From: Felis catus
Taxonomy: Eukaryota
DNA: 64,000 nt
NCBI RefSeq assembly: GCF_018350175.1
Contig: NC_058377.1
Coordinates: 16,492,001-16,556,000, forward strand
Direction: 5' to 3'
Part shown: positions 1-64,000 of the stretch, in pieces
Position numbering within the stretch: the stretch's first letter is position 1
Layout: each line of letters begins with the position of its first letter
The notes under the pieces: model-generated
The model's input: only the letters and a program-made list of their open reading frames with translations
The model's database searches: none
What the model was told of the DNA's origin: nothing
Program-made: the position numbers and the translations under genes

Positions 1-559
1 GTTAAATAAAGTACTGAATCAATGTTCAATTTTCTGGTTTTGATTATGTTCTCATTTCTGGTGATATAGGCCAGTATCCCAGTTTTTAGGAAACACACGC
101 TTTAGTATTTATGAGCATGGAAGTCCTGCTTAATTGTCTGTAAATTACTCTTAAATAGTTCAGAAAAACAACAACAACAACAATAACAACAACGATGTCT
201 TCTATATGGAAAGAAAAATTTTAATGTGATAAAATGTTGATAATTAGTGTCATTGGTGGATTATAGGATTTAGGCATACAGGAATTTTTTATACTATTCT
301 TGGCATTTTTCTGTAAATTCGAAATGATTAAAAACCAAATTAAAAAACAAAACAAAACAAACCACCCTCCAATCCTATCGCCATAGGTGCTACGGATGAG
401 ATCTTCGATAAGCCATAAAATCTATCAGAAAGTAGCTATTAATACTATCACGGGATCCTTCTTAAGTGGTAGAGAAACTTACTAAACACAGGAAGAGCTT
501 TGTGCAAATGCATAGCGGGAAGAGAGCCTGGGATCCCTCCCTTCTGGACCCCCAGGGTC

Positions 560-1400
560 CCCAAGCCCCCAAATGAAAGCGTAGGGGGTTGAGGAGAGAC
601 GTCGCATGAGTACCGGGTGGAGGCCAGAGGCGATTAAAGGCGTCAAATTGGGGACTCTCCACACCTGAGCTGGCGCCAACTAACCAGATCGAGCCCGTGG
701 AAGTGAGGAAGTGGTGCGAGGCCTTCAGCCCCGGACTCTCCCACCCCCTGCCGGGCGACCTCTCCTCTCCCTGAAGGTGGACCTGAAACTCCAGCACCTC
801 GACCTCTGGGCCAGCCTCCATGGCCAGGTTCCGGGCTTGCTGGACTGGGACATGGGCAACGAGTCGTTCCTGGCCTTCACCACCGCGCACCTGCCCCTGG
901 CCGAGCAGAACCGTGAGTGCGTGGGGGGCGGGGAGGCGTGGGGGAGGGGCGTGGTGGGCGCCCGGGTGGGGTGTTCGCGGGGCTCCCGGCCCCTTGGCCC
1001 CCAGCCCCCCCACCTTCGGCCCGGCGGACTAGCTGGGCGCCCGAGTGCGGTTTCGTGATCCGGGCCCCCCCCTCCCCCCACCGCGGCCGAGCGGGAGCCC
1101 CTCCGAGCCCCACCCCCACCCCAACCCGGGCCATGGCGACGCTGGCCTCGACCCAGAGCCCCCAGGAAGTGGGTCCCGCCACAGCACACCGCCTGCCACC
1201 TCCACCCCCACCGTCCGCTGCGTCCCAGAACCTTCTAGGCCTCACCTCGGCCCTTTTCCCATGGTGCCTACCGCCATTTGGCGCGCCACGAACATTTTTT
1301 GAAATGTTATCGGTTTTGTTCGAGGCTGTACCCCCACCCCCACCCCCGTTAGTACATTGGCTGACACCTAGAGGTGCTCGATATTTGCCGAACGGATGGT
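560..1400 (+). promoter_or_regulatory. CpG island / FOXR1 promoter and first exon
   Basis: GC- and CpG-rich stretch spanning exon 1, with an E2F-like TTTGGCGCGCC at about 1277-1287. Boundaries approximate. Confidence 0.7.
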
Positions 1401-4400
1401 TGGCCGTTTTGGTCTTTTAAAAAAATGATTTTTTTCTTTGGACCTCAAAGGCAGAGGCAAAGACGATCCCCTCCTATGTTCGTGGTATATTATTGCCATC
1501 TGGTCAGGCAAGGTCCTTGGATTAACCCCTTACCCCCACTTCAGTGCACCCACCTCCACCCCCACCCTGCCTTCCATCACCTCGCACACTCCCTCGTATC
1601 TACCCTAAGTGATTTAATGTCTTTAGATAGGTTTATCTTTGAAAACGATTTAACGTTATTTTATGTTTATAGACGACCTTCATTTACTTAGTGCTCATTG
1701 CTTTTTTGTGCCTACTCGCATTGTTTTTGAGAGCTGCTCAGGCTGCTGCATGAAGGTCTGGTTCATTATTTCTGATGGCTGGGTGGTATTCTGTTATCTG
1801 CATATACTACCTTTTGCATGTACCTTGCTGATGGAGACCTGGATCGCCTCCAGCTCTCTGCCACCATAAGTAATGCTAAGGAATTCCTGTATCTTCGTTG
1901 ATTAACAAATATTTATTGAGCACTTGTAATTTGCCAGGCAGTGTTCTAGACACTCGTGGTACATAATGAACAGAACAGATAATCTATATGGAGCCTACGT
2001 TCCACTGGGGGCAGACAATCCACATAAAAATATATCTACAGTATAAGGTGATAACTGAGATGGGGGAGAAAGGATACAGTAAGAGGGCTCAGGAATGTGG
2101 GGAGGTGGCGACAGCCACGGTTTTAAATAGGGTCATCAGGTTGGGCTTCCTTGGGAACATAACCTTGGAGCAGAGAGTTGAAGGGTATTTAGAGGAAAAA
2201 TTTCCCAGGCAGAAGAAATAGCCAGGGCAAAAGTCCTAAGGAAGGAATATGTCTGGAGTGTTGGAGGCGCAGGAAAGAGGCCAGTGAATCTGGATGAAAG
2301 TAAATACAGAGGGAAGTTCAGAGCATGTGGAGCAGAGATCAGGACGAGCCCATCTTCCACTCTAAGGACTTTGGGGTTGACTTTGAGGTTGAAAGGTTTT
2401 GAGCAGTGGAGTGCCCTGATTCAGGCTTCCCAAGTGTGTGACCCATGTAGTTGCTTCCTCTGCTGGAGGAATAGTTTTCTATCTATTACAGGATATATAG
2501 GAGGATAATTTCTAACTTGAGATCATTTTAATTTTAGAACAAGGAACCCCTCGTTTTCACTTTGCACTGGGCTCTGCAAATTAGGTAACCCAATCCTGCA
2601 TGATCTATACTTTGAAAAGATCACTTCGGCTGCTGTGTGGAGGGTACATTGTAAACGTAGAAGAAGCCAGCAGACTAGAAGGCTACTACTGTAATCCAGA
2701 CCAGAGATGGTGGTAGGCTGGACCCTTAGGGTGGTGGCAGAGAAGGCAGAACCTGCTGGGTTGGCTGATGGATCGGATGTGGAGTGTATGAAAGAGAGAG
2801 GATGACTCCTCCAAAGTTTTTGGCTGATCCAGTGAAAGGATGGAGTACTGAGATGGGGGAAGCTTCTGGTCGGACAGAGAGAAAGATCAGGAATTCTGTT
2901 CGGGACCTGCTGAGTTTGAGGATACTTTTTAGATTTCCAAGCAAAAATGTTGAGTGAGCAGGTAGACGTGTAAGTCTGGAGTACTGGAGAGAGGTTTATT
3001 TTGAGAGTCCTTGGTATGTGGGTGGCGTTTAAAGGATGAGAAGAGAGAAGAGAGAGAAGGACCAAACATGAGCCCTGGGGACATTCCATTGTAAAGATAC
3101 TGGAGAGAAGAGAGATAACCAGCCCAAACTAAGGAAATGACCATTGAGAAGCAAAACCAAGAAACCGTGGTTTCCTGGAAACAAGTGAAAAAAGTGTGTC
3201 ATGGAAGGACTGGTCAGATGAGAGGACTACCCCTGTGAGGTCAGGTGGGAGGTACACGGACAATTTGGTTTAGCAAAGCAGACATCATTGGTGACCATGA
3301 TGATGGTGGGGTGGTGGAGACGAAAGCCTGACTGGCAAGGGCTTAAGGGTGGAAGGAGGGGAAGTGGGATCCGAAAGAATAGGTAGTTCTTTTGAGGAGT
3401 TCTGCCTCAAAAGAAAGCAAAAACATAGGGCAGTGGCCTGGCACAGAAAACCAGGGCAAAAGGTCTTTTCAATAAGATGAGAGAATTAACATCGTGTTTG
3501 AATGCTAATAAGAATAATCCAGTAGTAAATACACACACACACACACACAAATAACAGGAAATAGAGGAGTGGTTGGTTGGAACATTATCCCTGAGAAGGC
3601 TCAAGAGCATCTGTGCCAGGGAGGGAGGGAGGGAAACAGAGACACTATGCTCTGATCTCCCTGAGATCACCAACCTGTTGATGTCACCCTTTTTTTTCCT
3701 GCTCTCGAGCCCTGGGTGTTTTTCCTTCTTTAACCAACCTGTAATCCTGTGGTCAAACATGCTCTCCATCAATTCCTTTGACCCTCTCTGGCTTTGGAGC
3801 ACTTGCTTGGCCAAACCACCACCCCGATTAAATCCAACTCTACCAAAGAGTACACCAAAGCCATAGACCAACGGATTGGTGATATCATGGTATCCAAGGA
3901 TAGTTGGAGTGGGGAGAGAGTTAGCTGGAAAGATAGGTGAAGTATGTTTTTTTAATTTGTTTATTAAAGTGGGGCACCTGGGTGGCTCAGTCTGTTAAGC
4001 GTCCGATTTTGTATTTTGGCTCGGGTCATGATCTCATAGTTTGTGAGTCCGAGCCCTGCATGAGCTCGGTGCTGACAGTGCAGAGCCTGCTTGGGATTCT
4101 CTCACTCACCTCTCTCTCTCTACCCCTACCCCACTTACTCTCTCTCTCTCTCAAAATAAATAAACTTAAAATTTTTAATTTGTTTGTTAAATCAGTTAAT
4201 ATCTACACTCAACTGATCATACCAGAGAAGGTTAGCATATAAGTTCCCCTACTGACTTGAATAGACACACCCAGGAGTAGACCTTGATGTCTTGAATCAG
4301 CCCTTCACTGTGATAGCACCAGCTGCTGTTCAGATCTGCAGTATGAGAAAGGATTCTTTTCTAGTTCCCTGCATCTTTGCCGACACTTGGGATTATCTGT

Positions 4401-7400
4401 TTTCATATTTGTCAGTATGATCTAAAGTGTTATTTCATTATTTTATTGTGTTCTTGTAACTAGTAAGGCCAAGAACATCTTGTTACTAATTCAGGTATCC
4501 CTTCCTTATGAATACTGATTCATATCTCTTGCCCACTTATAGGTTTGTGTTAGCTTCTGCAAGTCAGTAAGTGAAAGATTGTCTGGTAGAGAGCTGAGAA
4601 CTTTAGGAGTTGAAATTTTCTTTTCTGGCTTTTTTTGTTGTCTATTGATTTTTTTGTTGTTGTTCGTGGTTTTACTCTGCAGAACATTTTAATTTTTATG
4701 TATTATAATATTTACATAAAATGTATAGATTAATTTGAGGGTAATTGGTATCTTTTAATACGTATTATGTCTTCATTTATTCAAGGCTTTCATGTCCTTA
4801 AATAGTGACTGCATCTTTTTCCCATGAAGGTCTAGTTCGTTCTTTGATGGGTTAACTCCTGAATACTGTATACTTTTGGTTGCTACCGCAAACAGTACCT
4901 TTTTTATTTTTATTTTTTATTTATTTATTTATTTTTTTAATAAAAAAAATGTTTATTATTTTTGAGAGGGAGGGGGGAGGATGGGGCAGAGAGAGAGGGA
5001 GACACAGAATCCGAAGCAGGCTCCAGGCTCCGAGCTGTCAGCACAGAGCCTGACACGGGGCTCGAACCTACCGGCCGTGAGATCATGACCTGAGCCCAAG
5101 TCAGATGCCTAATAGACTGAGCCACCCAGGTGCCCCTGAGAATCTGTATTTCTAAAAACCCTTAGGAGGCTGATGTTGTTGGACCACAGAATATATCCTG
5201 AGAGCCTATGATCAGGACAAGACAAAGCATCCGTGGATTATGTCCCAGGGACATTGTGGCATGCTTTTCTACGTGGCAAGAGGAAGGCATAAATGTGAAG
5301 TGTAATCTCCTCTGGGGGTGCCTCATGGGGTGACAAGGACAGGCCTGCAGGTCATGCCACTGCCATCCCCTGAGGGCAGGTAGGAACAGTACCTTTTTTA
5401 AAAAACTTAATTTATTTTTTAAATTTACATCCAAGTTAGTTAGCATGTAGTGCAACGATGATTTCAGGAGCAGATTCCTTAGTGCCCCTACCCATTTAGC
5501 CCATCTCCCCTCCCACAACACCTCCAGTAACCCTCTGTTCTCCGTATTTAAGAATCTCTTATGTTTTGTCCCCCTCCCTGTTTTTATATTATTTTTGCTT
5601 CCTTTCCCTTATGTTCATCTGTTTTGCCTCTTAAAGTCCTCATATGAGTAAAGCCATATGATATTTGTCTTTCTCTGACTGACTAATTTCACTTAGCATA
5701 ATACCCTCTAATNNNNNNNNNNNNNNNNNNNNNNNNNNNNNNNNNNNNNNNNNNNNNNNNNNNNNNNNNNNNNNNNNNNNNNNNNNNNNNNNNNNNNNNN
5801 NNNNNNNNNNNNNNNNNNNNNNNNNNNNNNNNNNNNNNNNNNNNNNNNNNNNNNNNNNNNNNNNNNNNNNNNNNNNNNNNNNNNNNNNNNNNNNNNNNNN
5901 NNNNNNNNNNNNNNNNNNNNTGGCTATTGTTGATAGTGCTGCTATAAACATTGGGGTGCATGTGTCCCTTTGAAACAGCACACCTGTATCCCTTGGATAA
6001 ATACCTAGTGGTGCAATTGCTGGGTTGTAGGGTAGTTCTATTCTTAATTTTTTGAGGAACCTCCATATTGCTTTCCAGAGTGGCTGCACCAGTTTGCATT
6101 CTCACCAGCAGTGCAAAAGAGATCCTCTTTCTCCACATCCTTGCCAACATCTGTTGTTGCCTGAGTTGTTAATGTTAGCCATTCTGACAGGTGTGAGGTG
6201 GTATCTCATTGTGGTTTTGATTTGTATTTCCCTGATGATGAGTGATGTTAGCATTTTTTCATGTGCCAGTTGGCCATCTGGATGTCTTCATTGGAGAAGT
6301 GTCTATTCGTGTCTTTTGCCCATTTCTTCACTGGATTATTTGTTTTTTAGGTGTTGAGTTTGATAAGTTCTTTATAGATTTAGGATACTAACTAACCCTT
6401 TATCTGATATGTTGTTTGCAAATACCTTCTCCCATTCTATCGGTTACGTTTTAGTTTTGCTGATGGTTTCCTTAGCTGTGCAGAAGCTTTTTATTTTGAT
6501 GAGGTCCCAATATTCATTTTTGCTTTTGTTTCCCTTGCCTCTGGAGATGGGTTGAGTAAGAAGCTGCTGTGGCCAAGGCCAAAGAGGTTTTTGCCTGCTT
6601 TCTCCTCGAGGATTTTGATGGCTTTCTGTCTTACATTGAGGTCTTTCATCCATTTTCAGTTTATTTTTGTGTATGGTGTAAGAAAGTGGTCCGGGTTCAT
6701 TTCTCTGCATGTCGCTGTCCAGTTTTCCCAGCACCACTTGCTGAAGAGACTGTCTTTATTCCATTGGATATTCTTTCCTGCTTTGTCAAAGATTAGTTGG
6801 CCATACGTTTGTGGGTCCGTTTCTGGGTTCTCTATTCCATTGACCTGAGTGTCTGTTTTTGTGCTAGTACCATACTGTCTTGATGATTACAGCTTTGTAA
6901 TACGGCTTGAAGTCCAGGATNNNNNNNNNNNNNNNNNNNNNNNNNNNNNNNNNNNNNNNNNNNNNNNNNNNNNNNNNNNNNNNNNNNNNNNNNNNNNNNN
7001 NNNNNNNNNNNNNNNNNNNNNNNNNNNNNNNNNNNNNNNNNNNNNNNNNTATTGCATTCAATNNNNNNNNNNNNNNNNNNNNNNNNNNNNNNNNNNNNNN
7101 NNNNNNNNNNNNNNNNNNNNNNNNNNNNNNNNNNNNNNNNNNNNNNNNNNNNNNNNNNNNNNNNNNNNNNNNNNNNNNNNNNNNNNNNNNNNNNNNNNNN
7201 NNNNNNNNNNNNTTTCAGTGTACAAACAGTACCTTCTTTAAAAAAATTTTTTTTATATGGGAATGCAAGCTGGTGCAGCCACTCTGGAAAACAATATGGA
7301 GGTTCCTCAAAAGACTAAAAATAGAACTACTCTACGACCCAGCAATGGCACTACTATTTATCCAAGGGATACAGGTGTGCTGTTTCGAAGGGACACGTGC

Positions 7401-10400
7401 ACNNNNNNNNNNNNNNNNNNNNNNNNNNNNNNNNNNNNNNNNNNNNNNNNNNNNNNNNNNNNNNNNNNNNNNNNNNNNNNNNNNNNNNNNNNNNNNNNNN
7501 NNNNNNNNNNNNNNNNNNNNNNNNNNNNNNNNNNNNNNNNNNNNNNNNNNNNNNNNNNNNNNNNNNNNNNNNNNNNNNNNNNNNNNNNNNNNNNNNTCAG
7601 TCAGGGAAAGACAAATATCTTATGACTTTACTCATATGAGGACTTTAAGAGACAAAACAGATGAACCTAAGGGAAAGGAAGCAAAAATAATATAAAAACA
7701 GGGAGGGGGACAAAACATAAGAGATTCTTAAATACGGAGAACAAACACAGGGTTGCTGGAGGGGTTGTGGGAGGGGGGATGGGCTAAATGGGTAAGGGGC
7801 ACTAAGGAATCTGCTCCTGAAATCATTGTTGCAATATATGCTAACTAATTTGGATGTAAATTTAAAAATAAATTAATTAAATTAAAAAAAAATTTTTTAT
7901 ATTTTCCAGTTTCTTCATGCTGCTATGGAGGAACAGTGATTAGTATTTGTTCTTATATCCAGCAAACTTTCTAGGCTCTTGTCGGTTCTGATAATTTGTC
8001 TATCGATTTTGTATGGTTTCTGTCTTAACATTTTTTTCTACAAATAATGCTAGTTTTGCCTTTTTCTTTCTGACTTTATATCTGTTTCTTTCTGACTTTA
8101 TATCTCTTTCTACTTTTTCCTCTTTTCAATACTATGTTGGACATTATTATTTTTTTTTAATTTTTTTTTTAACGTTTATTTATTTTTGAGACAGAGACAG
8201 AGCATGAATGGGGGAGGGTCAGAGAGAGGGAGACACAGAATCCGAAACAGGCTCCAGGCTCTGAGCTGTCAGCACAGAGCCCGACGCGGGGCTCGAACTC
8301 ACGGACCGCGAGATCATGACCCGAGCCGAAGTCAGCCGCTTAACCGACTGAGCCACCCAGGCGCCCCTGTTGGACATTATTATTAATGAAATGGGCATTC
8401 TTTCTAATTACTGAGCTCTCTAATAAGTATATCATCATTTTCCAGACAAAAACCTAGATTCAACTGCAATATGATGACACCCAATGGGTCCTTTTGGAGG
8501 GGGGGTGAGGTGGAAATAGTTGCCACTAACCCCCAAGGAGCCAGCATAGGGCCAAGCAGATAGCTCTAATATACACTCGATTTACTCTTTTTCTTTTTTC
8601 TTTTACTGTTCCTTTTTATTTTTTAGTATTTCATGGTACAGAGGGACCACAGTTTGTTTACAGTTCACCCACTGGAGGACATCTGGGTCACTTCTGGTTT
8701 TTGGCTAATACGATTAAAGCTGCTCTGAACATTATCATACAGATATTTTTTTAATTTTCACAAATGATTTTATAATTTTTTTAAATATAATTTAGTCTCA
8801 AATTGGTGAACATACAGTGTGTAAAGTGTGCTCTTGGTTTTTGGGGTAGATTCCCCTGGTTTTTCACTTACATACAACACACAGTGCTCATCCCAACAAG
8901 CGCCCTCAATGCCCATCACCCATTTTCCCGTCTCCCCCAGCCCCCCATCAACCCTCAGATTGTTCTCTGTATTTCAGAGTCGCTTGCGGTTTGCCTCCCT
9001 CCCTCTGTTTATAACTATTTTTCCCCTCCCCTCCCCCATGGTCTTCCGTTAAGTTTCTCAAGATCCACATATGAGTGAAAACGTATGATTTACTCTTAGC
9101 CCACCACGTATTCATTCATCCAGTTAAGCTGAGCTCCTCCAGGTTAAGCTGAGCTCCTCCCGTGTGCCAGGCAGTGAAAAAGACAGTCCTGGTGATTGGC
9201 TCTAAGCAAAGTAATTAGGATAAAATGTGTGTTAGGGAAGTGTTTGGACAGGCAGAGAAGGCCTGCTTTAGAAAGATGTTTCAACAGAGACATGATGAGT
9301 GAATAGCAATTAACTAGGGCAGCGGGAAGAGAGAAGAGTGTATCTGGCAAAGACACAATAGTTTGTGGGGAGGCCCGGGATCTAGAGTGTGGTCTGTTGG
9401 AGACCTGGAGAGCCTGGGAGGAATGACCCAACACTGATGAGGAGCCAGGGCCTTGCAGACTGTCCCAAGAAACTTCAGTTTGGCCCAAGGGTCATAGAAA
9501 GCCATCAAAAGTGTTTAAACAGAAAGGTGACAGGATTGCATTAATATTTTAGGAAGATGCTCCAGCTGCAGGGGGACTAAGTTGGAGAAAAGCAGATAAA
9601 CAGACCATTCGGGTTATGGCTGGACTTGGGGATTGACTGGGTGTGGCTGGATGGGAAAGAGAAGGCAAGAACACTTCCGTGTTCCTGACCCAAGCCACTT
9701 AGGTTAGATGGTGGTGCCACTTGCGGAGACAAATACAGGAGCGAGAGCAGGAAGGTGGAGTTTAGTTGCAGGAATGTGGAGTCTGAAGTACCTGCGGGTT
9801 ATGCAAGGAAAGATCTCCAAGGCCCAGTGGTACTTACGGGCAAGCAGAGGAGTCTGGGGCCGGAGGTGCGGATTTGGAAGCCCTACGTTGATAGATAGTG
9901 GCTGAGGCCACAGGCATTCATGAATTGGCTCAGGGACAGTGTATGTGGAACAAGGTCAGAGAAGTCGAATATGGTGTCGTAACGCCCCAGGGAGGGCCCA
10001 CAGCCACGTGGTCCAGGACCCTGGGGCCACAGTGGAAATACTAGGACATTTTGACCCTCTTCTTTCTTTTTGCCAGTTGCCAGGTATAGACTTCGAATAG
10101 TTGAACCACCAAAAGTACCTGTGGGAAAAACGCCCAACTCTGATAAAGATGGTGAGTGGGGGTAGTGGGTTCTCTGGCATGGTCATGCGGCCTGGGCCGG
10201 ACCCCAAAGCCAGTGAGCTGTGGCGCACAACCTCCTTTTTCTCTGCACAGGCCCAGCTCTTGAGCCCAACCTGTGGATGTGGGTAAACCCCAGCATCGTG
10301 TATCCCCCCGGAAAGCTGGAGGTCCCAGAACCTCATAAGGGAGAGGATCTCCCAGGCGCACTCCCCTCCCCTCAGCCAGCCCCCAAAGAGGAAGACTTTG

Positions 10401-12798
10401 CCAGCTCCTCAGAGACCACGGCGGTGGAGTCACTGCCACCATCCTCGCCCTCCAGCGAGCAGTCTCCCCCTCAGAAGCGGTTTGCCTCTTCCCCCAGCAC
10501 CTGGGAGGTAGGAGTTTCTGGGGTCCTGGGCTGGACTTGGGCTGGACTTGGGCTGTAGGCAGGGAGGGTGCAGGGATGATGCGATCAGAGAGGGATCCTT
10601 AGGGACCACCGAGGGCTAACGGGTTCAGAAATGGGCTGTGCCCTTGGGTTGGGGAGAAGCCCCGATGAGGGCCCCCTACCACTCCCCCTCCCTGCCACTG
10701 CACCCCTGGAGTAGAGGCGGTGGAGTTAGGACCAGTTCCTACTCTGTGCTCCTCTAGCTCACAGAAGAGGAGGAGGCTGAGGACCAGGATGACAGCTCCT
10801 CTGTGGCTCTCCCGTCCCCTCACAAAAGGGCCCCCCTCCAAAGTCGGAGGTTTCGGCAAGCCAGCAGCCAAGAGGGGAGGCTCTGGTCCCGGCCCCCTCT
10901 CAATTACTTCCACCTCATTGCACTGGCATTAAGAAACAGTGCCCCCTGTGGCCTCAACGTGCAACAGATCTACAGTTTCACTAGGTACGTGCCCCGGGGC
11001 AGGGGGGCCCTGTAAGGACGGGACGGGAGGGGGTCAGGGCCCTCAGACTGACACCTTCCAAGCTGCCCCTGGCCCTGGGCTGCTGCCTCAGTTCCCCCAT
11101 CTGGGTCTGAAAGGATAAGTGTGTTCCCAGGCCTCCTTCCCCAGACACTGGTACTGCGCTGTCCCCAGGTGGGTGTCCACGTATCCTGTGTTAGGGAAGA
11201 CATCCACCTCCACCCCCTTTCACGTCTAGAAAACCCTAACCGTTTTACGTCTTAGTCCCTTAAAACGTAAATTCGCCTGGGTCAGAAATTCTCCCATCCT
11301 CCCCGTCAAGATTATCCAGTAGAAAATCTGGTTTCGCCAGCAGTTTCTCACATGCTCTCCCTTTGGCTAGACTGCCTGGCACAGGTCCCCGCACGCCCAG
11401 GGGAGCAGGGGGGCACCCGGCTGAGAAGGGATGTGCATTTAGCTTCGACAGTCGCCTACACGTGAGCGTGAGGGGTTTCTCAGACCCTTTCCCTCTGGCA
11501 GGAGAGTCTCAGAATATTAATCCACAAGCGGCATCCTTCCTTGACCAGGATTCCTCTTACAGGCATGGGTTGGCCTGATTCTGGTCCGTTCACGTCACAA
11601 GTCACAGTCATGAGCCCTCAGAGGGAAGCAGGACAAAATGAGTCTCGGAACGGGAGCAGTAAACTGGGTTTAAAAGACGAGGGTTTGTGGGGTGCCTCGG
11701 GTGGCTCAGTCAGTTGAGCGTCTGGCTCTTGATTTCAGCTCAGGTCGTGATCCCAGGGGCTTGGGGTCAAGCCCCACATTGGGCTCCATGCTCAGCATGG
11801 AACCTGCTCGGGATTCTCTCTCTCCCTCCCTCTGCCCCTGTCCCCTGCTCGCTCTCTCGCTCTCTCTAGAATTAAAAAAAAACAATGAGGGTTGGCACAA
11901 GCAACACACCGGGTCAGGCTTTGCCGCGTGCTCCGTCAGCAGAGAGCTGTTCCAGGCCAGCCTGCCACCGTCCACCTTGACAGAGGGGCCCAGGCTCCTG
12001 GCGCCTGGGGGACAACCGTCTCGAGATGGGGCGTCTCCCGAAGACAGCATATCTTTCCTCACCGTTCCCCCCTGTCCACAGACAGCATTTCCCCTTTTTC
12101 CGGACGGCCCCGGAAGGCTGGAAGAATACCGTCCGTCACAATCTCTGTTTCCGAGACAGCTTTGAGAAAGTGCCGGCCAGCGTGCAGGGTGGCGCCGGCA
12201 CACGGCCCCGCTCCTGCCTCTGGAAGTTAACCGAGGAGGGACGCCGCCGCTTTGCAGAGGAGGCCCGCGCCTTGGCCTCCAGTCGGCTGGAGAGCATCCA
12301 GCGGTGCATGAGCCAGCCAGGTGTGAGGCCCTGGCACGCGTGGGGCCGAGGGGCGCCCCCCTCCCCCCCCATCCTGACGCTAGGGGAAGGAGACCGGGTC
12401 CCACGGTGGGGGCGGGGGACACCTTCTGTAGGAAGGGGAGGGGATAGCGGTGGTCCGAGACCTGGGCCTGCCCCAGGTGGGACCCCAGCCACCCAGGCAT
12501 GTACTTGAGGTCCAGGAGTTGACGGAGAAACAGCTGAGGTGCAGTTGGCCTCACGGCCCGGCAGCCTAGGGAAAGGGTGGCGGCGCAGCGAGAGACGCAC
12601 GGTATGAGCGGCGACGTGCAGAGGAGGTTTCTTTTCTTTTTCCGGAGACCGGGTGGCATTTGGGCCTTGAAGGGAAAAATAGGTCATCTGCCGCGAGGTT
12701 GGGCCAGGCTGAGGGAACGGCAGCCGCAAAGGGCAGGTAGATTCTGTTGACTCTCTTCTTTTCTTACAGATGTGATGCCCTTCCTCTTTGACCTTTAA
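852..12798 (+). CDS. FOXR1: Forkhead box protein R1 (6 coding exons, 295 aa from the AUG)
   Basis: Exons 852-912, 10077-10151, 10251-10507, 10758-10984, 12082-12320, 12770-12798. All introns are GT-AG with consistent phases, 888 nt total. The protein [11 protein letters not shown]...[10 protein letters not shown]...[16 protein letters not shown]...[21 protein letters not shown]...DVMPFLFDL matches recalled FOXR1, including the forkhead domain. ATTAAA at 12829-12834. Confidence 0.95.
4905..5136 (-). mobile_element. CAN-SINE (felid SINEC_Fc type)
   Basis: tRNA-derived head GGGGCACCTGGGTGGCTCAGT, CT-rich region and A-tail on the minus strand. Confidence 0.9.
5400..7224 (-). mobile_element. 5'-truncated LINE-1 (carnivore type), antisense in FOXR1 intron 1, partly in N-gaps
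   Basis: ORF2 C-terminal remnants ([24 protein letters not shown]; [15 protein letters not shown]), 3'UTR and A-tail, flanked by AACAGTACCTT copies. Confidence 0.9.
7257..7892 (+). mobile_element. 5'-truncated LINE-1 3' end, sense orientation
   Basis: [24 protein letters not shown] remnant, then an L1 3'UTR and A-tail homologous to the neighbouring antisense copy. Confidence 0.9.
8151..8367 (-). mobile_element. Young CAN-SINE with TSD
   Basis: Intact element flanked by the direct repeat TGTTGGACATTATTA. Confidence 0.9.
8780..9095 (-). mobile_element. LINE-1 3'UTR fragment
   Basis: Similar to the carnivore L1 3' end seen at 5410-5700. Confidence 0.6.
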
Positions 12799-14580
12799 AT
12801 CCAAGAAGCAGGAGTCAGCCCATCCCTTATTAAAGTTACCTGCAGCAGCCTGGTGGTGTGTGTGTGGTCTCTGAGGGTGGGGACGGGGTGGAGGTGGAGG
12901 TCAGCTCTCGGGCTGGAAATGGGATGCCGTTGGAGCTGACGGATGCTCCAGAGGCCATAGGGCAGGTGCCTGGCGCGCCGCCGAGGGAGCCCATACACTT
13001 CTTTCCTCAAAGGAAGAAAACACTCGGCCCCGTTCAGGAGCCTGGAGCAAATCCCATTTTTCTGGATTACGAGGATAGTCTCGGGAGATGCTAGCTCGTA
13101 GCGGCCAGCCCCGCCAAAGGCCCAAAGCAGCACCACCCGCGCACAGAGGGGATGTAATCAACTGGGGACAGTGGAGAGAAGCAGAAGGAAGCGCATCACT
13201 TGTAGGGCTGTTGAAGGAAAGGCAAACCCTCCCAGGAGGCCAAGAAGGAGCAGTGAGAAGGGCGAGAGGAAAGACTTTTGGAAAAGGATGGTCAGGCTCA
13301 AGCCTCATCCCCCACCCCCATTTAATCGTTCTGAGCGTGGGAGGAGTGGCAGTGAGGGGTGGGAACTTGGAGGCAAGATGGGGTACCTCCCCGTGCTGTT
13401 TGTCTCCACCATGGCTCAGCAGAGGCCACAGCACGGGTTGGATTAGGAGTCCTTAGAGACTTCGGATCCCAGCTGGGCGCTGTGGATTTCCTGGCGGCAG
13501 GGGCGGTGTCCAGGGCAGGGCCAGATGCCAGCCTTGGGTCCGAGGGGAGTACGGAGATGCCCCGAGTGAGTGAGAGAGGAATGAGGTTTAAAGCCGCGTC
13601 GTTATACCCCAGACATTCAGACAGTGCTTGAAGGCAATACTGAATTTCCCACAGGGCTGCAATGACCTTTCTCATTCCCTCTCCTGCTCTCCCCTCTCCC
13701 CCCAGGAGATCTGCACAGAAACAGGGCTCCACCCTCAGAACCCAGGGCTTCAGCTATCCTCCGTGCAGGAGGCAGTCTTTGACCTTGAAGAACTGACCCT
13801 TCTACCCCAGGCCATTGGCCGTGAGATCAGCCAAGAACCTGACCTGGGGTTATACCTAAGCAGAACGTATTTGTGGCACCATTTTAAGATACACTGAACT
13901 TTCCAGGAATGCAACTGTTATGTAAAATGAAGGATGATTGTGCTTTTTTTGGTTTGGAAGTTGACCAAGAGTTGTTTGCCATTTCAGAAAATCACTTCAC
14001 TGACAGCAAAGCTGCTCTGGTATTTAAGTCACCAATACCACATGCCTGTATCAGATTGTGTTTGTGTCTGCTGCACTCACGGGGATTCTGCATGTATAAA
14101 CAAATCTTTATTACATCCAGGCAGCCGATATAAAGACAAAGTATTGTCAATAGTCGTATGACTGTCAGCTCTTAAATCTGAGCTCTTCACTGTAAGTATG
14201 TACAAATTTCCGACTATCTCCTTTTCAAATACAGTTTATCCATTGAAATACAATTTCCCTTTATTTTTCTGTTCTATTGCAGTTAAAATGTTATATTGAT
14301 CTTTTCAAAATCGCATGTGTAGGTCAGTTATTTTATTAGTAAGATTTATTCCAAGGTGGTAAAGACAGTCTACAGAATGTCTGCTCTGTTCCTCGGGTGT
14401 TAAGGCTGATGGGATAGAGAACCACTGAACCAAGCAACATATAAAATAGAGTCCCTGCCCAGAGGTGCTCACCCACAGTGACACTGGTAACCAGTGAGGA
14501 CAATGGAATAAATCATGTTTATGTCCACCCCCCCAAAGCCTAGCACGGGGCCTGTTAGGCAGTAAGAATGCATTATTTGT

Positions 14581-14747
14581 GAGGTGCCTGGGTGGTTCAG
14601 TTGGTTAAGTGGCCAGCTTTGGCTCAGGTCATGACCTCACAGTTCATGAGTTCGAGCCCTGCATCAGGCTCTGTGCTGACAGCTCAGAGCCTGGAGCCTG
14701 TTTTGGAATCTGTGTCTCCTTCTTTCTCTGCCCCTCCCCCATTCGCA

Positions 14748-14805
<58 letters not shown>

Positions 14806-15399
14806 AATAAACATTAAAAAAAATGCATGATTTGCCACTAGCGACTTCTCTAACAGGCAGCTTCCATATTCTCTGGAAGCACACATAACAGCAATGAGCT
14901 CTGTCTAGAGCTAGGGAAGAATTCTCACAGGAGGAGTCAGCCCTGGGCCTTTCCCCAGGTCTACAAAACAATAGCTGGCACTTGTCCAGAAGCACCCAAA
15001 GCCAGCCATGCTCTGCGGGTAGCTGCTTCTGCTCCTCTGAGGCAGAGGTGGAGGCTGGGAGGTACAGAGGAGCAGCGATGGGGTGGGGAGGAAAAGTGAC
15101 CTGTTCCAAGGAAAAGACAGGACAGACACATGCAGGTGCACTGTTCGTGCAGAGCCCGATGGGGTCTTGAACCCATGAACTGTGACATCACGACCTGAGC
15201 CAAAATCAAGAGTCTGACACTTAACTCACTGAGCCACCCAGGTGCCCCTATCCAGAAAGTCATTTTAGAGACTTTCTTAAAACCAGAGTCTAGAGGATAA
15301 ATGGAGCTGAAATAGACCAGACACTTGGAAATCAGCTAGAGAGATTTTATATGAATCCGAGTAAGAGAGCAAGGGAATTGAAACAAGGTATGCTCTAGG

Positions 15400-15437
<38 letters not shown>

Positions 15438-15596
15438 GAGAACAGGCTTTAAACATCTTAGAAATCCAGGGGCACCTGGCTGGTTCAGTCGGTTAAGCAA
15501 CATGACTTGATTTTGGCTCAGGTCATGATCTCACAGTTCATAAGATCGAGCCCAGCATTGGGGCTATTAGCATGGACCCTGCTTGGGATTCATTCA

Positions 15597-15642
<46 letters not shown>

Positions 15643-17033
15643 ATAAATAAATACAAGAAATCTCAGAGGGGTGCCTGGGTGGCTCAGGCAGTTAAGCATC
15701 CGACCTCGGCTCAGGTCACGATCTCACGGTTTGTGGGTTCAAACCCTGTCTTAGGCTCTGTGCTGACAGCCTGGAACCTGCTTCAGATTCTGTGTCTCCC
15801 TCTCTTACTTCCCCTCCTCCACTCACTCACTCTCTCTCCCTCTCTCTCTCTCTCAAATATTAAAAAAAATAATAACAAAAAATAAAAAATCTCAGAAATC
15901 CAAGAAGACAATTTGGGTGGGGTGGATATGGGGACTGACTAAAAGCAAGTGTCAAGATAACCCTCCCCCAAACTCCAGGCTTTAGCTTGGCTGTATTCAG
16001 TGGAAGCATGATAATAGGGGATGTTCTGAAGTGGAAGATGTTGAGTTCCATTTCACACAAGTCAAGTTCAGTGGGCAACTGAATGAACACTCGGTAGTGA
16101 AGAACTTTAGGGAGACGGCTTCGAAAGCAAAATTGCAGAGGGCTAAGAAGGTAGAAGTCGAAGCAATGTAGACTAAGTAGCTTTGGAACAAATGAGAAAA
16201 ACAGATGACTGGGTTGATCTGCATTTGGGGTTTGATGAAATGAAGTTTTGGAAGGTCAAGTGAAGTAACAGGTTGCCATAAAAGTATGGTAGAAATAGTC
16301 CTGGAATCCAGTGGGTAGAGCAAAGCCAAGGACCTAAGACCTAGACCAGTAATTTTCAAACTTGCTTGATCATCAGAATCACCTGAAGGACTCATTCAAC
16401 TGAAGCTTGCTGGGCCCCACTCCAGAGTTTCTGATTCAGTACATCTGTGATGGGCCCAAGAATTTTCATTTCTAACAAGCTTACAGACTCTACTGTTGCT
16501 GACCCGGAGGCCACACTTTGAAAACCTAGACCAAAGTCGCTGGTAGATACTGAATAGTTTTCTGAGTGAATTGATTAGAGTGCTCATCTTCAAGAATGGA
16601 AGACGGTGGTCGGAATATAACTGCAGAATTTGAATTCAGAGAAGGAGCAATTTTGGGCAGACAAGATTCAGGATGGACCCTCCCAGGGAAATGATGGGAG
16701 GTCAAGGAATCGAGTGTTGTGGGGTCTTCAAAATGAGTCACATCTGTCAGAGGCCTGAATCTAAAGGGGAGCTCAAAGAGGAAGTCAAGATCTGAAGGGG
16801 AGTCTGGCTACTTTCTGGGCCTGAATTATGTATAGTTAACTGAATATCCACCTACAGACATGGTGGCCCATCCAGGTTAATGCACCAGTACTGGTAACAA
16901 ATGTAAGGGAAATTTGGGACTCTGTGCTAGTTTTGTGTGGCACATTCTTTTTCTTATCTTTTTTTAAAGTTTATTTTGAGAGAGAGCAAGTGGGGGAGGG
17001 GTGCATAAGGAGGGGGGGGAGAGGGAGAGAGAG

Positions 17034-17083
<50 letters not shown>

Positions 17084-17450
17084 CTCAAGTAGGCTCCATG
17101 CTGCCAGTGCAGAGCCAGATACAGGGCTTGAACTCACAAACTCTGCAATCATGACCTGAGCCAAAATCAAGAGTCAGTCACTTAAATGACTGAGCCACCC
17201 AGGTCCCCCTGTCGGGCACATTCTAAATTTTTTTTTTTTTTTAATTTTAATGTTTATTTTGGAGAGAGAGCACGCATGTGCATGCGTGCCAGCGGGGGAG
17301 GGGCAGAGAGCGTGGGGAATGGAGGATCGGAAGCGGGCCTTGTGCAGAGAAGGCCCCGTGACAGCAGAGAACCCCACGTGGGGCTCGAACTCACAGCTGA
17401 ATCATGACCTGAGCTGAAGGTGGGCCCTTAACGGACAGAGCCACCCAGGC
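14581..17450. mobile_element. Cluster of about 6 CAN-SINEs plus a MER5A-like DNA transposon remnant (about 16350-16530) between FOXR1 and CENATAC
   Basis: SINEs at about 14581+, 15110-15248-, 15468+, 15667+, 16960-17209- and 17225-17450-. MER5-like motif ATCAGAATCACCTG...CCCCACTCCAGAGTTTCTGATTCAG. Confidence 0.75.
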
Positions 17451-18029
17451 ACATTACACATTATGTAAGTAAGGTCTGCGCTGGGCCTCAGGTTTTTTGG
17501 GGGCGTGCTCTAAGGTGGAGATCACAGCCTGGGGATTCCAGCCATGCAAGGGAGCAATTCACCTTAGACCCTCAGGCTTAGGGGAGCAGGACAGACAGGA
17601 AGGCTGTTCTTTCTGGGAAAAGCAGCTTGTAAAGAATGAAAATTCCACTAGATGAGCATGTTTACAGAATAAAAATGTCTGTTAACCCTCAGCCATGATT
17701 CTGTACCCTTTATAGCTTCCCCTTTACAGGAACAGCTGCTCAGAATACCCCGCAAGGGTACAGCTGTGATTAGGTCTTAAATTAAGGCCACCTCCAGCAT
17801 GTCTTCCTTACTGCCAGCTGGTACTGATGAACACTGAAACCCAAGGTGCTGCCTTTGATGCTTAACACCTGTGCAACCTTCCACAAAGTTCCTTTCTCTC
17901 CGTGCCTGTTTTCCCATCTGGAAAATGCCGGTAATAGTAGTGCGTCACATTGTTTGGATGAGGTTAGGCAGGTAATGTAAAGCTCTGGACATTAGTGAGC
18001 ATCCTAATAATACTAGTTATGATTTGTTG

Positions 18030-18800
18030 CAGTGTCTGATGCGGGTCCTTGACGATGCCCCGACATGCGTGCGATTTGTGGTCCTGCGGTGTCACCTGTT
18101 GCGTGTGTCCTTTCCGTGCATCTGTACAGTGGTGCTGCCACTTTTTCTAGGTAGACGGCATCTGGGGATCTTGAGGATGGCTGGGTCTGCGCGTCTACGG
18201 GGAGCCCCGGAAAGGACTCGCGCAGCCGCAGAAGGGCCTGCAGTGGCGCCTGCCGGCCGCTGGGGGCCGCAGGGGCGCTGGGTTCGCCCCGCCCCCGAGG
18301 GGTCAGGGGTCACCGAATGGCCGGAGATCGGCCGGTCGTCGCGGGTACCCAGTCTTGGGCCCATGGCGCCCGCGCAGCGTTGTCCTCTGTGCCGCCAGAC
18401 CTTCTTCTGTGGTCGCGGACACGTGTATAGTCGCAAGCACCAGCGGCAGCTGAAGGAGGCTTTGGAGCGGCTCCTGCCCCAGGTGCGGGCGGGAGGCGGA
18501 AGGGGGCCGCGGACCGCCTGGGGGCGGGGATGCGGGCCTTGCGGTGAGAGCGCGAGGGTGTGGGGTGCGGGGGGTCCTGGGGTCCTGTACGGCCTCTCCC
18601 CGCCGCAGGTGGAGGCCGCCCGCAAAGCCATCCGCGCCGCTCAGGTGGAGCGTTACGTGCCGGAGCACGACCGGTGCTGCTGGTGCCTGTGCTGCGGCCG
18701 TGAGGTGCGGAAACACCTGAGCCACGGAAACCTGACCGTGCTGCACGGGGGGCTGCTGGAGCATCTGGCCAGGTGAGAAGCGGCCTGGGAGCCTCATCCA
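18030..18800 (+). promoter_or_regulatory. CpG island at the CENATAC 5' end
   Basis: High CpG density over exons 1-2 and upstream. Confidence 0.7.
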
Positions 18801-21800
18801 GCCCACTCGCCTACTTGTGTGGGAGGGAGGGTTTAGGAGTCGGGGAGAGGAAGAACGCTTTGGTGGTTTGATGAGGGTAGATTGAGTCACCTTTAGGCAT
18901 TGCATTCTTTAGGGGTAGAAGGGTTTATGGCTTGCATGGCCCCAGTGGTAGTGGTGGGAAAGCCAGCTGGGTAGCTGGCTCGGCATTACCTCCCATCGTC
19001 TATCAGATGCCTCTATTTTTCTTGGAAGAGGGAGACTGGACATCTGGAAGAGACTGATAACAGTATCGTCAGCCTTGCCCAGAGGCAGAAACCCCGATGT
19101 CAGTGTGCACTACGCATCTGATGTCTGCATAGCTGAGTAATATTTTGTAATAGATCATTGAGATTATTCCTTCCTTCTCAGCCCGGAGCACAAGAAAGCA
19201 ACCAACAGATTCTGGTGGGAGAACAAGGCAGAGTTCCAGATGAAAGAGAAGTTTCTGATCTCCTCCCAAGACTATGCACGGTAAGTCATTGGTAATGAAA
19301 GGTGAACTAACAGAATAGGGCTTCTCTGGGTCTGTGTCAGGTTCTAGAGCTTCCTCTAATTGGAAAATTCAGTAGGGACTTCATAAGTATCTATCGTTTT
19401 CATAGCACTCATGGTGCCAGGTACTATACTGGACACAAAAGTATGACAGTCCTTGAAAGGTTTATATCTACTTGGGGGGGTGGGATTTACAATGCATTAG
19501 CAAATGGAGAATAGTATATAACAAAAATTGACTATAACCAACCATTTAAATGCGTGGTACAGAGAAGATAAAGTCCTTTAGAAATAGAACAGGCTTTTTA
19601 TAGTGTGCAAGAAACTGGTACTCCCCCAGTGTCAATAGTTTTAGACTATTTTAACTGGCCTCTGAAGGACCCTGAGAAACTGGAGTGCAGGAAGCTGGTC
19701 AGCACGGAGTGGGGGTGAGTGCTGACTGCTTCAGAAAGAGGACACAGGCAGCCTCACACTACGTCTATTGGGACTATATTGAGATTATGGGGTACGGAGC
19801 CCAAGGGGATCCCAGAGCCAAAGTTACAAAAAAACTCATGTCTGTTCTTCTCAGTGTGGAGAATGATAAGGGGATGATAAGAAATGCCTAAAACTTACTA
19901 CCTTGCCTTCAAATCTGTGGTTCATACAGGCAGGAGATGGGAAACTGAGGCCAAAAAGCACTCACTCCTTACATCCTGACCCAGCTCCAGATGGTTTTGG
20001 TGGGTGAATAAAGGATAGCTGAACAGAAAAGGTTATAATTGAGAATTGCGAGGATGGACACTTTGAACTTTTTTTTTTTTAATGTTTATTTATTTTTGGG
20101 ACAGAGAGAGACAGAATGCAAGTGGAGGAGGGGCAGAGAGAGAGAGGGAGACACAGAATCTGAAACAGGCTCCAGGCTCTGAGCTGTCCAGCACAGAGCC
20201 TGATGCGGGGCTCGAACCCATGAACCGTGAGATCATGACCTGAGCTGAAGTTGGACACTTAACCGACTGAGCCACCCAGGCGCCCCTGAACTTTTTATTA
20301 GTCTTGACTTTTGAATCTTATAAATTTCAAGGTCACACGCACAAGGCAAAACCAAGCCTAATTTGACCAGCAAAGATACCATGAGCCCTCTTTAGACTGT
20401 TCATTACATACACAGCAAAAAGAATACACCTCAAGTCCCACCAGAAAGAACCACTCTGAAACAAAAAGAGCTAGCTAACTGCAGTGTGAGCATGAGACAC
20501 CCTGCTGCTGGGAGCCCAGTCTGGCCTACAGCTTTAATCTGAGTGGGCAGAAAGCAGCATACTGCCATCAGAGCCCGGAGGTGATGACAGACTCTCATGA
20601 CAGCCTGGGGGTGTTGGGGGAGATCAGGAGGTGAGTGGCAGATGGCCCCACAGCAGCTTTTCAGCTCTCCCATCCTCTTGTATTCCAGGGGCATCACACA
20701 AGCGTTCGGCTAAGACTCTGATGCTACAGTTCTAGGCTTCGCCCGTATGGATAGGCACAAGGCTGCCAGGGCACCGTGGTAGAGCCATTCCCTCAGCATT
20801 TTACATACTCAAATCAGGCCAGAAAGCAACTCCTAAAATTAATTGCAAACAGTGACAAGTTATCATAGCTGTATATAAATTGGTATCACAAAAGAATAAG
20901 AATTTAAGTAACTTGAACACAAAATTCTGACCGTATACCCTCAAGAAGGCTATTTTAAAAAAAAATTTTTTTTTAACGTTTATTTATTTTTGAGACAGAG
21001 ACAGAGCATGAACAGGGGAGGGGCAGAGAGAGAGGGAGACACAGAATCCGAAACAGGCTCCAGGCTCTGAGCTGTCAGCCCAGAGCCCGACGCGGGGCTC
21101 TGACTCACGGACCGCGACATCATGACCTGAGCTGAAGTCGGACGCTTAACCGACCAAGCCACCCAGGCGCCCCAAGAAGGCTATTTTTTAAGGACTAAAA
21201 AACTGCAAAGAAATTGAGGCTTGCTTAGTTTTTTTGTGATAGTGGTATCCGTAGTATTGGTATTATTCTGATACCTTTACATGCGTATGTAAGATAAAAA
21301 CAACTGCAAGTATATTGGTGGTGTTGCAAATATGGACCAATTCAAAAGGATAATTGATCAAAAAGGATAATTGATTTTTTAAAAAAAAATGTTTTGACTA
21401 CACATGTGCACGTTGGGGGTTGGGGAGAGAGAGAGAATCCCAAGCAGGCTCCATGCTCAGCACAGAGCCCAGTGCAGGGCTCGATCTCAAAACCACGAGG
21501 TCATGACCTGAGCTGAAATCAAGAGTCGGACCTTTACCTGATCACCCAGGTGCTCTGATCATTGATTTTCTTACGTATGGTAATGGTTTCATGGTATCTT
21601 AGGCTCTTCCTGTTCTTAGGTGCATGCCGAAGTTTTCAGTTAAGTCTCATGATGTTCTAAAGCCCATTTTTGATTTGGAAAAAGGAAATGTTTGCATAGA
21701 AGAGAAGTGGAGCCAGTATGGCAAAATGTTAACAGTGAATCTGGTTGAAAGGTACATTGGTGTTCTTTGTTCTATTTTGATTTTGAAATTACCAAAATTT

Positions 21801-24800
21801 AAAGAAAAAGTGATCTGAAGGTCTTTTCATAACTGGCAGGGATCGCCTTGGCTGACTTGCCCTTTTTCTTTAGATTCAAGAAATCCATGGTGAAAGGTTT
21901 GGATTCCTATGAGGAAAAAGAGGATGAAGTAATCAAAGAGGTGAGTTAAAAGAAAGGCCTCTGGAGGACCCAACCTTACAACCTTGTACCTAGCTAAGCA
22001 GCCTCTCTCCCACAGATGGCAGCTCAGATCCGTGAGGTGGAGCACAGCCGGCAGGAGCTGGTTCGGTCTGTCTTAGAGGTTGGTTTCCCTCGGAGGAGCC
22101 AGAGCAGTATCCAAATCCATTTGATCCCTGGTTCTCCCAGGTCCAGCATTTCACCTACCAGCTCTTCTAAGAGAACTCATGGACTCCATGCTTCATCTGC
22201 TCAGCTTCAATTCCCTTAACTGTCTGCCAGGGGGGCAGGCCTTGTCAGTGGCAATGTGGGCAAGGCAGGGAAGGGGGGAGGGAAGGAGGGAGGGAAGGAG
22301 GGAAGTTTGCGAGGACAGTACCCTCTATATGCTAGTTCCCTTCTGAAGGGTGGGAGCATGGCCAAGACAGACTGTTAAAGGGTCCTAGACACATTTATTT
22401 TTCCTGAATCAAACTCAGCCTCAGGCAGTGCCAGACCCAGAAGAAGGCTCTTCAGCGCTTGGAAGCTGGAAAGGGACCAACAGGTAAACTTGTTAAGGAC
22501 TCTTGTTGAGAGTCTGACATGTTAGAGCCTTCTGTAACTTTCTGGCTGGGAAATGGGAACAAAGTTCATCTGTGCCATCCTCATGTCTCAAGGACCTCAT
22601 CTGCCAGCCTGGCTCCTGTCTTGTCTTTTTCAGTCAAGTGGCCTCCGCCTCGCAGCAGCCTTCCTACTTGGACCTACCACCAGCAGCCCCGGAGCTTGAC
22701 TGGATGGAAACAGGACAACCTTTGACATTCATTGGCCATCAGGTACAATGGATAAGCCAGCCAGGAAGGGCCAATGCCCCCTTAGTTCCCAGGACACCCA
22801 TCTCTCCTGGGTTTTGTACCTATTCTAACCCTTCCTACCTTCTTTTCTGTGTTGTTCCATAGTATGTTCTCAGACACATTTCCTCACCCTCCAGTGATCT
22901 CATCACACCTTTGCCCCAATGCCTAGATCTCATCCTTTGCAAAACCCCCAAGTCCCACTCAGTGTAGGATATCTATAAATATCCCATAAGCACTTGAAGC
23001 TAACCTCTACCATTCTATTATTCTATTAACTGTGGATGAGTTATTTCCTCTTCCATCTCCTACCTCCTGTCAACAAGGTCTGTTTTATTACCTGACTAGA
23101 AGATGGCCTCCAGATACATATACTTTCCCACAAGTTTCCATTCCTCCTGCACTCCTGTCCCAAACACAGAAAGTCACTGCTTCACCTATTCTTATGTTGT
23201 ATACGCCAGCCATATTGTGCTTCCTGTTTTTGCACATGTAGTTATCATTGCCTTAAATAATGTTTACCTTCCTTCAGCCTAGTTCAAATGTCACCTTTTC
23301 ATGGAATGATTATCTGAACAGGTTGCCTGTTATAAGTGTACTCAGTACCATGTAAAAAGCTGCAAATATAATGTGTGATTTATGCTTAATTCTCTTCCCC
23401 TATGATACATATGCCCTGTGAGTAAAGGGTTTTGCTTACCGGCATCTAGCAGGCATTCTATTTTTGGACATCTTCATTACAGAGACTCAGAAGTCTCTTG
23501 AGGACAAGACTGTTTCTCAGTTATCTGTGCTCTTAGGATTTAACATCAAACCAGGGCACAGAACTAGCACTTGTAGTGCTTCCACTACCCGTCCCCCCCT
23601 CCTGTGGTTTGTCATTTCTCTAGCTAGGAGTATCCACCCTGTCCTGGCTTCTCATCTGGGATTTTTCCCCTCCATTTCTAACTACAGGACACGCCAGGAA
23701 TTGGTAATATCCACTCAGGTAAGGCCTAAGGCAGTGTTTCTCAGATGGTAAGAAACAATTATTTTAAAGAATAAAACTGATTAAGTACTACCGGGGGCCC
23801 CTGGGTGGCTCAGTCAGTTAAGCTCAGGTCATGATCTCATTTTGTGAGTTTGAGCCCCATGTTGGGCTCTGCACTGACAGTGCAAAACCTACTTGGGTTT
23901 CTTTCTCTCCCCCTTTCTGCCCTTCCCTTACTCGCATTACCTCAAAGTAAATTTAGAAAAAATTTTAAAGTACAGTATGGAGTACTATCTTGTGGATAAC
24001 AAGATAGAGTTGTATCTTGAATACATGAAGAACTCTCAAAACTCAGAAGTCATGTAAAAAGATGCTCACCAGTGGCTAAAATTAAAGATGCACTGTGTTA
24101 ACGCTCATATACTGCTATCAAGAATGTAAAATAGCAGAACCAATTGGAAAATGGCTCAGGAGTTTAAAAAAGCTTACCTGCACACAGGCTTGCAACACAC
24201 ATGGTCACAGCTTTATCTGTAGTACCTCCAAGCTGAAAACGACCCATACGCCCCTCAACAAAGCAACGACAGAGTAGTGCCCAACAAGGAAGGAACTATT
24301 AAGTGCAGCATAGATAAATCTCAAAACTGTTAGAAGCCAGACCAAAACCAGGTACGTCCTAGAAAATGCAAACTAGAGTAACAGAAGCAAACCCATGGTT
24401 CCCTGAGGCTGTGAACAAGGATATGGGGAGGTACAGGAAATATTTCTAAAGGTTTTTCTTTTCAGATTGTACACTTTCAATGTGTGCAGCTGTATGTCAA
24501 TTATGCCTCAACAAAGGTATTAAGTATCAGCACATCATATCACATGTAAGGTGTGTTGCTTTAAATTAGTCCAGGGCCCTCAACTTCCCAAGGTCCTGAG
24601 TCTTGTTTTTGAACATTTCTAGTTATCAATCAGTTAAGAGCTTTTACCTAGGACAGTTTCACAGTAGCCTAAAACTTAGAGTGCCTTAATTTCTGCTGAA
24701 TGGGTCTTTTCCAGGAGCTACACCTCCCTGGATGGTCCAAGATGAGGAATACAGCTCTGGAAACCAACAAATAGGGCCCTCCTATGAAGAATTTCTTAAA

Positions 24801-25170
24801 GAAAGTAAGTAAAAAAAATTCCAGAGTGGGAATGGGTTAAGTTTCCCTACTCAAATAAAACTGTTTACTTCTTTGTAGAAGAAAAACAGAAATTGAAGAA
24901 ACTCCCCCCAGACAGAGTTGGGGCCAACTTTGATCACAACACCAGCACCAGTGTAGGCTGGCTGCCCTCTTTCGGCCGCGTCTGGAATAATGGACGCCGC
25001 TGGCAATCTAGGTATGGGCCCAGTGCCAGGACCCCAACCCACTACCCCTTTGGAGAGATCTCAGCCTTCATCCTGTTAACCCTTCACTTTCTTTCAGACA
25101 TCAATTTAAAACGGAAGCTGCGGCAAGGAGCAAACAGTCACATAAAGAAAAAAAGCCAAATGTTTCCTGA
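18363..25170 (+). CDS. CENATAC: Centrosomal AT-AC splicing factor (CCDC84), 11 exons, 337 aa
   Basis: Exons 18363-18482, 18609-18772, 19182-19280, 21874-21940, 22016-22078, 22419-22483, 22634-22742, 23688-23718, 24715-24804, 24879-25011, 25098-25170. Total 1014 nt, phases consistent. Protein [27 protein letters not shown]...[22 protein letters not shown] matches recalled CCDC84. Confidence 0.95.
20068..21556 (-). mobile_element. Three antisense CAN-SINEs in CENATAC intron 3
   Basis: Elements at about 20068-20286, 20965-21173 and 21400-21556. Confidence 0.85.
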
Positions 25171-25287
25171 TACTTTTCCAACCACCATGAGGCACAAAGC
25201 CAAGCCAACAAACCCATACCTGCTCTTCTCTCTTATCCTTTGTAACTGCTTTTCTTAGGAAAAGACAAATACCCACTTATTTGATTT

Positions 25288-25301
25288 AATAAAGTTTTAT
25301 T
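25288..25301. terminator. Back-to-back poly(A) signals for CENATAC (+, 25288-25293) and RPS25 (-, 25296-25301)
   Basis: The sequence AATAAA-GT-TTTATT lies between the last exons of the two convergent genes. Confidence 0.8.
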
Positions 25302-25426
25302 TTCCAAAATGTACAGTTGGTGGTGGAATCTGCAAAAGAAAAAGAAAAATCACAATTATAAAGCCTTATGTAGCAGGGGGATGTAGACTTTCTACACCAT
25401 GAGCCCGTAGGTTCTTGCCTACCTGT

Positions 25427-27888
<2,462 letters not shown>

Positions 27889-30601
27889 ATGGCGATTTTT
27901 AGCGTGTACGTGGTGAACAAAGCTGGCGGCCTCATCTACCAGTTGGACAGCTACGCGCCACGGGCCGAGGCTGAGAAAACTTTCAGTTACCCTCTTGATC
28001 TGCTGCTCAAGCTGCACGACGAGCGTGTGCTGGTTGCCTTCGGCCAGCGCGACGGCATCCGGGGTGGGCTAGGATTGCGTCCGATGGGCGGGCCCGGTGC
28101 TGCGGAGTGGGCTGGTGTCTCTGCTGGGCAGTAGGGTGGGGGGAGAGGGGGTGAGGCCGGGTCGCTGGTCCCATCAGCGGAGTCCCCACGCTGGGGCTTC
28201 GTTGACCCTTAGCTTCACCTCTACAGTGGGCCACGCAGTGCTGGCCATCAATGGCGTGGACGTGAACGGCAAGTACACGGCCGATGGGAAGGAGGTGCTG
28301 GAGTACCTGGGCAACCCTGCTAATTACCCGGTGTCCATTCGGTTCGGCCGACCCCGCCTTACCTCCAATGAGAAGCTCATGCTGGCCTCCATGTTTCACT
28401 CGTAAGTCCCCCAACCCTGTCTAGTGCCTTTTGGCCTTCACTTGGCCCTTAGGCTAGCTGGATTAGTGTGGTTTTGCGGGAAGTCTCCTGAGCAGCAGTG
28501 CTTACCTTTGCCTTTTCTTTTTTTTAAGCTTATTTATTTTGAGAGAGCACGTGCAAGCAAGGGAGGGGCAGAAAGAGAGGGAAAGGGTGAATTCCAGGCA
28601 GGCTCTACAGTGTCAGCAGGGAGCCGATGCAGAGCTCGAACCCAGGAGCCAGGAAATTGTGACCTGAGCAGAAACCAAGAGCCGACGCTCAACCAGCTGA
28701 GCCACCCAGGCGCCCCTCTTTGCCTCCTTTTAGGTCATCAGTTCTTGTGTTATGAAAAGAAAAGGAATGAGTCCAGTATAACTAGGCTTTAGATAATACT
28801 GGCAATGGTGTGATCTTGTGTAAGTCAACTTCCCTCAGCTTTAGTTTCTAAGTCTTTAAGGTAACTGAACTAAATGATCTTTAAGACCTTTTCCTGCTCT
28901 CAACTATAGTATGACATATGCTGGATAATTATAGTCATGGGGTAAGTAACCCTGGCGCATATTCCCAGTGTTAATTTCACCCAAAGCTTTCAAGGTAAAA
29001 TGCTTTACAGCAGAGTAGGAGTGTAAACTACATGCAAAGTTCAAATGAATTTCAAAGAAATTTCGGTGCTTCTGCTAGGCAATTGAGGAAGCTGCCTCTT
29101 CCTTTTTTTTTTTTTTTTTTTAATGTTTGTTTTATATTTGAGAGAGAGAGAGCTCCCAAGCAAGAGAGGGAGGGCAGAGAGAGGGGAGACACAATCTGAA
29201 GCAGGCTCCAGGCTGAGCTGTCAGCACAGAACCTGACCCGGGGCTCAAACTCACAAACCATCACACTTACTCTTCTGACCTCTCAGAGTGTAATGTAGAC
29301 TCCTCAGCAGCTAGGGTTACTTCAGTGGAAAAGTTTGAGCAGCACCCCTCCCTTAAAACAGTGGGGTGCATTCCCAACCTTACCTCCTTTGCAAATAGGC
29401 TGTTCGCAATCGGTTCCCAGCTGTCTCCAGAACAGGGCAGCTCAGGCATTGAGATGCTGGAGACCGACACGTTCAAACTGCACTGTTTCCAGACACTGAC
29501 AGGTATGCGTCTTCAGATAGGCCAAAGGGATGCACTGAGGGCTGGTTGGGGGAAGGGACTGACCAGAGACAACTTTGGTAAGCAAGGGGGTGGTGGTTAG
29601 CTTTTCCTGGGACAATTGCACAGACACGTCTGTTTTGCAACTCCAAAACCAATATTTAATCTGATGCCAGTTTTGCCCACACCACCCAGCACGCTCGGCC
29701 ATGGTTCTCTTGCATGCAGATAAAACCTTAATGTTGCACATGTTTTGGTAAGTGTTTCCAAATGAAACTTGAATGCCAAATGGAAATGACCTTTGGATCA
29801 TGTCATTGCCTCACTCCCTTAATGGGGATAATTGAAAACCTCCTGAATTTGTTTCCTGCCTGGCACTTGCTGCCGAGGGACCACGTGACTAGGAATTAAG
29901 TGACAGAGCTAGAAATCAAAGCTTGGTCTCAATCAGTTGGGTGATGTGATAAAGTCATGTTACTGCTCTGGTCTTACAGATCCACAGTCTTGGTTTTCCT
30001 GCTTTACGGAGCAATAGGATAAAAGTAAAAATGGGCTTATGAAAATGCTACACACACACAGGATGATGTTATTTGCTTTTCTCCACTCTTTGGTAACCAT
30101 TCCTGGCCCTTCTCCAGGGATCAAGTTTGTGGTACTGGCAGATCCCAGGCAAGCTGGAATAGATTCTCTTCTCCGAAAGATTTATGAGATTTACTCAGAC
30201 TTTGCCCTCAAGAATCCATTCTACTCCCTGGAAATGCCTATCAGGTAGGTAGTCGCCCTCCCCAGATATTGGTCAAAGCGTCCTTGCCCTTCTCTTTGTG
30301 CTCTTCCCCAAAGATATTTTTCAAAAGTGTAAGAGTTATTTTTCAAATAAAACAAAAGTGACTAGCCTTTTCTTGCTATTTTGAGAGACTAAAGACTTTC
30401 CTATGGGGTTCATATCCTTCTTCATGGAAGAGTTTCCACTGGCTCTACCTCGGCACCCAAAGTGGGGAAGAGTCTGAGACTTTACACTTTGTCCTCATCT
30501 GTGCCACTTGGGTCTGGCCTAGGTGTGAGCTGTTTGACCAGAACCTGAAGTTAGCCCTGGAGGTGGCAGAGAAGGCTGGAACTTTTGGACCTGGGTCATA
30601 G
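27889..30601 (+). CDS. TRAPPC4: Trafficking protein particle complex subunit 4 (synbindin/Trs23), 219 aa
   Basis: Exons 27889-28063, 28227-28401, 29399-29502, 30118-30244, 30523-30601, total 660 nt. Protein [18 protein letters not shown]...[29 protein letters not shown] at 30845-30850. Confidence 0.97.
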
Positions 30602-32296
30602 GCTGAGCCTGCAATGGATCTCCCAAATTTTGAGAGATCCTGCAGCAGGAAGTCTGCTGTATCCACTCCGATGGAGATCCTCACAGCTTCCTTAGTGCAC
30701 TTGACAATGGGAGGGTGCAGAGCCTGATGACACATACTGATCCCTGAGCCTTAATACTGCTCTCTGCCCTCCCGTGTCTATCGTGGGCCTATTTCCCAAC
30801 TCTGTACAGACTTATTTATGGAGGGAGTAGGTCCATAAATGCTAAATAAACATTCCTTTGATCTGTGTTTGCTATCCTAATTGATGGTTTGGGGGGGGAA
30901 GGATCTGGTGGGTAGACAGGAATGAGAAAAGAATTCTGAGATGAGATATGTTCCAATAGAAAAAAATAAGTGTTCATTAAATGAATGAACTTGGGGCTTT
31001 AAGTCAGGACCTTGGTCTAGTTCCAGAATTGCTGATTTCTAGGGTGATGGTGGAATATTTATCAAATGTTTATAGCCAGCCTTTACTGCTTTATCAAACT
31101 TAAACCTCACCCTAATCTCAGGGGGTACATTCTCCTATGGACAAGAGATTTAGCAAGGTACAGACACTCTATGCCTCAGAGTCTCAAAGCTAATTACTAA
31201 CTGCATGAGTTTGAACCCAGGCTTTCTGACTATGCTATCATAAGCCACTGTTCGGAGCGCCTAGGTGGCTCAGTCAGTTGAGTGGCCGACTTCAATTCAG
31301 GTCATGATCTCACAGTTTGTGAGTTCGAGCCCCGTGTCGGGCTCTGTGCTGACAGCCTGGAGCCTGCTTCCGATTCTTGTTTCCCCCTCTTTCTGGCCCT
31401 CTCCTACTCACGCTCTATCTCCTTCTCTCAAAAATAAATAAACATTAAAAAAAAATTATAAGCCACTGTTTACTGATTCCCTCCATCAAAGTATTTAATT
31501 TGTCTGAAACCCAGTAGCTTCATCTCTAAAATAATCATTGAATTATACAGTGTAAAGTTGAAGGCAAAGGAGACATAAGCTAAAAGGAGTATACGTCAGA
31601 TCTCCCATTCCAAGGAAATGAAGTCTGTCCTGTTTGGGGTGGAAAGAGCAAGTAGCAAGAGAATATTTTCCAAGGAAAACTGTCTCTGGTCTGTAATACC
31701 CCTTTTGAAAGAATGGCTCACTGTGTTTAGTATCAAATCTAGTTTTAATCTCTTTATCAAGTCTTCCTCCCTCCCACCCAGGCCCTGGTGTTCCCAGGGT
31801 ATTGGTGAGAGTGATGGCCTCCTCTCTGCCTGGAATCTTGAGGTATTGGCAAGAACAGTCACCGTGTGCTAAGAGGCCTTAGGGCAGAAATCATGGCCCA
31901 TTGGTGCCCTGCAGCTACAGGAGGAGCCTCACCTCTTGTGGGGATGGGGTGGGGTGGAGTGGGGTGGGGGTGGGGCAGGGTCCAGGAGAGGAAGAGGGTA
32001 TTGGAGACTCCCTCACTGTAGGGGTTTCCTGTTTGAAGGCAGGAAATTGGAGCTAATGAAGTCCAAGAACAAAAGTTGTCTTTTAAATAGAGCACAGGAT
32101 GGGGAGCTGGGACCTCATTAGCCACTGATAACTTCCAGCGCCACCTGGGCGAGGGAAAAGGAGCAAAAAAGGCGATCCAAGGTTCATCGGTAGCCGGAGC
32201 AGCCCCACTTTCTTTCTCCCCGCCCCCGCACCTCCCCAGCCCTGTGCAGGGGAAGGTCCACAGGTGGGAGAGGATGCACAGGTGCCTGTACTGTCT

Positions 32297-36857
<4,561 letters not shown>

Positions 36858-36920
36858 TCAGTGACCAGATCTGCTGAGTTAGGCTTTCTCTGTTCCCTCC
36901 TCCACCCAGCCTCCCAGGCT

Positions 36921-36954
36921 CCCTTTATAGCCACCTTCTGGACAATCATTAAGC
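36921..36954 (-). promoter_or_regulatory. SLC37A4 proximal promoter: TATA box and HNF1-like site
   Basis: The minus strand has CTATAAAGG (36930-36922) and GCTTAATGATTGTC (36954-36941), which resembles HNF1 GTTAATNATTAAC, about 153-166 nt upstream of the ATG. HNF1-alpha is a known G6PT activator. Confidence 0.65.
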
Positions 36955-37305
36955 CTGGGGCAGCTCGTAGGGAACCCAGTGTCCTGAGGGAGACAAGAAA
37001 ACAGGAGATTACTGTCGGAGAATCTGTGGGGGCTGGAGGGGGTCCCAGAGGGAGGCACTGCCCATAAGCCAGCACGCTGTGTCCCTAGAATTTCTGCCTT
37101 TCTCCGCTCTTCCTTGTCCGCCTGCCTGTGAAAGCAGCTGTGATTAAAGGCTCAACCTAATTACTTTTGTCTGCCTGAGCCCAGGGGAGGCAGGGGTGGG
37201 ATAAAACAGAGCTGCCCTCTCTAGCCCTGCTCCCTCAGCCACCTACCTTCTCATTCATTCAGCCAAGGTTTACTGGTTGCCAGACACTGCACTAGGTGCT
37301 CAGTT

Positions 37306-37307
<2 letters not shown>

Positions 37308-37348
<41 letters not shown>
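37308..37348. repeat. (CA)n microsatellite
   Basis: About 20 CA units. Confidence 0.9.
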
Positions 37349-37350
<2 letters not shown>

Positions 37351-37589
37351 AGACACATACCCCACTTCCAAGCCTTCTTAGGGCCGCTGACTCAAGCCCT
37401 GTAACTCCCAATGCCTAGCACACATCGGGATGTAGCCGTTTATGGATAGTTGCAGAATTGTTAGCAAGGGGAACTTCCCAGCGCGAGCCCCTGTTGCACT
37501 GGAAGCCCCTGTAAAGCCTGCGGTCATGGTCACTCAGCTGCCTCTGGTCCCTTTACCCTATGACGCCAGTGTGGGGTGCCCTCTGGCTG

Positions 37590-38300
37590 GCTGGGGGCTG
37601 CAGGGCGAGTGACAGCACGACCCGTGGGCGGGAAGGTCCACCCGCGGACTTCAGGCTGCACTGCCGAGCCCGCTAGCGTTCTGGGGCCCCGGCAACACGC
37701 CCCCGGCTTTTCCGCTCGATTAGGAAAGCAATTGGAGCAGAAGGCGTAGGCGAGAGCCGAGCAGGCGACCGCTCATAGTCTCCCGGAGGCTCCTCGCTCC
37801 AGGCGCCTAGTGGCTCAGCCCAGCAGGACGGGGCCAGGCGCAGGCTCTCGGCACCTGCCCAGCCCCGTGTCCTCAAGCTACCCAGGACACCTGACTCGGG
37901 CTGCGAGGCCACAGACCCGGCAGCCGGAGAGGTACGGAGACACCGGACTGGTGCGACAAAAAGAAGCAGGTGCATGCTGGTCCGGAGCAGCGCCTCAGAG
38001 GCCCCCAGACCCAGGAACTAGGAACTGCCCCTCATCCCAGAAGGGGCAGCTGCAGGAACACCTCCGCTTTGAATCGGAAGTTACGGCAACCTTTACTGGG
38101 GCTCTAACAAAGGTGCCCCAAGACCCGAGACTCCCCCTCCAGCCCCGCCTTCAGGCGGCACCCCTCCCCAGCATTTGTCCCGCTACCTGCACGCAGGCGG
38201 GAGCCGGAATAGGACAGAGCCCGGAGGCGGGACCGCATGCGCATGCGCATGCGCTCGCTAGGGGGCGGGGCCTCCGCCTGCGCCTAGCTGGCTGAGAGCC
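37590..38300 (-). promoter_or_regulatory. SLC37A4 distal CpG-island promoter with tandem NRF1-like sites
   Basis: CpG-rich, with CGCATGCGCATGCGCATGCGC at 38234-38254 (overlapping TGCGCATGCGCA motifs) next to a GGGGCGGGG GC box. Confidence 0.65.
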
Positions 38301-39348
38301 AAGTCCACCTCCAAGGGTGTAGTCCAAAGCTGCCCGTAGTACTGGTCCTTGGGTGAGAACAGCGCCCCTTAGGGGCTGGACTCATAGGTCCCTTCTTTAA
38401 CCGATGGCATTCAACATACCAGTTTTTAGTGAGCGCCTCCCACTACCAATCACTGTTCCGGGTTAACAGTCTGGAAAAGGCCTTGTGGAGGGCACAGTCT
38501 TTTCGGTAAGAAATTAAAGCGGTCTTCAATAAATACAGTATGAACATTTGATTTGTAATCAGACTGTTGGGGACAAAGTTAAGACAAAATACACGGGGTG
38601 TTTAAAGTGCCTGGCCAGGAATAAACCTTAAATTCTAATCCTGGACCCACTACATTTTAACAATGCGACCTTGGGTAATAATTTCTATGAACCCCGGTTT
38701 CTTACCAACCTCATAGGTTCATGTGAGGACTCAACAGAAGATTTATTATTATTTTTTAAAGATTTTATTTTTCTAAATATTCTCTAAGTGGGGCCCGAAC
38801 TCACAACTCCAAGATCAAGAGTCACATACTCCACCAGCTGAGCCAGCCAGGAGCCCCTCAACAGAAGATTTAGATTAGAATTTAGAAAATTTAGGTAATC
38901 GCTTTCACAGACTACTGGAGAATTGCTGAAAGAATTCTAAGTGTTCCAAAGTTGACAGCAAAGATCTTTTAGATTAGGAAGGTGATCAGGGAAGGGAGGA
39001 GAAGCCTGCAATCAGCCACCACCAGTGCCACTCCAGAATGCCTCATGAAAGCTCTTATTTTATTTTTATTGTGTTAACGTGTATTCATTTTTTGAGAGAC
39101 AGAGAGAGCACAAGTGAGGGAGGGGCAGAGATAGAGGGAGACACAGAATCTGAAGCAGGCTCCAGGCTCTGAGCTGTCAGCACAGAGCCCAACACAGGGC
39201 TCAGACTCACAAACTGTGAGATCATGACCTGAGCCAAAGTCAGATGTGCAACCGACTGAGCCGCCCAGGTGCCCCTTGATTGGATTCTGATGAGAATCGT
39301 GGGTGGGTTCGGTATTTCCCCTCATTTCCGGTCTGGGTACCCAGAACA

Positions 39349-39587
39349 ATGAATGCAGCCAGGGATTCCCATGAGCAGAAAGATGAAGCATTCAGCCTCC
39401 CAGATGACAATCTTGGATCTAGCAATTGGGAGGCAGCCGATTTAGGAGAAGATAAAAGTAATGAAGAACTGGGAGTCTTAATATCAGCAAAGTACGGATA
39501 GTAAACTATCAGAAAGATATTGAGGATATTGTAGACTTGGCTTTAGTGAGGTAGGAGGATCATGGCGCAGAAGGTAATATGGCTGGA

Positions 39588-39633
<46 letters not shown>

Positions 39634-39740
39634 CACCTGATTCTGAAAGTCCAAATGACTCTGAAAGTGGTTCACAGAGAAAGAAGAATCTGCTGAAGAA
39701 CTCCAAGCTAACTGAGCACCCGGATGAAGTGAAGGATCCC
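39349..39740 (+). pseudogene. C11orf58: Processed pseudogene of small acidic protein C11orf58/SMAP (coding remnant)
   Basis: Intronless and frameshifted: MNAARDSH...PDDNLGSSNWEAADLG / EDKSNEEL...DSKLS...LGFSEV...GDDDDDDD...SPDSESP...EESAEELQA...EHPDEVKDP. It has an internal deletion and in-frame stops. Confidence 0.85.
39588..39632 (+). repeat. (GAT)n trinucleotide repeat (poly-Asp tract of the C11orf58 retrocopy)
   Basis: About 15 GAT units inside the pseudogene. Confidence 0.9.
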
Positions 39741-41695
39741 CAACAAAACTAAAAGATAACCTACTCAATGGGAGAAGATATTTGCAAATGACATATCCAA
39801 TACAGTGTTAGTATCCAAAATATATAAAGATACTTTATATAAACTCAACACCACAAAGCAAATAATCCAATTAAAAATGGTTGGAAGAGGGATGCCTGGC
39901 TGGCTCAGTCAGTAGAGCATGCAACTCTTGATCTCAAGGTTGTGAGTTCAAGCCCCACATTGGGTACAGAGATTACTCAAANNNNNNNNNNNNNNNNNNN
40001 NNNNNNNNNNNNNNNNNNNNNNNNNNNNNNNNNNNNNNNNNNNNNNNNNNNNNNNNNNNNNNNNNNNNNNNNNNNNNNNNNNNNNNNNNNNNNNNNNNNN
40101 NNNNNNNNNNNNNNNNNNNNNNNNNNNNNTCAGTCGGTTAAGCATCTGACTCTTGGTCTCGGCTCAGGTCATGACCTCACAGTTCATGAGTTCCAGCCCC
40201 GTGTCGGGCTCTGCTCTGACAGTGTAGAGATTGTCCCTTCTTGGGATTCTCTCTCTCTCACTCTGCCCCTCCCCCACGTGCACTCTCTCTAAATAAATAA
40301 ATAAACTTAAAAAAAATGAGATATCACATCACACCTGCAGAATGACTAAAANNNNNNNNNNNNNNNNNNNNNNNNNNNNNNNNNNNNNNNNNNNNNNNNN
40401 NNNNNNNNNNNNNNNNNNNNNNNNNNNNNNNNNNNNNNNNNNNNNNNNNNNNNNNNNNNNNNNNNNNNNNNNNNNNNNNNNNNNNNNNNNNNNNNNNNNN
40501 NNNNNNNNNNNNNNNNNNNNNNNNNNNNNNNNNNNNNNNAAAAGATATATGTACCTCTATGTTTATTGCAGCATTATTTACAACAGTCAAATCATGGAAA
40601 TAGCCTGATTGTCCATCAATACGTGAATGGATAAAGAAGATGTGATAGAGTCACCTGGGTGGCTCAGTTGGTTGAGCGTCTGGCTCTTGATCTCTGTTCA
40701 GGTCACGGTCTCATGGTCATGGGATCAAGCCCTGTGTCGGGCTCCACGCTGATGGCTGGAGCTGCTTGGGATTCTCTTTCTCTCTGTCTCTCTCAAAATA
40801 AATAATAAACATTAAAAAAAAGAGAGAGAGATGTGGTGTGTGTGTGTGTGTGTGTGTGTAACTCAGCCATAAAAAAGAGTAAAGTCTTGCCATTTGCAAC
40901 ACCATGGATCGATCTAGAGAGTATAATGCTACGTGATATAAATCAGAGAAAGACAAATACCACATGATTTCATTCATATGTGGAATTTAAGAAACAAAAC
41001 AAGGGGCGCCTGGGTGGCGCAGTCGGTTAAGCGTCCGACTTCAGCCAGGTCACGATCTCGCACTCCGTGAGTTCAAGCCCCGCGTCAGGCTCTGGGCTGA
41101 TGGCTCAGAGCCTGGAGCCTGTTTCCGATTCTGTGTCTCCCTCTCTCTCTGCCCCTCCCCTGTTCATGCTCTGTCTCTCTCTGTCCCAAAAATAAATAAA
41201 CGTTGAAAAAAAATTTTTTTTTAAAAAAAAGAAACAAAACAAAGGAACAAAGAAAAAGGAGACAAACCCAAAAACAGGCTGTTAACCATAGAGAACAAAT
41301 TGGCAGCTGCCAGAGGGGAGGTGGGTGAAGGATGAGTAAAATAAATGAAAGGGATTAAGAAGGTTCTTATGATGGGGTGCCTGGGTGGCTCAGTGGGTTA
41401 AGCGTCCAGCTCTTGCATTTGGCTCAGGTCATGATCTCATGGTTCGAGGGATCAAGCCCTGTGTTGGGCTCTGTGCTGGCAGGGAAGAGGCTGCTTGGGA
41501 TTCTCTCTCTCTGCCCCTCCCCCATGCATGTGCGCTCTCTCTGTCTCAAATAAACTTACAAAAAAAAGTATACCTATCGTGATGAGCACTGAATAATGTA
41601 TAGATATAGAACGGTTGAATCACTCTATTGTACACCTGAAACTAATATAACGCTGTATGTTAACTATACTGGAATCAAAATGAATATAAATAAAA
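39741..41695 (+). mobile_element. LINE-1 3' fragment carrying several nested SINEs
   Basis: NKTK...WEKIFANDIS ORF2 remnant, and a 3' end GTACACCTGAAACTAATATAAC typical of carnivore L1. Confidence 0.8.
41003..41230 (+). mobile_element. Young felid SINE nested in an L1, with TSD
   Basis: Intact CpGs, and direct repeat AAGAAACAAAACAA on both sides. Confidence 0.9.
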
Positions 41696-42667
41696 GCCTT
41701 ATTATAATGGACAGTGGGGGACTATACAGCACAGACTTTTACATTATAATTATTTAAAAGAGTGCCTGCAGATACTGTGGGTTACACTTGTATGGGTATG
41801 ACTATCACCATTTTGACAGAGTAAGGGTTGTAGAAGATAATAAATACAATACTCAATTTTCTTTCTTATTGGCACCATCAAACTTCTTTGTTATTAAAAA
41901 ATGTCTAAGTTTATTTATTTTGAGAGAGATAGAGACAGCATGAGTAGGGGGGAGGGAGGGGGAGCAGAGAGAATCCCAAGCAGGCTCCATACCATCATGC
42001 AGAGCCTGATGTGGGGCTCGAACCCACGACACCGTGAGGTCATGACCTGAGATGAGACCAAGAGCCTGCTGCTTAACCCACTGAGCCACCCAGGTACCCC
42101 AGCACCGTCAAATTTCCAATCCCATCCTTTTACAACCTTTCAATTACAGTTACAGGGAGGGCATTTTATAGTTCGTGGTAACTGTTTCGCCTTTTTTGTT
42201 CCTGTATATTTTTCTCTTATAAAATCTTATCTGATACTGTGATATGTTCATGAAAAATATTCTTGTATTATTCTTTGTAACAGTAGTACTATTCATCATG
42301 GATATTTCTCCTGCCAATAGCAATCTAAATTATTGTTGGCATAAGATTAGGTACTGGCCTTTGAACCAAAGCAACACGAAAGGAAATACTTTCACATCTG
42401 TTAGGATGGGATGGCAACTGTCATACATTTGGAATGTTATGATCCCAAGCAATCTTTACATAATATGAATTACATAGTATATTATATTTTTCATGAAACT
42501 TGGCCCGATTGGACATAAAAAAAAATTACTTCTCTGATCAATTGGTCTTCTATATGTAAAACTGGATTTTTTAAAAAGGGAATATGTGACCAAAGTTAAT
42601 TTTCTTCCTAAGGCCTAGATAAAGAGAAAGCAGTTTCCCATTTTTAAAAAAGAAGAGAAAAAAAAAA
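41692..42667 (+). pseudogene. Probable 3'UTR remainder of the C11orf58 retrocopy, ending in an A-rich tail
   Basis: AT-rich unique sequence after the L1 that resembles the recalled C11orf58 3'UTR, interrupted by one SINE. A-rich tract at about 42646-42667. Confidence 0.45.
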
Positions 42668-42944
42668 TCTTTCATGGCTAATATTTTTCAGGAGTCTAGG
42701 TCAGTTGTTTTACAGGATGTCCCTCGATATTTGTCCAACTATTTTTGCGATGATTATATTAATTTTGGGAGAAGTACTGTATAGATGATGATGTGTGTAC
42801 CACATCGGGAGGCTTGGGATAAGTTTGATCATTTAGTTAAAATGGTGTCCGCCTGATTTCTTTATTGTCAAGTGTATCTCTTTGTAATTAGTAATCTGTG
42901 GGTCCATACTTTGGTACTGCCTCATCAACCTTCATCTGTGGGCC

Positions 42945-43745
42945 TACCTGACTCCTCTCCAGGCTTCAGTTTCTTCCAACATCTGATCAACGTCCATAGC
43001 CAACCTTCAGAACCATCTTCACACCACACCCTGCCTCCGGGACCAGCCAACACCTGCTTTTGAGATTAGCCCCTTGTGGTCGACCAGCTACTGAGCTCCC
43101 AGATTTGCCAGAATTATTCCACCCACTTGGCCTGCCGCCTAATCAACCTGCGTCTGCGGGCCTCCTACCCTACCTCCCTCCCAGCTTCTATTTCCGCCGC
43201 GACGGTGTGGCTCTGGACGGCTGGGGCATTTCCTCCGCCAGTGGGCGGAGGACCAGCGTCAAGGCACTGGGAGCCCCTCGATGCCAACCCCGCACCGCGG
43301 CTGTGCCGTCTTCCAGGACGAGCAGAAGCCTCCCAAGACTGACAGGGCCAAGCCCTGAACTCAGTGGAAGCCGCCCCAGCCCAGGAGAAAACCCCGAAGC
43401 AGGCCCTTCTGGATCTGCAAGCCCCGCCCACACACACTCTGGGTCTTGCCGGAAAACCGGCTCCTAGAGGAGCAGGTGAACCTCGCCAGGAAGATGGGGT
43501 GCACCTGCCTGAGCTCCGGGGGCCGGGCTGCGCAGCGCCTCTTCCAGAGACTCACCCTCCTGTCCCCTAGCAGCCTCCGGAGCCCACGGCTTTTGAGGGG
43601 CCCTTTTGCACCCCCTGGTGTGGGGGCTTCTGCCAGAGCCTCTACCCGCAGCCCCTAGGCAGCTTTTTAACCACCCTGCAGCCCTCTCCCAAGCCCTAGG
43701 CCAGATAGAAGCAATAATGCTTTTTGCAGGAAAAAAAAAAAAAAA
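42945..43745 (+). pseudogene. FTL: Processed pseudogene of ferritin light chain
   Basis: The start codon is mutated (CTG at 43091). Fragments SSQICQNYST, LINLRLRASY, FYFRRDGVALDG, EK..KQALLDLQA, LEEQVNLARKMG and LFQRLTL* (TAG 43568-43570) align with FTL. The 5'UTR and 3'UTR are FTL-like, poly(A) at 43731-43745, multiple frameshifts. Confidence 0.88.
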
Positions 43746-43789
43746 TCTTTATTGGACGGTTCCTGGTTAGTGTATAAAAAAACACAAGT

Positions 43790-45943
43790 GAGGGGCGCCT
43801 GGGTGGCTCAGTGAGTTAAGCGTGAGTCTTTAATTTCCGCTCAGGTCATGATCTCATGGTTTATGAGATCCGTCCCCGAATCGGACTCTGCGCTCTCAGC
43901 TTGGATTCTCTCTCTCCCTCTCTCTGCCCCTCTCCCACTTGTGCTCCTCCTCCCTCTAAACAAACAAACAAACATTAAAAAAAAAGGAAAACAATATGGC
44001 TTTAGAAAAACCACACCCACAAGTGATTTGGGGGTCCTTCATTTTGTATCTCGCAAGGCTACTGAATGCCTTTATCAGTTCTAACAGTTTTTTGGTGGTC
44101 TTTAGGGTTTTCTATATATAAAGTCATGTTATCTGAAAACAGTTTTAAGGGTAGAGGAAGATCATCTGAATCCGGTATTCTCAGGATAATTTTACCTTCT
44201 TAAGTATTATTGAAGACTCTAAAGAGCCATGTGGGTTATCTCTGTGGATATTTTTCACATCATTAAAACTGAGAGATTTAGGGGGTGCTTGGGTGGCTCG
44301 GTTAAGGTTTTGACTCTTGATTTCCACTCAGGTCATGATTTCACAGTTGTTGAGTTCGAGCCTCACATTGGGCTCTGCATTAACAGCGTNNNNNNNNNNN
44401 NNNNNNNNNNNNNNNNNNNNNNNNNNNNNNNNNNNNNNNNNNNNNNNNNNNNNNNNNNNNNNNNNNNNNNNNNNNNNNNNNNNNNNNNNNNNNNNNNNNN
44501 NNNNNNNNNNNNNNNNNNNNNNNNNNAAAAAAGAAACAGAGGGGTGCCTGCGAGGCTCAGTGGGTTAAACATCTAACTCTTGATTTTGGCTCAGGTCATG
44601 GTCTCATGGTTTGTGGGTGTGAGCCCTAACTCGGGCTCTGTGCTGACAGTGCAGACCCTGCTTGGGATTCTCTCTCTCCCTCTCTCTCCGCCCCTCCCCC
44701 ACTCACTCTCTATCCCTCTCTCAAAATAAAAATAAACGGAAAAAACTGAGAGATTTAAAAAGTACTTATGAATACATTTTAAAGTAATGCTAATAAACCA
44801 AATAGGACATCAATGTAAACAGCTTTTTAAATGACAAATAATTATATTTTAAGAATTTATGAGGGGTGCCTGGGTGGCTCAGTCAGTTAAGTGTCTGACT
44901 TCAGCTCAGGTCATAATCTCGCGGTTTGTGAGTTCGAGCCCCGCGTCGGACTCTGTGCTGACAGCTGGGAGCCTGGAGCCTGCTTCGGATTCTGTGTCTC
45001 CCTCTCTCTCTCTGCCCCTCCCCCACTCATGCTCTGTCTCTCTGTCTCAGAAATAAATACATATTAAAACTTTTTAAAAACTTAAAAAAAAATTTTTTAA
45101 TGTTTATTTATGTTGAGAGAGAGAGCGTACACACATGCACAATTGGGGGAGGAGCAGAGAGAGAGAGACTCCCAAGCAGGGTCCCCACTCAGCGTGGAGC
45201 ACAATGCAGAGCTCTATCCCACAACCATGTGATCATGACCTGCACTGAAATCAAGAGTCGGAAGGTTAACCAACTGAGCCACCCAAGAACTCCGTTCTTT
45301 TTTTTTATTCTTCTATTTTATGAATATTCTTTCTTTGTTTAGTGTTTATTTATTTTTAAGAGATAGAGAGAGACAGAATGTGAGCGGGGGAGGGCAGAGA
45401 GAGAGGGAGACACAGAATCCGAAACAGGCTCTAGGCTCTGAGCTGCCAGCACAGAGCCTGATGTGGGGCTTAAACTCAACAGCTGTGAGATCATGACCTG
45501 AGCCAAAGTCAGATGCTTAACCAACTGAGCCAACCAGGCACCCCCAGAGATTTTGGATTATTGATTCAATCTCCTTACTTGTTATAGGTCTAATCTGACT
45601 TTCTGGGTTTTTTTTAGTTTTGGTAGTTTGTGTGTGTCTATGAATTTGTCCATTTTACCTAGGTTATCCACTTTGTTGATACATAGTTATTCGTACCATT
45701 CTCTTACAATCCTTTTTAGTTTTGTACAGTTAGGAATAATATCCCTTCTTTCACTTCTGATTTTAGTAATTTGATTCCTCTCTGTCTTCTATTTTAGTTA
45801 ATTTACCTATAGATTTATTTATTTTGTTGATCTTTCCAAAACATTAACTTTTGGTTTTGGTGATTCCCTATTTTTTTTTTCTATATTGTTCCTCTCTGCT
45901 TTCACTTTTATTATTTTCTGTTACATTTGAGTTTAGTTTAGTT

Positions 45944-45980
<37 letters not shown>

Positions 45981-47662
45981 TTTACTTATGTATTTCGAGG
46001 AGGCGAGGGGCAGAGAGAGAGGGAGAAAGAATCCCAAGCCGGCTCCTCACCATCATCGTGGAACTGGACGCGGGGCTCAAACCCATGAACTGTGAGACCG
46101 TGACCTGAGCTGAAACCAAGAGTCCATGCTTAACCGAATGAGCCACCCAGATACGCTGAGTTTAGTTGACTTTTATTTTTCTAGTTCCTTAGGCAGTGGA
46201 GTGAGATTGTTCATTAAAGATGTTTATTCTTTTTATGTGTAGGCATTTACTGCTATAATTTCTCTCTGTGCATTGCTTTCAGTGATCCCCACAGGTTTTG
46301 ATATGTTGTGTATATATATGTATACACACAAGGGCGTGTGTGTTTCAATAGACTTTATTTGTTACAACAGTTTTAAATTTTTTTTTCAACGTTTATTTAT
46401 TTTTGGGACAGATTGTTACAACAGTTTTAGCTTCACAGCAAAATTGAGTGGAAAAGTACAGAGAGGCCCCATATACCCCCTGCCACCACCCCCACCCCCA
46501 CAGTCTTCTCCCCTATCAACATCCCACGTCAAAGTGGTATGGTTTGTACAATCCATAAACCTGCACTGACACATCATTATCACCCAAAGTCTACAGTTTT
46601 CATTAGGGTTCACTTTTGGTGTTGTACATTTTTTTGGGTTGGGAATGACATGTAGCCACCATGAAAGTGTACTGAACGATTTCGCTGCCCTGAGAATCCT
46701 CTGTCCTCCACCTATTCCTCTCTCCCTTCCCACTGACCCCTAGAAACCACTTATCTTTTTTACTTTCTCCAGTGTTCTTTTCATTCATCTTGAGGTAGTA
46801 TCTGATTTCCCTCGTGATTTCTTCTTTAATCCATTGGCTGTTTAAGATTGCATCACGGGGTGCCTGGGTGGCTCAGTCAGTAAAACGTCTGACTTCCGCT
46901 CCGGTCATGATTTCACGGTTTGTGAGTTCGAGCCCCAGGTTGGAACCTGGGCTGATTGCTCGGAGCCTGGATTCTGCTTCAGATTCTGCGTCTTTCCCTC
47001 TCTCTGCCCCTCCCATGCTCATGCTCTGTCTCTGTCTCTCAATAATAAATAAATGGTAAAAAAAAATTTTAATAATAATAAAAAAAAGATGGTATCACTT
47101 ACTTTCCATGTATCTATGAATTTTCCAGTTTTCTCTTTGTGACTGATGTCTAGTTTCATTTCATTGTGTCAGTGAAGATACTTTGTATGATTTCAGTCTT
47201 ATGGAGTTTATTGAGACTTGTTTGGGAACCTAAAATATAGTCCATGCTGAAGAATATTCTATGTACAATAGAGAAGAATGAGTATTCTGCTGTTGCTCAG
47301 CAGAGTGTCCTATTATTGGATGAAGTCTGTTAGGTTTAGTTGATTTATAGTGAGTTTTAAGCCCGCTGTTTCCTTACTGATCTTTCATCTAGAAGATCTA
47401 TCCATCATTGAAAGTAGGGTAGTGAAATCTCAACTATTACTGTGGAAGTTCTATTTCTTCCTTCAATTTTTCATTGAGTGTCATTGCATGCTTTACATAT
47501 TTGGGGCCTCTTTGGTTTGGTACATATGTTTATAATTGTTATAGCCTCTTAATTGACTCTTTTATTAATACATCATGACTTTGTCTCTTATAACGAAGAA
47601 AAAATGGGTATGTAACAAAAATATAGAGAGAATGTCTTTCTTTATATATATATATATTTTTT

Positions 47663-47714
<52 letters not shown>

Positions 47715-50700
47715 TTATCCTGAGAGAGACAGAGACAGTGTGAGTGTAGGAGAGCAGAGAGAGGGAGACAGAGAATCCCAAGCAGGCTCTGCACTCTCAG
47801 CATGGAGCCCGATGCAGGGCTCAGACTCACCAAAGTGTGAGATTATGACCTGAGCTGAAAGCAAGAGTCAGAGAGGCTTAACTGACTGAGCCACCCAGGC
47901 ACCCCTAGAATGTCTTTCTTAAGCCTCTTTTGACTTCTGGTCCATTTTGTCTGAAACTAGTAGAACTACTCCAGCTACTTTTTTAGTTACTATTTGCACG
48001 GAATATAATTTTCCCATTTTTTCACTTTCAACATATTACTGTTTTTGACCTAAAGTTAGTCTTTTGGTAGCCAGTGCACATAGGAACATGGGTCACGTGG
48101 TAGGACCAATAAATAAAGAATAATAAAAAGCAAAAAAAATAAAAAAAATAAAGTGAGTCTTCTGGGGGGTACCGGGCTGCCTCCGTTGGAGGAGCACGTG
48201 ACTCTTGATCTCAGGGTCACGAGTTCGAGCCCCACGTTGGGTGTAGAGATTACTTAAATAAATAAATATTTTAAAAAATAAAGTGAGCGTTTTGGAGGCA
48301 GTGTATCCTTAATTACTGAGATCCATACTTGACTTTATTTTTTTCTCTATTCCTTAAGCTTTCCAAAATTGATATCATCCCCTTAATAAGATAAATTCCT
48401 TAGTCTAAATTCCTTTACTTACCATCTCCAGTTGCCATCATTTATCATTTTGTTTCAGGATTCTTTTCTTTTAAATTATTTTTTAATGTTTATTTATTTT
48501 TGAGAGAGAGACAGACAGACAGACAGAGATGAGCTGGGGAGGGCCAGAGAGAGAGGGAGACACAGAATCTGAAGTAGGTTCCAGGCTCTGAGATGTCCGC
48601 ACAAAGTCTGACGTAGGACTCAAACTCACAAACTGTGAGATCACGACCTCAGCCAAAGTTGAACACTTAACTGACTGAGCCACCCAGGCGCCCTGTTTCA
48701 GGATTCTGGTTAATAAAACAGCAAACATTTAGACAGTACGCATTATGTGCGTGGCACTGCCCTGAGAGCTTTCCTATGTTATTTCCATTAATTCTCACAA
48801 CAACCGTATGAGGGTGGCATGATTTTTATGGGAAAACTGAGGCAAGGGGCTAAGAAATTTGCCCAAATCATAGGGCCATTAAGTGGCAGTCAGGATTTAA
48901 ACCCACTCATCCCTGCAACCTCTCAGATAAGCCAATTCTAAAGCTGTTAGGAAAAAAATAAGCAAGATTACCCAAGAAAAAAATTTAAAACTACAATAAT
49001 TAAACTTGTGCATTATTTTTTTTAAGTTTATTTATCAAAAGTTGCATGCTCTATTGACTGAGCCAGCCAGGTGCCCCAAACCTCTGCCTTATTAAAAAAT
49101 ATATATATCATTGAGGGGTTCCTGAGTGGCTCAGTTGGTTAAGCGCTTAGTCCAACTTCAGCCTAGATTGTGGTCTTGCCGTTCCTGAGTTTGAGCCCCG
49201 CATAGGGCTCTGCGCTGACAGCCTGTTTCAGATTCTGTGTCTCCCTGTCTCTCTGCCCCTCCCCCACTCACGCTCTGTCTCTCTCTCTCTCAAACATAAA
49301 CATTAAAAAACGTGTAAACAAGAAGGGAAAAGCTTTAAAAAATTAAAATAAACTATCATTGAGACAGGATTAAAAATCCCAATAGAAGCTCAAACCCACC
49401 TGAGAACTTGTTATATAATAAAGGTGGCTTTCTGTAACAGCCTAGAAAAAGTGGATTTCAATAAATGGTATTGGAATACTGGCTAATTGGATCCTGCTTC
49501 ATACCTTACCATAAAATAAACTGTAGGTGGATCAAAAGATCTAAACACAAAAAAGTAGAACCAAAAATACCAGACAAAAGCATGGCAACGTAATCTTGGA
49601 ATGGGGAAGGCTTCAGTACAACAAATCCCTAAAAGCCATACAAAAATAGTAAGTTCTACCTAAAATAAACTTATGCCATACAAAATAATACAAAATAATA
49701 AATTCTACCTAAAATAAACTCATGCTGAAGACCACATACGCAGTCAAAGCCTAAACTGGGTAAGACAGATTTAAGTCACGGACTAAGGACTGATTTCCTT
49801 AATGCAGAGAGAATTCTTAAAGATCATTAAGACCAACCACCTAATAAGGAAAAGGGGCAACGGATAGGGAACAATAGCTTACGGCAAAAGAAAATACAGG
49901 CGGCTCTTAAATAAGATGTTCAACCTCAATCATAAAATAAAATCGAAGCCACTTTTTAATTTATCAGTCTGGCAAAATTACAGTATTAATACTGTATTGG
50001 TTAAAAAAATACTGTGTTGGCTTCAGCAACTGTGTAGGGTTGGGTCTCGTCTTGCTTTAAAAAGATAAGAAAAATCAAAGCCAAATGATTTGTCTCAGGT
50101 GTAGGTTACTGACTAGTTCCTAATTTGTTGGACTCCAAAACTCATGTCCTTAATCAATGAACAGCGCTGCTTCCCATACACATTAAGAACTAAAAAGAAT
50201 TAAAAGAAGGTAATACTTGAGAATTTAGATTAGGGTTTCTCAGTATCACTGCCATGGACGTTTCGGGCAAGGTAATTTGTTGCAGTGGGGAGGGCTGTCC
50301 TGTGCATGGGAGAATGTTTAGCGGCATCCTTGACACCTATCCACTAAATACCAATAACACCTATCCTCTACAGCCCCCTACCTGCCAATTTTGACAGCCC
50401 CAAATGTCTCCACACATTGCCAAATGACCCCTGGTAAAATGTCCCCGGTTGAGAACCGCTGCCTTAAATATTCCTACCTTCTAATGTAACCTAAGAGATC
50501 AAGAAAACAATATTATGCCCAAAGGCAGTCACTGTTGTAATACTGAGAAGCAGAAACATCCAGGGGTGCAATATGGATGAAAGATTTTAAAAAACTATAG
50601 CATATCTAGCCAGTGTATTACAGAGTTGTTCACAATGCCCGTATGATGATGGAAACTAGAGAATTAAAAATTGATCCTTTAAAAATAATGGCTACAGGGG

Positions 50701-52220
50701 CGCCTGGGTGGCTCCGTCTGTTAAGCGTCCGACTCTTGATTTCAGCTCAGGTCGTGATCTTAGGGGTTTGTGAGTTTGAGCCCCACATCAGGCTCCATGC
50801 ACTGACAGTGTGGAACCTGCTTGGGATTCTCTCTCTCCCTCTCTCTCTGTGACCCTCCTGCACACACTCTTGCTCTCTCTCTCTCTCTCTCTCTCTAAAT
50901 AAATAAATAAATAAATAAACTTAGACATGGAGGAAATGTTAACGCATGTTGCTAAGCAAAAGTGGCCAGGCTGAAAGGCTACATACTGTAGGACTCCAAC
51001 TACACGACATTCCAGGAAAGGCAAAACTAGGGAGACAGCAAAAAGATCTGTGGTTGCCAGGAGTTACAAGTGGCAGGAGGGATGGACCAATAGAGCATAG
51101 ATTTTTTTGGACAGTGAATCTACTCTGTATGACATGTAATGGTGGGCACATGTCATTATAGATTTGTCCAAATTACAAAGAATGTACAATGTCAACATTA
51201 GTACATTAGTGAACCCTAATGTAAACTATACTTCCGGTGATGACAATAATCAACATCGGGTCATTACTTTGGTGGGGGATGATGATAGTGGGGGAGGCTG
51301 TGCATGCGTGGAGCCAGAGTATATGGGAAGTCTCTGTACTCCTTGCTCAATTTTGCTGTGAACCCACAATTGCTCTAAGAAAGTCTATTTTAAAAAATAA
51401 AAATCTTCAGGCTTTAAAACATGTCTGACCTGTTCAAACTTTAGAGAAAAAACAATCTTCCCATTATTTATTCAGCTTCTTAGACATGTGATTAAGGACT
51501 AGAATGATCTTCCTTTGGCAAAATATGGTTCCATCACCACTGATAACCCAAATTAACGGTGCTGAGTGTTGACTTTAGTAACACATTCTTGTATCAGAGC
51601 AGTTAACAGCGAGTGCTAATGGGTCAGCCTTAAATTCAAACCTAGCCGAGGCACTTAACACCTCTCTGATTCCTTGGATCCATTACCGAGACCTCTGAAC
51701 TGTCAATTTCATTTCCTTTTTTAAGTAGGCTCCACACCCAATGTGGGGCTTGAACTCACAACCCTGAGATTAAGAGTCGCATGCTCCACTGACTGAGCCA
51801 GCTGGGCCGTCTCCCGTGAACTGTCAATTTACTTGCAAAATGGGGTTGTTATCTTAAAAAATGGTAGTCACCTAAAAATGCCTGGGACATAGGGGTCCAA
51901 ATGTCAAGGGAAAAATAAAACCACAATTGTGTTCTCATGAAAAAACAACTTACATATACGAATCTCAACTAAGTCCAAAATGTATTTTGGCGGTAGTAGG
52001 ATACGTAATTTTAAGATTCAAACTTCTAGCGTCCAAATTTTCTATAATAAACATGTATTGTTCATACACAGGAGACATTCGTTTTTAGAGAGAGCAAGCA
52101 AGTGCACCAGGCTCCATGCTCAGCAAGGAGCCCAACCTGGGGCTCGAACTCCTGACCCTGGGATCATGACTTGAGCCAAAATCGAGTCGGATGACCAACT
52201 GAGCCACCACGCTGCCCCAG
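43790..52220. mobile_element. TE-dense intergenic block: more than 10 CAN-SINEs, old L1 fragments and a MER20-like element (about 50235-50460)
   Basis: Repeated SINE heads and tails in both orientations, and L1-like AT-rich segments. No coding signal. Confidence 0.75.
47666..47710. repeat. (TA)n microsatellite
   Basis: More than 20 TA units at a SINE tail. Confidence 0.85.
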
Positions 52221-52269
52221 GGAACAAACATTTTAAAAGCCATAGCACAAAAACTGTAGAAAAGAATAT

Positions 52270-52275
52270 TTTATT
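52270..52275 (-). terminator. HYOU1 poly(A) signal AATAAA (3'UTR about 1.4 kb)
   Basis: TTTATT on the + strand, near the boundary between unique sequence and SINE-rich sequence. Confidence 0.65.
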
Positions 52276-53670
52276 GAAACAGTTTCTCAATTAACAATGG
52301 ACCAAAGTACAATTTGACTCAAACCTGTCCAACCAGCCTCAACCGCTAGTGAAAGAACTCAAACATACAGGATGGGGTGGGACCCTTAAGTCTCATATCT
52401 GCCAATGTGGCAAAAAAAAAAAAAAAAAAAAAAAAAAAAGGAAAAAAGACAAAGGACAGACACAACCAGGTTCCCCCCTGCCCTGGGAGGTGGGTGGCGC
52501 TGTGGCTCCTGCTCCAGACGAATACTGGAGGACAGGCTCCCCAACATCGGCATGATGGGTCAAGAGCCTCCATCTTGGCAGAGCAATGCAAGAAAGGCAG
52601 GCCAGCCCACACCCTCTTCCTTCACCCACACGGCCTGCCTCAAAGAGGGCGAGGTGGCATTTTTACATTCACGCCATGGTCTCTCCTTCTCCCAGGGTCT
52701 TGGGATAGGGGCTCACAGTAGAAAGCACATTTTGGTCAGCCCAGGGGGCCAAGGGACCAGGGAAAGGCCATATCTAGGAGGGCAGAAGACAGGAGAGCAG
52801 AGAGGGCCTGGAGTCACAGGGACACGGAGGGACAGGAACAGGGAAGATGCAGACTCTGACAGTGCTCGCAGGATGCTGGCATCCCACGCTGGCCACTCCA
52901 CACGCTTTCCTGTGTCTGAGAGGCCATAAGTGGGAGCTCCCGGGTTTTCAGACGTCTCTCCCACAGAGGCGGCTGGCTTCCCTTCTTCACGTTCTTGCCT
53001 ACTCTGGCCACCGCGGGTGGGGATGGATCTAGCTTTACTGCAGCCAGTCCAGATGGAAAGGCTGGGGCAAGAGGCAGACAGCTGCCTTACTCACAACCGG
53101 AAGCCAGGGAAACCAGGGGAAGAGTCGTCACCGGGGATGGGGCCTTTTAGGGAAAGACAAGACCTTGGAGGAGGAAAGAGCATAGATAGGCACTCAGAAA
53201 CCAGACCTGGTAACCAAGGCTCTGTAGACACTGGCCCCTGTAGGGGCGGACTTGGTAGTGGAAGAGGGAAGCAGGGAGGAGGACAGAGAAGACTGGAGAC
53301 TCTCTAATAGCCCAGGGCATCCCTCTCCCACCTGCCAGGTCCATCGACCCCATCAACAGCCAATCTCTCACCTACCCACAGGCAAAGAATTAAGACATAA
53401 TAGTGATTTTCCCCAAATGAGGGCCTGGATGGGTAAGGAACCAGGGGTGGGACTGGGAAATAAAACAATTTCAGTTTTTACCACAGAACCACTGCCGAAG
53501 GAACTGGTGAGCTGTCCCTTCCTCCCCCTTCTCCACACCTCCAATCAAGGTGAGAGAAAAGGAACCGAAGCCTCTGAAGGCAGGAGCAACCCCTCCCCCG
53601 ACCCTCGATGTTTAATAAATAGAGGAGGTAGGAGAAGGGGGAGGGGTGAAAGGGGGAGCTGGGGGGTTGG

Positions 53671-56600
53671 TTATAATTCATCATTCTTCAAAGTCCGCTT
53701 CTGTCCTGTCGGCTGCTCCTTCTGTTCCGGTTCTGCTGGGAGTGGGGAAGAGCGAAGGAATGCCAGCAGGTGAGACGAAGGTAACTGACCCCGTTCTGGG
53801 CAGATCCTCCCTGCTGGGCCCTACTAGGCTTCCTGGGTGCCCCCAGCCCCATGCTCACCTGCTCCAGGACCTTCTAACTCCAGAGGTTCGGTGTCTGCCT
53901 GTTCAGATCCTGCTTTTGGGAGGAAGAGGTTAGCCTCTGCAGAAGGGAGGAAGGGACTAATGAAAGGGTTGGCAAACTTTTTCTATAAAAAGACAGATGG
54001 TGAATGTTCTAGGGGTTGTGGGCTACACCCGGCTTCTTTGCACAGACATGCTTGTGTAGATATGTAAGAACCTAAAAATGTAAGGGCTGTTCACAGCTTG
54101 TGGACCTTCTAGAAACAGGCTGTGCCTGCAAGTCTGCCGACCCCTAGGCTTAGCAATATCCATATTCCCAATCACTTTCTTCAACTCACCAGTCTCTTTC
54201 TCAGGTTCTGAAATGGGCTTTGCATCTTCAGTCTGGCCTGGAGGAAAACCAGGGGTAAAATGTAGTCCCAGGAGGGAAAGGAGGCCTTCTTCCTGCCCAG
54301 TGGCACCTGGAGCCAGGCACCCTGCCCTCACCTGGTGGAGGGATGACCTTCTCTGCTTGGTCACTGGCACTGGCATTGAGGGGAGGCTCTGCCCGGGTTG
54401 CATTCTTGTCCTTGGGTCGGGGCCGGGGCTTGGTAAACTTGGCCTTGTTGAGCAGATACTGCACCTCACGGTCCAGGGCCATCATCTTGGCCTCGATGTC
54501 TTTTGAGAGCAACACGGGTTTCTCTGTGGCGGGAAGCTTGGCCTGCTCGGCCATGGTCGCATTCTTCCAGGCCTGTGGGTGAGCCCAGGACAGGCTCAGA
54601 GCTAGCCCTGGAGAGGGTAGGTTATCTCTGGCCCGGATGAAATACACCCCAGACCGGCCCCGGGCTCTTCCCTCAGATGGCAAACCACTCCACTACTCCT
54701 GGCTGTCAGCCCCACGATGGTAAGCAGACTCTTCAGAATGGCATCTGAGGCTCCCCACAAAGGAGTCCCAAACTCATAGCCATGTCTGTGGCTTACAATA
54801 CTAGGGACCAACTACAGCTGAAGCTCTTGATTATTCCCTGGTCTGTCCACTTCTGAGCTCTGGCTCAATATCACTCTCCACACACCCAAAAGGAAGAGTT
54901 TCGGCCTCCTGTGACAAGTCTTCCCTGGCTCACCTTCTGAGTGCAGCTCAAGCCCCAGCTGTTTGGAGCAGCTGCTCTAACCTCATAGGGATGGGCTCTG
55001 CTGCTCCTGCAGTCTGACAAAACTCATGGCCGTGACCCTTGCTTGGGGCTAATCAGACGTGGCCTCAAATGTAAATGACTTCCGCCTTCCCGATTAGCTG
55101 CCGGGCCAGGAGGCAGCAGCTGCTGACCCCGGTTTCTCGGCATCTCCTCTCTGCCCAGCATAGCACACCTTGCCAGGGGAGCATCCCAGTAAGTGTTCAT
55201 GCAGGGATTACCCAGGTCTCGTTGATGACTTTCTCTAGCGTTGTCATCTCCACCTCAGTGAAGATCTGTTCCATCTCTGGGATGAGTCGGGCGCCCCTGT
55301 AAGCCAGGAAGGAGACGGTGAGCCCAGGGGAGAGAGGGATCTGGGGTGTGGGCATGGGGCATGGGAAGCTGATGGACCTCCAGGCTTGGCAGGACCGAAT
55401 AAGGAAGAAAATCGAAGGGGCTGCTCACTTGAGGAACATGCTGGAATGGTTGAGGAGATTATCAAGGGCAGCCAGCCGTTCAGGCCACTTCTTGCGCTCT
55501 TCTACCCGAAAAAACAACCCGTGGCATAGCTTCCTCAGCTCAGTCAGCTTCTCCTTCAGCATCTGACAGATGCAGGGTGGGAGTGGGCAGAGGGGGTTGA
55601 AGGGATGAGGGCCTGGCCCTGGAGCCGACCCCGCGTCCTTCTCCTGGCCTCACACTCCAGCTCTCCTCACCTTCTCTGACCTTCTGCCTGTAAAGAGCAA
55701 AGCGAGGGCTCCCATCCCACCCACCACGTCCTGGGAAGCCGCTTACCACTGTGGTGGCCCCAAAGCCCTCGTCCTCCAGCCAGGCAGAGGCAGCGCTGAG
55801 TTTCCCAGAGATCTCCTCGCGCTGCTCCTCTGTGGACACTTCCTGGTACTCAGGCTGGTACAGTTTGTCCTAGAGAGGTGCACACGGGCCCAAGCATGCA
55901 CCGAACCCCAAGAGCAGGGCTCACAGAGGCAGACCCTCCTCAGACACAGGTCCCGGGGCAGCTGTGTCTCCCAGCCCACCAACCTGGGTCTCAAAGATAA
56001 AAGCTTCCAAGCTGTTGGCAGCCTTTTCCCGTTCCTGCTTCTCTAGGTCTCGGGACGTCAAGTCTTGAAGTCTGTGGGACAACAGAAGCAAGCATGAGGG
56101 AGAGAGCATGTTGACCTCAGACCCTGGGGCAGACGGCTCTCCCTCCCATGGGTGCCACTGCCCTTACCACCCTGTGCGTGCATGCTCACAAGCCTCTACT
56201 CACTTTTGCACTGAGTGGGCCAGCTCATCCTCGGGCAAGTCAGGCAGGTCCAGAACCACCAGCTCCACCCCAATCTCCTCTACCATTCTTTGCTTCCGGG
56301 CAGGCTTCTGCTTCTTTTCTTCCTCTGGGGCTGGAGGGGCAGCCTCAGACCCTGCCTCCTTTTTCTCACTTGGCTTCTGGTGGGGGAAAGAAACGAGGAG
56401 GTCAGGGGAAGCTCAGGTCCTTCTATTCCCCACAGGCAGGCATCTGTTCCCTTCGCCTCCGGCTCACCTGGGCCTCAGGCTTTTCCTCGTTTTCTTTTTC
56501 TGTGGCCTTTTCTTCCTCAGGAACCGCAGCCTCCTTCGGCTCAGTGGGTGGGGGCGGCGAGGTGTCCTCCACTGGGGCCTCCGCCTCCTCCTTGAGCTCC

Positions 56601-59600
56601 GCTTGCTCTCCAGGCTCATCCTTGCTCCCCTCAGCAGGGCTCTCCTCTTCCTCCTGGGAAACACGAGGTCCCCAGCAGAGCCTATGGATGAATCGCTCAG
56701 CCGGCAACGCCAAATCCCCCAGGCTCTGCTGCGAAGGGGCCTGCTGCTCCCAGCACAGCCTGGGGACAGGCAGATGACCATACGGTAACAGGCTGTGCAG
56801 ACTACGGCAGGCAGTCTGGTCGGAGAAGCAGTGCTTCGAGATGAAGGGAATGTGCCCTGGAGCCCGAGCACAGGGACAGCTCAGGGTCCAGAGGAGGGTA
56901 TGGTTCACTCGGCAAGGGCCCGGGGAAAGCGGGGAGGGGGGGGTCTAGTCAGTCCTAGGCAGCTGGAACGCCTGCCCCAATCCCTCCCTGCCTCTGTTGC
57001 TACTACCCGGCCCCATTCACCATCCTCCGAGCTCCCCTGGCTCCGTGCTGGCCTTACCTGGACAGTGTCTGTACCATTCTCTTTAGTGTCTGGTGTGGTA
57101 CCACCTCCAAACAGGCTGGAGATGGTGTTGCCAAGTTCTAGGAGGAAGAAAACCCAAAGACTCAAAGGGGCCACAGCAGTGACACCACCTCCTTGCCCAA
57201 GGGCAAGGCCCGCCCGCCTCCCCCAAAGGCACACAAGCGCATCCTCTCTCACACATACACGCGCACACGCACACACACACACACGCACACACACACACAC
57301 ACTCATCTTACTGGTCAAGGTAGATTCCTCCTCTGGGCTGTCCTCCACCAATGTCTCAAACACAGACTCCACCTAGAAACAGGGATTCGAGGTGACGAGA
57401 CGCACACGCTAACCCACCTCGTCCCCACAAACGTCCTGCCACGGTGGGTGTCTACTCACACACATCCACGTGACCCGTGGCGGTGCTGGCCTATTCCCTC
57501 ACCCGCCTTCTTCTAAGGGATCTTGAATCAAGTCATCACTACCCCTCTGGATTATGAGCCCTCCTGAGGACTGGGTCATAGCTCCTTTCCCTCACGGCCT
57601 TGCACTTCTCCACTTGACAACAGAATGGGCCGTGATTTCCCACGGTACCTTCTAAAAGATGTTAACCCCCAGAACTACTTTTTTTTTTTTTAATTTTTTT
57701 TTCAACGTTTTTATTTATTTTTGGGACAGAGAGAGACAGAGCATGAACGGGGGAGGGGCAGAGAGAGAGGGAGACACAGAATCGGAAACAGGCTCTAGGC
57801 TCCAAGCCATCAGCCCAGAGCCTGACGCGGGGCTCGAACTCACGGACCGCGAGATCGTGACCTGGCTGAAGTCAGACGCTTAACCGACTGCGCCACCCAG
57901 GCGCCCCTACTTTTTTTTTTTTTTTTTTTAGGTAGGCTTCATGTCTAGCGTGGAGCCCAGCACAGGGCCTGAACCCACAACCGCGAGATCAAGACATGAG
58001 CTGAAACCAAGAGTTGGACTCTTAACTGACTGAGAAACCCTGGCCCCCCCCCCCCCCCAACCGCCCAGCCCCGAACCATTCTTTGAGAACGGATTACTTG
58101 GCCATTCTACAGATCCTGAAATTTACAACATCTGTCACTTTTTATAGGCCCTGACCCACCAGGTCCCTGGTTAGCTGTGTTAAGAGCCAGGACTTATCCA
58201 CCTCCATAAACCTTTCTCGCTTATCATGTTCTAACACCAGGTGGAACTGCTCTGCAAAGGCTGATGGGGCCCGGACCCTTGCCCTGTACCCACGGTCTCA
58301 TTCTACTCTCACCCTGATGAGGCTGAGCACGCCACTCTCATCCAGGTTGAAGTGAGCCTTGATGCCCTTAGACTCGTAGTCGGGATACTTCTTGAAGCTC
58401 TCACCCACACCTTTCAGCTTCACTGTGGTCAAATTCTGGGAGCCAAATACCCTGGTTGGGGAGGAGAGAGCAAGTCCAGGGAACTCAGCCAGCCAGCCTC
58501 CAGCCTTTGACTACAAGGCCTCCCAGCACGAAATGTTGGGCCCTCCAGAGAAAATGCTCACCCCAATCCTGACCACACAGCCCGCTTCCCCCTGTCAGCC
58601 CTGTGGCCCCAGATCCCCCCTTCTGGAGCCCCCACCTCACCCCACCCTCTCACCGAAGATCCTCGGGCCCCAGGAAGCCCAGGTCACCATAGTTGATGTG
58701 GAAGTTAAAGTCATGGTTGTAGCGGTTAAAGGTGATGACTTTGCGTTGAGGGTAGGGCCCCATTCGGGAGAAGAGAACACGCTTATTGTGCTTCAGGCTG
58801 CGAACCCCAGGCTCCTCCTCCACCTCCCTTGTGAACTCCACCTACACAGCAGGCAGAGAGGAAGCACACTGGAGAGCCAGAGCAGATTCTGGGGTAAGGG
58901 TACGTGGAGACCGTCAACTGGCAGAAAACAAGGGTACAGGCTACGGCAGACGAGAGAAACCACCCTCGGTGAGGTGATCAGACAGGCCTACTCACCAGGA
59001 TGGGGTAGATCACCGCATCTCGCACTACAAACGGCTTCACCTTGAAGGCTTTACTGAGCGCGGCTGCCTGGTACACAGCCCCCATAGCAGCTGCTTCGTC
59101 TGCGTTGATGTTCTTCCCCAGTTCCTCCCTGCAAAAGTCCTGCGCTTCAGCACGTCTACTCTGGAGCACCCAGCCTGGTCGCCCTCTCCGCAGCCCTGGC
59201 CCCAATGCCTCAGCACCCACACTCACTTGCCCACAGCCTTCAACAGCACCTCCTGAACTTTGGGGACCCGAGTGGCCCCACCAACCAGGATCACTTGCTC
59301 AACCTCATCCTACAGACAGAGAATGGGAAATGGAACGGCACATCATCAGCCCTCCTCGGCACCGACACATCCGGTGACATTCCCGTCCCCTCCCCCCTGC
59401 CACCTAACCACTTTCTATCCCACATGCCCCCCACCCCACGCCCACATCTCACTACCCCCTCACCAAATTCATTTCGGCACTCTGGAGGGCCTGCTGCACA
59501 GGCCCGGGCACCCGCTCAAATAAATCTGCACACAACTCTTCAAACTCCGCACGGGTCACTTTCGCCTTGAAGTCCACATCATCCATCAGGCCCTCGATCT

Positions 59601-62600
59601 AGGAGGAGGATGGGGCAAGTCAGAGCGCCCACCCAGGTCCTCCTCTTTGGGGGAGCAGGTCAGAAATCGAGGGAATTGGACTTTGGGAGAATGGTAGGAG
59701 GCCTGGGAAGAGGGATGGGCCACACCGCACACCAGGGGCCTAGCTCAGGATGGAGAATATTTGCCCTCGACCAGCCATGAGTGGGCACCTGTGCCATGTG
59801 ATCAGCGTTGGCACTCAGGACGGTTTTGAGTCGATTCGCCTCCCGTAGCAGCTTGGCCATGGCACGGGGGTTCTCCCGCACATCCTTAGCTCCCTGGCCC
59901 TTCCGCTGTTTGTTGAAAAGCCTTGCCAGGTGCTCACGCAGCCGGAGTTCCATCTCCAAGCCCCCCAGGGTGCGGTCAAATCTATCCAGGGAAAAGAGAC
60001 AGAAAAAGCGTGAGGAACACACAGTGTCCCTTCATCGACCTAGGAACCTCACCTTCCTCCCACGTGGCTGACACCTCAGTGGCAGTTCACGTGTGTATCC
60101 AATCCACCGTACTTACTGGGCATTGACTATCTGTTTGTCTCTGGAGATGCAATTAACAGCAAAGAGACAGGGAACCTGCTGTCAAGGAGCTTACAGTCTA
60201 GCATCGAACAATTACATGAAAACAATGCCAACCACCCCGAGTTATAAGGGAGACATACAACAGCGTTAGAAGACGTAGAAGGGAAATGCCCCCTATTTAC
60301 AGACGCCATAGAAAGTTCTGTGGAGATGTGATGCCTGAGCTGAAACCTGCAGGATTGAGTGGAGTTAATGGGTTGAAGAGAAAACAACCCTAGATGGAGG
60401 GACCAGTGTGCATCAAGACCCTGAGGTGAGAAACAGCCCAATGAATAAGTTCCAAAGGACAGGCATGGTAGAACTCAAAAAACAAAGGCTCTGGGTAGAG
60501 ACAAAAGGCAGGAGTCAGAGCTCTCACAGGCCACAATAAAGGTCTGGGACCGCTAAGGTTTTTTTTTCCTCTGAGAGAGAAAGCTGGCGAGAATGCGGGC
60601 ACGTGCGAGAGCAGGGGAGAGGGGCAGAGAGAGAATCTTAAGCAGGCCCCAGAGCCAAAATCAAGAGTCCGACATTCAACCAACTAAGCCATCCAGGCAC
60701 CCTGCCACTGAAGGCTTTTAAAGAAATAGACTATAATCAGGTTGGCATTTTGAAAACAACCTTCTGGCTACAACGTGGAGAAAGAACTGAAGGGGGACCA
60801 CAGTGAAGACAGGGAGACCTTCAATCGTAACCCTGCAGGTCAGAGATGATGGAAGCTGGGACTAGAGTGGTGGAGGAAGAGCCGCACAGAAAAGAACGGC
60901 TCAGAAAACCAGACCACGTCACCAGTAAGTACGCTGAAAGTGACAAGAACAAGCAAATGACCGCATCTGACACTGCGCATGGTCGGTAGCCCCACGGATT
61001 TCCTAAGTAATAGCTCTCGGTAAGTTCCCTGCCTTCCCAGTTTGGGGAAGCAGGAGGGAAACCCCCATGTGGCCCTTTACAGAGCCCGTTTTCCAGAGCA
61101 TGAGCTAGGCTTCGACCCACAGGCTGTCTTCCCAAACTGTCCCCTTCTCTCTCCATCTTCCCCCGGTTCTTCCAAGAGGTACCCTACAGTGACCGATGCT
61201 TCAGGAGAACATTCATGCAGGGAGCAGGAAAAGGAGGCAGCTGCCCCTCCAAGAAGAAACCCCCGACCCGAGGGTGTCTCAGCAAGTACCCACTTACCCC
61301 ACTCCCCGGATCTGCAGTTGTGGCTGCATCCCCGCCTCCTTCGTCTTCACCGTCTGGTAGGTGACAATGGTGCACACGGTGCTGCCAGAGCCCATGTCAT
61401 AGAACATGACGTTCTGTGGAGACACCAAGACAAGTGTCACGGAAACCTTCTCTAACTCCAAGGTGCTGTATCGACTCTCCACTGAAAGCCGAAAAGCCCC
61501 AACGCTGGCCGAGAGGGGCCTGGCGTTGCATTTTGTCAAGGGCTAGTCGTGCAAACGAGATGCAAAACAGAGTCAAGTGGTCTCCGTCGTCACAGCCAGC
61601 CAGCCTCCAAGTCCGGTGAGAAGTTCCTCCCCAGCTCACCTGGGCAGTGGTGTTGATATCTTTCCGGCGGAAGACGCCGTAGCTGAGGGCGGTGGCGGTG
61701 TTGTCATTGATGAGCTGTAGCACTTTGAGGCCAGCCATGCGAGCCGCCTGCAGCACAGCTCGGCGCTCAGCCTGATTGAAGAAGGCTGGCACGGTGATCA
61801 CTGCATCCTTGATGGGCTGCTCTACAGAGGGGAACAGACCAAGGTTCCCACCAGCTCCATACTCAGACGACCCTTTCCGAGTCTTGCTACTAGTGACCTT
61901 CTGGGCCAAGTAACTCTTTGCTGTGTGGGGCTATTCTGTGCATTGTAGGATCTCGGGCAGCATCCCTGGCTTCTGCTCATTAGATGCCAATAGCAGCTCC
62001 CCAGTTGTGACAACCAAAGATGTCTTCAAATATGGCTGGCTGTTCCCTGGGAGGCAAAACTGTCCCACTGAGACCCTAGGGAACCTGGCCACCGCTGGCC
62101 CCACCTTAGCCACTCACCTGCAAAATCTTCAGCCAGGGAACGTGAGTAATTGAGAACCATGCCGAGTACCTCCTCAGGTGAGAACTGTAGCTGCCTGTGG
62201 GAAGGGGATGAATTAAAGGCAAGGACAACGAGCAGGGGAGCCCATCAGGCCCACTGAGCCCACTGTCCCCAGCACAACACTCACGGACTGATCTGGAAGT
62301 GCACAGTCTGCCTCTGTGGGTCGAAGCCTAGCTCATGCTCTGGAAAACGGGCTCTGTAAAGGGCCACATGGGGATTTCCCTCCTGCTTCCCCAAGAGGTG
62401 CTGGAAGTAACGCAGTGTCGCCTTTGGATTCTTGATGGCCTGAGAACAGATAAATAAGGAATATGGCGTGAGGTTCCCAAGTCCACCATCACCTACCTCT
62501 CACATCAGAGGCTGGTAAGAGAACAGGCTCTGGGGTCTGACATCTCTTTTCTGCCCGTCGCTTATGGGAAGGGGGTGGGCTGTTAGCTCACCATGCTTGC

Positions 62601-63248
62601 TGCACTGTCTCCAAAGAATCTTTCATTTTCTTTCAGGGTCACAGTCACTGGGGTTTTCCTTCGGGATTCCCTGAAAAAAAAGAGACACAGGGCTCAGGTG
62701 CCTATAGCAGGATGCGGATTCAGGAGCCTCAGCACCCCAAATACAATCACTTAGACACCAGCCTGTTGTGGGCCCTAGCAAGAACACACACGGGCTTGGA
62801 GCACAGGCTTCCCTCTTCCCCCACCCCTGACACTGGGGCCGCCCTCACTTGTTCAAGACAATTTCCATGGGCACTCCGGGTTTGACGATGGCCACCTTCA
62901 TGGACTCGCTGCCCAGGTCCACAGACATCACTGCCAGCGTGTCTGAAAAGGAAAGAGATTTGTTGATTACCCCCTGTTCCCCAACACTCCTGAGTCCCCT
63001 CTAACCAAAGCACTTCACCCTCCAAAGAGAAGGACAGATAGCAAAGATAAAACCCTAGGTTCAGCAACTCAAGAGTCCAACTTCCAACTAAAAGCCTCCT
63101 CTCCCACCATAGTTCATTCATCAATTCTTCTTTTGAGCCCACTACTGGGGTACATACCACTCAGTGCCAACAGATCTGCCAAGAGCACAGCCATCAAGGC
63201 CCAACAGGCTAGCCTCCTCGGCCTCTGCCTCCTGACGGTGGCTGCCAT
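53671..63248 (-). CDS. HYOU1: Hypoxia up-regulated protein 1 (ORP150/GRP170), ER Hsp70-family nucleotide exchange factor, 998 aa
   Basis: 25 coding exons: 63248-63158, 62942-62849, 62670-62592, 62439-62285, 62194-62118, 61821-61640, 61413-61298, 59981-59789, 59598-59464, 59309-59227, 59128-58996, 58841-58654, 58451-58313, 57372-57312, 57137-57058, 56653-56468, 56376-56204, 56071-55984, 55869-55747, 55562-55429, 55296-55212, 54572-54332, 54237-54190, 53909-53859, 53732-53671. Signal peptide, Hsp70 motifs ([26 protein letters not shown]) and C-terminal NDEL. Confidence 0.96.
57678..58045 (-). mobile_element. Two tandem CAN-SINEs in a HYOU1 intron
   Basis: A young element at 57678-57907 followed by an older, shorter one. 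Confidence 0.85.
61042..61122 (+). repeat. 81-bp inverted duplicate of HYOU1 exon 5 (partner 62314-62394)
   Basis: 80 of 81 nt match the reverse complement of 62314-62394. Confidence 0.92.
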
Positions 63249-63559
63249 TGTGCCTCTGAGGGAGGAGAAAAACAACACTTGTAACCGGATGCCCTGAGTG
63301 AAGAAGGCAGAAACTCATCCCAGAACAGGGAAGCGTTAAGATTCATACTCCACCGTCACTAGGTAGGGCAAAGGGGCCTACATCCCCCTCCCCGCCCTCC
63401 TGATAAGGACCCAGCACTCTAATCACACAAAGGGTCCTGGGCTCCATCCACCACATCCCTAAACAGGGAAGGTACCGGGACAGGAGAAAGGAGACCAGAG
63501 CTTTCCGTCCACGGCATAGGCTGTAACTGGCTCACCCTAGCACTGCCCCTGCTGTTAGA

Positions 63560-64000
63560 CACCTGGGGTGCGGCCAGGGATCCCCGCCCAGGGCTCAACT
63601 GCCTCCCTACACCTGGAGCTCCCCCGCTGGCGGGGAAAGCCAGGCCGGGCCTGGACGGGAACCGAGAAGTGGTGACGTTGGAGGCTGGGATGTTAGAATG
63701 GCCTGTCTCCTCCTCGGTATCCTTTCGGGTTGTCCCGCCCGCCGCCCGTTCTCCATCCCAACCCCCCGCCCCGCTGCCTACACAGACGCCGTGCCTGCAA
63801 CGGTGAGATTCCTCGCCGGGCAGGTACCGAGTCCCCCGAGTTCACCTAAGCGTCACCTGGCGAAGGCGGCGGCTCCCACCCCCGGAAACGCGGCCCGGCC
63901 CTCCCCTAAAGCGTGGGGGCGCCCCGGGACCGAGCTGCGGGGTCAAGCGCACCGGCGTCCGTGCGGCCCTTGCTCCCGCTACCGACCCGCCCCCGGAGCT
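63560..64000 (-). promoter_or_regulatory. CpG island at the HYOU1 5' end (continues past the window)
   Basis: CpG-rich sequence upstream of the first coding exon. Confidence 0.7.

Follow-up and report, generated by a model that had tools for sequence, protein, structure and literature searches.

It is very likely that the GTG codon at 777–779 of the window (the whole 64,000-nucleotide stretch of Felis catus DNA analyzed here; all features of the FOXR1 gene given below lie on its + strand) stands where vertebrate FOXR1 ancestrally had its start codon, and that scanning ribosomes initiate there to produce a FOXR1 protein of 320 aa. Comparative sequence evidence points to the 25 codons between this GTG and the annotated ATG (777–851) being most likely translated from the GUG in placental FOXR1, and databases and laboratory constructs probably hold too short a protein. 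The first-pass annotation of this DNA had proposed that the true FOXR1 is GUG-initiated. Conservation and transcripts support the initiation, but to call the long form "the" true FOXR1 goes too far: in most lineages a short form is probably made as well, from ATG852, whose context is strong.

The gene was recognized as the FOXR1 orthologue by its forkhead domain, its six coding exons, and its neighbors UPK2 and CCDC84; the same synteny is described for FOXR1 in the accessible part of PMC6109588. Exon 1, as covered by spliced contigs, spans 460–912, with contig 5′ ends at 460, 486, 504, and 546 and a donor after 912. It is followed by exon 2 (10077–10151, whose first 30 bases are what the contigs carry beyond 912), exon 3 (10251–10507), exon 4 (10758–10984, where the forkhead domain begins), exon 5 (12082–12320, forkhead domain), and the coding part of exon 6 with the stop codon (12770–12798). 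Across the six coding exons, reading from the GTG gives 320 aa and reading from the ATG 295 aa, with a common stop ending at 12798; the earlier estimate of "about 320 aa" thus proved exact. The beginning of FOXR1 in the window agrees with felid database proteins. These are mostly 295 aa long and the human reference (P0347) 292 aa, both read from the downstream Met.

On re-reading the sequence, we found AAG-GTG-G at 774–780, with A at −3 (774) and G at +4 (780), in frame with the annotated ATG at 852–854 and free of stops in between, and the peptide was the one reported in the first pass. ATG852 has G at both −3 and +4 and encodes Met26 of the long form. The GTG777 frame is limited upstream by a TAA ending at 683, and an ORF scan of the window found no in-frame ATG between 684 and 851; a second in-frame GTG, at 711, has a G−3/G+4 context and an open frame. 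An out-of-frame ATG with U at −3 (820–822) lies within His-Gly codons, and its 38-codon frame overlaps ATG852 and ends at 10100, in spliced exon 2. Three short upstream ORFs occupy 508–668, beginning at ATG508 (22 aa), ATG573 (3 aa), and ATG606 (20 aa, in the GTG frame, with a stop ending at 668). The first-pass annotation mentions neither these four ATGs nor GTG711, nor the acceptor-like sequence in front of 777. A hairpin 14 nt 3′ of GTG777 was considered as an enhancer and rejected (−26.5 kcal/mol, z −0.47, 58 of 200 shuffles equally good); because it is no more stable than shuffles, we assign it no role.

Conservation of the 25 codons was assessed at the protein level. A protein search with window 777–911 gave 53 proteins among 72 candidates, and two profile searches added further ones. 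The 95 proteins covering the segment, sorted by name or by eye, comprised 49 placental FOXR1, 45 FOXR2, and one marsupial record; the rows are non-independent, and species with a broken extension cannot appear in a protein search. Residues 2–25 had a mean ungapped identity of 0.79 in 14 placental FOXR1 records, each chosen to represent one apparent lineage. The same 14 records gave 0.68 for annotated residues 27–45, a figure lowered by one deletion. Over positions −15 to −2 upstream of the valine encoded by the GTG, their mean identity was 0.19 (indels lower the figure). The favorable-context near-cognate codon therefore sits at the edge of conservation, with identity of 0.19 upstream versus 0.79 downstream. 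An upstream motif lies in the frame of the valine in marmoset and in another frame in this genome (frames compared by eye), so the coding frame is not maintained above the valine. The orthologues retain the frame and residues of 777–851; the frameshifts and stops that had been named in advance as grounds for rejection were absent, with the proviso that protein retrieval favors intact copies.

Window 777–911 also matched named FOXR2 proteins at 59%–76% identity over 45 aa, with E-values down to 2e-12, and by these figures the similarity is not due to chance. An independent measure comes from the 120-mammal PhyloCSF score of +42.4 (42.39) reported for the 50 human FOXR1 codons that precede the AUG (ENST00000317011.7; PMC10764858), of which the extension makes up only half; its 75 nt lie in human at chr11:118,971,857-118,971,931. 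Several other analyses added little. A DNA search with 600–912 matched solely the FOXR1 locus itself; the search for orthologous DNA in metagenome contigs yielded nothing beyond short stretches of weak similarity at 10 loci (E 1e-4 to 6e-4), which were set aside; in Pfam, no family covers the extension; and AlphaFold2, given the Met-start protein of hedgehog and 26 alignment rows, was uninformative, with pLDDT of 43–49 over residues 1–50. The conserved pattern of W, L, H, L, and W invites the guess that the extension might bind a partner.

In placental FOXR1, the first column of the alignment holds V in 40 of 49 records and M in the other nine, never I, L, or A. In FOXR2 it is M in all 45 records, in line with the earlier claim that the GUG aligns with the FOXR2 initiator Met, and a primate FOXR2 (P0049) agrees through position 26 with the human FOXR2 start that the first-pass annotation had given. 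It is also M in 15 out of 15 aligned non-placental FOXR1, which were picked by eye for a full N-terminus from a profile search of 1.84 billion representatives (a later-starting record, P0185, was omitted). Eleven of these are named: Tasmanian devil, gannet, Komodo dragon, Lacerta, Heteronotia, axolotl, Hyperolius, coelacanth, lungfish, gar, and icefish. In the non-placental proteins, the annotated placental Met corresponds to the internal M of a D-W-D-M motif.

Some caution applies to how these letters are read. The alignment tool displays an initial GTG as M by rule, and an M printed by that rule carries no evidential weight; three of the nine placental M records (P0002, P0019, P0020) are predictions of gene callers on contigs, which may have translated a GTG as M. 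Named records with Met at column 1 are those of hedgehog, Phodopus, Dipodomys, Perognathus, and Mastomys, and in Mastomys the residue is internal and is therefore a true ATG. The triplet was read as GTG at the DNA level only in the window and in felid-like contigs; the other valines could be any GTN. From this distribution we infer that placental FOXR1 replaced its AUG by GUG and that annotation slid to the next Met. In rodent FOXR2 (P0293, P0296, P0300), K directly precedes the Met, as K precedes V in FOXR1, which suggests that the A−3 context may be older than the FOXR1/FOXR2 duplication.

Met26 is less constant. It is retained in 37 of the 49 placental FOXR1 records and replaced by L, W, or F in the remaining 12 (six out of six afrotherian, three pangolin-type, jerboa, and two unnamed). 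Since it is freely lost while the preceding segment stays intact, Met26 cannot be an obligatory start. The context of the upstream codon is kept as well. In the 27 records that read through the valine, the preceding residue is K (23), T (3), or N (1); all codons for these residues begin with A, so A stands at −3 in 27 out of 27, a constraint backed by no more than about three independent changes at the −1 codon. Residue 2 is D or E in all 49 placental FOXR1, which places G at +4.

Transcripts cross the candidate start. Contigs of runs X5, X6, X9, and X13, from four studies, run unbroken from 546, 504, 460, and 486, respectively, to 912 and continue into exon 2. Spliced transcripts thus reach 231–317 nt upstream of 777, and the transcription start downstream of 777 that had been named as a possible refutation was not found. 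These were four of eight runs; X2 and X4 gave unspliced contigs (running into the intron), and X20 and X23 yielded no reads. The library type of the four runs is unrecorded, though their contigs are spliced; assembly into contigs loses rare isoforms, and contig ends are no guide to start sites.

The same transcripts bear on a competing explanation, in which the 25 codons are coding but internal, with an unannotated upstream exon carrying an AUG and spliced to the AG before GTG777. A pyrimidine run plus AAG at 759–776, continuing as AAG|G to 777, does resemble a 3′ splice site, and ten database models carry other residues before the valine, about nine of them apparently spliced (bats, whale, pangolin, and five afrotherians). 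The leader peptides of the spliced models are mutually non-homologous, however, even among the five afrotherians, as expected if models invent an exon to find a Met; database models add unrelated first exons where Met26 is missing. The contigs examined showed no use of the acceptor-like site: all four spliced contigs pass through 777, none has a loose end there, and the spliced Logan protein P0160 likewise reads through. Neither T nor N has a codon ending in AG, so the 4 of 27 records with T or N before the valine have no AG at this place, and the acceptor is lost in some lineages. The human annotated FOXR1 leader is a single 225-nt block (PMC10764858 supplement), and FOXR2 and outgroup FOXR1 begin at the V/M column. 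Taken with these observations, a hidden upstream exon is very unlikely.

According to another reading, the segment is what remains of the ancestral coding start, by now an untranslated leader conserved as DNA or RNA, and AUG852 is the sole real start. In favor of it are the strong context of ATG852, the 292-aa length of the human reference, the nuclear localization of a 292-aa construct and its use in target-gene work (in the accessible text of PMC8559929), and the lack of any Ribo-seq or peptide listing of FOXR1 in the searched supplements of PMC9789052 and PMC11317171. Such a leader does not sit well with a protein identity above that of the adjoining annotated residues, with a positive PhyloCSF score, with the loss of Met26 in several lineages that keep the segment intact, or with the reappearance of Met at column 1, and we consider it extremely unlikely. 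Translation of the extension mainly from another upstream codon is just as improbable: GTG711 has G−3/G+4 and an open frame, and murid records P0023, P0027, and P0031 run from a Met 56 codons upstream through the valine, but the counterpart of that Met here, ATG606, is cut off by the stops ending at 668 and 683, conservation ends at the valine, and the upstream frame varies between species.

Returning to initiation at GTG777, the scanning model of translation is established knowledge and provides the basis for the steps that we propose. With A at −3 and G at +4, part of the scanning complexes would start at the GUG with initiator Met-tRNA, and the remaining complexes would leak to the out-of-frame AUG820 or to AUG852, the latter giving the 295-aa form. 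A weak GUG, together with the short upstream ORFs at 508, 573, and 606 in long leaders, would hold down the output of full protein. Where Met26 is lacking, as in afrotherians, pangolins, and jerboa, the column-1 codon would be the only start yielding an intact N-terminus.

A broader scenario goes further. The 320-aa GUG form would be the main working FOXR1; the change from AUG to GUG would postdate the origin of the FOXR2 copy and act as a brake on dosage; AUG would have returned in several lineages; and in afrotherians, pangolins, and jerboas, initiation would have become obligately non-AUG through the loss of Met26. We regard this as a real possibility with slightly less than an even chance of being correct. 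The tumor RPS25 fusion joins FOXR1 at exon 2 and so is without the extension (PMC5141358), and fusion-bearing lines depend on FOXR1 (accessible text of PMC8338889); the extension is therefore dispensable for activity there. CRO-AP3 cells, by contrast, reportedly transcribe FOXR1 starting with its native exon 1 (PMC5141358).

Non-AUG extensions have precedents. EIF4G2 uses GUG. Exclusive non-AUG starts are reported, in the part of PMC9789052 open to us, for EIF4G2, TRPV6 (ACG), TEAD1 (AUU), and STIM2 (UUG). These genes and the conserved extensions of Ivanov et al. 2011 (PMC3105428) share with FOXR1 a near-cognate codon in good context and conserved in-frame coding sequence before an annotated AUG. 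FOXR1 differs from them in that its candidate start codon can be traced to an ancestral AUG, which FOXR2 and the non-placental species retain; initiation there would accordingly restore an old N-terminus rather than add a new one.

The locus itself has been flagged before. Human FOXR1 appears in a list of 177 genes whose sequence before the AUG evolves like coding DNA (PMC10764858, an addendum to Fedorova et al.), and the PhyloSET candidates (PMC10764858 and the accessible text of PMC9789052) thus include the same locus as a likely extension. The FOXR1 row of the PhyloSET table, in contrast to our analysis, names no start codon (PMC10764858), and start placement was not attempted for the set, according to the available text of PMC9789052. 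The PhyloSET material at hand (PMC10764858 and part of PMC9789052) gives no FOXR2 or outgroup homology, annotated-AUG loss, or AUG reversions for FOXR1. Outside the subscription literature, we found no paper that names the GUG of FOXR1, matches it to an ancestral AUG, or notes that the annotated AUG has been lost. Within the searchable literature, the extension is already flagged in one table row, but its start is neither placed nor explained. FOXR1 had zero matches in those supplements that were searched from PMC9789052 (Ribo-seq), PMC11317171 (proteomics), and PMC3105428, possibly because the cells sampled express it at a low level.

The closest relative is FOXR2 (FOXN6). The FOXR1 extension (777–851) corresponds to residues 1–25 of its FN56 region (aa 1–69, limits from the accessible part of PMC11753994), and FOXR2 differs in starting with Met in every one of its 45 records. 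FN56 is called unique to FOXR2 and its orthologues in that part of PMC11753994; judged from the alignment, a long FOXR1 would carry FN56 whole. For FOXR2, MYC/MAX and EPC1/2 are reported as partners or targets. The available text of PMC9437574 does not state the position of the MYC-binding region in FOXR2, and because this region could not be placed, we make no claim that the extension binds MYC.

FOXR1 has been tied to brain development and tumor fusions (PMC8559929, PMC5141358, and PMC8338889, as far as their accessible text goes). The main functional study treats it as a 292-aa protein cloned from the downstream ATG (accessible text of PMC8559929), so a conserved N-terminus common to the oncogene FOXR2 is absent from that construct. 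If the 320-aa form is the main FOXR1, work on the 292-aa protein, including the microcephaly variant study, used a protein without the most conserved part of the N-terminal domain, and variants in the 75 bases now counted as "UTR" are coding. A corrected start would alter placental FOXR1 annotation, variant interpretation, and construct design. FOXR1 would also offer a clean case for following a start codon from AUG to GUG and its return to AUG; the paralogue and the outgroups, which start with AUG, would serve as controls.

Several observations concern upstream codons and related loci. ATG606 and its first codons resemble the murid upstream in-frame Met, and in this genome a stop follows after 20 codons. 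The conserved upstream AUG may serve as a regulatory uORF in some lineages and as a longer start in murids, and the open in-frame AUG 56 codons upstream may add a longer FOXR1 form in rats and mice. Searches with whale and dog FOXR2 queries did not find an intact FOXR2 in this genome; the gene is present in seal and dog, and the missing match could reflect lineage loss, an assembly gap, or a search miss. We noted two decayed processed FOXR1 copies (L025 1507-1794, G000 C2; L027 1906-2256, G000 C42), in which exons 5 and 6 are joined and interrupted by in-frame stops; within the stretches examined, they hold exons 5–6 only and nothing of the 5′ part of the mRNA.

Around the gene, exons matching CCDC84 lie at window 18606–25152 on the + strand, 3′ of FOXR1, as expected for this neighbor, and UPK2 (L028 1448-2801) lies on the same strand about 7–8.5 kb upstream of the window. 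Bat and Mastomys database models fuse UPK2 to FOXR1 exon 2, skipping exon 1 (P0094, P0113, P0133, P0134, P0139). Finally, felid FOXR1 isoforms in databases begin in intron 1 (window 1432–1490 and 9708–9866) and continue into exon 2 (P0335, P0340, P0342, P0104); such isoforms would be without the entire conserved N-terminus.

What the first reader, a model, noticed from the sequence alone, without database searches (positions are those of the whole stretch)
61042..62394. Antisense copy of HYOU1 coding exon 5 inside HYOU1 intron 8: a predicted 81-bp exon:intron RNA duplex
Seen: 61042-61122 (TTGGGGAAGCAGGAGGG...TTCGACCCACAG) is the reverse complement of 62314-62394, the middle of coding exon 62439-62285 ([27 protein letters not shown]). 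The only difference is C at 61062 against A at 62374, which becomes a G-U wobble in the pre-mRNA, so the stem could pair along its full length. This is non-TE, gene-derived sequence. The 1191-nt loop holds exons 6-8, which total 375 nt and could be skipped in frame. Inference: the duplex could mask exon 5, loop out or back-splice exons 6-8, or act as an editing-complementary sequence for ADAR recoding of an ER-stress chaperone. Near identity implies either a recent templated inversion or ongoing gene conversion or selection.
Basis: partly seen in the sequence, partly recalled or inferred. Interest (0 to 1): 0.85.

Follow-up and report, generated by a model that had tools for sequence, protein, structure and literature searches.

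The report
Inverted exon fragment inserted in HYOU1 intron
An 81-base stretch from the middle of a coding exon of the chaperone gene HYOU1 was copied backwards into an intron 1.2 kb downstream; a related species lacks it, so it is a young one-step copying accident that could let the pre-mRNA fold on itself, but no RNA effect could be tested here.

Summary
Window 61042-61122 is the reverse complement of 62314-62394, 80 of 81 bases identical. It is the only complex-sequence inverted pair of 95% identity or more in the 64 kb. The source lies in HYOU1 exon 62439-62285. The copy lies 175 nt into the intron after exon 61413-61298, and the three exons between total 375 nt.

New here: an antisense ORF from a related species (P0004) runs from the left flank straight into the right flank without the block. 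The window has exactly 29 more codons, or 87 nt: the 81-nt copy plus a 6-nt filler, GCTGTC. The left junction shares a 2-nt TT with both target and donor. There is no poly-A and no L1 target site. So this is a derived, lineage-specific templated inverted insertion from a template switch or break-repair synthesis, not an ancient co-evolving pair.

The predicted RNA duplex is real on paper (-180 kcal/mol, with one G-U pair). Editing, exon skipping and circRNA remain untested. Presence in other animals of this species is not proven: 14 runs hold 0.98 of the sampled words, which does not decide it.

Most likely reading: a near-neutral young insertion, with low-level ADAR editing as its likeliest RNA consequence.

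The parts
61042..61122 (+). Inserted 81-nt copy. The + strand carries the sense sequence of the exon, so the HYOU1 (minus-strand) transcript carries it as antisense. It starts 175 nt downstream of the 5' splice site at 61298/61297.
62314..62394 (-). Source segment inside the coding exon 62439-62285 (encodes [27 protein letters not shown]). It lies 45 nt from the exon's 3' splice site and 29 nt from its 5' splice site.
61062..61062 (+). The only mismatch: C in the copy against T in the exon sense strand (A at 62374 on +). It is a synonymous Asn codon and gives G-U in the pre-mRNA.
61123..61128 (+). 6-nt filler GCTGTC, inserted together with the copy and not derived from the exon. It resembles the left-flank CTGCC, and with the original TTCCCA it makes an apparent 11-nt direct repeat.
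61042..61043 (+). TT shared by the target site (AGT|TTCCCA) and the donor edge (CTC|TTGGGG): a 2-nt junction microhomology. The 87-nt insert can therefore be placed at 61042-61128 or at 61044-61130.
61029..61039 (+). Left member CTGCCTTCCCA of the apparent flanking direct repeat. The right member CTGTCTTCCCA is at 61124-61134 (10/11 identical).
   Evidence: 6 of 3869 random sites in the window score as high; local shuffle p = 0.0028
62285..62439 (-). HYOU1 coding exon holding the source (155 nt). Skipping it alone would shift the frame.
61298..62194 (-). The three exons inside the loop: 62194-62118 (77 nt), 61821-61640 (182 nt) and 61413-61298 (116 nt), 375 nt together. They encode part of the Hsp70-type nucleotide-binding domain.

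Best explanation
This is a real, lineage-specific 87-bp insertion in the intron after exon 61413-61298 of HYOU1. It consists of an 81-bp reverse-complement copy of the middle of an upstream coding exon plus a 6-bp filler. It was made in one mutational event by a DNA polymerase that left the intron and copied the opposite strand 1.2 kb away. That was either a replication template switch of the FoSTeS/MMBIR kind or synthesis-dependent repair of a break. The polymerase then rejoined with 2 nt of microhomology on one side and a short filler on the other. The event is young and most likely nearly neutral. As a by-product, the pre-mRNA gained an exon:intron complementarity of 81 nt. If that duplex forms in the interval before the intron is removed, the most likely consequence is promiscuous, low-level A-to-I editing of both arms by ADAR. 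19 adenosines lie in the exon arm, and 14 of them would recode. A selected role in splicing or circularisation is less likely. Shown: the repeat, its junctions and its absence from a relative. Inferred: the mechanism of origin, neutrality, and any RNA effect.
For: The repeat and its sharp ends are shown. A related species lacks it: P0004 (193 aa, on a Logan contig of 2576 nt) reads ...DFLSSSSREVPCL-ST-FPNRPPLS...KRYP. The window in the same frame reads ...[14 protein letters not shown]-[27 exon-derived residues][10 protein letters not shown]...KRYP. Removing 61042-61128 (87 nt) makes the two collinear without gaps. P0006 comes from a contig of the same recorded length (2576 nt), possibly the same contig. 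It is that species' exon-5 ORF with the source sequence (...[30 protein letters not shown]...), so the relative has the donor but not the copy. The junctions show TT microhomology, a 6-nt filler, no poly-A and no TTTT/A site. These are the marks of templated insertions at breaks or template switches as described in PMC11724301, PMC5453318 and PMC5110952. The one mismatch and the filler argue against a trivial assembly duplication. The pair is unique in the window. Folding gives a full-length duplex at -179.8 kcal/mol, against -22 and -29 kcal/mol for the arms alone, and the MFE of the 1451-nt pre-mRNA stretch pairs the arms. HYOU1 is absent from the supplementary tables held for a human recoding-site atlas, PMC8897444. 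This agrees with there being no conserved editing duplex.
Against: No read-level confirmation was possible. The 14 DNA-like runs of the same organism all hold 0.98 of the sampled words. If they all lacked the insertion, about 9 of 255 words would be missing instead of 4-6, and the probability of seeing only 4-6 missing is then 0.17. So presence in other individuals is favoured only weakly. The identical 0.98 in all runs hints at something specific to the reference. The comparison with the relative is at protein (ORF) level from one contig of unknown species. No felid-level relative could be examined across the site. Neutrality and editing are inferences.
Confidence: 0.65

Rival explanations
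1. The duplex is a working, selected RNA device. It could be an editing-complementary sequence that directs ADAR recoding of exon 5, or a structure that regulates exon choice or produces circHYOU1(exons 6-8), kept near-perfect by selection or gene conversion.
For: An 81-bp near-perfect duplex is predicted, with the mismatch falling as G-U. The looped exons total 375 nt in frame. The stem has the geometry known to promote back-splicing and exon skipping (PMC8330042). Intronic duplexes can induce exon editing (PMC3479170).
Against: The copy is absent from a related species that has the donor exon, so it is not conserved. One difference in 81 sites needs no selection. The mismatch keeps pairing only as G-U, and a single case cannot show co-variation. 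Loss of exons 6-8 would remove part of the Hsp70 ATPase domain. Intron 5 is 90 nt and is likely spliced before the intronic arm exists. HYOU1 is not among human recoding sites in the tables held. No expression data could be read.
Confidence: 0.1
2. The insert is an assembly artefact, or a private or rare variant of the animal that was assembled, and not a feature of the species.
For: All 14 runs from 4 studies show the same 0.98 share, so the same few words are missing everywhere. The insertion-specific words are about 3.5% of the stretch, and the data do not exclude their absence (P = 0.17). Junction-spanning ORFs are not in the protein collection, while a control ORF 55 nt away is. However, the no-insertion version of the ORF is not there either, so this last point carries no weight.
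Against: An artefact would not be expected to carry a 6-nt filler, a 2-nt microhomology and a base difference from its source. The flanks are continuous and collinear with the relative on both sides. There are no gaps or Ns near it. The word share is closer to what is expected if the insertion is present.
Confidence: 0.1
3. The insertion is real and young, but the template was RNA. A fragment of HYOU1 transcript was reverse-transcribed and used as a patch to repair a break, as in class 2 templated sequence insertions.
For: The fragment lies wholly within one exon of a well-expressed gene. It is short and lacks a clean target-site duplication and poly-A. It has end-joining features, namely microhomology and non-templated bases, as described for class 2 insertions (PMC5110952).
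Against: The donor lies 1.2 kb away in the same gene, which is what local DNA template switching predicts. The described RNA-derived patches come from distant loci without preference. The filler looks like an imperfect re-copy of the adjacent flank (10/11 apparent repeat), which suggests repeated local DNA switching. The fragment contains no exon-exon junction, so the two origins cannot be told apart from the sequence.
Confidence: 0.12
4. It is an L1-mediated retro-insertion of a transcript fragment (class 1 templated insertion or processed fragment).
For: There is an apparent 11-nt flanking direct repeat, CTGCCTTCCCA / CTGTCTTCCCA.
Against: There is no poly-A tail, no polyadenylation signal and no TTTT/A target. 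The comparison with the relative shows that five bases of the right repeat member are inserted filler and not duplicated target.
Confidence: 0.02

Closest known systems
Template-switch mutations that create inverted repeats and RNA hairpins in one step (four-point model; Loytynoja and Goldman 2017, PMC5453318; Monttinen et al., PMC8794818 and PMC10710096)
   Same: A reverse-complement copy of nearby sequence appears in a single event where the ancestor had none. It gives perfect base pairing at once. It sits in the sense-transcribed intron of a host gene, where such events are reported to be enriched and mostly neutral.
   Different: The model and its genome scans cover short-range switches. 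Here the donor is 1.2 kb away, the copy is 81 nt, and the donor is a coding exon, so the new stem joins an exon to an intron three exons downstream. A 6-nt filler also has to be explained.
[quoted passage not shown]
   Same: The copy is inverted, there are a few bases of microhomology at one junction, the other junction looks end-joined with extra bases, and the donor stays intact.
   Different: Those were measured in yeast at induced breaks, mostly at 5-34 bp and up to about 150 bp, with foldback next to the break. Here it is a germline event in a mammal, and no break or fork direction can be inferred.
Class 2 templated sequence insertion polymorphisms (Onozawa and Aplan, PMC5110952)
   Same: A short patch of transcribed, non-repeat sequence is inserted with end-joining marks and without poly-A.
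   Different: Those patches come from distant loci and are thought to be RNA-derived. This one comes from 1.2 kb away in the same gene.
Intronic editing-complementary sequences and editing-inducer duplexes of ADAR targets (for example the Gabra-3 intronic duplex, PMC3479170; GRIA2-type exon:intron pairing is from general knowledge)
   Same: An intronic sequence downstream is complementary to a coding exon, so adenosines of the exon would sit in double-stranded RNA until the intron is removed.
   Different: Known examples are conserved, imperfect, and usually in the adjacent intron. This one is perfect, 81 bp, three introns downstream and absent from a relative. No editing has been seen.
Reverse complementary matches that promote back-splicing and exon skipping (PMC8330042)
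   Same: Complementary arms bracket a set of exons and bring a downstream 5' splice site near an upstream 3' splice site.
   Different: The upstream arm is exonic, not intronic. The intron between it and the first looped exon is only 90 nt. No back-splice junction has been observed.

Membership tests
Template-switch mutation (four-point model) | The new fragment is the reverse complement of sequence nearby on the same chromosome | tested here: met
   80/81 identity in reverse complement, 1191 nt away
Template-switch mutation (four-point model) | The ancestral or sister sequence lacks the fragment, and one switch-and-return explains the whole difference | tested here: inconclusive
   The relative lacks it, with a difference of exactly 87 nt. 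However, 6 nt (GCTGTC) are not explained by the single copy, and the comparison is at ORF level from one contig.
Template-switch mutation (four-point model) | Short range: the switch points lie close together | tested here: not met
   The donor is about 1.2 kb from the insertion site. The authors state that long-range switches are outside their model.
L1-mediated (class 1) templated insertion | Target-site duplication of at least 5 bp | tested here: not met
   There is an apparent 11-nt repeat, but the relative shows that CTGTC of the right member is inserted filler and TTCCCA was already repeated in the target.
L1-mediated (class 1) templated insertion | Poly-A tail with an upstream polyadenylation signal, and a TTTT/A insertion site | tested here: not met
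   None is present at either junction.
Class 2 templated insertion / break patch | No target-site duplication and no poly-A; microhomology and non-templated bases at the junctions | tested here: met
   TT microhomology and the GCTGTC filler
Class 2 templated insertion / break patch | Donor is a distant locus, copied through RNA | tested here: not met
   The donor is 1.2 kb away in the same gene. An RNA or DNA template cannot be told apart because the fragment lies within one exon.
ADAR editing-complementary sequence | Intronic sequence able to pair with the exon around the edited adenosines | tested here: met
   81-nt duplex at -179.8 kcal/mol, with 19 adenosines in the exon arm. This is a prediction only.
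ADAR editing-complementary sequence | A-to-I changes seen in RNA but not in DNA | not testable with these tools
ADAR editing-complementary sequence | Conservation or co-variation of the pairing across species | tested here: not met
   Absent from the related species
circRNA-promoting reverse complementary match | Complementary arms flank the circularised exons | tested here: inconclusive
   The arms bracket exons 6-8, but the upstream arm is exonic and intron 5 is 90 nt.
circRNA-promoting reverse complementary match | Back-splice junction reads | not testable with these tools

The most novel reading that the evidence does not exclude
A single templated inversion created, at one stroke, a working editing-complementary sequence. 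In this felid lineage the 81-bp exon:intron duplex forms on nascent HYOU1 pre-mRNA, and ADAR edits several of the 14 recodable adenosines of the exon, so the mature mRNA of an essential ER chaperone carries lineage-specific recoding. It would be a natural, datable example of how exon editing sites are born, and possibly a source of circHYOU1(6-8).
Probability: 0.25. Interest if true: 0.6.

Novelty: new member of a known kind. Interest (0 to 1): 0.4.

Why it matters
Inverted copies made by template switching are known to create RNA hairpins, and even microRNA genes, in one step. What stands out here is the donor and the size: 81 nt of coding exon from a conserved, essential ER chaperone now faces its own antisense in a downstream intron of the same transcript. 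That makes the locus a clean natural experiment. It has a before state (the relative) and an after state. It asks whether a perfect long exon:intron duplex is tolerated, edited by ADAR, or disturbs splicing. If it is edited, it shows a route by which recoding sites can appear instantly. If nothing happens, it shows how well co-transcriptional splicing shields exons from distal complementarity. As a DNA event it is ordinary.

Tried and rejected
So there is no read-level evidence on junctions, editing, skipping or back-splicing. After no letters of 59847-59887 were sent to any outside search. The Rfam scan started at 59900, and ORF look-ups avoided the ORF 59660-60022. The local self-comparison of the whole window file was a script on the closed machine.

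3. Exact look-up of junction-spanning ORFs found them not in the collection. This is uninformative, because the no-insertion version is not there either. The reference for ORF B also translates its TTG start as L.

4. A homologue search with the 111-aa minus-strand ORF across both junctions found nothing.

5. A scan of JGI metagenome contigs for a 24-mer of the left flank gave 0 hits.

7. An Rfam E-value scan found nothing at either arm.

8. A clean 11-bp target-site duplication was considered first. It was given up after the comparison with the relative showed that part of it is filler.

9. The prokaryote-type promoter and terminator scan is irrelevant here.

10. P0005 and P0007 are an antisense ORF of exon 8 from a more distant mammal, which could be a primate or human; I cannot tell. 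They were compared once before I suspected this, then left aside. They start to the right of the insertion site and bear on nothing.

Exons were searched one by one by reference.
Full report
**1. Observation**

The sequence at 60900-62600 was read directly. The repeat finder reports arms 61042-61122 and 62314-62394: 81 nt, 99% complementary, 1191 nt apart.
- A base-by-base comparison gives 80 of 81 identical in reverse complement, and identity ends abruptly at both ends.
- The only difference is C at 61062 against T in the sense strand of the exon (A at 62374 on the + strand). It is the third base of an Asn codon (AAT in the exon, AAC in the copy). In the minus-strand transcript it gives a G-U pair.
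- blastn finds no third copy in the window.
- A self-comparison of all 64 kb shows this is the only complex-sequence inverted pair at 95% identity or more. The others are dinucleotide repeats, poly-A tracts and diverged SINEs.

**2. Gene context**

The minus strand carries a gene with these features:
- A signal-like start, [12 protein letters not shown]... near 63245, and an end ...KNDEL near 53674.
- An exon at 61643-61813 that matches the Hsp70 family (PF00012, E = 4.7e-19), with HSP105 as the best solved relative.

This fits HYOU1/GRP170. The exon boundaries are:

| Exon | Coordinates | Length |
|---|---|---|
| 5 (holds the source) | 62439-62285 | 155 nt |
| 6 | 62194-62118 | 77 nt |
| 7 | 61821-61640 | 182 nt |
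| 8 | 61413-61298 | 116 nt |

- The source lies in the middle of exon 5, 45 nt from its 3' splice site and 29 nt from its 5' splice site.
- The copy starts 175 nt into the intron that follows exon 8.
Skipping exon 5 alone would shift the frame.

Exons were searched one at a time by reference.

**3. What could not be done**

- The look-up of sequencing runs listed 14 runs of one coded organism from four studies. Each holds 0.98 of 255 sampled words. It also listed metatranscriptomes labelled gut, mammal or feline that hold 0.16-0.50.

So there is no read-level evidence on the junctions, on editing or on splicing. No letters of 59847-59887 went to any outside search afterwards.

The word share does not settle presence.
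- 87 of the 2471 words of the stretch are specific to the insertion (junctions, filler, mismatch), so about 9 of the 255 sampled words are.
- A share of 0.98 means 4-6 words are missing.
- If the insertion were absent from all 14 runs, seeing only 4-6 missing has probability 0.17.

This leans towards presence but does not prove it. The identical share in all runs suggests that the same few reference-specific words are missing everywhere.

**4. Comparative evidence through ORFs**

Because DNA of relatives could not be fetched, I used open reading frames that happen to cross the site.
- On the + strand an ORF starts at the first codon of the copy and runs to 61455 (137 aa). On the minus strand a 111-aa ORF crosses both junctions. 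Neither is in the protein collection by exact look-up.
- A control ORF 55 nt to the left (60846-60986) is in the collection. It occurs exactly, on ENA contigs of up to 6152 nt, and as a version with 3 of 47 residues changed, on a Logan contig of 4929 nt. So host DNA of this species and of a close relative is in that collection.
- A homologue search with the 137-aa ORF returned three proteins.

P0004 (193 aa, Logan contig of 2576 nt) is 79% identical over query residues 28-131. Upstream of that it continues into the left flank:
- P0004 reads MDFLSSSSREVPCL-ST-FPNRPPLSIFPRDGTKRYP...
- The window in the same frame reads [15 protein letters not shown]-[[27 protein letters not shown]][21 protein letters not shown]...

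Deleting 61042-61128 from the window makes the two collinear without any gap.

P0006 (100 aa, on a contig of the same recorded length, 2576 nt, possibly the same contig) is that species' exon-5 ORF. It contains ...[38 protein letters not shown].

So a related species has the donor exon and the same intron flanks, but not the copy.
- Judged from amino-acid differences in non-coding sequence, that species is roughly a tenth diverged in the intron. Its name is unknown.
- The insertion is therefore derived and lineage-specific, and its length is 87 nt: the 81-nt copy plus GCTGTC.

P0005 and P0007 come from a more distant mammal, which I cannot exclude to be a primate or human. They start to the right of the site, bear on nothing, and were left aside. 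A search with the minus-strand ORF found nothing. The cat-like no-insertion ORF is not in the collection either, so the missing junction ORFs say nothing about other cats.

**5. Junction anatomy and origin**

- With the relative as a guide, the target was ...CTGCCTTCCCAGT|TTCCCAAAC...
- The donor edge is CTC|TTGGGG. The two T at 61042-61043 therefore belong to both, a 2-nt microhomology.
- On the other side the copy ends at 61122 and is followed by GCTGTC (61123-61128) before the original TTCCCAAAC resumes.
- That filler, together with the original TTCCCA, mimics the left flank CTGCCTTCCCA. This is why the insert appears flanked by an 11-nt direct repeat, 10 of 11 identical. Only 6 of 3869 random sites in the window score as high, and the local shuffle gives p = 0.0028.
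- I first read this repeat as a target-site duplication. The relative shows it is not a clean one. It looks more like a second, short and imprecise re-copy of the flank. This is suggestive only.
- There is no poly-A tail and no TTTT/A site, so L1-mediated insertion is excluded.

These features are those of templated inverted insertions: a template switch to the opposite strand, or synthesis-dependent break repair with an end-joined second junction (PMC5453318; PMC11724301). An RNA-derived patch of the class 2 kind (PMC5110952) cannot be excluded, because the fragment lies within one exon. The donor being 1.2 kb away in cis favours a local DNA switch.

The base difference, the filler and the microhomology all argue against an assembly artefact.

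**6. Age**

- One difference in 81 sites gives a maximum-likelihood age of about 4-10 Myr, with an interval of 0.1 to about 50 Myr. This assumes the intronic arm evolves neutrally and the exonic arm at about a third of that rate, for rates of 1.0-2.2e-9 per site per year. Those rates are from general knowledge.
- The age would be zero if the difference was made by error-prone copying in the event itself.
- Nothing calls for gene conversion or selection.

**7. RNA level (prediction only)**

- The two arms pair along their whole length at -179.8 kcal/mol. Each arm folding alone gives -22 and -29 kcal/mol.
- The minimum-energy fold of the 1451-nt pre-mRNA stretch contains the full stem.
- The exon arm stays in the transcript. 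The duplex can therefore form from the moment the intronic arm is made until that intron is removed. Splicing of the three short introns in between only shortens the loop.
- The exon arm has 19 adenosines. Editing of 14 of them would change the amino acid.
- The 5' splice site of exon 5 lies inside the loop. So this is not the classical looping-out geometry for skipping exons 6-8.
- It is the geometry that favours back-splicing of exon 8 to exon 6 (PMC8330042). But intron 5 is 90 nt and is likely removed before the intronic arm exists.
- Losing exons 6-8 would remove part of the ATPase domain, so a strong effect would be harmful.

My committed reading is this: the duplex forms in a fraction of nascent transcripts and draws promiscuous low-level ADAR editing, with little effect on splicing, and the insertion is close to neutral.

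Supporting negatives: no known RNA family matches either arm. HYOU1 does not appear in the supplementary tables held for a human recoding atlas. The papers found for HYOU1 with RNA-editing terms were reviews on other topics, judged by title and abstract.

**8. Comparison with what is known, and verdict**

The closest known kind is the template-switch mutation that creates perfect inverted repeats and RNA hairpins in one step, often in introns and mostly neutral (PMC5453318, PMC8794818, PMC10710096).

This case differs in three ways:
- Range: the donor is 1.2 kb away, which the four-point model explicitly leaves out.
- Size: the copy is 81 nt.
- Donor: it is a coding exon, so the new stem ties an exon to a distal intron.

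It works like an editing-complementary sequence on paper but fails the conservation criterion, and editing is untested. I rate it a new member of a known kind of mutation, of moderate interest as a natural experiment.

I put about one in four on the chance that the duplex is detectably edited in the mature mRNA. I put about one in ten on the insert being an artefact or private to the assembled animal.

Noticed in passing
window 61019-61040 (+ strand): GGTAAGT followed at once by a pyrimidine tract and CAG (ggtaagttccctgccttcccag). On the + strand this looks like a 5' and a 3' splice site fused. In the HYOU1 transcript it reads AACUUACC, like the 5' end of U1 snRNA. The related species' ORF (P0004, ...R-E-V-P-C-L...) implies GGGAAGT there, so the GTAAGT is not conserved and is probably chance.
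   Followed up: partly
window 61028-61039 versus 61043-61054: The left flank and the first bases of the insert form a 12-nt imperfect palindrome (10/12) around GTT. The target site resembled the antisense of the donor's edge. This may have helped the switch, or it may only reflect a pyrimidine tract facing a purine tract.
   Followed up: partly
window 60994-61660 (+ strand, antisense to HYOU1): A long antisense ORF over exon 8 and the start of the following intron is called as a protein on contigs of at least two other mammals (P0004, P0005). The similarity simply mirrors the conserved exon on the other strand. It is not evidence of an antisense gene.
   Followed up: partly
window 40992-41216 and 57692-57918: An inverted pair of SINE-like elements, 227 nt at 93.8% identity, 16.5 kb apart. 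The second lies inside a HYOU1 intron next to a long T/A tract.
   Followed up: no
window 14753-14802, 15602-15639, 17036-17081: Dinucleotide microsatellites in direct and inverted arrangement within 2.3 kb. Another CA/GT run lies in a HYOU1 intron near 57100-57300, seen as CVCVCV in the frame translations.
   Followed up: no
window 5713-5920, 6921-7596, 35084-35255, 39982-40539, 44390-44526: Eight runs of N, 1326 bases in all. None is near the finding.
   Followed up: no
Sequencing-run table: All 14 best DNA-like holders, from four studies, show exactly 0.98 of the sampled words. The same four to six words seem to be missing in every animal, which points to one or two reference-specific bases, or the insertion itself, within 60400-62900.
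   Followed up: partly
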